Below are positions 1 to 64,000 of a DNA stretch of 64,000 nt, piece after piece (within the stretch, counting starts at the first letter, position 1; every line of letters begins with the position of its first letter). Under the pieces are notes generated by a model that saw only the letters and a list, made by a program, of their open reading frames with translations, was not told where the DNA came from and did no database searches. The stretch is from Octopus vulgaris (Eukaryota): positions 74,276,001 through 74,340,000 of the forward strand of contig OX597830.1 in the NCBI GenBank assembly GCA_951406725.2. Reading direction: 5' to 3'. Both the position numbers and the translations under genes were made by a program.

Positions 1-124
1 ACAATATATATACTGAACTTTACAGAAGTTCCTGCCGGTAATCGGCTATATTTACATACCGAATTCTACCAGTAAATAATTGGGGTTTTTTTAAAAGCCT
101 TTATAGAAATTATTTACTCTTATC

Positions 125-262
<138 letters not shown>

Positions 263-266
263 CGAA

Positions 267-558
267 GGCGCATGGCTCAGTGGTTAGAGTGTCGAGCTTA
301 TGATCGTGAGGTTGTTAGCTCGAATCCCGGACCGGGCTGCGTGTTGTGTTCTTGAACAAGACACTTTATTTCACGTTGCTCCAGTTAACTCAGCTGTAGA
401 AATAAGTTGCGACGTCACTGGTGGCGTGCAGAGGGGAGGCCGGTATGCATGGGCGAGTGCTGGTCTTCCATAAAACCACCTTGCCCAGACTTGTGACTAG
501 GAGGGTAACTTTCTAGGTGCAATCCCATGGTCAGTGTCGTGACCAAAGGGGGTCCCAG
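267..558 (+). mobile_element. tRNA-derived SINE (family C, CORE-like)
   Basis: A-box-like TGGCTCAGTGG and B-box-like GCTCGAATCC, followed by GTTCTTGAACAAGACACTT (CORE-like). A related copy starts at 10234. Confidence 0.8.
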
Positions 559-720
559 ATATATATATATGTATATATTTTTGAGCGTTAGACGATATAC
601 CAGAAAACCCTATTTTGTCGGGTACGTTCTGAGTCTGCGCAGTGATTTGAATAGTTTAGAAAGAGCAATTTAATAGACGCATGTGCCTCTATTGTTGTGC
701 GCTTCCCATAATAACAGGAA

Positions 721-793
721 TCTTACTGAAGAGCCTACCTGAGTAAATAAATATTATTTTTATTGCTGAAATAGGCGAAACTGCAGTCTAAGA
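721..793 (+). ncRNA. Type I minimal hammerhead ribozyme
   Basis: TCTTA-CTGAAGA-GCCTA..loop..TAGGC-GAAA-CTGCAG-TC^TAAGA: helix I TCTTA/TAAGA, helix II GCCTA/TAGGC, palindromic helix III ACTGCAGT, GUC cleavage after 788. Confidence 0.92.
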
Positions 794-1124
794 AGAACTA
801 AGTTTGTAAAAGTTTTTAATTTTCATCTCATTAAATTTATCCAGCTTTTGTGTATCTAGTACACACTTCGCCTTTTAATGTACTTATATATGAATAATAT
901 ATGGCGTGTCCTAGAACACCAGCGATAATAAGTAATTTTATTGTATCGCATTTGACTTTGTTTACGTATTTTCTCGATAAATGTTTGAGCCTTAGACGAT
1001 ATACCAGAAAACCCTATTTTGTCAGGTACGTTCTGAGTCTGCGCAGTGATTTGAATAGTTTAGAAAGAGCAATTTAATAGACGCATGTGCCTCTATTGTT
1101 GTGCGCTTCCCATAATAACAGGAA

Positions 1125-1197
1125 TCTTACTGAAGAGCCTACCTGAGTAAATAAATATTATTTTTATTGCTGAAATAGGCGAAACTGCAGTCTAAGA
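1125..1197 (+). ncRNA. Type I minimal hammerhead ribozyme (second tandem copy)
   Basis: Identical to 721-793; predicted cleavage after 1192. Confidence 0.92.
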
Positions 1198-1369
1198 AGA
1201 ACTAAGTTTGTAAAAGTTTTTAAATTTCATCTCATTAAATTTATCCAGCTTTTGTGTATCTAGTACACACTTCGCCTTTTAATGTACTTATATATGAATA
1301 ATATATGGCGTGTCCTAGAACACCAGCGATAATAAGTAATTTTATTGTATCGCATTTGACTTTGTTTGC

Positions 1370-1422
<53 letters not shown>

Positions 1423-1435
1423 TAGATAGATATAT

Positions 1436-1466
<31 letters not shown>

Positions 1467-1539
1467 TAGACAGATATGTATGTATGTATATATGTATATA
1501 TATGTATATATACATACATATACACATATATGTATATAT

Positions 1540-1690
1540 TTTTCCCTCTCAATCTTTTTGGGCGAAGAGCGTAGGCTCGAAGCGTAAATGACTTTTCTAT
1601 TCAACGCGATCGTTAAACTAATACACCTGCTCATTGTTCATACACCTGTCGTGGTCTTTTCTTTTCTGTAAATTTGAACTATATATATAC
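1540..1690 (+). mobile_element. Short dispersed repeat (family D) with degenerate HHR-like motif
   Basis: GAAGAGCGTAGGCTCGAAGCGT followed by CGTTAAACTAATACA. Homologous to 33275-33460 (+), 46720-46925 (-) and 21282-21480 (-). Confidence 0.65.
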
Positions 1691-1784
1691 CAATATACTT
1701 TATAAATCTATATATGCATATATATATATGCATATGCACACATTTACATCTGTCTGTGTGTGTGTTCGAACGTATATTTATGTA

Positions 1785-2198
1785 TACTCTTTACTCTTTT
1801 ACTCTTTTACTTGTTTCAGTCATTTGACTGCGGCCATGCATGAGCACCGCCTTTAGTCGAGGAACTCGACCCCGGGACTTATTCTTTGTAAGCCCAGTAC
1901 TTATTATATCAGTCTCTTTTTGCCGAACCGCTAAGTGACGGGGACATAAACACACCAGCATCGGTTGTCAAGCAATGCTAGAGGGACAAACACAGACACA
2001 CAAACACACACATACAAATATATATACATATATACGACAGGCTTCTTTCAGTTTCCGTCTACCAAATCCATTCACAAGGCATTGGTCGGCCCGGGACTAT
2101 AGCAGAAGACACTTGCCCAAGATGCCACGCAGTGGGACTGAACCCGGAACAATGTGGTTGGTTAGCAAGCTACTTACCACACAGCCACTCCTACGCCT
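1785..2198 (-). mobile_element. tRNA-derived SINE (family A), full length
   Basis: The minus strand reads AGGCGTAGGAGTGGCTGTGTGG (A box), GGTTCAGTCCC (B box), TTGGGCAAGTGTC and a (GAGTAAAA)n tail. More than 10 homologues occur in the window. Confidence 0.9.
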
Positions 2199-2627
2199 AC
2201 GTATGTATATTTTCATTAGTCCATACAATAGTATAATATACTTTGCTGACAGTGCTAACAAATCTTCTCTATCATCAACTTTTAAGACCCAATCCACAGT
2301 TTGCTGTAACTAACCTTGTGCCAATTTAAACGTAGGGATTCAATTGCAATTATCTCCCTTGGTTAAATTTATTTTGTATGTTAAACATATTTAAATATAT
2401 ATTATATATATATCTACTACTTGGTTCATGTGATCGGAATATTTCTACTCGTCATGTAAAATATGCAAAGCCCTTGGCTTATTTTTCTGTTAATCATGTA
2501 GGATCTTCTCTCCTGGGGCCCTTTACCGCCAGCAATACTTGTCCGTCTCGAATATTTCATATTTGTCCGCTAGCTTCCAATTCTTTCTTCCGACTTCCTG
2601 CCTTCTTTTCTCTTTCTTTCTTTCCTA

Positions 2628-2662
<35 letters not shown>

Positions 2663-2664
2663 TA

Positions 2665-2713
<49 letters not shown>

Positions 2714-2885
2714 TTTCTTCCTTCCTTTCTTTCTTTCTTTCATTCTTTGAGTGCACTGCTTGTTTTTTCGTTGGTTTCTTTCTACGTTTCTTTTTTTTCT
2801 GTTGAGTGTTTGGTCAGAAGAACAATAATTAACATTTCTTTAGGTGTTGGTACTACTACTACTTCTGCTGCTGCTGCTGCTGCTG

Positions 2886-2933
<48 letters not shown>

Positions 2934-3337
2934 TTGCGTCTACGACGACTGGCATCAGCTGCTGCGATTACAACTTCTGCTGATGATGATGATCGTAATG
3001 TTGAAGATGAAGATGATGATATGATGATGATAATGATGATGCTTATGACGATGATGATGATGATGATGATGATGATCACGATGATGGTGATGATCCTTGA
3101 AATGCATTTGGGAGTTTCTGTTGCTAAGGCTGCATTCACCGCCGCCCCTTTCTACACCACACCGCCATAATTGTAATGCTGAGAAACACTTTAAATTCAA
3201 TGGTCTGGCAATTACTCTTCAATTCAAATATAGGGAAAATGTGTATTTCTGTTCATCCTTTGCCCATGTGTAAGAACTAACGCATACACATCATTCACAC
3301 ACATAGAAACATATGCCCAAATACAATCATACGTATA

Positions 3338-3390
<53 letters not shown>

Positions 3391-3584
3391 ATATACATGT
3401 ATATATGCATGTATATATGCATGTCTATATATATATATATATGTATTTATATATACATATAATTATATATGTATTGCGTATGTGTATGTATGTATATATA
3501 GAGAGAGCGGGAGAGAAAGAAGAAAAGAAAGCGAAAGAGATGTATATATATATATATATTTATATATACGTAAATTATATGTTT

Positions 3585-3640
<56 letters not shown>

Positions 3641-3680
3641 ATATATACATATATATTATATGTTTGTGAAGAAAGCAAAA

Positions 3681-3733
<53 letters not shown>

Positions 3734-3829
3734 TATATATTATATGTGTGTGTTTGAGTGCATGTATATGCGTACGTATATAGCTGATGCAAATATGCAT
3801 CGAGAAACAGATATGTACTTCTGTATGTG

Positions 3830-3863
<34 letters not shown>

Positions 3864-4384
3864 AACTTCCTTTTATTTTCATAAACGAATGAAAGTATTT
3901 GGTTGTGTTTGTGTGAGTGAATGTACGTATCTTCGCATATATTATATGAAATATGTATTTATAGATTGTATCCAGGAGTTACCCACATAATGCTCGGCCC
4001 CACAAAAAAATAGACTCCAATATATAACGTAAAGAATCTGAAACAAGACCACATACACACGCACGCACACACACCTACATACATACATAAACACACGAAC
4101 TCACACACATACACACGTACATATACACACTCGCACACCTACATATGCTTATTTATACATATTCTAAAATGTGTACATCTTAAATTATTCCCTAGAAAGA
4201 AACAGCGCATGCCTATTCAACATCTTATACAGAATCCAACACGCGGTCATACGTATTATATATTCATAGACTCATATTTATGCAAATGAATTACATACAT
4301 ATATGCATGGTAATGTGCACACATACACACAGAAGCAAACACACATATATATTCATATATACAAATGTCTATGTATATACATAC

Positions 4385-4441
<57 letters not shown>

Positions 4442-4446
4442 TATAC

Positions 4447-4529
<83 letters not shown>

Positions 4530-4543
4530 AATATATATATACA

Positions 4544-4764
4544 AGTAATAAGAGAGAGACCACATGTGGTCACTCTAACACTAGAAATAGATACGCAAGG
4601 GAATTCACCACTAAAGAATTCTTCTCAAGTATTAATTCAACACGCCAAGAATGTAAGCGGGCAGTGTTGAATTAATACTTGAGAACAATTCTTTAGTGGT
4701 GAATTCCCTTTGCGTATCTATTTCTAGCGTTAGATTGACCACATGTGGTCTCTCTCTTATTACT
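4544..4764. repeat. Long inverted repeat (about 100-bp arms, about 20-nt spacer), MITE-like or fold-back element
   Basis: AGTAATAAGAGAGAGACCACATGTGGTCA...TTCAACAC pairs with GTGTTGAA...TGACCACATGTGGTCTCTCTCTTATTACT with few mismatches. Confidence 0.9.
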
Positions 4765-6609
4765 ATTATTAATAATTTTTACTGTATCTCAGTTTTTTTA
4801 CGCTAGGCCACTTGGTGTTTTAAATTGATGTTATTAATTAATATTCAATTTTTTCACCCTTATTGTGATTTTAATTATATATATATATATGTATGTATAT
4901 ATATATGTATGTATGTACGTATCTATCATTATAATATATATATATATATATATGTTTGTATGTAGCTATATATTATATATGCATACATACATAAACGTTT
5001 GTATGAGTGTTTCTCTATATACAACTGTACGCCAAATGCACCCAAACACATCCCAGAGCACACACGTTCAACATACACACAAATATCATATACAACCCAA
5101 CCGAAGTTTGCGCAACGGTAACTTCTTGAACCTCTACTGATAGGCGTTATACACAAGTCTAGTTTTTAAAAAATATGCTCCTTGTTGTGGTTTCCTCTCT
5201 CCTTATGTCTGTGATGTAGGCCATAGTGGGTAGAAATATGAAAACAGATAAGTGCTTCTACATGGCTGTTTGACCTTTTTGAAACTCTGACATATTTCAG
5301 TAGCGTCCTGAGAAATTAGCATTGAAAGTTAAACTCTTTATTAAGAAAAGCTGTGGAGATAACCACCTAACCCTAATATTTCTTCATGATCAGAGGACAC
5401 AGGGGTATAAACAGAAATGTTCGACTTGGTGGATTTGCTAGCTAAACATCCCTGAATTCAAACAGATGATACGGGTTGTGCAGTGGAAGAAAAATGTGGT
5501 TATACATACGAAAAATAAAACGCGTTGGTTACAATAGGAATATTCTTGACCATAGATTTGAGCTGCGAGCTAAACAATAACAATACTATACTCTTTACTC
5601 TCTTTTTACTTTTTTACTTGTTTCAGTCATTAGACTGCGGCCATGCTGGAGTATAGATCAGTTCGTACGGAACTAAACTGAATTAAACGAAAACAACTGT
5701 AGCAGCAATGAGGCACATTTAATATCAAACAACGCATAAAACTCAACGTTTGTGTTACGTCACATTATAGCAAAAGAAAACCCCGATCTTATTTGAGTTA
5801 CGTACCTTGGTTGCTTTATACTAAGAGTGTAAACAGTTATTAACAATTAAAGTTGAATATATGTATTTTACCACAAGGGATGATATTTTCGTAATGTTTT
5901 ATCATCTAATAATTAAACGTTATTATAGTTAAACATTATTGATAATACATATTTATTGCAAAAAAATATTATTCCTCTTGCGAAATAAATATTCATTTCT
6001 CATTTTCTACATGCAGCACGAAAATTTGAGAAAGTAAATCTGATATTACTACAGCTTTGTAATATCATCTGATATCAAACATACAAAGAAAAAAATGTAC
6101 TTAATGGTATATATCATGACGGGTGACACTCGAAGCTGTATAGCCGCAAATGTGAGTGGGAGCAGCAACAGAATAGCAGAGTTACATAGGGAAGGAACTG
6201 AGCCATTTACTTAAATCTCTCTACCTTCAGCCAATGCCGTGCCTCAATGAACTATCGACCTGTGACAAATAGCCGCCAAATGTCACATTCATCCTAATGT
6301 CTTAGAACAGTGACATACTGGAAACTATGTTTCATGCTCGATAACACAGAAGAAACCAGAAAGAATGGTCATGCCTGGAAGACATTTAAACTTAAGCCTG
6401 TTTGACGACAATTGACATGAAATTGATAAAAGACAAAATAAATAAATATATAATAACAACAATATTCTGAGTTCGAAATAATAGTAAGCAAAATAAAGCA
6501 TCGTTGTAATAATGTTATATTAAGATCCATATAGCAGAATATAAAATCACATCAGTAAATATGAGGCTTTGTGGTAAGGTCAAAAATGAATTTATGTATA
6601 CGTAGATAA

Positions 6610-6671
<62 letters not shown>

Positions 6672-6672
6672 G

Positions 6673-6820
6673 TAGGTGCCGGCGTGGCTGTGTGGTAAGA
6701 AGATTGCTTCTCAACCACGCGGTTCCTTCGGCGACCGTCGTCTGATTTAATCTCGGGTCGACCAAACAAAACCTTATAAGCGAATTTGATAGGTGTTAAC
6801 TGAAAAAGGTACGTCGTATA
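6673..6820 (+). mobile_element. SINE family A, degenerate 5' part
   Basis: GGCGTGGCTGTGTGGTAAGAAG head and CTCGGGTCGACCAAA body similarity. Confidence 0.65.
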
Positions 6821-6835
6821 TACATACATACATGC

Positions 6836-6874
<39 letters not shown>

Positions 6875-7049
6875 CTGGAATAATTACTATGAATCATTGT
6901 GTGGAATATATTGTATAGAGGAACATGGGTAAGGCCAGAACAATGTGAAATGGAAGCAAGGCAAATCACAAGAAAGCAAATATATAAATTAATGTAGGCT
7001 TACCTTGCATTCGATATTTCAGGGTTATCGCGCCATTTTCAAGAAATTA

Positions 7050-8043
7050 ACGAATTTTGCCGACGTGCGTGTGTGTGACCATGTGTGAAGTGGACATGCG
7101 CCGAAATGTGTTGCTATAGCAACCAGATAGCTTCCTGTAACTCCCTTCTGTTATTGGTATTTGGCTTCCTTTGGTGTATGAGGAAGACCTCAGCGATTCT
7201 AAGGTTGCCCCATTTCCACTGTGTTGCCCTGATGTGCACTGTGAATTCCCGGGTCTGGCATTTCCGTAGATGTTTCTTCGTTCCTTAATGCGTATATGCA
7301 GTTTTCTTGTGTTTTTCCTATGTAGGATGCGCCATATTTGCCACCGATGATCTCGTGTACAACATAGGTCCTCTGACACAATTCAGGATCATTGAAGGGG
7401 CAGTTCGATAATTTTCCCTCTTCGGAGTAGTGAGAGGTGTTGTTCTTGGACAGGGAAGGCCCTTCTCAGGGAAGGGCCGGTGTGCACTGTCTGTATATCG
7501 AGTGCTTTAGGAAGCACGTGCCGGACTTGGGAGTATGAGTTTATTGACCCTGATGTTCTTTAGGCGCCGTTGTTTGGCTAAAGATGGTAGTTAGCCATTC
7601 AGGGTTAGGTCTCTGAGGAATTATTTGGTGGTGACGGCTTCACCGGTCTCTTCGCTGAAATTGTTGTTCATACCTGCAATCTCGTTTCTCACATATGTGT
7701 CTTTGGCTGTGTTGGGTAAGACTGATTGGTATGGACGAAAAGTTTTCTGTTAGCGGCTTTAGAAGTTGCTAAATATGTAGCCTGGAGCCTTACTACTATC
7801 ATTCTAAGTTGAAAATCGAGTAGAGAGATGTTTCCGGGATCGTCTGGATGTCCAATCTCGAAATTGATGTTTACGTCTATGTTATGTCTGGTGTATGTTA
7901 ATGGCCTCATCCCTAGAGGACGTGATGATACAGATATCATCAGCGTATCTGAAGAAGATGCATAAACGGCAAATGTTCAGTATAATGGTTAATAACTCTC
8001 GTATGTCCGAGGGTGTGAGGCCGAAATGCTGGAGGTAAATGGT

Positions 8044-8045
<2 letters not shown>
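7050..8045 (-). mobile_element. Penelope-like retroelement fragment (RT C-terminal half + GIY-YIG endonuclease), frameshifted
   Basis: Successive minus ORFs give FFRYADDICI (RT catalytic motif), INFEIGHP..ISLLDF (RT domains 6-7) and CQRTYVVHEII..GASYIGKT (GIY-YIG). This RT-to-GIY-YIG order is diagnostic of PLEs. Confidence 0.85.
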
Positions 8046-8077
<32 letters not shown>

Positions 8078-8119
8078 GAAAGAATGGAGTCGAACGACGA
8101 TTTTAACAAAATTCCTTTA

Positions 8120-8202
8120 CTCTCGACACATGTTTCGAAGGCTGCATATTCCTAATTCCGAAGGAATAAAGGGTGCATTATGCCGCCATCTCATCAGGAA
8201 AG
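8120..8202 (-). ncRNA. Type I hammerhead ribozyme adjacent to the PLE
   Basis: Minus strand: CTTTC-CTGATGA-GATGGC..GCCTTC-GAAA-C(ATGT)G-TC^GAGAG. All core nucleotides are present, with a GUC site. Confidence 0.82.
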
Positions 8203-8276
8203 ACAAGGAACTTATGTCAGCACCATGAAGAGCAAAACTTTTAGAATTATCCATACTAGGATAATTCATTCACCTT

Positions 8277-8328
<52 letters not shown>

Positions 8329-8329
8329 T

Positions 8330-8560
8330 ATGTGTGTGTGTTTGTCTTTGTGACTGTGGTTATGCCCCCATTACCGACTGACAACCGGTGCTGGTGCGTT
8401 TCCTTCCCCGCGCATTAGCTTTTCGGCAACAGAACCCGATAAAATAAAGTACTAGGCCTAAGAAATAAGTCTTAGGGTTGATTTGGTCTACTAAAAAAAA
8501 ACCTTCAAGGCGTTGGTCCAGCATAGCGGCAGTCAAACGGCTGAAACAATTAAAAATAAT
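8330..8560 (+). mobile_element. SINE family A, 3' half
   Basis: TGACAACCGGTGCTGGTG..TTCGGCAA..CCAGCATAGCGGCAGTCAAACGGCTGAAACAA tail. Confidence 0.75.
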
Positions 8561-8572
8561 TAATAAAACGTA

Positions 8573-8655
<83 letters not shown>

Positions 8656-8874
8656 GTGTGTGTATAGAATATGAACGGGCTAGTTCACTGGTGATCTAAG
8701 CGAATAGGTACGCTGCGTAAGTGTTATAAATTATTATCCGTTTGAGTTAGCAGCTATGTATTAGAAGAAAAAGGCCAACAAGTTCGGGTATCTCAAGTCC
8801 TTTATAATATTCAATTAGAGGAAGGCGAATTTGTGGCAATTAATTAATAATTATTCAGTTAATTAATTATTGGA

Positions 8875-8952
8875 TGTCTTACAGCTGCTTCTAGGATATC
8901 CCATGTGATGGGTTAGCATCCCTATAGACTGGGTATTCTGTCCTCAGAGACA
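8875..8952 (-). ncRNA. Hammerhead ribozyme, core variant (GAAG)
   Basis: Minus strand: TGTCT-CTGAGGA-..-GAAG-CAGCTG-TA^AGACA. Helix I is perfect and helix III palindromic; A15.1 is changed to G. Confidence 0.65.
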
Positions 8953-9135
8953 AGGTGAGTATGTATGAAAGTTTTAGACGGAATTCACAAGTTATAACGG
9001 TATAAAATTGGAAATAGAAGAGTAAAGAATAGAACAGCATTACTCTACCTAATGTTTTACTCTTCATTTGTCAATCTACTATTTTATTCCTTTACCTGTG
9101 AATTCTCTGTCTAGAACATTCATAAATACTCACCT

Positions 9136-9212
9136 TGTCTCTGATGACGGGTTACCCAGCGTATGGACATGTTAACCTACCACTTGGGATCACTAGAAAC
9201 AGCTGTACGGCA
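9136..9212 (+). ncRNA. Hammerhead ribozyme
   Basis: TGTCT-CTGATGA-CGGGTTACCCAG..TTGGGATCACTA-GAAA-CAGCTG-TA^CGGCA. Core intact; helices I and II imperfect. Confidence 0.7.
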
Positions 9213-9452
9213 TCCAATAATTAATTAATTAACTAATCAAATACTTAATTACCGCAAATTCAACTTACTCTAAGTATTCTAATTGACTTGAGATATTCAT
9301 GCTGCCTTCGTTTTTGTTGTCCTTTTCTCGTTAATAGATGTATGTATGTGTATATATATATATAGGTGTGCGTGTGTGTGTGTTTGTGTGTATGCGTGTA
9401 TGTATTTTTAAAAGTACATAAATATATGTGTGTATATATATACATATATAAA

Positions 9453-9551
<99 letters not shown>

Positions 9552-10068
9552 TATATAAAAAATACAAAATAGGACAAGAACGCAAAAAACACAAAGAGAC
9601 GAGACAAAGAACGGACGGGTCATTCGAAGCTTCTAATCTTCAGTCAGGAACCGGATCGTCCTAGCAAATTTCGGCTAATTAATCCTGATATCGCTGAGAT
9701 CCGGCTAGCCCCAATGAAAGACTAAGCTGCGAGCATTAGATTTCTTGGAAAGAGGATCGAATGTATACGAAACAAGGACAGAAAAACGGACGATGCCACA
9801 CGAATATAAATACAAAAAACGAGAAAGCGAGAGAGAGAGAGAGAGAGAGAGGGAGGTTATGAGAGGTAATGGTGCCAATAAGATCCAAAGGTGTCAGGTA
9901 ATGCTGAGTAAGTGCTATGGACAGACTATAGCTGAGTTCAAGGTTCGGTGATTATGCGAATGAGGAGTCCAACTTAGGTCATATATCAGCATGTGTATAT
10001 ATAAACAAAATTTTCAGAATGAGATAAAAATCCAAAGCTGTGAAAGTCTTCAGAACATTTATAAATAT

Positions 10069-10116
10069 GTCTTACAGCTGTTTCCGGGATACTTTATATA
10101 TCCCTTCATCGGAGAC
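10069..10116 (-). ncRNA. Compact hammerhead ribozyme, U4C variant
   Basis: Minus strand: GTCT-CCGATGA-AGGGATA(TATAAAG)TATCCCG-GAAA-CAGCTG-TA^AGAC. Confidence 0.72.
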
Positions 10117-10192
10117 GGTGTGAGAAAATAGTTGAGCAATAGTTATATATGTATGCATGTGAGTGTGTGTGTGTGTATGTGTGTCTGTGTGT

Positions 10193-10233
<41 letters not shown>

Positions 10234-10234
<1 letters not shown>

Positions 10235-10563
10235 GCGCATGGCTCAGTGGTTAGAGGGTCGAGCTTACGATGGTGAGGGTATGAGTTCGATTCCTGTACC
10301 GGGCTGCATGTGGTGTTCTTGAGCAAGGCACTCCATTTCACGTTGCTCCTTATCACTCAACTGTAGAAATGAGCTGCGACGTCATCGGTGCCAAGCTGTA
10401 TCACCTTTGCCTTTCCCTTGGATAAAATGCTGGTATGTATGGGCGTCTGTTGGTCTTCAACATTAAGTTCTGTGTTCACCGGTGAGGCGACTTTCCGCAC
10501 AGACTTTTACCACAGGGGGGAACCTCTTAGGTACACCCATTGCCATTCATGACCGACGGAGTC
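10234..10563 (+). mobile_element. tRNA-derived SINE (family C)
   Basis: GGCGCATGGCTCAGTGGTTAGAG..GTTCGATTCC..GTTCTTGAGCAAGGCAC; homologous to 267-558. Confidence 0.8.
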
Positions 10564-11341
10564 GAGTCAAATATATTTATATATATATATATATATTCAT
10601 ATATTTGTGAGTGTGTATCCATTGGAAAAGAAGGGCTGGGTTATAAGAATCAGTAGAACAATCTGTAATATTTCACATGTGTAAAATAGTCGCTTGCCTT
10701 TGCGCTCGGAGACGGATCATTATAGTAAAAACTTCATTCCTTATAGCTGGGATGGCAATTTTGTTCAAATAAAATATCAGACAAATACAGAAGTGTATTT
10801 ATTCGACCATGACACCCCACGTCGTTAGTAACTGTCTTGGTCTTGTGCCTTTGTAAGAAATCCATTTTTTAAAAAAGAGTTAATACACAAACACACACAT
10901 AGAAGTTTGTAACATATATGAGTATATACATATATGTAAAGAAAACGTAATGAGGGCGCTAAAATATTATTCAGATAGTAAATAATAATGATAATAATAT
11001 GAATAAATTTGTTAATTACAAAGATATCATAAAAGTGTTTTCTCCGCTGTTTTTTTATCAACATATTTACTTAAGCGTTCGTTGTTAATTTCTTCTTTTT
11101 TTTCGTGGTATACTTTGTGTATGAGTGTTTCAGAGAAAGAGTGTGCGTCTGTTTGTGTGTGTGTGTGTGTATGTGTGTCAATACACGCAAACACACACAT
11201 ACACATGCACACAAAAATACTCACATATACACATATATATATGTTAACTCCCGCGGTTTATCTTTCCCTCTCTACTTACATATAAGCGTGTGTATAAATA
11301 TATAGCTTTGTTCTTATGACATTTTCATCTCTATCTCTACG

Positions 11342-11399
<58 letters not shown>

Positions 11400-11417
11400 C
11401 TGTATGTGTGTGTGTGT

Positions 11418-11534
<117 letters not shown>

Positions 11535-11846
11535 CACACAATGTATACATATATACATTTCTATATTTATTTATTCATTGATTTCATTTCGTTTTCTTTG
11601 ATTATTCTGCTATCTATTTAGCTGTTTATTTTTTTTTGTCGTTTCCTATCATTTACTTCCTCCACCCATCACCATCCCCCGCCGCCACCACCACTACCTA
11701 TAGCAAGAATATCCCCACCATCACCATAGCAACCTCTACCACCTACACTTCCTCACTACCAAATCTTTTTTTTTTGTTTTGTTTTCCGTCTTTGATGATG
11801 ATTTTGTTAACTTCTATTTGTATATTTATTTATCTTTTGTATTTAT

Positions 11847-11917
<71 letters not shown>

Positions 11918-12866
11918 TATTTATTTATATAATTGCTGTTTGTTTATAGTTGTGTTTTTGTTTGTTTGTCTGATTGAGTGTTTGTCTGATTTATTTTTTA
12001 TTATTTATTGTATATATCATTAGTATTATCATTACCCTTATTATTATTATTATTGTTATTATTATTATTATCATTTTTATTATTATCATTATTATTGTTA
12101 TTATTATGTTTATTATTATTATTGTTTAGTTTTTTTTTATATCTGAATCGTACGAGAAATTCCATAATTTTGTACGATAATGAAATATTGTTCCGTTACC
12201 GGAAGTTAGACACTCAACTGTTTAAAAGACAACAACAGCTACAAAACAAACTAAGGTGGTAGTGGTGGTGGTGGTCTCGGTGATGGTGGTGGTGGTGGTG
12301 GTGGTGGTGGTGGTGGTGTTGAGGGTGGAGGGAAAATTAAAACCACATAAAGTAAAGCAAAGAAAAATAAAAAGTAAAAACAAGCAAAGATAAAAAACAA
12401 ATAAAACAAGACAAAAATAAAACAAACGAGACAAGAACAAAAACAAAAAGAAAAAGAAAAAAATTATAGTACAAAAACACTAGAAAAACACCACGAAAAC
12501 ACAAAGAAAAAACCGAGGCTAGTGATCAGACAATCAGCAAGCATTTAGTGTTAATCTAGTGACTTACACAACATCGTCTCTATAAACTTGCTATTTATTA
12601 ACCATTTCATTATTTTTAGCCGGAAACATTCACTCTCTTCGTTATATATTTGTTTATTTTGTTGCATTTATATATTTCTTTAGTTAGTTATTTAGTTATT
12701 CAGTCAGTTTACTTAGGTTGGGGTTTTTTTCTTGTGTTTGTGTTGTATTTCTTATGGTTGTTTATTGTTTTTTGTGTATGTGTTGTGTTTGTGTGTGAAT
12801 CTTACATTCTTGTTGCTAGTATTAAATCTTTTTGTTGTTCACATCAATACCTTTGTTATAATGTTA

Positions 12867-12928
<62 letters not shown>

Positions 12929-12976
12929 TGTTATTATTATTATTATTATTACTATTATTACCATTATTATTATTAA

Positions 12977-13040
<64 letters not shown>

Positions 13041-13189
13041 GTGATGCTGCTATTTTATTTTATTTATTTTTAAAAATTTCATATTAATGCTGTGTACACA
13101 CACTCACACACATGCGAAGACACGTGTAGGTGTATGTGTGTTATTTTATGTTTATGTACATGTATATGAATACACACACACACACACAT

Positions 13190-13261
<72 letters not shown>

Positions 13262-14227
13262 TATATAGACACTCACAAACTCATATATCTGCATGTATGT
13301 ATTCATAGCTTTTAATTTTATTTCGTATTATCATTCCATTATATTATATTGTGTTAGAAATCATTATCCTATATTATTTTATATTATATTACATATATTG
13401 TATTATAGCATATTATAGTACATTATATATTAGATCATATTATATTATAGCATATGATAACACATTATATTATATTTATATTTCACTAGACTATATCATA
13501 TTATAATACGGAGAATACGATATTGTATTATATTATACTGTATATTATATTAATATTATATCCGTTAAAAGGCTGCACATTAATCAATTATTGTTATACT
13601 TGAAAAAAATCTCTTTCTTTACTTTGCACCAATAACAAAGTAATTGACCACAAATAACCATATTGATTTCTAATTTAGGCATAAATTTGTGTTGATGAGA
13701 ACGGTCAATTAAATATGAAGCCTATTATGTTTCTAATACTTAATTTTTTTCAAACCCATAAAGCAATATCAGCTAGGTCGACCTCAGTGAGGGTTGAATT
13801 TAAATAGGGAATAGCTCAATAACGCAAGGAATTTCATATGATACTCTAACGATTTTGCCTATCCACCTCCTTGATCATAGCCGGATATATTATTGTAACT
13901 GTGTGTGGAGGAGAAATTAGATCTGTTAATTAAACACAATCAACATGGAAATAATTAATTGAGAAAGAGAGAGTGAGAAAGGAAGAGAGACAGAAAGAGA
14001 CACACAGGTAGAGAAAGTGAGAAAAGGGGCCAGAGTGTACGAGATAGAAACAATGAACTTACAGAGAATTTTGGGCAATGGATTCCAACGTTATGCTACC
14101 TCCTTATGTTTCATGTAGGTGACACTTCGTAGGGGGAATAAAAAATCTTGAAAAATCTACCTTATAAGCAATAAATCGTATTAGTCGACGATTAATATCA
14201 TCTACTGCCTATTCCTTGCTAAGGAAT

Positions 14228-14415
14228 AGTTCAACAGAGGCAATAACGCAACGGGAAGTGCGAGGAATATTGATGGAGCATATGGGGATCAGACAAGAAG
14301 CGTAAGCTAGTGTCAACAGTGTTTCCACAAATTCCGAGCCAGGAACTACAGCCTGGAAGACGAGCATCCTCCTGGAAGATCTGTAGAGATCGACGGGCAC
14401 GTCCTGCAAACCCTG
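14228..14415 (+). mobile_element. Mariner transposase N-terminal fragment (duplicate of about 14998-15185)
   Basis: Encodes FNRGNNATGSARNIDGAYG..FHKFRARNYSLEDEHPPGR, a mariner HTH region. Confidence 0.8.
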
Positions 14416-14779
14416 GAGTTCTCAACTCTGTTCAGAACTATTGTGCTACAGTATCGGTTGGTAAGTGTAGTGTTATTTCTTCCAGTTCTCAAGGGTTTGA
14501 GTTCGAAATTTGGCGAGGCCAATTTAAATTTGCAGCATTTCGAGACCTTTTCAAAATGATATGAAAAATAACAGTCCTAGAAACACGTAGAAATACAGTT
14601 TGGTCATTACTGGAGTACCTTTCTTATAGGTTAACTTAAGGGTAAAAACAACAGCAACAAAGATACAACAGACGGACGAAAGATACAACGAGTTGGGCCT
14701 AGCGGCAGTGGATTAGGTTAACTATATATGTTCTCTGATACTGCCTGCCCTTTTGACCTACGAATAGTGTAGAAGTATA

Positions 14780-16308
14780 TAGGGCCGTTCCATGAATAAT
14801 GCGGGTTTTTCAATTGCATGAGCTAAAAGAGGGTTATGATAAACTACCTGCGTCAACTTGCTATAAAAGCAGGTAGTAATTTTACCTTGTCCTTATTTTT
14901 AGTGCAAGTTTTGAAGAGTGCAGTTCTATTTTAACAGTTATTTTCAAAGCTATAATGGAAGTAACAAAGGAACACATTTAGCATATTTCGCTTAATGAGT
15001 TCAATAAAGGCAATAACGCAACGGGAAGTGCGAGGAATATTGATGGAGCATATGGGGATCAGACAAGAAGTGTAAGCCTGTGTCAACGGAGGTTCCAAAA
15101 ATCCCGAGCCAGAAACTACAGCCTGGAAGACGAGCATCCTCCTGGGAGATCTGTAGAGGTCGACGGGGACGTGCTGCAAACCCTGATGAAAAAAATCTTA
15201 CCGTAACTGTTGAGGAACTAGCAAAGAAGATTGGATTTGGTCATTCACCCATTCATTGACCCCTACGTTCCAAGTCGGCAAATTGGATCAATAGTTTCCT
15301 CACAAACTTCTCGAGTCTTACCGCGCGCAGAGATGAATGCGTGCTATTCTTTGCTGCCGTGTCTCACGAATTAACCTTTTTTGGACCGAATAGTGATTAG
15401 TGACGAGAAATAGATTCCCTATAAAATTGTTAAGCGCCCAAGAAAGTGGGTAGGGAAAGGAGAAACACCGACACCCCAGGCTAAAAATGGCCTTCACCCA
15501 CGTAAGGTGTTGTTATCTGTTTGGTGGGATACTCTCTTACTCTTTTTACTCTTTTACTTGTTTCAGTCATTTGACTGCGGCCATGCTGGAGCACCACCTT
15601 TAGTCGAGCAAATCGACCCCGGGACTTATTCTTTGTAAGCCCAGTACGTATTCTATCGGTCTCTTTTGCCGAACCGCTAGGTGACGGGGACGTAAACATA
15701 CCAGAATCGGTTGTCAAGCAATGCTAGGGGGACAAACACAGACACACAAACATATACACACACACTTATATATATATACATATATACGACAGGCTTCTTT
15801 CAGTTTCCGTCTACCAAATCCACTCACAAGGCATTGGTCGGTCCGGGGCTATAGCAGAAGACACTTGCCCAAGATGCCACGCAGTGGGACTGAACCCGGA
15901 ACCATGTGGTTGGTTAGCAAGCTACTTCCCACACAACCACATGTTTAATCCACTTTGAACTTTTTAAACCCAAACTAAACGAAAACAAAGAAGATCTACT
16001 GCGAGCTGCTTTTGGCGGTTTAACTCAGAGCTAGAAGAAAAACGACCATCTTTGGTTTCAAGACATAAGGGGTTCCTCCTTCAGGATAATGCTAGGCCAC
16101 ATACAGTGTGGATGACATTCTAAAGGGTGGAGCAGTTTGAATAGGAAATGATGCCCCCCCCCCCCCACCACCAACACCATATTCGCCGGATATTGCACCA
16201 TAAGATCATCATATGAATTCTGTAGACGAGGTCAGAAGAGTACTGGAGTATTTTCCGTTACGGACAAGTGAATTTTGGAGCAGGGCCCTTGCAAGTCTAC
16301 CATGTAGA
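14780..16308 (+). mobile_element. Decayed mariner DNA transposon, interrupted by a SINE
   Basis: ATG at 14955 gives MEVTKEHI*HI..EFNKGNNA. Later motifs are FLDRIVISDEK, LHPRKVLLSVWWD, LLQDNARPHT and PPYSPDIAP*D (mariner YSPDLAP). Stops and frameshifts are present. Confidence 0.9.
15530..15941 (-). mobile_element. SINE family A inserted in the mariner
   Basis: Near-complete family A sequence placed directly after the SVWWD codons. Confidence 0.9.
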
Positions 16309-16449
16309 CTACTACTACTACTACTACTACTAATACTACTTCTACTACTACTACTACTACTGATGATGATGATGATGATAATGATAAATAAAAATGATAA
16401 TAATGATAATGATATTATTATTATAATTATTATTATTATTATTATTATT

Positions 16450-16513
<64 letters not shown>

Positions 16514-16599
16514 TATAAAAATAACTTCAATTTTTATCCACTGGGGCATGAATATGGGGACATTACAATGATAGTAAAACAATTTATTCTGAGAAGGAT

Positions 16600-17330
16600 G
16601 AAACGCGATAGACTCGACAAGGGCCAATTGAGGAATCCCACGGATGCAGGATTGCTCTGATCACCAATCGAGCTTGCTCGCAGCTCCTGCTCTCTAATCA
16701 ATAGGTGCTTGTTTAGAGTAGAGCTATTGACTCAGCACATTTTTGCCACATTCTCACGTATTTCTTCACTGGGAGATAGCACTTCCCTTCAACCCTCACT
16801 TTCATTTTCGATTAGAACGTAATAAATTCGATGCGGGCTTGACCGAAACGGAAGTGTCTTTCATTAATCCTCTCAGGTCTCTTTTTCGTCATGGCCATCA
16901 GACAGGAGAAATGCGCCTACTCTGCCTTCTTAAATGCGGGTGGAGAACGATGGATTCGGCCGAAGTTGGATAACAGCTCTTCAACATAACTCTGCAAGTC
17001 AACAATACTCAGAGCCTGCACGGCTGGATAATCCTTATTGCATTGTGGATAATATTTATTGCCAGCGCTTCGGTGTCTCATTATGAGAATAGTAACAACG
17101 CGTGCATTGATTGAAGTCACAAGCTCGATCTGCACAGAACGGTGAGTTTTTCCTTGAATAGATAGAGGTGCTGTGGAGATGGGAGTCTTGCATAGGTAAT
17201 TGATAATCTTTTTCAAAATATCTCACCTCCTCGTACATATGCATGTATCAAGCAACATTAATGAGCTGAAGTTCCATAGATCAATCCTATTTCGTCAGGA
17301 GAATTAAAAGGTAATCTGACAATTCTGAAA
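16600..17330 (-). mobile_element. Possible LINE (L1/Tx1-like) ORF2 C-terminal relic
   Basis: A complex island of higher GC. Minus translations include YYPQCNKD.., FSCLMAMTK and KMKVRVE, resembling C-termini of Tx1-type ORF2. No catalytic motif was seen. Confidence 0.4.
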
Positions 17331-17744
17331 TAAAATATACCGCCTTAGGGACTTAAAATCTATATTTCGTACTTAGGCATAAAATCACATTCACGCATCC
17401 AAGCAAGAGAGATGGAATTTGACTACACCAAATGAACTGCTAGAAATAGCAGCATGATTACACCAAGGAAAAGAAGCAGGAGTAAAATAGCAAGACTACT
17501 AGCCTGCATTAAAGAAGCAATGGACACACACGCACACACTCATTATATATGCATATATGCATATATATAGAAAGAGACGCATGTATGCATATATATAGAG
17601 AGAGACGCATGTATGCATATATATATATATATATATATACGCATTTATTCATATATAAATATATATGTACTGATATATATATGCATATATACCAATACCT
17701 ATATATACATACATACATACATCTCTCTCTCTCTCTCTCTCTCT

Positions 17745-17792
<48 letters not shown>

Positions 17793-18155
17793 TATACATA
17801 TATATATATAAAACTAGTGTCATTCACCTTTGATTTGTATTTTCTCACTACATGGATACAGATATATTCTATCGAAAGTGTACATTTACTTATAATAATA
17901 TGTATCTAATTTTCTTTATGTGTATATAAACATACAAATACATTCTATGGACAAACTAAGCGCAAATATATGCAGAGAAATATACCCCCCTGCACACATT
18001 CTAGATCACACCCACATATATTATATATATTCAACCAGAAACCCACATACTCACGCGAAAACACATGAATGTATACAACTGTGCATACATACACATATAC
18101 ATATATGCATAAATGAAAATACATGTATGTGATTTATATATATATATATATATGT

Positions 18156-18224
<69 letters not shown>

Positions 18225-18416
18225 TGTGTGTCTGTGCTTGTCTATCTTAATAGACATTCGGATGGCTCATTCTGCAAATAAATGGGAGTCCAGTAACGAT
18301 AGGTGAATGACATTCGATATGATGATGATAATTTAGGTAGTTACATAGTATTATTCAATTTTATTTCTGATATATACAAATATATATAAATATATAAACA
18401 TCTATCTATCTATCTA

Positions 18417-18511
<95 letters not shown>

Positions 18512-18665
18512 ATATGTATATAACTATGTATGTATATAACTGAGAGAATAAATGGTTTGCTTGTATTATAAAGACATGTAGGAGATGCCGATGAGGTTTC
18601 AAGCATATATGCATGAATATGTCTGATTCTGTGTATATATGATTATATTTATACAAATCAGTGTG

Positions 18666-18708
<43 letters not shown>

Positions 18709-18983
18709 ACATGATCATATATATGTTCGTATATATATATATATATTTACTGATATATGTATATGATCATATATACGTATATATATATATATCAAGAGAG
18801 AGAGAGAGAGAGAGAAACAGACATAAAGAGGGAGAGATAGATATGAAGATAGATACATATACTTACACACACATATACACTAATATATATATATATATAT
18901 CAAGAGAGAGAGAGAGAGAAACAGACATACAGAGGGAGAGATAGATATGAAGATAGATACATATACGTACACACACATAAACA

Positions 18984-19035
<52 letters not shown>

Positions 19036-19294
19036 TGTATACGCTTATGTATTTATTTGCAAGATTCTCGATGTGGAAATGTGTATTGAAATAGATACTG
19101 GTATACATGGGGATGGTTATCATACATTAATATTGCTGCATTGTTAAAAATAATAATACAGCTAAAGTGAGGATAAAACAAATAGTGCGTGTGCTTAATT
19201 GACAAATGAAGACCATCTGCAAATATAAAAACATACACATACACACTCTCTCTCTCACCCACACGCACACGCATATATACACACACATACACAA

Positions 19295-19359
<65 letters not shown>

Positions 19360-20059
19360 CAAATATATATATATATACATACATATTAGTATACACAACC
19401 ACATACATAAATCTACGCTTATATTGATGCATGGGCGCATATTTTCAAGGCTGAATATGTGCAGAAGAAAGGCGAATGTCACAATGTAAACGCAAGAAAG
19501 TGTTTTAGGACTTCATTCTTGCACACACGCACACACACATGCAAACACACACGTACGCACACACACACACACTCGCACACACATATTAAACATTTTAAAA
19601 AATATTGCTTTTTGCATTGCACTGGCGTCTTTCAAATTTTAAAAAATATTTACTTCCGGTTTTCTAGCGTCAGTGACCTAACATATGTTTCTATGTATAT
19701 CTCTTTATCATCGCTCTTGGTCTATCTTTATCTCTCTGTAACACATCTCTCTAAATCCAGTCTAAATCTAGCTATGTGGAGTCCAACTACTCCATATTGA
19801 TAGGGGTAAATACCACGAAAAAATTCTGTGAATATCAAAATCAGCAAGAGGAAGCAGCTGACCTCCACTGTTCGAAGGTTATAATGGACACATGTTTGTG
19901 TGTAACATAGCTAGCTAGAGGCAATGGCCTCTTGGAGATAATCAACTGCATCATTCGTCCTATTTTCCTGGATTGCCATGTTAGCTTGGCGATAACTATT
20001 AATATCCAGTACCGCTGCCGTAGTTACCTTCAGAGAGGTTTAGAAATATCAATATTTCC

Positions 20060-20096
<37 letters not shown>

Positions 20097-20106
20097 TATA
20101 CACATA

Positions 20107-21280
20107 TACTATACATTAAAGACCCGTCGTTGCCGGGTCATAGTGCTAGTGCATGTATATATATATATGTATTATATGTGTACATATTACATGAACTTCT
20201 ATATATATACATCTACACATAAAATACAAAATACAAAGTTATATCTTGTTATCGCTAGTGATAACAATACTCAAAATATATAACAGACTGGAATTGTAAG
20301 CCTGTCTCTTGTAATTTCGATCAATTGTATCTTGTTCTCCCTCTTGTATAGAAGTGTGGCTACAATCCAGCCTACCTCTACTTCTGGTGGGAGGAGGGGG
20401 GGCATTAAAAAATTTTTTTCGGGACGTCCTACTTCCCAGATATTAAGGTAAAAATAAAATATTTACACTTTTGAAGTTCAAGTCGAGTACTCCCTTGCAC
20501 GCTCCGTTGACTCGAACCTTGCTTCTATTGTGGCGAATTTACCGCCTCTGATTAGATACCTTTCATTGTCGCACCAAGACACTTTTCGAAGGTGCTTTCC
20601 TCCATGTGTTCAAATCTTACTTTTTTCTCTACATTGTATACTTTATAGACAATAGTCTTTTCTTTAATTTAATTTTTTATTATCCATCTGGACTATTCCA
20701 TTTCTGCACGCTAATTTTATTTTTAATTTATTCCAATTCATGTGAAACCACTTATTCAAGTTCAAATCATTGATGCAATTTTATACCAATTGCTATTTTT
20801 ACTATTGTTATGTTACTTTAGTTTTATTTTAATTATTACTTACTACATACAATTCAATTGTTATTATCATTTTTATTGTTAAAGTGAAAGAATCTGACAT
20901 AAAATAGAGAAACGCATTTGTTTCACTTTTAACACGTAATACTGAAATAGTGGAGAAGATATGATATTGCTATGGGCTCGCTCTAGGCAAGAAGTTGAAC
21001 ATTTTTGCCCATGAAACTACATGGACCCTAAGTAAGGCATGTGTAAAATTTGAATGGAATTGGTTGTGTAGTTCTCAAGTTTTAGGGAATCGTAGAGGAG
21101 AAGATATGATATTGCTGTGGGCTCGCCCTAGGCAAAAAGTTCAAAATCTTTTTTGCCGATAACACTCCCCGGACCCTAAGTAAGGCATGTGTAAAATTTG
21201 AATGAAATTGGCTGTGTAGTTCTCAAGTTTTAGGGAAACACACAGACAGACACACATTCTCAGTTTTATATATATAAAGA
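20107..21280 (-). mobile_element. Non-autonomous Helitron-like element
   Basis: The minus strand starts TCTTTATATATATAAAACTGAG (5'-TC). The other end has hairpin GACCCG-TCGTTGC-CGGGTC with CTAGT nearby (20121-20150). An internal 145-bp tandem duplication starts at 20952 and 21097. Confidence 0.65.
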
Positions 21281-21281
21281 T

Positions 21282-21480
21282 ATAGTTGAAATTTACAGAA
21301 AGACAAAAGACGAAGACATGTGTATGAAGAACAAGCAAGTGTATTAGCTTGACCCTCGAGAGAAATGAAAAAGTGTTTTACGTTTGGAGTATAAGATCTT
21401 AAGCAGAAAGGAGAAGAGAAAATAAACAGAGAGAGAGAATGGGAAAAAATTATAGATTTCAGCCGACACACATAGAAGAA
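21282..21480 (-). mobile_element. Family D repeat, degenerate
   Basis: AAAAGACGAAGACA..GTGTATTAG..GTTTTACGTTT, homologous to 46720-46925. Confidence 0.6.
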
Positions 21481-22174
21481 TGTGGATTAAGATGATGACG
21501 AATATAGATTAAGATGATGATGATGATGACGACGACGATGACGATAATGATGATGATGATCATTATCATGATAACAATGGGGAGAGGTGTTGTACTGGTT
21601 TAAGTGTTAATTGGTTATAATGGAGGAAGAGGAGAGAAGAGGAGTGGGCCATGACTCCTCCGACGACAAAATACGTTGATGATAATAATATTGATAACTG
21701 TGGTTTATTGTGAATGCACTAAAGTTTTCTCAAAATTGCCTCAAATTATGAAATGGTCACGGTCGTTTATACAACCATGGAATACGTAATTTGAATATCA
21801 TCATCGTCATCGTCGTCGTCGTCATCATCATCATCATCATTACTGTCATCATAACGATAATCAATATTCCTAATGTTTTAATATCAGATTATAGCATTAC
21901 AAATGACAGCCGTTGAGGTGTCTTTTTGCAAATAGGAAGGAGGACACAAAGTTTCGGCAATAAGAGTGCAATAAAATTGCCTGTAAAGAAAGAATTGTTT
22001 GTGTCTAATACATTAGTGTGTTTGTATGCATATATGTATATGGAAATATATTTGTGTGTATGTGCATTGAAGCGTGTATATATATCAATGAATATGCCTA
22101 GAATTACGTACATATATATATATGTCCATGAATACACACATATATGTACATACATACATACACTAGCACAATCA

Positions 22175-22210
<36 letters not shown>

Positions 22211-22622
22211 TGTATGAATGTATGTATGTATGTATGTATGTATGTATGTATGTATGTATGTATGTATGAGTGTATGAATGTATGCATGTATGCATGCATG
22301 CATGCATGCATGTATGTATGTATGTATGTATGTATATATGTATATATGTATGTATATACAAGATGAAGGTGGAAATAGCACAGAAGAAGTCTCAGATATT
22401 TCATTTTAAGCGGGAATTTAATAAAAGTGATTTTAAAATTATAATAGAGAAAATATTACCCGTTTCGGTGTAGCTAATCTTATCAAATATCAGGAAAAAA
22501 TTTATAAAAACTTGAAGTAAAAGCAGTTTCTCTTCTCTCTGGTGGAGTCAATAACATGTATGTATGTATGTATGTATGTATGTATGTATGTATGTATGTA
22601 TGTATGTATGTATGTATGTATG

Positions 22623-22666
<44 letters not shown>

Positions 22667-22785
22667 TATATATATATATATTGGTAAAAACAGTAAGATA
22701 ACAAAAGAAAGAAAGAGAACTTAATATTATGTAAATAGAGGAAATTTATCTGTAAAATAATATGTGACAATTATTCGGTAGCCAA

Positions 22786-22846
22786 GATAAAACTCTGAGT
22801 TTCGGATGCCGAGGTGGAAATCCACAACACCATCTCTTTTGTTATC
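22786..22846 (-). ncRNA. Decayed hammerhead ribozyme
   Basis: Minus strand: GATAA-CAAAAGA-GATGGTG..GGCATCC-GAAA-CTCAGAG-TT^TTATC. Helices I-III are retained but CUGA is mutated to CAAA. Confidence 0.55.
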
Positions 22847-23046
22847 GGGCCATCTCTTTATAAATGTATATATTTGAGAGTGTTTGAACAAACGATGAAC
22901 GAAGCCTTAAACACATTTGGTTCGAGTTATATACAATATTATTTAAAGCAGTTGAAATCGGCCTGCTCGTTGGAGGAACTTGGGAAACTTTACATTGCAT
23001 AGGACAGGATCAATATGTTTTGAAATAATATTAGTAATATTGACAA

Positions 23047-23108
<62 letters not shown>

Positions 23109-23259
23109 ATACTACTTCTACTACTACTACCACCACCACCACCACTACTACTAATGCTACTACTACTACTACAACTACTATTACTACTACTAATAATAAT
23201 AATCACAATAATAATGATGATAACAATAACAATAATAATAAGAATAATAATAAGAATAA

Positions 23260-23312
<53 letters not shown>

Positions 23313-23912
23313 TAATAATAATAGTATATGTATATGTATATGTATATATATATGTGCGTGTGTGTTGGTGTGTAATGTGTATATATGTATACACATTACA
23401 CATATATATGCAATGTGTATACAGACATGTATATATATATATATATATATATAAATACGTTTATATATATATATATGTATATACATATACATACACACAG
23501 AAATATTTATCAATGTGGTTGTTATTAAGAAGAATGAAAGTTATTTGGTTTAAAATATGAATAAATTAGAAATGTAACACTTAAGTCAGTACAACCTACA
23601 TACAGTAACATATATACACGATACACAGACACAATTATCCACAAACAAATGGTCATACGCTCAACCATACACCTTCATCCAGTATCACGCACGCACACAT
23701 ACACACATACAATTATAATATCGAAAACTTACTTTATAAACTCATATGCCTCATTTCTAACAGATTGCCATTCTATGGATTGTGTATTCATTAATTTCTT
23801 CAATTATTTATTCTTAATAATTATACACATACGTTGTTTGCAAAAATAGCCACCCTCATACACACATATATGCATTTACATATTTAAACGTGCATTCATT
23901 TATATACGTTTA

Positions 23913-23965
<53 letters not shown>

Positions 23966-24642
23966 TATATATTGACATACATTTGATGTACAAATTTACA
24001 TACATATATATGTGTATATACATATATATATATACAAATATCTCTGCATACATATATAATATATATATGTATGTGTGTATGTACGCATGTATATTTATAT
24101 ATCTACATATATATATAAATGTATTTATATATATACATATATAAATACATAGATATATATATATATAGATACATATATAAATATGTATTTATATATGTAT
24201 GTATGTTGATATACATATATATGTAAAGATATATACATATATATATATATATGTTATATGAATGTATATATATACATATGCATACAATAAAACAGACAAA
24301 CAGACAAACACATACGCACGCACACACACGCACATATACGTAAAGGGTATGTAAATATATATTGAGCTACATGTGTATATGCTTCCATACTTACGAATAG
24401 GTGTGTGTGTGAATGGGTATATGCACACCTACATACATATATGTGTGTTTCTGTGTCTGTAATATAAATGCTTTTACATCCAGTTAAGTGTTTTTCTACA
24501 AATCTTACGTTTTTGATATTCTCACATATATTTTTCATTTAATACATTATTGCCTTTTAGTCTATCTCTTTCATGTCTAACTCAAAATTCGTGTCTCTGC
24601 CTGTGTACCTGTCGGTCTGTTTGTCTATCTACCTATCTATCC

Positions 24643-24689
<47 letters not shown>

Positions 24690-24820
24690 CATCCATATCT
24701 ATCTATCTATCTATATATCTATCACTCTCTCTCTCTCTCTATCTATCTATCTAGCTATCTATCTATCCATCTATCTATATATCTATCCATCCATCTATCT
24801 ATATATCTATATATCTATCA

Positions 24821-24851
<31 letters not shown>

Positions 24852-25041
24852 GCTATCTATCAATATATCTATCTACTTATCTATCTACCTATCATGTTCT
24901 CGTTTCATGTGTGTTATATCCATACATGTGTGTATGGTTGTTTACGTGCGTGTGGTGTATGTGTGTGTTTATGTGTGAATGAGTGTATATAAATAAAAAT
25001 GTATGTATCTCTTATGTGTAAAAATGTGAATACATGTATGC

Positions 25042-25098
<57 letters not shown>

Positions 25099-25109
25099 CA
25101 CAGACATCT

Positions 25110-25223
<114 letters not shown>

Positions 25224-25557
25224 GTATTTTTCTCTCGCTTTCACCCCGGATAGACACACACACACACACACACACACTTGTATTAGGTGTATGGATCTTG
25301 TACTCGCTCTCACCAGATTGATATTTAAATATTTTTAGTATTATTATTGGTATTTGAAGTAAACTATATGCATACATATAGAGAGGGATGTATACACAGA
25401 ATGCACAGATACATACATCCAACCTAATATACACAAATATATACACACATTCAACAGTCACCGCCTCATTCGGTCAGGCATTTACTCCCCACATTCACAC
25501 GCTTTGCCACACATACACACATACATACATACGTACGTACATACATACATACATACA

Positions 25558-25591
<34 letters not shown>

Positions 25592-25645
25592 CATACATAC
25601 ACACATATATACATACATACACATATATACATGTATATATGGATG

Positions 25646-25683
<38 letters not shown>

Positions 25684-25924
25684 CAAACATGCATGCATAT
25701 CTATGTATTTGAGCGTTAGTGTGTGTTTGCTTTTGAGCATATGCGCGGATTTGCGGGCTTGTATATGTATATTGGAGTGTATATTATTCATATGTTATAT
25801 CAATATAACTCGTAAGCGTAGATATGCATATACAGAACACACACATATGCGAACACATTTCTATTAATATCACTACCACGTATATTAATATTTTAACATT
25901 AATTTATCATTATTATTATTATCC

Positions 25925-25975
<51 letters not shown>

Positions 25976-26106
25976 GTGTTGATGTTGTTGTTTTTATTAC
26001 TATCATCATCATCATCGATGTTGTTGATATTATCATATGCGTCTGTATACATCCATATATTAATGAATATGTGTGTGTGCGTGGATGTATATATATATAT
26101 ATATAC

Positions 26107-26177
<71 letters not shown>

Positions 26178-27169
26178 TATAGAATGTTTACATACATAAA
26201 TGTATATGTATATATAAATAATATATATATGTATATAAATAAACATATATATATACGCATGCAATAATGCTAGTGTTATTATTAATAACATTTTTATCAC
26301 CATCATCACCACAATCATCATCATTTTCATTGACAGTGTTATTATTATTTAATTATTCATTTGAAAATTAATAACAAAAATATAAAAATTGATTTTTCTT
26401 TTTGAAACCACCCCAAAAAAGCTACTAATGTTTCCCCACTTTTTATACGATTTTAATAGCCAGAAACAATTATAAATCTATAGGCAAATTATGAAATTAT
26501 GCAAAATTCTACTTTTTCAAATGATACGTTTAAAAGATAAACTCACAAAATCGCAAAACAGTTACAACAAGAACAAACATTAATTTCTGCGTGTAGGTCT
26601 GTGTGAGTTTGAGTGTGTTTGTATGTGTATGTATGTATTTCTGTATTTGTGTATGTGTGTATGTGTGATTGCGTTTGCCTTAGTGGCGTTGGGGAGGAAG
26701 GGCCTATCATTGAATACATAAATATTAATATAGTATATGTTAGAAGGAGAGACTTTTCTGAAGTGAACAGCCAAACAGACATACAAAACCGAAAGTGACA
26801 CGCGTGAATACTCTTTAATGGGGAGGAGAGAAAGATAGAGAGAAAGCGATTGAGGGAGGGTTTGTGTGAGAAGCTGAGAAGGGGAGAAAGAGAGGTGGTG
26901 GAGAAAGAGAGAGAAAGGGAGGGAGAGAGAGGACGAGTGGGAGTCTGAGAGGCTGGCTGACAAAAGCCTGCTCTAGCACTTAAGTCAGAAAAACAATATA
27001 CATAACCATAGATAGAGACATACGGATATATATTACATAGAAACACAAGTATACACGCATGCGCCACACACTAAGAAAGCGTGTTCGCACACACACATAC
27101 ACACACACACATATGTATATATACTAAGGCATTTGTGTATATGTGTATATAAATGTATGTATGTATGTG

Positions 27170-27210
<41 letters not shown>

Positions 27211-27423
27211 GTACACACAAATATATATATACATATTTATATTTATATATGTATATTTGTGTGTGTGTGTGTATGTATATATGTATATATATATATATAT
27301 ATATTTATATATTTATCCATTTCAATATATATGAAAATATATACATATATAGGCACACGCACATGCATATCCACATACAGACACACACACGTACTCATAC
27401 ACACATTAATATATATGATTGCA

Positions 27424-27475
<52 letters not shown>

Positions 27476-28158
27476 AACACACACACATAAATATATGCTC
27501 ACACAATCACACATTGTATACAAACATATACATAAATGAATATGTATGTATATGTGTGGGCGTATATGTATTTGTGTGTGGGGGGGTGCGTGCGTGTGTG
27601 TGTGTGAAGAGAGAGGCATACACCTATTGTGGGGTTCTTAGCAAATACTTAATATTAATTTGGCAAAAACCTTTATGTGACTGTTTTCAAGAGGATAAAA
27701 TTCAGAACAAACATATAGATCAAACTAAATAACACATAAGTCAAGTCAAATATGTCTGGGAATAAAAACCGATTTAATGATTCTCTTCGTGTCTTGTATT
27801 TAAGAATATAACTCTAGTGACAAGTGCGGATGAGCAAGATAGAACACGTGACCTCAGTTTGGGTTCAATATTGTTAAAGATTGGTGTGAAATATCCTACA
27901 AAAGAAACGAAGTTTTTTGTAGACATAAGCGTTAGCGTGGCTGTTTGGTAAGAAACTTGTAGTATAGTTTTTCTCATCAATGCCTTATATTTGACTTTGG
28001 TAGAAGACTTACGTGAAAGCCCGTCATGTATAAACGTATACACCTATGTGTACACATATTCCTATGTGTGCGTGTCTTTACCTGCAAACGCATCTTAGCA
28101 GTTCGGCATAAATCACCATATATATAAATCACGGTACGTGTGTGTATAATGACTAACG

Positions 28159-28630
28159 CATACATTTTCACAATTCTCCACTGATGTTCACCAAAGTTTA
28201 CACACACATTACTTATGTCCGGAGGATGGTCATGCACTATAACATTTTGCCGAGAGCCTCCTGCATAATGGACGTAAATGGACATAGCTTTCTGTACGTA
28301 GCGTCTTCTATACTTTTAAAATGTTTTTATAAAAGTGAAAGGATTTTGGTGATTTATTTATTTCCACTGTACACCAGCGACGGTTATCAAATTGACTACG
28401 AATTCTGAACTCATACATTTCCACAATTCTCAACCGATTTTCACCAAACTACACACCTTGTCCCAAGGATGTCATGCACTATATCATTTTGCCCAGAGCT
28501 CCTGCGTAAGTGGACATAGATTTTTGTATTTAGGGTTTTCCATAACTTTTTAACCCTTGTATAAAATTGAAAGGGTTTTGTCTATTTATTTATTGCGGCT
28601 GTCCACTTGCGACATTTATAAAATTGATTA
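28159..28630. repeat. Diverged tandem duplication (about 253-bp period)
   Basis: CATACATTT(T/C)CACAATTCTC..TTCACCAAA..GTCATGCACTAT..CATTTTGCC at 28159 and 28412. Confidence 0.75.
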
Positions 28631-29432
28631 ATAATACGCGATGACTATCCAATACCAAACAATCTTAATCTCCATATTTAAACTGCATTAAACTTTGGAA
28701 AGCTTACCTTTACCCAATTCTGAGTTACTTGAAAGGTAATGTTCCCTTCCCTCTCAACTATTTGTTGATACCTTTGTTTACCTACCGATGCCTTGTTTCA
28801 CTTTAAGGATGCTGATTTACCCATCCCTTATGATATTTCGACTGTTCTCCATTGTTTCAAATACGTTTTAGCATTGTCGTTCTAGCCTTTTTTAAAAAAT
28901 CGCATATGATTCCTCCCAAAGAATCAACATTTAAATAAGCGTTTTAGAAATTTTTCCGATTCTGTCTTTTGCATAATGGAATTAATACGAGTAGGCAGAA
29001 AAAAAGAAAAACTTTTTAAAATTAAATTCTTTCCCACCACTTTTTTTCTAATTCATGGTTTTAAAATATGGACAGCTCGAATCTACGATTCTTTCTCTTT
29101 ATAATTTCCGAATATTTTTTTAATACATTTATGGAAAAAAAATCAATTGAGGGTTTTCGTACTTTTTCACATAATCATCGAATTTATATGTGAACTACCA
29201 GTGACATGATGCATGTCCATCAGCAATATTAGCAGACAGACAGCCGTACAGTGGTACGGCATATTGTCCAAATAGAAGAAAGCTTTCTTTTTAAGAGAAA
29301 AAAGTTGAAAGTGTGGTGAAGAACTTTTGGCTACTTATGATAGTCGTAACCGACGGTGTGTCAGTTTTATTTTATGTGTGCGAGTGCATGAATAAAGATA
29401 TAGTTAAAACAATACGTACACACCCACTTCAT

Positions 29433-29496
<64 letters not shown>

Positions 29497-29642
29497 CGAG
29501 AAGAATACAGTATACGTTCAAACACAAAAGAGATACCCGAAGAATAGGATATCTGACTCGCTAGAAAGAGCAGTTACAACTCTAAGCCACCAATTATTGT
29601 AATTCCGGAAGTGATTGAAAACTAAGAAACTTTTACCTTAAT

Positions 29643-29729
29643 CCTAGACACTACAAGGTTTCTGCAGACTTAAATACAGACTGAAATAAAGTAACCTCAG
29701 CCTATATCTGGTGCTTCTTCTTCAGTAGG
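29643..29729 (-). ncRNA. Hammerhead ribozyme candidate
   Basis: Minus strand: CCTA-CTGAAGA-..AGATATAGGCTGA/TCAGTCTGTATTT stem..-GAAA-C..G-TC^TAGG. Helix I is perfect and the core intact; the base of helix II is imperfect. Confidence 0.6.
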
Positions 29730-29884
29730 TTGCCAGGAACGAACACATAGACACATAGCGATAAATAGCCCGGAACGTGTCTATAGGTTATAATTTTTCG
29801 AATCTACCGCGCAGATGCCGAAATTCAACCAGCACTAAATAAATAAATTGCCGATTTTCTTCCAGAATTAGCCCAAAAATATTT

Positions 29885-29971
29885 TATATCATTAATTAAA
29901 ATCTCAGGGTAGCAAGAATATTAATCGAAATATTTCGATGAATATCCTTGCTACCCTAAGATTTTAATCAA

Positions 29972-29978
<7 letters not shown>
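29885..29978. repeat. 94-bp loopless palindrome
   Basis: Centred on CGAAA-TA-TTTCG, with 4 mismatches between the 47-bp arms. Confidence 0.92.
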
Positions 29979-30055
<77 letters not shown>

Positions 30056-30212
30056 CTGTGTGTCTGTGTGTGTATGTTTGTATGTATAAATATATATATA
30101 CAACAAAGCCTAATGGTGTGTATTTTCTAAAACTACTTTAAGGACAAACGGTTTTCACAATGAATTCCAATTTAATCGGAATCTACACAATCTGAAACAT
30201 ATTTTTCTTTCT

Positions 30213-31030
30213 TTATTTTATTTTATCCAGTTTCAGCTCACGAGCTGTGGCCATGCTGGGGCACCGCCATTTGGTGTTGCTACATGATTTTACTTCACGA
30301 ATGCTTTTAACAATTGCTATTTGGTGCATGAGAGAGTTCGATGCAGCTGCCCTCATCTGAACCACCTGTCGTGAAGTTGGTTCATCTGGGACACCTGACA
30401 GGAAGAGTTCCAGTTTTATTTTAAAGACATCTGCATCCACCCCATGCATGTCTCTCAGAGTCTTCGGGAGGATATTGAAGAGCTGTGGGCCTCGGAAGCC
30501 CAGGCTATCACAGTATCTTGTCCTACGTCTTGATGGCAAATTTGGAGTCCTTGGCACTATGCAGTGGCGCCCAGTTCTGGCATTTGTGTAACTCTCGATG
30601 CCAAAGTTTGGGACAAGTCGTTCTAGGATCTTCCAGATGTATATTATGGCATATCTTTCTCGCTTACGCTCTAAGGAATAGAGTCTTAATCTCTTGAGTC
30701 TTTCCCAGTAGCTTATATGCTGCACAGAGGCTATCTTCTTCGTGTAGCTTCGTTGGATCGCCTCAAGCTCTGTGATTAACCTGACACTGGATGGTGATCA
30801 TAGCTGAGAGCAATAGTCAAAGTGGCTTAGGACAAGTGTCCCCCAGAGGACCAACAACGTTTCCTGGTCTCTTGTTCCAAAGGTTCCAAGAATCCATCCG
30901 GTCAGCCCACATTTCATTGCCAATTCAGCAACATGCACATGAACGGTTGCATCATCACTCATGCAAACACCCAGGTCTCGCACCGACCGTGCCTCCGGGA
31001 CCGCAATCCCCCCAGGTCCAGTGTATCCAT
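30213..31030 (-). mobile_element. 5'-truncated LINE (CR1/L2-like) ORF2 C-terminus and 3' tail
   Basis: ORFs [29 protein letters not shown] and HISYWERLKRLRLYSLERKRERY are typical post-RT motifs. The element ends in an (ATAAA)n tail. Confidence 0.88.
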
Positions 31031-31146
31031 TGGGTACTGCACCTAGTTTTGCATGCTGAAAATTTCATTAAGAAATATTTCATTTCCTCAAGGGCATGAA
31101 GAAGCAAATCTTTGGGACACAATTGTGAAGGTACGTCGAAATATAT

Positions 31147-31238
<92 letters not shown>

Positions 31239-31263
31239 TTATATATATATATATGTATATATG

Positions 31264-31335
<72 letters not shown>

Positions 31336-31341
31336 TATATG

Positions 31342-31377
<36 letters not shown>

Positions 31378-31509
31378 CAATAAAAATAAATAATTTTCCT
31401 GTGGTTTATCATGTAACCAACAATTATTTACCGGTAAATTTCGGTATGTAAATACGACAAATTAATTGTCAAGACCTTTGTAAGGTTCAATATATATATA
31501 TACACACAC

Positions 31510-31540
<31 letters not shown>

Positions 31541-32054
31541 ATTTATATATGTTTCCGCATGTATTTATATACGTATATGTATAAGTTTCAGAAGATATGA
31601 AAATAGTGGAATAAAATCACTCCTAATGAGAAATCTTCCAAAGATCTCTTTCCTTAATTTTTAACTACTGTTTCTGGCATACGCAATTTTGACTTTGAAG
31701 TATTTAAAAAATTATTTGGAAATTATAAAGAGAAACGAATAGTAGATTCGGGCTGTCCATATTTTAAAACCAGAGTTTGCCAGTAGATTGACTGCAATAT
31801 AAATGGTGGCAGGAGATGGTGCTTTAACGCCAGGACAATAAACAATGAATTGGCTCAAAAAGATAGGACCGATGTGTTCTTAAGAAGCTCACTTTTTAGC
31901 CAAATGTTTCTAGGTTCAGTCCTACTGCATGGTATCTTGAGTAAATGCCTTGTGTAGAAATTTGGAGGCGAAAACTTTAAAAGCTCGTTGCATGTATGTT
32001 TGTATGTATGTATGTATGTATGTATGTATGTATGTATGTATGCATGCATGCATG

Positions 32055-32086
<32 letters not shown>

Positions 32087-32721
32087 GATGGATGGATGGA
32101 TGGATGGATAGATGGATGTATGTATGCATGCATGTATGTATGTATGTATATATGTATGTATATATTATGAATATATTGGTGTCAGGTCTATAATAGCTTG
32201 AAAAGCCATGTTGGTTTGTTTACATCATTGTAAACAGCTGCTCTTTAAAAAAGGACGATGAAATGATTATCAAACTTCAAAATTTAAGTACGGGGTCATT
32301 GTTTTCGGCAGAGTAGTAGTCCGATGGCTGAAACAAGTAAAAGTTAGAAGAAAAAAAGAACTGGCAAATATTTAAAAACTAAGCACAAGAAAATAATAAT
32401 CTCCTTAAAGCAAATCAGAGCCCAGGACAAACCAATAATGAATTTCAAACTGAAATTCTTCAGACTGGTTCGAAGAGAAACGTTAATCGTATAAATCAAG
32501 GCTGATTCTTCACACCACTAACGGTAATAATACACACACACACACACACACAAGTTCCCTTTCTTCCCCTCTCTCTCTCTCTTTGTTTCACTCTCTATCT
32601 CTGTCTCTCTCTCACAAATTCTTTTATAGTCTTTTTATTCTTGTTTTAGTTACTTGACTACAGCCATGCTGGAGCACCGCCTTGAAGGGTCTTAGTGAAA
32701 CAAATCGAACCCACGACTCAT

Positions 32722-32777
32722 TGTATGGTTGTGTCCCATTGGATGAAACAATTCAGCGATATGTGAATATGCATTTA

Positions 32778-32817
<40 letters not shown>

Positions 32818-33009
32818 TATGCATATATAACAAATGATAGAGACAGAAAACGGAATATACGAGAAACTTTATTTCTCACAACGAATATTTCGACCCGTCT
32901 TGCATTGATTCCTTGCGGATGAAATACTATACAGCTGATTGTGGTGCATCCCTCGATGCTGAAGTGTGTCGAGGTGATTTTTCAAGGGATATGTCATTAA
33001 ATAAACCCT
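32722..33009. repeat. Dispersed repeat (family E), direct copy of 34509-34768, interrupting a family A SINE
   Basis: TGTATGGTTGTG..TTCGACCCGTCTTGCATTGATTCCTTGCGGATGAAATACT..ATTAAATAAACCCT occurs in both. Confidence 0.85.
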
Positions 33010-33209
33010 AGTACTTATACTCTCACACTCTTTTGCCGAATGTCTAAGTTACTGGGACGTAAATACACCTACACCAGCGATGGTGGGGAGACGAACATAG
33101 TCACAGACATACACACAGCCACAAAGACACGCAGGCACACATACGTGTACATATATGTATCACTATACATATACACGTATCAACTTTCTGTCTTCTACTA
33201 TCTATCTAT

Positions 33210-33244
<35 letters not shown>

Positions 33245-33330
33245 TCTCTCTCTCTGTATGCATATATATATATATGATTCGCCATGATAGATCGCTAGCC
33301 ACAACACATTCTTTATTTTCTCTCCTTGTT

Positions 33331-33368
33331 TCTTTCTGTGGAAGAGCGTAGGCTTGAAACGTTAAAGA
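33331..33368 (+). ncRNA. Ultra-minimal HHR-like motif with CUGUGGA core (family D)
   Basis: TCTTT-CTGTGGA-A-GAGC(GTAG)GCTT-GAAA-CG-TT^AAAGA. Confidence 0.5.
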
Positions 33369-33590
33369 CTTCTTCAATTCCCCATCCTTAAACTAATACA
33401 TCTGTTTGTTGTCTACACCATCTGCCTTTTTTTTTTTTTTTTTTGAGAATTCTCCATAGAGTTATCCTAAAAAGCGCGTTGGCTTTATAATTTATACCAC
33501 AGACTTACCAGGCCATTACTCAGGAGTAAATCTGAAATCTATTCTTACGAAAGAAAATTATGTGTGTGTGTATGTGTATACTTATATATA

Positions 33591-33626
<36 letters not shown>

Positions 33627-33777
33627 TACATACATATAAGCATACATACGTGCGTATCGTTACGTTAATCCACAAGTAAAATCCCATGGTTATCGTTTAC
33701 ATCACGCAACTTAGCAGTTCAAACAATATGGACTTTTATATATAATCAATATTGAAGCAACTCCTGGAATCGATATT

Positions 33778-34042
33778 CTTTTACTCTTTTACTTGTTTCA
33801 CTCACTTGACCGCGGCCATGCTGAATTATCACGTTTAGTCGAAAAACTCGACTCCATGACCCATTCTTTTTAAGACTAGAACTTAATCTATCGGTCTCCT
33901 TTTTCCGAACCACGCTAAGTTACCTGGACGTAAGCACACCAACATCGGTTGTCAAGCGATGGTTGGAGGACAAACAGACGCACAAATACATACATACATA
34001 CATACATACATACATACATACATGCATACATACATACATACA

Positions 34043-34078
<36 letters not shown>

Positions 34079-34344
34079 CTCTTTTACTCTTTTACTTGTT
34101 TCAGTCATTTGATTGCGGCCATGCTGGAGCACCGCCTTTAATCGAACAACTTGACCCCGGGACTTATTCTTTTGTAAGCCCAGTACTTATTCTATCGGTC
34201 TCTTTTGCCGAACCGCTAAGTAACGGGGACACAAACACACCAGCATCGGTTGTCAAGCAATGCTCGGGGAACAAACACAGACACACAAACACACACACGC
34301 ATATATATACATATATACGACGGGCTTCTTTCAGTTTCCGTCTA

Positions 34345-34398
<54 letters not shown>

Positions 34399-34508
34399 GA
34401 CGGGCTTCTTTCAGTTTCCGCCTACCAAATCCACTCACAAGGCTTTGGTCAGCTGTAGGCTATAGTTGAGGACACTTCTCGAACTTGCAATGCAGTGGTC
34501 CTGAATCC
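33778..34508 (-). mobile_element. Two family A SINE copies in tandem
   Basis: CTCTTTTACTTGTTTCA tails at about 33780 and 34080, each followed by family A body. Confidence 0.85.
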
Positions 34509-34581
34509 TGTATGGTTGTGTTCCATTGGATGAAACAAGTTAGCGGTATGGGAATATGTATTTATTAATGTACATATGCAT

Positions 34582-35400
34582 ATATTACAAATGATAGAGA
34601 CAGTAAACGGAATATTCGAGAAACTTTATTTCTCACAACAATTGTTTCGACCCGTCTTGCATTGATTCCTTGCGGATGAAATACTCTACAGCTGATTGTG
34701 GTGCATCCCTCGGTGCTGAAGTGTGTCGTGAGGTGATCCTTCAATGGATATCTCATTAAATAAACCCTGTTTCGCTCGTTTCTTTTTAAAAATTAAAGCA
34801 TATAGTTAGTGACCGTAGTTTTAAGCCTTTGGGTGGGAATAGAAAGTGACAGATTCCGTTGCAATGTTATTAATTATTACAACACGGACCGACCCAGTCC
34901 CGGCACTGCAGCAAGAGTTCATAGAATGTTGTGCTACTAATGAGACCGGCTGAAAGACAGTGTGTGTGTATGCATAATACCCCCAGGGTTTGTATGGTAG
35001 TATTTATATGTACACTTACGCATAGAATGTTTTACGTCATCGTATATTTTATTTTCTCATTTTTATTATTTACTCCCTCTCATTTGTTTGCTATTAAACA
35101 CATATAGACAGAGTAGCTGGTATTAACATTGCAACGGAATCTGTCATTTGCCATTCCTATCCAAGGGCTGAAACATCAGGTCACTAAGAACAAGGTATAT
35201 TAAAACTGAGCGAAAGAGAGTTTATTTAATGCGATACCTCTTGTAGAATCACATGACGAGACGCTTCGGTACCGAGGGATGCGCAAAAAATATTACAGTA
35301 TCCATACCACCAGCGATCGACGCAAAATGGGTCGAAAAGAACTCTGAGAGCAATAAAGTGTCTTGTATATTCCATTTGCTGTCTCAATCCTTTGTCATAT
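34582..35400. repeat. Diverged inverted repeat of family E (about 290-bp arms)
   Basis: TGACAGATTCCGTTGCAATGTTA pairs with TAACATTGCAACGGAATCTGTCA, TTTCGACCC with GGGTCGAAA, and the flanking similarity extends outward. Confidence 0.8.
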
Positions 35401-36107
35401 ACTCGACGAAGCTGAAGAACTCTTGAGGTGGGTCCAGCGGTAGTTATAAAAATACTGTGGTTAACATCAGGTAGCCATAGACGGTGAACGTGCTTCACCA
35501 GCAATCTGCTGGGTATACATAGATACCCAAAGCTTGAATTATTAGTTATGCATACATATATTTATATAACGTAGAGAGAATGGGAAGGGATTAGAATATT
35601 TTTCTTTGAGTGTGTGTAAATATAAAAGTGTGTGTGTAGCTGTTTCTGTTTGTGTATGTAGTTGTCCATGTGTGGATGACTTTGCATGTAGATTTTAAGA
35701 CATCCATGCATATATTTGTTAAACCATCCATGCATATATTTGTAGGTGGCGAGTGTAATGATGCCTGTGCGAGGAACAGAGTCGTGCAGTTGTCTATAAC
35801 TGATCGATGATGACGTCCGACTTAAACTTGCATAAAAACGTGATGAGATGAAGCGTCGACACTGTACACACATGGGTGAGTTCCAGGATAATCACTTACA
35901 TCAGGCAATCAAAACAAAAACAAAAATTACACCTGCTTTAGAAACGAGTGACGAGCACTTAGCGACCAGTTTCCATGTCGCAGACATTCTACGTGTAACT
36001 TTCCATTGGTATCCTGTGGGTCAAAATTAATAGAGGTTGGGCTGAAGTGCGCTTCAGCCGGTGCGTAACTGCACGCATGTACTGATACATGCGTTTTAGT
36101 GTGTGTG

Positions 36108-36157
<50 letters not shown>

Positions 36158-36184
36158 TATATATTAAGAACAAACTTATATATT

Positions 36185-36226
<42 letters not shown>

Positions 36227-36264
36227 TATATATTAAGAACAAACTTATATATTTATATATATAC

Positions 36265-36307
<43 letters not shown>

Positions 36308-36540
36308 ATATATATATATATACATATATAATTTCAACAATTGAGGGTAAAATTAATTAATTAATCAATTTCACCAAGTATTCAGTATGCAAAGGGACCA
36401 TTTAAGGCGAATTCAAATTATTACATTATATAAACGGGCTTAGTAAAATAAATTACTTTGCCGCGTACTGAACTCATTAGAAATAGCAGCTAAAAAAACT
36501 TTTTTAAAACTATTTCCAATACTTAAAGAAAATCTCTCTC

Positions 36541-36611
<71 letters not shown>

Positions 36612-37098
36612 AATATATAAGTTTATTCTTAATATATATATATATATATATACGCGTGTGCGTTTGTGTGTGTGTGCTTTCATTGTGTGTGTATATATAT
36701 ATATATATATACATATATATAAAACTCTCTCTCTCTTTCTCTCTTTGTCTCTCTCTCTATATACATATATATTAATATAGACATATATACGATATGTATA
36801 TAATTATGCATATATGTGTGTGTATATGTGCATGTGTGTGTGTATATATAATCCAAGATATAAGACAATGAAATCTTGTAACAGATCTTTAATAGTTCCT
36901 TACAATTGTTTCAGTAACAGCTCTGTTTGTAACACCAGTCTACGCAAAAACTCGAAGTGAAAATGTATGCAATAGTAATGGTTTTAGAAATCAGAGTGGC
37001 ACTTGATCAAAGTTGCATCAAAGGTGAAGTCTTACTCTGTGCGTCTTCGAGAAATGCCCAATGGAATACCCACCTACCATTATACCCTACTCGGATCT

Positions 37099-37161
<63 letters not shown>

Positions 37162-37242
37162 AGGTTTGGTGTATGTGTATATATATATACAGGTATATAT
37201 ATATATATATATATATATCTATATCTCTCTCTCTCCCTCTCA

Positions 37243-37307
<65 letters not shown>

Positions 37308-37455
37308 GTGGTGGGGTGCGATACATATATACATAAATATATATATACACATATGTATGTACTTGTGGATGCATATATACCTGTAAATGCATGCACATAA
37401 ATTTGTGTATAAACATGCATGAATGTGTGGTTGTGTATGTGAATGTGTGTCTGTA

Positions 37456-37500
<45 letters not shown>

Positions 37501-38112
37501 GTGTATGTGCAGAAGTGTCATCACTTTGTTGATCATCATGACGATTACTCGCACTGATTGTTAGAAAGTTTTCTGTCACTTGATTGTATATCTGTTTAAA
37601 TGTCTTTGCCTTGATCTATGCATCTGGATGTGTATGTGTATGCGTGTGCGCGCGTGTGTCAACATCTGCGTACGTTTCAGTCCGTTTCGTGTGTCTGTGA
37701 ACTTCCTTTGTTTGTTTGTTTGTTTTTTGTGCTGTTTTTGGTTCGATAGTATTCTTTAACTGTTGTCATGTTTATACAAGCGCAGATAGTGATAGTGCGT
37801 GTTGGACGTCTGCATAGGTCAAGGTAGTACATTTATATTTATATATATATGTGATACCTGCTTGTGTGTGGGGGCGGTATGTTTGTTTGCTTACGTATCT
37901 GTGCACGTGTTAGCTTCCGCATGTGCGTGTGCACATACATATACGATTGTTTATTTAGAATCAGCGTCCACACCGTGGTAGATACAAAGACTTGCATGAA
38001 TAGACAGAGAATTATTAGGAATTAATACAAAGAAATAGATTTTTAGGCAGCGACACAAATTGATCGAACCACTATGTATATATGTGTACACACACACACA
38101 CACACACTCACT

Positions 38113-38172
<60 letters not shown>

Positions 38173-38174
38173 CA

Positions 38175-38218
<44 letters not shown>

Positions 38219-38288
38219 CATATGTGTGCAACAGACACTTCATTTGCGCCTCCGATAAATTCACTGATCTTTCAACATCAAATATATG

Positions 38289-38345
<57 letters not shown>

Positions 38346-38366
38346 TTGTATATATATATTTATATA

Positions 38367-38484
<118 letters not shown>

Positions 38485-38518
38485 TATATATTTATATATA
38501 TATATATATATATATATA

Positions 38519-38569
<51 letters not shown>

Positions 38570-39042
38570 TATATATATATCTATGTATATATATATATAA
38601 TATTTTGATCTATATAAATGTGTTATAAACAATGTGTTTGGCTTTAATATAACTTATCAACGATTTTCCATTTTATACTTAATAGTCTTTTATGCTTACT
38701 TCGACGGAATAGCATTCCTATGGCTTTCAATCTTGTAAAATTACTCCATCTTCGGTATAATTTATCTGGACAACTAGGATGTCATGCTACTTACGCACTC
38801 GAAGTGTTCACGCACTCGAAGTGTTAGATATTTGTCTGTTATATCGAACTTTAGTATACATGTTATACTTTAATTTATGTCTACCAAAATCATGAATGGG
38901 AAATTGTCAGACATGCTAAAGAATTTGCTAATGTAAGGAAGTAAAGGTTATAACTACCTATTATGTATGTGTATTTGCTGTGTGGTAGTCGAAAATTTTC
39001 AAAGGGACTACGTTTTACCTTATAGTAATTGCTAGCTAGAAA

Positions 39043-39407
39043 GCGGCGAGCTGGCAAAAATCTTTAGCACGCCGAGCGAAATGCCTAGCCGTATTTCGTC
39101 TGTCTTTACATCCTGAGTTCAAATTCCGCCGACTTCGACTTTGCCTTTCATCCTTTCGTGGCCGATAAATTAAGTACCAGTTACGCATATAATCGACTTA
39201 ATCCGTTTGTCTGTCCTTGTTTGTCCACTCTGTGCTTAGCCCCTTGTGGGTAGTAAAGAAATAGGTCTTTACGTACTGAGTTGAGATTCCGCCGAGGTCG
39301 ACTTTGCCTTTCATACTCTCGGGGTCGATAAATTAAGTACTAGTTGCGTACTGGAGTTGATCTAATCGACTGGTCCTTTCCCTAAATATTTCGGGCCTTG
39401 TGCCTGG
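39043..39407 (+). mobile_element. tRNA-derived SINE (family B), dimeric, with TSD
   Basis: GCGGCGAGCTGGCA head, GAGTTCAAATTCC B box, and GCCTTTCATCCTTTCG..GATAAATTAAGTACCAG central domain. TSD AGTAATTG(C/T)TAGCTA at 39024 and 39408. Confidence 0.88.
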
Positions 39408-40172
39408 AGTAATTGTTAGCTAAGGATTGAAAGAATTTTATGCAACGGTAAAATCTTGGTAAAGCTCATAAAATATTTTAAGACTAATGTATTAGTTATG
39501 TTGATATTTTGGTATATTGTTTATCATTGTTAAACTTTCCCGAGAATAAACATATAATATTTTAAATATTCCATTTTCACAAATGTCTTCATACTCAGAT
39601 ATAAATGGGAAAATTTTCAGTATTCCCTTTTACAAAATATAAGATAGAAACAGTCAGCTACGAAAAGCAAAAGAAGGAAATTTTATACGAATTCAAATCC
39701 GAAACTAAACCGGAAATGATAAACAGAGTTTCTGAAAACCACTTCCAGTATACTCATTAGCCCAGAACGCGTATATTTTGGTAAAGGAAAGCGCTTACAC
39801 ACATAATACACACTATCAGCAAAGTTCTTCCTCAAAGACTAGCGACATTCTGTTAAATAAAATATTTTCTTTTTTTGTTAATAAACGTTAATTTTTAAAG
39901 TATCTTTATTATCCTGTTTTAGTCTCATTAGGCTACAGCAACTCCAGAGCAACGAATGGACCCCAGTGCTTATTTTTCATTTAAACCTGGTCTGTGTCCT
40001 ATCTCAGCGTAAGCGCTAAGTTATGGGACGTAAACAAACGAATACCTGTTGTTAAGCGGTGGAGCACAACAAACCCAGGCGTCAAGATGCACATGCATAG
40101 TTATACACACACACACACATGTATGTATGTATATATATATATATATATATGAATATATATATGTATATACAT

Positions 40173-40763
40173 AGGCGTAGGTGTAGCTGTGTGAGCTTGC
40201 TTACGAACCACATGGTTCCCGGTTCAGTCCCACTGCGTGGCACCTTGGGCAAGTCTCTTCTACTATAGATTCGGGCCGACCAAAGCCTTGTGAGTGGATT
40301 TGGTAGCCGGAAACTGAAAGAAGCCCGTCGTATATATGTATGTATATATACGTATGTGTGTGTATATGTTTGTGGGTCTGTTTGTTTTTTTCTGCCCCCA
40401 ACATCGCTTTACAACCGATGCTGTTGTGTTTACGTCCCCTAAATTTAGCAGTTCGGCAAAAGGAGCCGAGAAAATAAGTACTAGGCTTACAAAGAATAAG
40501 TCCTGGGGTCGTTTTTTTCGACTAAATGCGTTGCTCCAGCAAATGACTGAAACAAGCAAAAGAGTAAAAAAGAGTAAAGAGTGCATATATATATATACTC
40601 TTTTACTCTTTTACTCTTTTACTTGTTTCAGTCATTTGACTGCAGCCATGCTGGAGCACCAACTTTAATCGAGCAAATCGATCCCGGGACTTTTTCTTAA
40701 ACACACCAGCACCGGTTGTCAAGCAATGCTAGGGGGACAAACACAGACACACAAACACACACA

Positions 40764-40801
<38 letters not shown>

Positions 40802-40918
40802 TACGACAGGCTTCTTTCAGTTTCCGTCTACCAAATCCACTCACAAGGCTTTGGTCGGCCCGGGGCTATAGTAGAAGACACTTGCCCAAGTTGCCACGCA
40901 GTGGGACTGAACCCGGAA

Positions 40919-40921
<3 letters not shown>
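40173..40921. mobile_element. Tail-to-tail pair of family A SINEs (+ 40173-40585, - 40597-40921)
   Basis: AGGCGTAGGTGTAGCTGTGTG..AAGAGTAAAGAG is followed by CTCTTTTACTTGTTTCAG..GGGACTGAACCCGGAACC. Confidence 0.88.
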
Positions 40922-40958
<37 letters not shown>

Positions 40959-41505
40959 GGGTTTCCTTCAGTTGCCATCCACCAAGTTCCGTCACAACAC
41001 ACAAACTCATTTTAATATATATAGCTTAGGGATGTCAACATCAATAAACTGGACGGGAAGCACATTATTGTGATTTCATTTACATAGATCCTAATAGCTT
41101 GGTACTCTTCGGTGAATATGATGATCATATCGGATGTGTTATGTGTTGATGGTTGTCATGATGTCTATGCTGGTGATGGTGCTGTAGAGATGCAAGTAAC
41201 GCTGGTGTTGTTAGCCGTGGTTTCTTTGGCTATAGTGGCTGAGTTGGCGGCGTTAGCGTGGCTGGTTGGAGGTCTCACTTAATTTGTTTATCGGTGGCAG
41301 CACTGTTTGTACGTGCTACGAAAGCACACAGCAGACAGGAATTAGTAAGAAGCGAGCGCTGCTGTAATTTTAATGGATGCGTTAGTGCGGCGGATTAGAA
41401 TCTGCTTAAAGAGAATGAGAGAATTATTTGGAGAGGGAGAGAGACAAAGACAAAAGGGTTGCGAATACGGTTTAGATTTAACGAGAGGAATAGAAAAAGA
41501 GGATG

Positions 41506-41660
41506 AAGAAGAAGGAGAAGAAGAAGAAGAAGAAGAAGAAGAAGAAGAAGAAGAAGAAGAAGAAGAAGAAGAAGAAGGAGGAGGAGGAGAAGAAGAAGAA
41601 GAAGAGGAGGAAAAGGAAGAAGTAGAGGAGAAGAAGAAGGAGAGGAGGAAAAGGAAGAAG
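41506..41660. repeat. (GAA)n/(GGA)n polypurine tract
   Basis: Directly visible; source of the poly-E and poly-S ORFs. Confidence 0.95.
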
Positions 41661-41947
41661 TAGACATAGAAAAAGAATAGGGCGAGGAAGTAAAAGTGGA
41701 AGTAGATGGGGAGAGAAGGAGAGGAGAAGGGGAGAGTGAGGAAGAGGGCCAAAGAAGAGGAGGAGAGGAATTAGAAAGAGGAAGACGGAGGAAGAGTTGT
41801 ATAGCAGTGCAGAGAGAGAGAGAGTGAGAGAGAGAGAGAGTGGGAAGGAGAGAGTAAGGGTCGTGATAGGTAGTAAGAAGCATGGTGACAAATGCTCTTG
41901 TCCAGGCAAATAGAGAAAGTCTGACATATACATACACGCATAAAAAA

Positions 41948-42177
41948 GCGGCGAGCTGGTAGAGACGTTAGCGCGCCGGGCGAAATGCTGAGCGGTATTT
42001 TTTCTGCCGTTACGTTGTGAGTTCAAATTCCGCCGAGGTAGACTTTGCCTTTCATCCTTTCGGGGTCGATAAATTAAGAACCATTTACGCACTGGGGTCG
42101 ATCTAATCGACTTAATTCCTTTGTCTATCCTTGTTTGTCCACTCTGTGTTTAGCTCCTTGTGGGCAATAAAGAAATA
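41948..42177 (+). mobile_element. SINE family B monomer with TSD
   Basis: Family B head and body. Direct repeat ACATACACGCATAAA at about 41930 and 42181. Confidence 0.88.
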
Positions 42178-42275
42178 TACACATACACGCATAAATATAG
42201 CGAAGCATATGCTAACATACGCACCCACCCACTCGCACGTGCTGACATAAGAGATCGCAGGTAGATATCTGTCTA

Positions 42276-42385
<110 letters not shown>

Positions 42386-42578
42386 GAGACAGACAGACCG
42401 ACAGATCGATGGATAGATAGATATATAGATATGCATGTAAGTATATATACATATATATATATATATTTATTTATATGTATATAAGCATACACACATAAAT
42501 TCACATATTTATAAATACATTTATATATTTATATATAAATATCTATTTAACTTACTATATACCTCGCCATAAAACAAA

Positions 42579-42626
<48 letters not shown>

Positions 42627-42807
42627 TTATATTTCTTCTACTTTTTAAAAAGGTATATTATATTATATTATACTTTAAAATATATCTGTATATCCATCAT
42701 TCGATATATTATTCCCTGGATGCGTAGATGTAAAACATTTAACCAGTATCATCTGTAGCGCCACATTTACGTACATATAAATACAGCACATATACAAACA
42801 CACAGAA

Positions 42808-42866
<59 letters not shown>

Positions 42867-43392
42867 TGCACACACACAGACATGCACACACACACAATAC
42901 AATACAATACATCACTGGGTTTCTCTACCTGAAAATTTCGTTTATTAGATTCACTAAGTAGACAGGAATGGGTTCATGATAGATATATTTGTTAACTTTA
43001 CGTTCTTAATTATTGGAAACGGCTATGTTGATTGATTCAGTGATTAGATTGACTAATTGATATCTTATCCGTAACTTACTTTCTTTAACTTTTGTTTCTT
43101 CAAACAGTTAGCTCAATATTGATCTTTCAGAGTTGTCCGTTCTTTCCACTTGAGGTCATCACACGTGCTCGAGATTGATACATCAATATAGTGGTACTCG
43201 CGTTATAAATTGTTTTTGAAAGTTGTTTAACTTTATGGGAACATGCACGCAAGCACACGTGCGCAGATGAAAGCTATGCGCATTGAAGAAAACAAACATA
43301 TAAACACAAAACTAAATACAAAGGAAAGCAAGCACAAAGGTATATCTATGTCTATATGTATGGCGCGTGAGTGCGTCTATACATTTTATGAA

Positions 43393-43705
43393 GATGCGTG
43401 GCTTAGTCGCTGTGGTGTTCAGTTCAAGCTCGTCAGGTTGTGGGTTCGATAGCTCATGGCGTGTCGTGTCCTTGAGCAAGGTCATTTTGGTCCAGTCTAG
43501 TCAGATAGCATAAATGAGTTTTGCCTGTATCTTAAAATGGAGGCATTGTCACATTCTGTACAACGCCGAATTTCCTTTCATAATTACCTAAAAGGTACGC
43601 AAAGAGTGCGGATGGGTCAGACACTTGCACGTTAATTTTATGAGTAGGCTCTTCCGTTAATGGGATTAAGTGGAACCCTCGTCATCATACCCGGCGGAGT
43701 GGCGG
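43393..43705 (+). mobile_element. Degenerate tRNA-derived CORE-like SINE
   Basis: GCGTGGCTTAGT..GGTTCGAT..GTGTCCTTGAGCAAGG. Confidence 0.6.
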
Positions 43706-43735
43706 TATATGCATATGTGTATGTATGTGTGTATG

Positions 43736-43769
<34 letters not shown>

Positions 43770-43849
43770 TGTATGTATGTATGTATGTATGTATGTATGT
43801 ATGTATGCAGGGATGGGTGTATGAGTGTATGTATGTACTTGCATACGCA

Positions 43850-43907
<58 letters not shown>

Positions 43908-44299
43908 TACATTTTCAGAGAGAGGAGGAGAAGGAGAGAGAGATAGGGAGAGCGAGAGAGAGAGAGAGAGAGAAAGAAAGAGACAGCCTGTTCAAAATCC
44001 TTGACAAAAAATAAATAAATGCTACTTTAGTTATAACTGAAGGAATGGTACGGTCATTGGTAAGAGCCAAGTAGAAAAGAGAAAAAGAAGTTACAATAAG
44101 GTGAAGAGAAGAAAGGAAAGAATAGATAGAATGTCAGAAGGGGTCATTTAATAGGAGGTGAATAGGATGACCGGAATTTTCGGAAAGGACATTAATGTTT
44201 GAAATCAGGTTAACACATTTAAACATATTTGCATTGTTTTTTGGTTAGATATTCTCCAAATGTTATTCTTTTATTTATGGGTAACGCCTAATTTTTATT

Positions 44300-44803
44300 T
44301 CTTTACTCTTTTACTTGTTTCAATCATTTTGACCGCGGCCTTGCTGGAGCACGGCCTTTTAGTCAAGCAAATCGATTGCGTGACTTATACTCTGTAATCC
44401 TAGTACTTATTCGATTGGCCACTTTTGCCGAAACGCTAATGTTACAGAGACGTAAGCATAGCACCATCGGTTGTCAGGCGTTGTTGTGGGGAGAAACAGA
44501 CACACAAACATATACATATACACACACACACACACAAACACACACATACATGTATATATATAACGGGCTTTTTCAGTTACCGTCTACCAAATCCACTCAC
44601 AAGCCTTTAGTCGGCCCGAGGCTATAGTAGACACTGGTCCAAGGTACCAAGTAGTGGGACTGAACACGCAGTGGGACCGAACCGCAGTGGGACTGAACCC
44701 ACATAGTGGGACTGAACCCACATAGTGGGACTGAACCCACATAGTGGGACTGAACCATGAGGCTGGCAAGCAAGCTATTTACCACAGCGCCACTCCTGCA
44801 CCT
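44300..44803 (-). mobile_element. SINE family A with internal B-box amplification
   Basis: Family A body with six copies of AGTGGGAC(T/C)GAAC at 44653-44756. Confidence 0.85.
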
Positions 44804-45234
44804 ATGTTGAATTATGATATGAGCTATTTACACACGTGGTCAACTTAAGTCTTTAATATTTTGTCATTGGTTCTATGAAGCAGAGTAAGGGAATTGTTAA
44901 AGAAAATGAATGAAATATCAATAATAATCATATTGTGATGTAGAGGTCGGAAAAGCTCTGCTTAGCTAGGGTATAAAATACAGATGGATTGAGAGGTCAC
45001 AGTCAGCTTGAGTTGTTTAAAGTCACGTAACATAGGAGGTCTGGATATAATTTCAAATTAGACCCATTAAAGGAGTTTTAAAATTTAAACCATTAAATAG
45101 ATTACGTGTCAAAATTTGAGCTAAAGTTATGGCAAATTTCAGCAAAAGCATTAAAACAAACTAAAGACTTATAGACTTAACATAATTTTACGAAATGAGA
45201 TGTAATACTAAAGCAACAACAACAACAACACTAA

Positions 45235-45307
<73 letters not shown>

Positions 45308-45577
45308 TTAATAATAATAATAATATCAATATTAATAATAAGAATAAGAAGAATAAGTAGAAGAATCATAGTAATAATAATAATAAAAATAATAATAGTA
45401 ATAATGACAACAGCAATAACAACAACAACTAAAACAACAAAACAAAATTAGCATTAATGTTCTTAGGCCGTACAGATTTATGTAATGAACCCTGGAAGTA
45501 GCCGAATTAAATAGTAGTAAAGGAAAAATATCTAATGAATATTATTGAAACATTGCCCTATATACATATACATATAC

Positions 45578-45661
<84 letters not shown>

Positions 45662-45702
45662 TCTAGGACATTTACCCGCCCCCATGGGCGATAATCCCTC
45701 CT

Positions 45703-46054
45703 AAGCAAAAAGACACTCGGATTTCAGTTGCACGAGAGCTCCTTGGTTGTGTCGAGAACGATGAAAACTTTCGTGAAAACTTTGCGTAGGTCACTGAGCA
45801 GGTATCGCCAAGCTTTTGGTAAAATTTGACGCAGATTCATGGCTCAACTTAATCTGTCATAGTCAATCCGACGATCACACGCTGCACACGTTCATCCCAA
45901 GCACCGTCGTAAACAGCGGAATTGAGCTAGAACGTTAAAACTTAGCGTGCATTTACAACGAAGTTCAGGGCCAATTTGTGCCGAGCGGTTTCACTTTCCG
46001 TCGATTAGCTTATTTACTATAACAGCAGTCCGGATACTTATTGATCAGACCACG
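45703..46054 (-). mobile_element. Rearranged mariner fragment with terminal inverted repeat
   Basis: The minus strand starts CGTGGTCTGATCAATAAGTATCCGGACTG (mariner-type TIR), then encodes ICVKFYQKLGDTCSVTYAK. The abutting plus-strand piece encodes QKDTRISVARELLGCVENDENF. Confidence 0.7.
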
Positions 46055-46577
46055 CGTGTATATATGTGTGTGTGTGTGTGTGTGCATATGTGTGTGTATA
46101 TATATATATATGTGTATGTATGTATGTATATATATATATATATGTATGTATGTATGTATATATGTATGTGTGTATGTATATAAGTATATGTATGGATCGA
46201 TTTGTTCGACTAAAATCTACCGCTGTTTTATGGCTGAAACAAATAAAAGATAAAGGATATACACAATTAGATAGATCGATAGATAGGGTATATAGAGAGA
46301 TATATTGACATATATATATAAACAAAGTATGGCGGTTTACTTCACAGGTGATCTAAACGATTAGGTACGCAAGATTGTACCTAAAGACTGACACTCATGG
46401 ATATACGCAGGATTACACTAACGATTCATGCTTTGGTTTCTTGGGATATTTGAACTATGAACTTATATGCCTCTTTCTTCTCTCTTTCCATTTCCTTATT
46501 CCTTTACTCTCTTCCGCTATCTTATCATCTTATTCATATATACCGTTCTCATTTTCCATATTTTTTTACCCCAATTT

Positions 46578-46633
46578 GTATCTGATGAGAGAATATCCCA
46601 TACTCGAGGTTATCTCAGAAATAGCTGTGTGAT
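46578..46633 (+). ncRNA. Decayed hammerhead ribozyme, family related to 8680-9261
   Basis: CTGATGA-GAGAATA..TTATCTCA-GAAA-TAGCTG-TG, with the cleavage triplet mutated. Upstream TTCAC(A/T)GGTGATCTAA..TAGGTACGC is shared with about 8684-8713. Confidence 0.5.
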
Positions 46634-46812
46634 TTTGAATTTCATCCTGTAATAATATTGCATATGACTTGAGATGTTTACCTTGCCTTAATGTTTCACT
46701 TTCTGTTTAAAAATTATATATATAGGGAAAATTCACAAAAAAACTAAAGGCTAAGACAGGTGGTGTAGACAACAAACAGATGTATTAGTATAATGCTCGG
46801 AAAGTGAAAAAG

Positions 46813-46850
46813 TCTTTAACGTTTCGAGCCTACGCTCTTCCACAGAAAGG
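46813..46850 (-). ncRNA. Ultra-minimal HHR-like motif with CUGUGGA core (family D, element about 46720-46925)
   Basis: Minus strand: CCTTT-CTGTGGA-A-GAGC(GTAG)GCTC-GAAA-CG-TT^AAAGA. Confidence 0.55.
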
Positions 46851-46923
46851 AGCACAAAGAAACAAGGATAGAAAATAAGGAATGTGTAGTGGCTAGCGAT
46901 TTATCATGGCAAATGCCAGACAG

Positions 46924-46958
<35 letters not shown>

Positions 46959-47427
46959 TAAGTATTTGCAAAGCGGGCTTCTAGTCTACACACCGATGGT
47001 GAAACTAATGTACGCGTATACAAAGCATACAATACAAGATAGACTTCCTGTGGCTCTGATTAGTTCAAGTGTACACACAGTGGTTCTCTCAGAAAAGTAG
47101 CAAATCTTAGGGATGCAATGACCAATTGTAAATATCAGCTAGTGTGCAAGAATATACTCTAACAAAAGAATAATCATACTGCTATTAAAAATATTGCAAT
47201 ATTATAGAATTTGCAGTGTCACGAGAATTGCGATGCAATGTTTGTAACTTCGGTTAAACAATACTAATTTTCTTCCATCTGACAAATACGTTTTTATCTT
47301 GATTAGGTATTCTCACAGGGGTTTACAATTCTTTTTTTCTTATAATTCATTCATATAAATATTGTAATTTACTGTAAATGAATATATATATATATACTTT
47401 CAGACACAAATGTATGATGGTATGATG

Positions 47428-47465
<38 letters not shown>

Positions 47466-47707
47466 CAATAAATAAAATATATGCATACATATATGTACGT
47501 ACCTACATCTACATGTATATATACATGCATATATAAATAAATATATATACGTGAGTACAGGACACCACATATATACATACATATATGTATACATAAATGT
47601 ATATATGCATATATACACATCTATATATATACGTATATATATGTATATATATTTATATATATATATATGTATACATATGTATATATATATATATATGTAT
47701 ATCAATG

Positions 47708-47774
<67 letters not shown>

Positions 47775-47777
47775 GTG

Positions 47778-47809
<32 letters not shown>

Positions 47810-48458
47810 CATATACATATACATACGCACATGCACACACATATATTTACACACAAACGCACACACATATATACATAGATACACACATATTTATATACAT
47901 ATATGTGTACACTTATACATATATAAATACATAAACACCTGCTTATATATAGGTAATCACGTGTATATATATGTATCTATTGTGTTTGCCAATTTATTTA
48001 TTTCGTGACATATTCGCATCCTTTACCCTCATAAATTGTCTTTCACTGTATCTTTTATTGTTACTGTACTAATCTCATTTTTTCTACCCATGCTCGTCTA
48101 ACAATTCTGATCGTTTATAGTACAGCAAATTGAATAGCAATATCGGAAGGTATCGAAATTGTAATGACATTTGGTTCTCAGGTGAGAAGTGATGGTGCTT
48201 TACCATGTCTGTCCCGTATGTTTGTTTTTGTTTTATTTTGTAAATTTCTGTCGTCTCCCTGTGTCACGTTTCCTTCATAATAATATTAATAATTATAATG
48301 AAAACAATAATAATAATAATAATAATAATAATAATCAAGGTTTCAAATTATGCCACAAGGACAGCCATTTTGGTGTGTGAGTGTTAGCACACACACGAAG
48401 ACCACCGTGCGCGCACTTCCTTATATACTTAAATATTATTATGTTATATTTGAATGAA

Positions 48459-48857
48459 GGCAATGAGCTGGCAGAATCGTTAGCACGCCAGAAGAAATGC
48501 TTAATGGTATTTCGTCTGCCGTTACGTTCTGAGTTCAATTTCCGCCGCAGTCGACTTTGCCTTACATCCTTTCGGGGTTGATAAGTTAAGTACCAGTCAC
48601 GCACTGGGGTCGATGCAATCGACTTAATCCCTTTGTCTGTCCTTGTTTGTCCCCTCTATGTTTAGTTCCTTGTGAGTAGTAAAGAAATAGGTATTTCGTC
48701 TGTCAATACGTTCTGAGTTTAAATTCTGCTGAGATCGACTTTACCTCTCATCCTTACGGGGTCGATGAAATAAGTACCGGTCAAGTGCTGGTGTCGATGT
48801 AATTAACATATCCGTTCCCTTAAATTTGAAGCCTTACGTTTGTAGTAGAAAGGATTA
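48459..48857 (+). mobile_element. SINE family B, dimeric
   Basis: Family B head plus two central domains. Confidence 0.85.
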
Positions 48858-48880
48858 AATTATATTTTTATGTAATATCG

Positions 48881-49470
48881 GTTTCAAATTTTGGCACAAG
48901 GCCAGGAAGCCCGAGTGGAGGGAGAAAGTCGATGACATCGACCCCAATTCCGAGCTAGTACTTACTTTATTGTTTCCCGAAAGATTGAAAAACAAAGTCG
49001 ACCTCAACGGCATTTGAAGTCAGAATGCAAAGACAAACGTAAAGCCTCTTGCCCAGCTTGTTAATGATTCTTTTCTACTTTAGGCGCAAGGACCGAAATT
49101 ATTGAGGAGGGAGGGGGGGCAGTCAGTTAGATCGACCCCAGTATGCAACTGGTACTTAACTTGTCGACCCTGAAAGGTTGAAAGGCAAAGTCGACCTCGG
49201 CGGAATTTCCACTCATAACATAAAGACAGACGAAATAACTATTTCTTTACTGCCTACAAGGGGCTATACACAGAGAGGACAAACAAGAACAGACCAACGG
49301 ATTATGTCGATTATATCGACTCCAGTGCGTAAATGGTACTTATTTATCGACCCCGAAAGGATGAAAGGTAAAGTCGACCTCGGCGGAATTTGAACTCAGA
49401 ACGTAGCGGCAGACGAAATACCGCTAAGCATTTCGCCCGCCGTGCTTAACGACTCTGCCAGCTCGCTGCC
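48881..49470 (-). mobile_element. SINE family B, multimeric, inverted relative to its neighbour
   Basis: Three AAAGTCGACCTC units; head CTGCCAGCTCGCTGCC at 49455-49470. Confidence 0.85.
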
Positions 49471-49518
49471 TTATATTTGAATGTAATATTTGACAGAGGG
49501 CATCATGTGATATCAGAC

Positions 49519-49653
<135 letters not shown>

Positions 49654-50287
49654 CAGATGCATTGACAGATTGATAGGTAGACATCCAGAGTAACAGAGAA
49701 GCAGGTAAATAGCTACGCAAAAACGGATGACACAGCGCTTCTCTAACTAGAAATAATTCATCTCCAGTCAAAATGAAAAGCTAAAATATCGCCAATTTTA
49801 TAAGTCAAACTTTAGCTTTTACGTTTGCTTTCTTTAACAATGTTCAGAACAGCTGAAATGAGATATTTTAACTACATCTTAGCCGTTAACTCGTTTACTT
49901 GGAATATTTCCTTTTCTATAAAGTGGAAACACACAGCGGATATCAAATGTCGATAGAGCGCAGTGAATGGCGGATGTTGGCAGAGGCTGTGTACTAAAGT
50001 GTTGTCGTTCAAAGAACTGCCGTGGATTAATCAACTGTGAAATCACCTAACGTTTTATATGTGTGTATATTTGTATGTGTGTGTATGCGAATGTGTATTT
50101 ACAGGTGTACGTATGTATGTGTGTGTGTGCGGTGGGGTTGGAGTTGCGGGTAGGGGTGTGTAGCAGGTGTGTACACATGTTGGTGTGCACAAATGCTTAT
50201 GTACTATCAGCTAATGTTGCGAATGACTGTTGTTGTTGTTGTTGTTGTTGTTGTGGTAGTGGTGGTTATTACTATGCGCTGTGTTGG

Positions 50288-50354
<67 letters not shown>

Positions 50355-50545
50355 ACTACTATTACTGCTGCTACTACTACTACTACCACTACTACTACCA
50401 CCACCACCACTACCAACAACAACAACAACAACAACAACACCACAACCACCACCACCACTACTACTATTACTACTACTATTAATACCAAAAGTAGTATATT
50501 TAATAATAATAATAATAATAATAATGATAATAATAATAATAATAA

Positions 50546-50741
50546 TTCTTTCAAATTTGCTTCCATTTCTTGCCGTGTGTCTTCCCGACTCCTAGGGGAA
50601 AGAAACTCATAGTATACATTGGTAGGCCATTAAACCGAACTATTGAGTTTGGTTTAATGGCCTACCAATGTATACTATGAGTTTCTTTGCCCTAGGAGTC
50701 GGGAAGACACTCGGCAAGAAATGGAAGCAAATTTGAAAGAA
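50546..50741. repeat. Near-perfect palindrome (96-bp arms, 4-nt loop)
   Basis: TTCTTTCAAATTTGCTTCC...AAACCGAACT-ATTG-AGTTTGGTTT...GGAAGCAAATTTGAAAGAA, with 3 non-Watson-Crick positions. Confidence 0.95.
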
Positions 50742-51054
50742 GAAAATAAAAGTAATAATGATAATAATAATAATTGCCCTGGTGCAAGTGGCTTACATGC
50801 CTTCTGATCTTAACTGATTGGGAGTGTTATCATGTACATTGTTTTGTTTTGGTATAAAAGATCGGCTACAGCAAATATATTGCTCAATACCACAGATTTG
50901 CTAGTCAGTTGTTTGACCTTAACAAGTTGAGCATGTCCCTTAGTGGCTGACGATATGTGCATCTCTGATCACGAGCAGAAGTAGTTGGGGAGCATCATAG
51001 CTATGTGTTGAAAGGAATTCTTAGAGGTTTGGATAATTCACACATGGAAACATG

Positions 51055-51400
51055 GTCACCCACTGATTTGACCCAGGAATTACAATTCTTCCCGGGCCAG
51101 TGTATCCAGTCTGCATGTCGTTTACCTTTGTGTGCCGGTAGCGCAGGGCCTAGAACTTGCCTGCATTAAACTGCATGTTGTTGTCCTCAGCCCACCTGTA
51201 TATTGTATCCAACTCCTGTTGCAGATTGCAATATTTCTAGGGTTTTGTACTGTGTGGGAGACTTTTGTGTCATCCTCATAGCTAGCAAGGGTGGCCATCT
51301 TAGCAACTGAGGGCATGTCTGAAAGGGCCACTATGAACACCAGTGGCCCCAGGACAGTGCCCTGTGGAACACCAATTGTTATTTGTGTTTCCTTCGAGGT
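51055..51400 (-). mobile_element. LINE RT core fragment (same family as 30213-31030)
   Basis: Minus strand: GVPQGTVLGPLVFIVALSDMP..ASYEDDTK (RT domains 4-5, with YADD changed to YEDD). Confidence 0.88.
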
Positions 51401-52595
51401 GTTAGAGCGTGTATCTGTATATATTGTATTGAGTTATTAGTTAGAAAGCATCTGCTGAAATTTGACTGAAATTTACCAATGAAGCGACGAAGATATAAAA
51501 TATCTAAGTATATATATATATTATTTATTTTTTTTTACTTCGTTATATGTAGTTTGCACCTGAAGAATATGTTTCCGTATTCTTAACACATGAGGCTCAG
51601 TAGCGCTTTAATACATGTATTGTGACCTTTAAATAAATAATATTTATCCCTCAGCTTTTTTTGTTTTGTTGAATTTTCTATCACGGAACAATACATTATG
51701 TATGTATGTATGTATGTATGTATGTATGTATGTATGTATGTATGTATGTATGTATGTATATATGTATGTATGTATGTATGTATGCATGCATGCATGTATG
51801 TATGTATATATGTATGTGTATATATATTTGCAAATACGTATATCTATACATGTGTATAAATAAACGTGTTTGAATATATTTAAGTGTGTCTGTGTATCTG
51901 CGTGCGTGCCATGAAAGACAGCTACAGAGTTTCTGCTAGAGATTTCCTGTTCTCTTTAGTGATTCCGATAGAAATATATGTGGTCGTTAAGCAGGTATCT
52001 CAATGATGAATTGAACATAACGTTAAACGTCTTTCCATAGGTGTTAAAGAAACAATAAGCTTCTAAACCACCGTATCCCAGAGGTGTGAGGAGTTGAGAA
52101 TGATTCCTACCTATCACGTCATTTCAACGCCATTAGATGCCAAAAACCGGTTCGTGTATTTCAAAAGAATTTCAATCACTATTCGGCCAAAACTCCGATA
52201 CCAACCTGGTTTTTAAAAACAGTCAGTTTGGCAATATCTTTTTCAGACTGTACGTCTGATCAACTGTCACCTTTTCGATCTTTCTCATACACTCTCTTTA
52301 CCGTTATACGCACATGCCCACATACATACCCATGCATACATTTATATATAAATGAATATATGTGTGTGTTTGTGTGTATGTGTGTGTGCGCGCGTTCGTA
52401 TGCATATATATCTTCATGTATATACTTACATACTCTAATTAATTATGCTCTAGTTCTAACTAATTCCTCTCTACACATTGATCTCCGCCATTTACCTAAT
52501 TTTTAACATTCCTTCTTTATCTCTCTTTCCCGCTCTTTCTTTCATTCCTTATCTCTCTCTAATTCACTTTCTTAATCTGTTTATCTATCTATCTT

Positions 52596-52681
<86 letters not shown>

Positions 52682-52753
52682 AATCTATCAATCTATCTAT
52701 CTATCTATCTAGCTAGCTAGCTATCTATCTATCTACCTATCTATTTATCTATC

Positions 52754-52784
<31 letters not shown>

Positions 52785-53576
52785 CTCCAGCTATCTATCT
52801 ATCTATCTATCTCCAGCTATCTATCTATCTATCTATCTATCTATATATGTGTGTGTGCGTGCGCGCATAGGTGCAGTTGGTCTCCTAGTCTGTCACCCTC
52901 TTCACACACACCTATGAAAATATATTACCTATTTATATACACACACATATATATATATACAAGCATACAGGCTCATACACACGCGCACACACACACAAGC
53001 GGTTTATGTATTTATTATTTATTTCGCCGTACCGTACTTGCTCTCTTTTTCTCGCGGAGACTGTTTACTCAACATGATCGATTGAGCCGAGTTTCGTGTA
53101 AATGTTTCTCTTAACACTAAACGTGTTGCGATACGAGAAAACTGTCAGTAGTCTAGTTTAAATGTTTCTGCAAATAAATAGCTCTTCTATGTCTATTCGT
53201 TGATCTATTTCGTCTTCATTTAAGTTAGAAATGAAGACTTATTGCTGGTACTACATTTGGTTCTTTTTAGGTCCCATTTCGATTTGTGTGTGTGTGTGTT
53301 GTTTTGTACAGGTTTAATCGAAAGTTTAAAATAAACTCCCTCGAACCCCGTCTGAGGTTCTGAAGCTGGCGTATGGAGTAATGCAATGTTTTTCCTCGGA
53401 CGAGAAAGTTTCCTGATGTGTTTATTCAATTAAGTTAATCCAAGCTCCAAATTATAGCTTTGGTGTCAAATATAGCGACCTATTAAATCAACTAATCTCT
53501 ATATGACTGTTTAATCAGCAAAATATATGATTATGTTAGGCTACCATTAAATTTATTTGCAAATTTGACCAATCAA

Positions 53577-53990
53577 GGCGCAGGAGTGGCTGTGTGGTAA
53601 GTAGCTTGCTTACCAACAACATGGTACCGGGTTCATTCCCACTGCGTGGCACCATGGGCACGTGTCTTCTACTAAGGCCTCGGGCCGACCAAAAACTTGT
53701 GAGTGGATTTGGTAGATGGAAACTGGAAGAAGCCCGTCGTATATATGTATATATGTGTATGTTTGTATATGCTTGTGTATCTGTGTTTGTACCCCCCTTC
53801 CACCATTGCTTGACAACCGATGGTGGTGTGCTTACGTCCCCGTAACTTAACAGTTCAGCAAAAGAGACTGATAGAATAAGTACTAGGCTTACAAAGAATA
53901 AGTCCTGGAGTCGATTTACTCGACTAAAAGCGGTGCTCCAGCAGGGCCGCGGTCAAATGACTGAAACAAGTAAAAGAGCAAAAGAGTAAA
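53577..53990 (+). mobile_element. SINE family A, full length
   Basis: AGGCGCAGGAGTGGCTGTGTGG..GGTTCATTCCC..GACTGAAACAAGTAAAAGAG. Confidence 0.9.
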
Positions 53991-54746
53991 ATAGTCCATT
54001 TTATTGCATTGAGAGATGATATTTTACTTGTTAACATAATATAATGTGGCATTATCTAATATATGCTTAAAGTTATGCGGTTGATTTTGAAGAAAACTCA
54101 GTTTCTAAAGTCAACAGGTGGAAGTAAGTCATAAAGATTTCATTGCTACTCCTAGGATTGTGCGTATGCTCATAAATGGAAAGGAAATTTTAGTTCTTTT
54201 TCTTATAATTCAAACAACCACCTATCGATACATTCTTTGATTTGAATTGAAGATTGTTTAAAAGTTAGTTAGCTCTATACGTTATGAAATTAATGATAGT
54301 AGTAGATATGTCGATCATAATTATTTTTGTCAATTTTAAAGTTTTTATTCAGAAATGGAAGGCAACTCACGTACGCAGAGCCGAGTATGATTCACGAAAC
54401 GTTTATATCTTGTACACTGTTGCATTGAATACACTTAGCGTTTAGACGCATACATGAGTGCACGTATATCTGTGTTTACTTTTTAGCTGCTCATTCAGAA
54501 AATCAAGGGACACACGTCCGACGCTCTGAGAACACTCTGGAACAACTGAGATGAGAAAAGTTTGAAATTTTCCTCGAACCTCGATCAATGCTTGTAAATA
54601 GATTAAATAAATTTCCACCGATAAAAGGAGTAGAAAACATGCCGAGTAAAAAACATAAGTTTCCAGTGTACAAAATACTTACAAAAAAAAATAGGGGGAG
54701 GAGAGAGTGACTGAGAGAGTGAGAGAGAAAGAGAGGCAGAGACTTT

Positions 54747-54900
54747 TAGGAAGGGTATCCAGCCGTAGAAACCATGCCAACCAGATTGGAACCTTATCGT
54801 AGATCCCTGGTTAAACAGTTTTGTTCAACCGTCCAACCCATGCCAGCATGGAAAACAGATATGAAATGGTGATGATGATTTTGATGATGATGATGATGAA
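54747..54900 (+). mobile_element. 3' part of another SINE or LINE-tail family ending in (GAT)n
   Basis: AGGAAGGGTATCCAGCCGTAGAAAC..CCGTCCAACCCATGCCAGCATGG followed by (GAT)n. It resembles V-type SINE central sequence; the assignment is uncertain. Confidence 0.55.
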
Positions 54901-55202
54901 TGATGATGATCATCATTATCAATGAATGTGTATTCAAATGCGAAATCGGCTTATGAATAAATTCTAAAAATTTTCTGTGGGGAGGAAAATAAAAACTTCC
55001 TATTTGCTAAAGAATCACCGAAGTATCATTTAAGTACAAGATATTTATTTTGTAAAGCAAAATTTCCTGTTTACCCAGTACTGAAGATCAGAACAAATTG
55101 CTTTACATTATACATGCTATTAAGTATTATGTGTTTATGCTATTTTATATGTAATTATATATTATATGTTTTATATTATATAATATATATTATGTAGTTA
55201 TA

Positions 55203-55260
<58 letters not shown>

Positions 55261-55411
55261 GCGCACACACAAATGCAGATTCGGAAACAGGGTAACATAC
55301 ATCTTACATATTAATATATATAGATATTTATCTCTCTCTATTTATATATACATGCATATATGTGTGTCTGAGCATGATTCTAAGTTGTATGATTGTAAGT
55401 TTAAAAATATG

Positions 55412-55497
<86 letters not shown>

Positions 55498-55721
55498 GTA
55501 TATATATATATACATACATACATACATACATACATACAAGAGAAGCGAACAAGTTTGTATATATGTGTATGTATACGTATGCAAGTATGCGCGCGTGTAG
55601 TTGCATGTATATATATACTTATATACATGTAAAGAGCGAGAAATTCTTTTACAGAAACAACATTCATGTTTGATTTGTAGATTACGCATCAGACATAAGT
55701 ATATATATAGGTCTGAATAAG

Positions 55722-55753
<32 letters not shown>

Positions 55754-56719
55754 CGCGAGTGTCTCTGTGTGTGTACCATATACAGACACGTATGTAAAAA
55801 TATGACACACACACACACACACACATATGGTGACATACATCATGTTAAATATATTTCACTATATTATACAAGCATAAACAACCAGGCATTTTTAACTTTC
55901 TTAAATTACAGATGTACGTAGCATGAAATTCATGTCTTGTGAACGCACTGAACAAAACGTAATTGCGAAGAATGACATATTTTCATATTTTCATCCATGA
56001 TAGTTCCGACTTGTTGACCTGTCTGCTGGGCGTTAAATGGCTAACATAGCGATGGTTCATGCTGACAATTTGTACCGTCTGGAACGTTTGTTGAAAGTAT
56101 TATTGCAAAAGAAAACCATAATAGTCAAGAGATTTGTAAGATAGGCAGAAAAATATAAAGAATATAGTTTTAAACACAAACATAGAGCCGCAAATTCACA
56201 CAGCCATGATTGCACACGACCGTACACATGAACATAAACTCATCTATACACACATAAGCACACACACGCATATATACACTCTTATAATTATACATATATA
56301 TATTGACAGGTAGATTGATAGATATAGATGTTTATACATATATATGTATATGTATATATACAACATTTATATAAATAGATAGATAGGTAGATCTACATAC
56401 ATACATACATGCATATATATATATATATATATGCATATATGCATATATATATATATATATATGCATATACGTATACACACGCATATATATATATACCTAT
56501 ATGTATGCATATATATACATATGCTTACATATATGCATGTATGTGTGAATATGTGTGTATACGTACACATATATACACAAACACGCAACGATATGCACAC
56601 TCAGACAAACACACACACACACACACATATATATATACTTATATATATATATATATATATATTTAGATAGATATATATATATATATATATATATTTAAAT
56701 ATTTATATATATATATTTA

Positions 56720-56759
<40 letters not shown>

Positions 56760-57381
56760 TAGAGACACGCTCACATGTTTTGAAATATGATTTGGCAGCA
56801 ATTGTGCACCAAACTATTGGCCATTTACGGTAAATGTTGTGATAGATTTAAATGATTAATTAACATTCCATTTCATAGTATATGAGCAATAATAGTGAGA
56901 AAAATCAGAGAATATGCTGGAGGATTATTTAGAAACCAAACCTTGTTTACAATCTCTATAGATCGTTCTATTTATCTTTATCGATTCTTCATTCCTCGGA
57001 TGAACGAGTCAATTATTTTGGTGTTTCATGATCAGAAACGATTAATCAATAGGTGGTCAGCCATATTGGCTTTTGTTTTAGAGTGGTGAATTATACTTCC
57101 TCTTTAAAACATAACAAACGGGTAGAGCTAATTTGATAGCCAGCTAGCAAGCATCAGAACGTCTTTGGGGTTGTTTAACTTCATACATTCACTAGTGAAA
57201 AGTTTATAAAATTACACCGAGGGTACTCAAGAATGACACAACAATGTACCTTGAATATGCTAAAGAAGATCTTTAAATAGAATGCATTTGTTTATAAAAA
57301 AAATAATTTCTCAATGAGGATTAACCGAATTTTTTTAACCAGCTGTTAGCCTGGTGTCGTTAGGGGAGTTCATTGGGAAAA

Positions 57382-57545
57382 TCTTCTTCTTCTTCTTCTT
57401 CTTCTTCTTCTTCTTCTTCTTCTTCTTCTTCTTCTTCTTCTTCTTCTTCTTCTTCTTCTTCTTCTTCTTCTTCTTCTTCTTCTTCTTCTTCTTCTTCTTC
57501 TTCTTCTTCTTCTTCTTCTTCTTCTTCTTCTTCTTCTTCTTCTTC
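57382..57545. repeat. Perfect (TTC)n tract, about 54 units
   Basis: Directly visible. Confidence 0.97.
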
Positions 57546-57807
57546 TCCTTCTTCTTTGCCAAAAATTCGCAACGACCTCAAACCTACAAGAGTAAACAAG
57601 GGAAACAGAGACAAGCAGAAACAAGGAAAATGCTATGCAAATATTCTCTTAAAAACCTTTTCATTCAATTTTTCCAAAATTTAATTTTCTTGCATACTTA
57701 CAACTGAAAAAGCCTCAATGGCCAAAACCAGTACTAAAATGCTTTTTATAAAATAAATTTTGGCATTTTCTACCTTGGCTTTATTTTTTCCATATATATA
57801 TATATAT

Positions 57808-57842
<35 letters not shown>

Positions 57843-57894
57843 CATACATACATACATACATACATACATACATACATACATACATACATACATA

Positions 57895-58305
57895 GTCTTT
57901 TAGTCTTTTACTTTTTTACTTGTTTCAGTCATTTGACTGCGGACATGCTGGAGCACCGCCTTTTAGTCGAGCAAATCGACCCCGGGGCTTGTTCTTTGTA
58001 AGCCCAGTACTTATTCTATCGGTCTCTTTTGCCGAACCGCTAAGTGACGGGGACGTAAACACACCAGCATCGGTTGTCAAGCAATGCTAGGGGGACAAAC
58101 ACAGACACACAAACACATACACACACACACATATATATATATACTTATATACGACAGGCTTCTTTCAGTTTCCGTCTACCAAATCCACTCACAAAGCATT
58201 GGTCGGCCCGGGGCTATAGCAGAAGACACCTGCCCAAGATGCCACGCAGTAGGACTGAACCCGGAACCATGTGGTTGGTTAGCAAGCTACTTACCACACA
58301 GCCGC
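57895..58305 (-). mobile_element. SINE family A, near full length
   Basis: High similarity to 1785-2198. Confidence 0.9.
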
Positions 58306-58567
<262 letters not shown>

Positions 58568-58923
58568 TGTATGTATCTTTGCTATTGTGCAAGTTTGTTG
58601 CGAGTCGAAAATATTTCTTTTTCAGCAAACGAAAACATAATTTCACCATTCCATAGCAAAACCATTATACTAAACTTGGACAAATTTTGACATCTTGGCA
58701 TCTGAAGCAGCTGGAGGTACGCTAGTTTGACCAAAAGAACCGGCTATTGCAAGCAAAGATAAACATGGAAAAAAATCGTATTTGATTAAATTTGCACATA
58801 CAACAGTTTAACATTATAGCAACGATATATATATACACACGTATGAATACATATACACATATGCATATAATTAGCTACACACAAACACACACGAATATAT
58901 GTGCGTATAGATATGAAATTATG

Positions 58924-58959
<36 letters not shown>

Positions 58960-58967
58960 TATATGTA

Positions 58968-59000
<33 letters not shown>

Positions 59001-60699
59001 ATATATATTTATATATATGCATATGTATTAACGTGTATATTCAGAAACGTATACACAGACACACACACATACATATATACTGATAAGCATACTTTGTGAG
59101 TATATATGTGAGTATATGCGTTCATATGTGTGTATATGTAAGCGTGTTTTGGGATGGGTGTATGTGTATAAGATACTCCTCGGTCTATCAGCAATAATCC
59201 TTATGCTAGATGTTTAGTATAGAAAAGCTAAGGCTACCTCGAAAACTATCTTGTACCTACACATGGTTGCTAGATCAACTGAGGCAACATAGAATATAAG
59301 ATGCCAAAAGCGGATGTCTTCACACAGAGCACAGCATCTGTTAGTTTGTAGTACAATAGAGTATAACTTCCCGCCCTCCCCAACACATTTTCCTTACTCT
59401 CGTTGCAGTTTTTCACGCCATATATCATTAGAATTTCGACAGCTTCGAATGACATCATTTTTGAAAGTGAATTCGAAATTTCTACGTTAACTCTTAATAG
59501 TTTTTCTCTTTCTCCTTTTCCCTTCTTCCTCAGTTTCTTATTCTTCTTTTGTTTCTCTTCTTTTGTAGTTCCTCTTTACAATTTTTTTTTATTTAGATTA
59601 TTATATATTTGATTTTAACACCCGTATTTCTAACTGAACCTCTGTCTAACTTTTTCTTTCATTTTGAAGAAAATTTCAACATTTTTAATTCTTGTATTTT
59701 GTTAATTTCTTTATATTCATTTATAATTTTTTTGTTTGTGTTTTATTTATCTCATTAATATTTTATTTTATTTTTTGCATTTTAATTTCTCCATTGTCAT
59801 TCTTTCACGCTAAATTCATTTTCCTTTTGGGCATTTTTTAAATGTTTTTCTTTTAAAAAAATTACTTTGACTTTTCATACCGAGGTCCTTCTTAATACTT
59901 TTCTTGTTTTTTTCTTTTTTTTTACCTTTCAATATATTTACATAAAATATGTGCATATTTCCTAATATGCATCTATGAATACATTCACATATCTATGAAC
60001 ACAAACACACACACACACTTACGCATACACACATCCACACAAGCAAAATAATGTATTCTATAGACAAATACATACAACACGTAACTTGAATATCAGCATT
60101 ATGTTCTTAGAAATATATTTCCTGAATTTCATTGAAATATTCAACAAAATAGAAACGCTCTTTTGCTTCAGTGACTTAAGTTCTCTTTGTTGGAATTTAG
60201 ACAACGATAATCAGTCTTGACATATAAAAGAAGAAAAAAACATAGAAAGTTTTTTTTTTCAAAAAGCAAACAAACAAAAGCAATTCTTGCATTGGGGTCG
60301 GAACTTATCATATTCCCAAATGAGTACACGGTAATCATGGGTTCTTGTCCAATACTATCAATTCCTAGGACCTCGTGACAATATTCAATTGTATTTGTGT
60401 TTGTGTATATACGATGTTATCCATAAAGCGAAAGAAATGATTAATTAGCAGATTTGAGCATGTTCAAATATGTAAAGAAATTCATATCTAAAATGGCGGT
60501 TATGTCAAGAGAATACCAGCAGTTAGTTTTGCATTCAAGCAACTTACAATACGTTACAAAAACATAAATATTCTAGTAAATTTTAGATCAGCATAACAAG
60601 GTTCAGAGTCGAAATTCAGACTGGAAGGGCGAAATTTTAAATAACATATCATTCATAGTGTTCCTAGAAGTAGAAATCCTGAATTTTAATCCATTCGTG

Positions 60700-61005
60700 T
60701 GCCACTTGAAATGGTACTTATTCTATCTTTTTTTTTGTCGAACCACTAAGCTACGGGGACGAAAACACACCAAGGCTGGTCGTCAAGCGGTGGTGGCAGC
60801 GGTGGGACAAACTAAAATATACACACACATAGATATGTATATAGATATATACAACGGGCTACCTTCGGTTTCCGTCTACCAAATCTACTCACAAGGCTCT
60901 GGTCGGCCCCAGTATATAGTAAAAGTTACTTGCTTTAAGTTACTCGTTGTAGGTCTGAACCCCGAACCATGCAGTTAGGAATCAAGCTTTCTACCACACA
61001 GCCAA
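60700..61005 (-). mobile_element. SINE family A, degenerate
   Basis: GAACCACTAAG..GTTTCCGTCTACCAAATC..TACCACACAGCC. Confidence 0.75.
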
Positions 61006-61217
61006 TACTCATATTAACATAGTCATATAAACTAATAGTTTGGATCACAGTTGATGGAGCTGCTGCTAATGATTATACTGGTAGGAATTTGTGATTCTTG
61101 ATCATAGAGATGACCGACCATTTTCTCTCCTATGTCAAGTAACATATTGCTTAGGGATAAGTTATTGTATCCTTTAGACTACATTACACAAGGAATCTAT
61201 CGTTTTTTAATATGAGA

Positions 61218-61648
61218 GGCGGCGAGCTGGCAGAAAGATTAGCACGCTGGGCGAAATGCTTAGCAGTATTTCGTCTGTCTTTACGTTCTGAGTTCAAATT
61301 CCGCCGAAGCCGACTTTGCCTTTCATCCTTTCGGGGTTGGTAAATTAAGCACCAAATAGTCACTGGGGTCGATGTAAACGACTTAATCCCTTTGTCTGTC
61401 CTTGTGTGTCCCCTCTATGTTTAGACCCATGTGGGCAATAAAGAAATAAGAAACGTTAGCACGCCGGGCTAAATGCTTAGCAGTATTTCATCTATTTTAC
61501 GTTCTGAGTTCAAATTCCGCAGAGGTCGACTTTGTCCTTCACCCTTTCGGGGTCGATAAATTAAGTACCAGTTGTATACTGGGGTCAATCTAATCGACTG
61601 GCCCTCTCCTCGAAAATTTCAGACCTTGTACCTAGAGTAGAAAAGAAC
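61218..61648 (+). mobile_element. SINE family B, dimeric, with TSD
   Basis: Family B head and two central domains. Direct repeat ATGAGAGG at 61212 and 61649. Confidence 0.88.
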
Positions 61649-62726
61649 ATGAGAGGATGGATACGATAAATCTAGCAATAACACAGTAGCTACCATGTTG
61701 GATTTGTTGCCGTTGATTTCACCGATTTTGCTCTTAAAACTTAGAACCCGGTGAGTTCTGAATGCGTTATCTGTCGAAGATTATATTATATAAGACTAGA
61801 CCACGCATATCTAGCATTTAATGTTTTTAAGGCATTTTTCATTTATATATGTATATATGCTCTGCATATTACTAGATATACAGAGCATCCAACCTTCCTT
61901 AATGTGGTAGAGTGTGATTTCAATGAAAATTCTTGCTTTTCTCAGAGGTTCAGTGACCGCTGAGAGTACTCTGCAAATGTTGTACTACAATTTCTGTTGC
62001 TGTTATTGTTATTTGACAGAAGAGAAGCCCTGATCGAACAGTTTCTTTACAAATGCGTCCCATCCTTCATTATGTCGTCTAATTTTTTCATGTAAATTTA
62101 TTGTATATCTACAACTGTAATATCTGTACATCATCTTCACCATTTGAGCAAAGTATTTTGGAGGAGATTTGCTTGTTATTTATGTAATTAATTCTTAATA
62201 ATAATACATGTGTCCTCACGGAAGACATCAAAGAAGATACCTTCAATAGCAGCAACAAGCCTTCTGGCTTGGCCAGCAGTATATGAATGTAGATCCATTA
62301 AGATTAAGAGAATAAAAAAGGATACTGATTATAAGAGATACACCAATAAATATCAAGGATTGCGTATTTATATGAAGTAACAGGAATGAAAGTGTAGTAA
62401 GTTAGAAAGAACCTTGGAGATATTCCCTCATGATTGATAAAATAACGAAGTTAGCAAGCCAAGAATTGAAGAGAAAATATTTTCAGAGCTTAAATGGGAA
62501 ATTCCAATTCAGGAAAGTCACAAGTGACACCCCTTCAATTTCAGTTAATTAAAAGTTATGAATTACAATATTACATACGTGGGTATACAAATATTTTAGT
62601 AAGGTAGAAAATTTGTGTATATGAGTAGGATCCCAAGTTAAATATATAGAGAGAAACGTAGCAACGTAGATATCTAGATATGTAGATAAAAAGATAGCCA
62701 TCCACACACACATACGCACCCTACTA

Positions 62727-62761
<35 letters not shown>

Positions 62762-63196
62762 GTTTGTATATGTGTGTCTGTGAATGCATGCATGTATGTA
62801 TATAAGTATGTATGTATTTATGTATATATGTATGATTGTGTATGTATGTTTAAGCGTTGTATATGCATAACGGAAAGAGAGAGAAAAAGAAAGAAAGAAA
62901 GAAAGAAACAATGAAGGAAGGAAGGAAGAGACGAAAGAACGAATGGAATAGTGAGAGCAAAGTTAAATCTTTCTAATATATATTTTCCCATTTCTCCAAA
63001 AGAAAATGCATATACAACTACAAAAAAATGGAAACTTTATCAAAAGCGTATCTCAGAAAAATAAAGTACAACAAACGTAAAAAAAAAAGAATCAAATTGA
63101 AAAAGATATATAAATATAAAAAATAAATTTTCAAAAATTCAACGATGAAAGTTTTGTAAACAACTATCTGTCAAATTAGATATATCTTTCCCGGGC

Positions 63197-63256
<60 letters not shown>

Positions 63257-63263
63257 GTAGATA

Positions 63264-63325
<62 letters not shown>

Positions 63326-63472
63326 TATGTATATATATATGTATATATATATACGTAGATATATATGTATATATATAAATATATATATATATATATACGT
63401 AGATATATATGTGTATATATATATATATGTGTGTGTATATATATATATCTATGTACATATATATATATGTGT

Positions 63473-63519
<47 letters not shown>

Positions 63520-63872
63520 ACGGTATAAGAATGTTTTCCAGTAGGATAAATTTTGAAATGAATTTTTCGAAAAATCATAATCATCACCAAGGTATATGAT
63601 TCTCGTTTTTATTTTTGTAGCTTGCAACCATTTACTTTACCAGAAAATGTGAGTGAGAAAGCTACAGACAACGAGAGTGGTAGGGAGAGGAAGGTGACAG
63701 AAAGAGAGGGGAGTAGAATGAATGTTAGGCGCATAGATAGATAGAAATAGACGGAGAGAGAGAGAGAGAGATAGAGAGAGAATCACACAGAGGGGGAGAG
63801 AGAGGGGGGAGATAAGCAAAAGACAGTATATAAATGCTTGTACACCAAAAAATAGTAAACCAGTATACATAC

Positions 63873-63905
<33 letters not shown>

Positions 63906-63923
63906 CACATACATATATATAAA

Positions 63924-63960
<37 letters not shown>

Positions 63961-64000
63961 CATATATACAAAATGTATATATATATATATATATATACAT

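Follow-up and report, generated by a model that had tools for sequence, protein, structure and literature searches.

A dispersed, hammerhead-bearing repeat family of Octopus vulgaris, very probably a retrozyme-type element mobilised by Penelope-like elements

Metazoan non-LTR retrozymes are described as short tandem arrays with units of 150-450 bp, those of mussels measuring 350-390 bp (Cervera and de la Pena 2020, PMC7229834), and according to the text of a 2020 review their repeats carry no motif that names a helper (PMC7761336). A route by which animal retrozymes return to DNA has been proposed rather than demonstrated, and the helper has gone unnamed. For vertebrates, a preprint whose sampling, as its text sets it out, is free of molluscs reported cleavage in only one of nine Xenopus dimers (Li, Clavereau and Pollet 2026, 10.64898/2026.07.22.740005), and for Penelope-like elements (PLEs) the reverse transcriptase (RT) has been found to start inside its own RNA, downstream of the hammerhead, on AT-rich DNA (PMC11167929). 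A literature search found no paper on an octopus retrozyme, and the supplements of PMC7229834 and of the 2026 preprint could list cephalopod repeats; in an Octopus vulgaris repeat paper, the main text holds no occurrence of ribozyme or retrozyme. The class itself is already published, and the octopus family that we describe here is a further member of it.

Like the metazoan non-LTR retrozymes of PMC7229834, the octopus family has short, non-coding tandem units of low GC, each with one type I hammerhead and a short palindromic helix III, in a genome that also holds PLEs. It differs from them in that cleavage and circles were shown there and are predicted from sequence here, in the 32-nt hairpin extension carried by its loop 2, and in its fixed 3' end, random 5' ends and (TA)n target, none of which the available text of that paper describes for metazoan retrozymes. 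With the vertebrate retrozymes, as the preprint presents them, it shares the defining two consecutive units with whole hammerheads as well as the dispersal of monomers, dimers and short multimers over chromosomes; however, homology to named pLTRs was reported for Xenopus, where 24 of 57 families hit Repbase, whereas none to the local PLEs was found for the octopus unit, and while Li et al. lean to local amplification, the octopus copies fit amplification during insertion. As far as the consulted accounts of EN+ PLEs of the Neptune and Poseidon type go (PMC11167929, 10.1101/2021.04.23.441226, PMC4209133), the family resembles these in its internal RT start downstream of the hammerhead, its partial tandems, its 5' truncation and its (TA)n or AT-rich targets, but it lacks an ORF and the 30-40-bp tail, uses one main start site, rarely has inverted arms (2 of 126 insertions) and carries a canonical rather than a minimal hammerhead. 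Judged by its sequence, the octopus element falls under the definition of non-LTR retrozymes (PMC7229834; 10.64898/2026.07.22.740005), and it behaves like a non-autonomous PLE, not like an autonomous one.

The array and its hammerheads

The window, by which we mean the whole stretch of 64,000 nucleotides analysed at G000:C17:74276001-74340000, contains at positions 573-1371 an array for which TRF reports a period of 404, 2.0 copies and 98% matches. The original prediction had named two head-to-tail, non-coding units with about four differences, and this description holds: within 581-1371 the units differ at exactly four places (587/991, 620/1024, 820/1224 and 964/1368), and the 404-bp unit, whose GC content is 33%, has a longest ATG ORF of 58 aa on the plus and 31 aa on the minus strand. 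Altogether the array is 1.96 units long; it begins at unit position 197, stops at about 176-181, is bordered left and right by (TA)n, and lacks an LTR-like layout. A left (TA)n-type target flank (559..578) is followed on the plus strand by a 5'-truncated first unit (581..788, unit positions 197-404), whose left boundary is ambiguous between 573 and 581, then by the stretch that would yield the predicted linear or circular monomer RNA (789..1192, 404 nt from cut to cut by unit comparison) and by a terminal partial unit (1193..1371, positions 1 to about 176-181), which stops at the fixed 3' end of the family; beyond it lies the right (TA)n microsatellite, delimited by TRF at 1373..1539, as the target. 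From this arrangement, the 5' end of the first unit would be the place where cDNA synthesis stopped, and the right end of the terminal unit the place where reverse transcription started. A conserved plus-strand hairpin, read by eye in the consensus circular fold of nine monomers, lies just upstream of the fixed entry site at 922..949 in the internal copy and at 1326..1353 in the terminal copy, where its end is 15 nt short of position 176. On either side of the array, at 262-560 and 1790-2200, are SINE-like repeats of very high copy number, the latter dominating the read depth, and a 148-bp tandem of two copies with 88% identity is found at 20948-21237.

The complete hammerhead claimed for each unit is present as well. 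The motif TCTTA-CTGAAGA-GCCTA..TAGGC-GAAA-CTGCAG-TC^TAAGA occurs in both, with C17 at 788 and 1192, which bears out the exact 404-nt spacing foreseen for the monomer, the predicted distance from cut to cut being 404 nt. By motif and fold, the first type I hammerhead (721..793, plus strand, predicted cut after 788) is composed of helix I (721-725/789-793), the core CUGAAGA (726-732), helix II with its hairpin extension (733-737/772-776), GAAA (777-780), helix III (780-781/786-787) with a UGCA loop, and GUC (786-788); the second (1125..1197, plus strand, predicted cut after 1192) is identical to it, 404 nt on. Rfam Hammerhead_1 matches 720-794 and 1124-1198 with 30.6 bits each (E 1.9e-5), below the gathering score of 34, so that a scan of the window at this threshold gave no hit; the shortfall in bits probably stems from the 32-nt insertion in loop 2. 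What had to be amended in the original prediction is the label of a minimal type I ribozyme, since its helix III, of 2 bp and closed by a UGCA loop, and its full, hairpin-extended helix II make it canonical-type. Within the loop 2 hairpin, 20 of the 25 letters at 746-770 (unit 358-382) match a sequence just upstream of the 3' end of the second of two local PLE families described below, a likeness that is not significant against shuffles (fraction 0.27).

Across the family, 127 of 134 whole hammerheads have an intact core, a figure that is biased upward because part of the sample was collected by a pattern containing the hammerhead, and the cut base H17 was C in 77 of them, A in 54, T in one and a gap in two, but never G. 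We rejected the idea that C or A at this base is a ligation scar left by RT error, because all units within an array agree at this base and it follows lineages. Among 18 sequences from the five subfamilies, 96.8% of the cells in the hammerhead pairing do pair, and three pairs are changed on both sides, with C-G to U-A and U-A to A-U in helix II; this count of both-side changes was reached in 29 of 500 shuffles, which ignore relatedness. The constrained hammerhead fold, at -10.3, lies about 8 kcal/mol above the local minimum of -18.5 and below the -5 kcal/mol criterion of Li et al., and in the predicted folded circle the hammerhead helices have a probability near zero. The monomer is 59-64% paired in its minimum-energy fold and no more stable than shuffles (z -0.8 to -0.9), and two ACUGCAGU palindromes are computed to pair at -11.1 kcal/mol. 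A short palindromic helix III has been associated with cleavage as a double hammerhead (PMC4209133), and the sequestered single-hammerhead fold together with the palindrome pairing fits such a course, so that cutting as a double hammerhead in the multimer, through the helix III palindrome, followed by a stable closed monomer, is plausible from the models. The reported monomer cleavage of invertebrate motifs that have two pairs and a tetraloop (PMC7229834) tempers the requirement of a dimer for cleavage.

Dispersed copies, their ends and their template

In the 2.8-Gb assembly, a DNA search gave 790 candidates, 40 of which were scored, and exact patterns matched 185 times for a hammerhead 19-mer and 426 times for a 3'-end 20-mer, with no match for the reversed-pattern controls. 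The first 100 of the 426 3'-motif matches correspond to 72 loci, three of them chance and 69 real, from which we estimate about 300 insertions. Out of these, 126 were parsed, after one second fragment, two segmental duplicates and three chance motif hits had been removed from 132 segments. They fall into four subfamilies (A-D), 81-94% identical to one another, to which a relaxed pattern added a fifth, E, of 423 nt and 75-81% identity. Monomer length is 397-405 nt in 24 arrays as against 423 nt in subfamily E, copies range in length from 0.07 to 5 units, and five monomers examined for coding capacity have a GC content of 32-34% and a longest ATG ORF of 79 aa. The array at 573-1371 represents a single insertion within a non-coding repeat family that carries hammerheads and is dispersed over the genome. 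A one-off local duplication, or a sequence confined to PLE terminal repeats, had been named beforehand among the readings that would undo the retrozyme proposal; the estimate of about 300 dispersed insertions, and the finding that none of 126 is joined to a Penelope ORF, speak against both. Subfamily E (L287, L288 and L289) departs from A-D in that two of its three copies were inserted as two inverted arms. Relatives of the unit that have diverged further, to about 78-80%, adjoin two insertions (L002:1200-1420 and L133), and their sequence suggests further related families and nested targeting.

The 3' end of the insertions is fixed, since 121 of 126 end 172-181 nt past the predicted cut, 83 of them at 176 and 26 at 181. 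Moreover, (TA)n lies within 6 nt of the 3' end in 116 and within 8 nt of the 5' end in 94 of the 126 insertions, and target-site duplications are unreadable within such flanks. The two end classes, being 5 nt apart and both TA-like, can be explained by microhomology with the target. By eye, the entry site is bracketed by the unit hairpin at 134-161, both sides of which are changed in subfamily E, and by a well-kept segment at 170-193. In contrast to the 3' end, the 5' ends are spread evenly over the unit (101 elements, KS p=0.81); of the permuted start points that had been anticipated, the variation thus applies to the 5' end and not to the 3' end. Inverted arms of the family's own sequence were present in 2 of 126 insertions, and a second-start tail 30-40 nt on was nearly absent. 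Two insertions, L003 (G000:C1:98061430-98061502) and L287 (G000:C15:22156891-22156964), end exactly at the hammerhead cut and continue into (TA)n, which could mean that a cut linear RNA was primed at its 3' end, or else could reflect TA microhomology.

The length of the copies was studied in the 69 loci anchored on the 3' motif, which extend from C1 to part of C4. Lengths of at least 60 nt fit an exponential with a mean run of 376 nt (n=55, KS p=0.89), 42 of the 69 insertions cross at least one cut site, and the 5' ends within 10 nt of a cut site number three against 3.5 expected, without a pile-up. Since cut sites are crossed in this manner, the template was continuous through the ribozyme site, and on this sequence record a circle that had been sealed or a transcript left uncut would qualify, whereas a linear monomer produced by cutting would not.

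Differences between the units bear on the choice between these templates. In counts that leave out six rearranged arrays, variants occurring in at least two arrays are present in every unit of the array in 117 of 132 cases, and array-private variants in 33 of 129. Across 51 arrays, 58 of 7170 sites distinguish the terminal from the internal copies; just two of these differences recur, while plain linear inheritance predicts recurring unit-specific variants. Divergence within arrays is 0.7% (106/15522), as against medians of about 1-5% to arrays of the same subfamily, and one five-unit array has no difference in 1604 sites. Array-wide variants together with few recurrent unit-specific differences point to repeated reading of one monomer. 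The simplest form that such a monomer could take is a circle, although gene conversion, or an RT that jumps between identical RNAs, would leave similar traces, and we hold a circular template to be a good probability.

The same comparisons speak to a satellite route (Li et al. 2026), in which short SINE-like or solo terminal-repeat pieces insert and tandems form later by local unequal crossing-over. Local amplification would likewise homogenise units, and the four-unit array L106 has a variant confined to two adjacent units, which needs a template switch or a local duplication. Against this route, a single smooth exponential describes the lengths, from 60 nt up to several units, and elements shorter than two units already have private variants in both redundant parts (21 of 81), with 84 of 89 multi-array variants common to both parts. 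In the four arrays with at least four copies of a site, moreover, 16 variable columns are single-unit and five are shared, four of the latter being one substitution spread over several columns by the aligner. We therefore regard later crossing-over as very unlikely and retain amplification during insertion from a repeatedly read monomer.

Penelope-like elements as candidate helpers

The genome contains two young Neptune-like PLE families, 57% identical to each other, with an RT, a CxxxxCxxC zinc finger and a GIY-YIG domain in an intact protein of 781 aa, and both end at (TA)n shortly after a hammerhead-like motif, with a tail. The first (L061-L077, e.g. L064:268-3968 at G000:C6:133343500-133351500) is young and abundant; an upstream ORF of about 479 aa without a Pfam hit overlaps its 781-aa RT/GIY-YIG frame (L064:1626-3968), its 3' region has repeated CCAAT and TGACGTC boxes and a TATA, and in its hammerhead-like motif UUGAUAA replaces CUGAUGA. 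The second (L243-L255, G000:C1) gave 964 exact motif hits and often consists of two divergent arms, only one of which ends with a tail, of about 40 nt; read by eye, the first 100 listed matches of this local PLE include 31 divergent pairs.

With the proteins of these two PLEs as queries, tblastn gave no PLE ORF in the window and 10 kb upstream of it and none joined to the 126 insertions, and at eight of the 126 loci PLE fragments lie nearby, all separate from the retrozyme by coordinates. By blastn, the unit has no similarity to 50 GIY-YIG loci, and at 44 loci of the second PLE family only adjacent retrozyme pieces match it. A search for a parent PLE gave no hit with a pattern taken from the loose end in one run, and the 54 hits of a relaxed hammerhead pattern comprised subfamily E and scattered unrelated sequences. 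In 16 alignments of PLE ends with the unit, the shuffle fractions ranged from 0.03 to 0.74, giving no link to a specific PLE. Both PLE families, like subfamilies A-D, have a GCATTT hexamer a short way before their end; as a shared PLE end signal it serves as a lead only, since the alignments were not significant against shuffles and subfamily E is without it. These data make it extremely unlikely that the unit is the pseudo-LTR of a further autonomous PLE and the copies its 5'-truncated ends. A fixed 3' end past the hammerhead and (TA)n targeting are PLE traits, to be sure, and the sample covers 126 of about 300 loci, but no insertion in it runs into a PLE ORF, the nearby fragments are separate, the unit is unlike both sets of PLE loci apart from adjacent retrozyme pieces, and copies longer than one unit continue into the next unit without any ORF.

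Retrozyme pieces were seen in (TA)n directly after PLE 3' ends at L003, L161/L247, L164/L252, L189/L256 and L199, which shows a shared target. TPRT by LINEs normally starts at the RNA's 3' end. The start of the octopus family, by contrast, lies inside a unit that continues in the template, and two of three subfamily E copies and 2 of 126 others have PLE-type inverted arms. For these reasons we give next to no credence to a microsatellite-targeting LINE as the helper in place of a PLE, despite the lack of a sequence link to a PLE in the end alignments and the abundance of LINE families in octopus according to the text of PMC13282606. The internal start described for PLE RT (PMC11167929) matches the fixed 3' end of the octopus family. 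Thus, by analogy with these elements and assigned by behaviour only, a Neptune-type PLE is the likely helper, and we conclude that the family is very probably a retrozyme-type element mobilised by PLEs.

Transcription and a proposed mechanism

None of the runs recorded as RNA has the unit; contigs of 15 holders guessed to be RNA carry it, although contigs cannot show strand, ends or circles. Those of runs X1, X2, X3, X7 and X10, whose RNA origin is likewise a guess, cover the unit in several subfamily variants, with longest lengths of 371-395 nt, and no joints on the unit were reported in contigs of runs guessed to be RNA. At position 932, every listed contig reads T, the private base of the array being G. 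An snRNA-type promoter is not supported, since a matrix built from five distinct U1/U2 upstream sites scores 21-26 on itself and at most 2.2 in the unit, with a best score of 10.6 in any subfamily; a Pol III box B was not found in the unit, and transcription by read-through is possible. The U1 and U2 genes themselves (L294-L317) occur in many copies, some of them clustered, and have a common ATCAGT-centred element about 57-60 nt upstream of the start.

Taken together, we consider it probable that the array encodes a predicted self-cleaving 404-nt monomer, likely a circle, and that a Neptune-type Penelope enzyme, borrowed by the element, likely copies this monomer into (TA)n, starting at an internal site that does not vary. 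A transcript running through two hammerheads would be cut at both, perhaps as a double hammerhead by way of the ACUGCAGU palindrome, and by analogy with the retrozymes of coral, mussel and axolotl a host ligase would close the monomer. The PLE endonuclease would then nick (TA)n, and the RT would start 176 nt (or 181 nt) beyond the cut and just downstream of the conserved hairpin, at the end that is fixed in the genomic copies. From there it would run round the template and fall off at random, on average after about 376 nt, which would leave copies of 0.07 to 5 units as in the observed length distribution. Only copies with two whole hammerheads, such as the array at 573-1371, would regenerate the monomer. 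As to the original prediction of a reverse-transcribed circRNA concatemer mobilised by PLE machinery, the genome-wide copies bear out a retrozyme-like family, PLE-type mobilisation and a monomer-length template, and the circle is predicted only.

The principal competitor to this scheme keeps the PLE helper and takes an uncut linear read-through transcript as the template, with RT jumps or gene conversion lengthening and homogenising the arrays and with a hammerhead that is regulatory or protein-aided. Such a template fits the fixed internal start and the absence of stops at the cut sites equally well, and in vitro an anole PLE used mainly uncut RNA as its substrate, hammerhead cutting being unnecessary in the account of PMC11167929; the variant common to two adjacent units in L106 and a hammerhead fold that is not the predicted minimum also agree with it. 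However, it would take a further step for arrays to outgrow their source, and the 68 exact internal junctions genome-wide, with at most five per locus and, for the subfamily-A sequence, at most two, revealed no long master array of subfamily A or C. The kept core and the compensatory changes across 23% divergence likewise point to selection for cleavage, and just two of the 58 unit differences recur. We judge the uncut transcript to be an unlikely, if serious, alternative to a self-cleaved monomer. The fullest form of the proposal, in which the copies are a genomic record of rolling-circle TPRT, with a Neptune-type enzyme, a self-cut circle of 404 nt, a hairpin and AT-rich entry, one start base, a sealed junction that is read through and a constant fall-off, has in our estimate about an even chance of being right.

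Random fall-off and array-wide variants constitute genomic evidence for a monomer-length template, and the octopus family offers a defined substrate in the 404-nt monomer, a predicted start base at 176/181, a (TA)n target and two young, intact candidate enzymes. The PLEs of this genome make two-armed insertions, while those of retrozyme subfamilies A-D are mostly one-armed; if the rolling-circle reading is true, the single entry site and the one-armed insertions would single out the minimal signal that first-strand priming requires in cis. What is gained is a clean case for testing circle-templated TPRT rather than a new kind of element and, if confirmed, the family would represent a compact system for writing RNA circles into DNA.

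Follow-up and report, generated by a model that had tools for sequence, protein, structure and literature searches.

The window, a stretch of 64,000 nucleotides from Octopus vulgaris (GCA_951406725.2, contig OX597830.1, positions 74,276,001 to 74,340,000), is AT-rich and full of microsatellites, and one of these harbours an insertion (Table 1) that, with a probability of roughly 0.93, is comprised of two 5′-truncated 3′ ends of a Hydra-type Penelope-like element (PLE) placed head to head, likely by one insertion primed from both target strands and likely decaying since. An earlier note on this DNA had taken a head-to-head PLE-derived duplication as its default reading, which is supported and is now tied to a coding family. 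The unit size of ~435 bp (8827..9261) given there needed correction to ~670 bp (8667-9338), the left arm extending ~150 bp past 8827 and the right arm ~75 bp past 9261. A target-site duplication is unreadable at this locus, its flanks being microsatellite.

Table 1. Features of the insertion and its flanks (positions in the window; HHR, hammerhead ribozyme)
Feature	Position	Strand	Description
Whole insertion (locus L080)	8667..9338		Probably a head-to-head pair of 5′-truncated PLE 3′ ends, which point outward
Left arm	8667..9038	-	Ends at the long 3′ site (~+275 from the HHR cut); starts at ~-160
Left-arm-only tail	8667..8756	-	Length 141 nt when intact; reduced to ~90 in this copy by a 51-nt internal deletion
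Inner junction	9038..9045		Truncation points of the two arms almost coincide on the element (-159 and -167)
Right arm	9041..9338	+	Ends at the short 3′ site (+134)
Left flank, (TA)n/(GT)n microsatellite	8570..8666		Likely target site
Right flank, (GT)n/(TA)n microsatellite	9339..9557		Likely target site
Type I hammerhead motif, left	8875..8952	-	Core 8947-8941, GAAG 8891-8888, predicted cut 3′ of 8880; decayed
Type I hammerhead motif, right	9136..9212	+	Core 9141-9147, GAAA 9196-9199, palindromic stem III/loop, predicted cut 3′ of 9207

The region 8800-9290 is predicted to fold into a single rod (-213.5 kcal/mol, z = -19.7), with none of 100 shuffled sequences as stable, which bears out the rod described earlier. 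Folding in circular mode is slightly less stable than in linear mode, and the minus strand is rod-forming too. A motif scan confirmed one type I HHR motif per strand in opposite arms, at 9141-9207 (plus) and 8947-8880 (minus), with stem I at the outer coordinates read before and the two cut sites 328 nt apart. At both arms the call was made from the motif and inspection of the stems rather than from Rfam, in which no family reached the gathering score in the window; matches at E up to 5 were generic hairpin or microsatellite ones far under cutoff, with no hammerhead model among them. Isolated minimum-free-energy folds of the HHRs, two better-kept copies included, did not give the hammerhead fold.

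Each HHR has a defect, as the earlier note had observed. In the left HHR, GAAG replaces GAAA (A15.1 to G at 8888, present in 1 of 70 arms of the family) and G10.1 is changed to A, a CpG change common to 17 of the 70 arms. The right HHR has a broken stem I pair adjoining the cut (9208), again a change found in 1 of 70 arms, together with a weaker proximal stem II. The family HHR carries an extra A between C11.1 and G12 in 66 of 70 arms, beside the usual extra base after A9, so that a C-A opposition closes its long stem II. Its core is kept in 35 of 69 arms, a figure partly biased by the motif with which loci were picked. The divergence of the two arms at the locus is indeed noticeable, with 173 identical letters in 234 alignment columns, 49 mismatches, and 12 gaps (78% identity over 222 aligned letters). 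Each arm lies ~13% from the column majority of the family alignment (family median, 8%), and the two share only 2 of their 32/33 variants; indications of a single template, which are given below, therefore apply to the family and not to this copy.

The parent family was traced in the same genome, where a DNA search returned at least 92 matches (40 of 914 candidates were scored) and two exact or near-exact family motifs occur at 74 and 100 places, their reversed controls at 0. Upstream of the arm, family copies contain a UTR of ~650 nt, preceded by a frame encoding a CxCX5C linker and a GIY-YIG-type motif, with CxxC as well and with CxH at its end. This endonuclease (EN) matches Pfam PF01541 at E = 1.8e-4 and 22.2 bits, slightly under the curated cutoff of 22.6. 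Farther upstream lies a reverse transcriptase (RT) with YRDD. The window copy itself is without an ORF, and the RT-EN order is known from longer family copies: an RT followed by a C-terminal GIY-YIG in the same element was seen in L074, L075, and L078, and L075 holds RT, EN, UTR, HHR, and an end at +136 in this order. The RT call is based on motifs and homology; Pfam reported no RT family in the family RT piece, in the Octopus bimaculoides protein P0001, or in six full-length homologues, and a PDB search gave no match. The RT homologues are proteins of 715-880 aa with RWK/RWR in 22 and DKT/DKS in 25 of the 26 full-length ones, and the sole family copy reaching the N-terminus is decayed, with only a stretch similar to these motifs.

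With regard to clade, the Hydra definition comprises a CxCX5C linker together with CxxC and CxH motifs flanking conserved E and N (PMC8557442, available text), and RWK and DKT near the N-terminus are further features of the clade. The linker is found in 5 of 8 family loci, the CxxCLxE and CxH end motifs were seen, and the 3′ flanks of family copies indicate insertion into (TA)n. By its linker and EN motifs the family is probably a Hydra-type PLE, and its similarity to the published Hydra alignment was judged by eye. The Neptune clade, an initial guess, was dropped once the Hydra definition matched. Among named proteins, the nearest relative of the family comes from O. bimaculoides. Every family ORF piece seen is broken; the search for an intact full-length copy of this exact family found none, and no family HHR arm stood beside the ORF in 15 genomic protein matches examined with their flanks out of 104. 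The longest copy (L078) begins in microsatellite and showed no 5′ pLTR upstream, and comparison of the tail with the DNA preceding the longest ORF gave no match (score 38 vs a shuffled mean of 36). Contigs from four presumed-RNA runs contained family relatives only, none 99% alike or spanning the stretch, a result that is neutral on expression. The openly readable literature, to which the search was confined, yielded no publication dealing with this family or with a tail of 141 nt.

Two side observations concern coding sequences. P0001, annotated as 'GATA zinc finger domain-containing protein 14-like', is a PLE reverse-transcriptase fragment and likely mis-annotated. Long (AAT)n/(ACT)n tracts coding for Asn/Thr runs are located inside the ORF between RT and EN in L029 (4400-5400), L064, and L065, resembling the Asn-rich inserts known in Adineta Penelopes (PMC3846280, available text); the ORF listing of L029 is mostly microsatellite noise.

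The geometry of the insertions was examined in 123 locus entries (116 unique), of which 39 were collected by similarity, 30 by HHR motif, 30 by tail, and 24 by endonuclease, all placed on the coordinates of a natural copy, with the HHR cut site as origin. Arms end outward at two fixed sites, a short one at +134 and a long one at ~+275, which are 141 nt apart. Loci not picked by tail provided 109 outer ends, of which 50 are of the short type, 46 of the long type, and 13 at other positions; beyond nearly all of them the sequence is microsatellite. The distance between the sites is 141 nt in 16 of 34 measurements, in which some loci are counted twice, and mostly shorter through deletions in the rest. 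Head-to-head pairs were detected at 53 of the 116 unique loci, a count that misses long pairs since the flanks were mostly 1.5 kb, and a tail-to-tail pair at 1. Half of the 30 HHR-picked loci (15) are head to head, and an HHR is present on both arms in 8. Inverted two-HHR units thus recur, and the refuting condition named in the earlier note, that homologues be mostly single arms, is only half true.

At least one end was unassignable in 22 of the 53 pairs, and 31 were scored for end types: 30 combine a long with a short end (p = 3e-8), 1 is short-short, and none is long-long. One long and one short end per pair is the PLE 'tail' signature. The inner junctions are different at every locus, yet in 18 of 53 pairs the two inner ends are no more than 25 nt apart, against 4.6 expected, or 6.9 within groups; in motif-picked loci only, the corresponding figures are 9 of 27 and 2.1. 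Sister arms also share variants: 1.66% of letters are common non-majority letters, whereas shuffled partners share 0.61% (no permutation out of 5000 reached the observed value), a difference that fits one template, later gene conversion being another possible source. At the inner junctions of two loci, L028 (828-1451) and L027 (1785-2046), tandem arrays of family sequence with 27- and 41-bp periods were noticed, possibly from RT stuttering or later slippage.

Several other origins were weighed for the pair. The earlier note had suggested an integrated or derived ambisense viroid-like circular RNA with a rod of ~435 nt and one ribozyme per polarity, and had looked to the recurrence of the inverted two-HHR unit with arm-specific conserved differences as its test. 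A rod on both strands with one HHR motif per strand does agree with the viroid-like definition in the available text of PMC10162972, and such units do recur across loci. However, they recur at every length (166-2533 nt cut to cut in 21 two-HHR pairs), so there is no unit length. In an alignment of 70 arms (21 pairs and 28 singles) with 271 columns, none is specific to long or short arms after Bonferroni correction (smallest p 0.006, limit 0.00018). Variant sharing across loci is equal for long-long (0.62%), short-short (0.60%), and long-short (0.61%) combinations, and the arm label requires 26 changes on the tree vs 22.5-22.8 when shuffled, without clustering by arm type. G-U pairs from arm mismatches are even between the strands, both here (13 vs 12) and over the 21 pairs (180 vs 209, p = 0.16), and, per base, six other pairs have more stable folds than the window pair. 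The genomic ends lie away from the HHR cut sites, and no head-to-tail repeat or multimer of the pair was seen in the locus maps. The ribozyme architecture also argues against an RNA replicon, since stem III is here of the 2-bp palindromic type that acts as a same-strand dimer (PMC4209133, available text), and, judging from its sequence layout, the head-to-head pair would supply the plus HHR with an antisense partner only; freeing this HHR from the rod is computed to cost ~74 kcal/mol. The replicon thus fails the recurrence test, and its likelihood is considered negligible. The random post-insertion decay of arm differences that the same note had named as a refutation fits the data: the arm tree is star-like (with rough support), the two disabling changes, at 8888 and 9208, are each confined to 1 of 70 arms, CpG letters are changed in 23-28% of copies vs 7-8% for other C/G (two CpG sites only), and the arms seem to have acquired their differences independently, as decaying DNA.

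The remaining explanations invoke DNA-level spread or host processes. A non-autonomous inverted-repeat element (MITE, fold-back, or retrozyme) might have been born from a PLE pair and spread as a unit, and 10 of the 21 pairs are in fact alike in size (cut to cut, 291-393 nt), although this cluster is enriched by the query used. Against such spread, none of the 53 pairs has both its exact junction and its private variants in common with other loci, arms of different pairs are not grouped by side, and the tandem HHR units needed by retrozymes are absent from the locus maps of the family; the idea is therefore highly improbable, if a shade less so than the replicon. A host event after insertion, either an inverted duplication or the independent insertion of two copies in one microsatellite, would agree with the fact that the window arms show no greater likeness than arms taken from unrelated loci (59th and 61st of 69 in likeness to each other), and it is the least improbable of these alternatives while still very unlikely. 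Independent insertions predict long-long, short-short, and tail-to-tail combinations, whereas the counts are 0, 1, and 1 vs 30 long+short; a host duplication would duplicate the same outer end, and the coupling of inner ends (18 of 53) also speaks against a host event. At the family level, a host-event origin is refuted by the end-type counts. It is also conceivable that the decayed pair has been retained by the host as a long hairpin, serving as an editing substrate or small-RNA source, as any read-through transcript would make a stable duplex; but its arms are among the most diverged (23.6% vs a sister mean of 14.8%) and their mismatches show no compensatory or wobble bias, which leaves this idea as remote as the viroid-like replicon.

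Returning to the preferred reading, a doubled PLE end, the following steps of priming and joining can be proposed. Briefly, the GIY-YIG endonuclease would nick both strands of (TA)n, and the two 3′-OH ends would prime cDNA at +134 and ~+275 of an RNA uncut at the hammerhead, the latter being suggested by copies that cross the HHR cut site. Both cDNAs would stop early, and end joining, a fold-back, or a template switch would connect their inner ends. On this view, rod and facing ribozymes are by-products of one sequence occurring twice in opposite orientation. The pair may stem from two cDNAs or from one fold-back. It was reported that PLE insertions often have an inverted 5′-truncated copy and a tail of 30-40 bp at one end (PMC8557442) and that head-to-head pairs with palindromic junctions are common, which was interpreted as self-priming (PMC3846280). 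In addition, the PAc protein of the anole has been found to cut and extend both strands, to begin reverse transcription at two internal sites bounding the tail, and to prefer uncut RNA (PMC11167929; available text of all three sources). A more specific version, possible but on balance doubtful, is that the Hydra-clade enzyme primes two cDNAs from opposite strands at RNA sites 141 nt apart on one template, and that the copy started downstream overtakes the other and switches onto it. Overtaking with a switch would account at once for the strict long+short pairing, for the coupling of the inner junctions, and for the variants that sisters share. If true, this model would settle the origin of PLE head-to-head pairs between two-strand priming and self-priming on antisense RNA, and would carry the two-site rule over to another clade and to a tail of far greater length.

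Most ingredients of this arrangement have precedents, which were compared on the basis of the available text of each source. The Hydra clade, including Hydra-1_Obim (PMC8557442), resembles the family in its RT-CxCX5C-GIY-YIG organization, CxxC/CxH motifs, (TA)n targets, sense HHR near the 3′ end, and inverted 5′-truncated copy with a tail at one end, and passages of the Hydra-1_Obim protein resemble, by eye, the RT, N-terminal, and linker motifs of the family. Nevertheless, Hydra-1_Obim is a different family: its listed HHR is unlike, five family motifs are unmatched in the supplement of PMC8557442 as available, and the present family differs in the long stem II and extra A before G12 of its HHR and in having all ORFs broken. 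Its tail of 141 nt also contrasts with the 30-40 nt of published PLEs (PMC8557442). Minimal HHRs on opposite strands, 100-700 bp apart and derived from truncated PLEs, were described in Schistosoma for Cercyon PLEs (PMC4209133); these are of type I with an unpaired nucleotide after A9, a long helix II, and a palindromic helix III, which is exactly the layout in the window, and they are not analysed further in the available text. Adineta Pen2/Pen2a (PMC3846280) share head-to-head inverted pLTRs, palindromic junctions, and a one-sided tail, and the anole Poseidon protein PAc (PMC11167929) shares, in vitro, two-strand cutting and extension with two internal RT starts that bound the tail; both differ in their Penelope/Poseidon clade, a tail of 31-40 nt, an HHR at the ORF start, and readable target-site duplications. 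The ambisense viroid-like circular RNAs (PMC10162972) resemble the window pair in the rod fold and one ribozyme motif per polarity, whereas they are unit-length RNA circles with active ribozymes and the window pair is chromosomal DNA of a variable-length type, in our reading a doubled retrotransposon end. Metazoan non-LTR retrozymes (10.64898/2026.07.22.740005) likewise carry a type I HHR of PLE origin in animal genomes, but as head-to-tail tandem units each with an HHR, none of which was seen in this family. According to the available text of PMC8557442, PMC3846280, and PMC4209133, inverted copies, tails, and opposite-strand HHR pairs are already known, and it is the family that is new.

The window locus, a single old repeat copy, carries little weight alone. 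More generally, PLE insertions routinely yield rods with hammerhead pairs on opposite strands that mimic viroid-like RNAs, and these could contaminate screens for circles with ambisense ribozymes. The long+short pairing (30 of 31), the near-symmetric junctions (18 of 53), and the 141-nt tail bear on how PLEs build inverted structures, and the long tail together with the coupled inner junctions constrains the formation of inverted pairs.

Some other elements were encountered in the window. At 10067-10125 (minus strand) there is a related hammerhead remnant with the same stem I and palindromic stem III, a shorter stem II, and an altered core at C3-C4, likely from a sibling PLE family. A decayed RT frame with FRYADD and stops at 6990-8040 (minus) is likely another 5′-truncated PLE, and an HHR-like motif is located at 8125-8197 on the same strand. 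Two identical HHR-like motifs at 726-800 and 1130-1204 (plus), 404 bp apart, form a candidate young tandem repeat of the retrozyme type. Elsewhere, the sibling PLE L143 (G000:C5:50454000-50463000) has an open frame of 806 codons (ORF 2487-4904), and its arms at 986-1385 and 1992-2391 are 98% alike, with two identical hammerheads facing outward; this is the window layout in a young copy, and siblings of this type are better material for studying the mechanism than the window pair.
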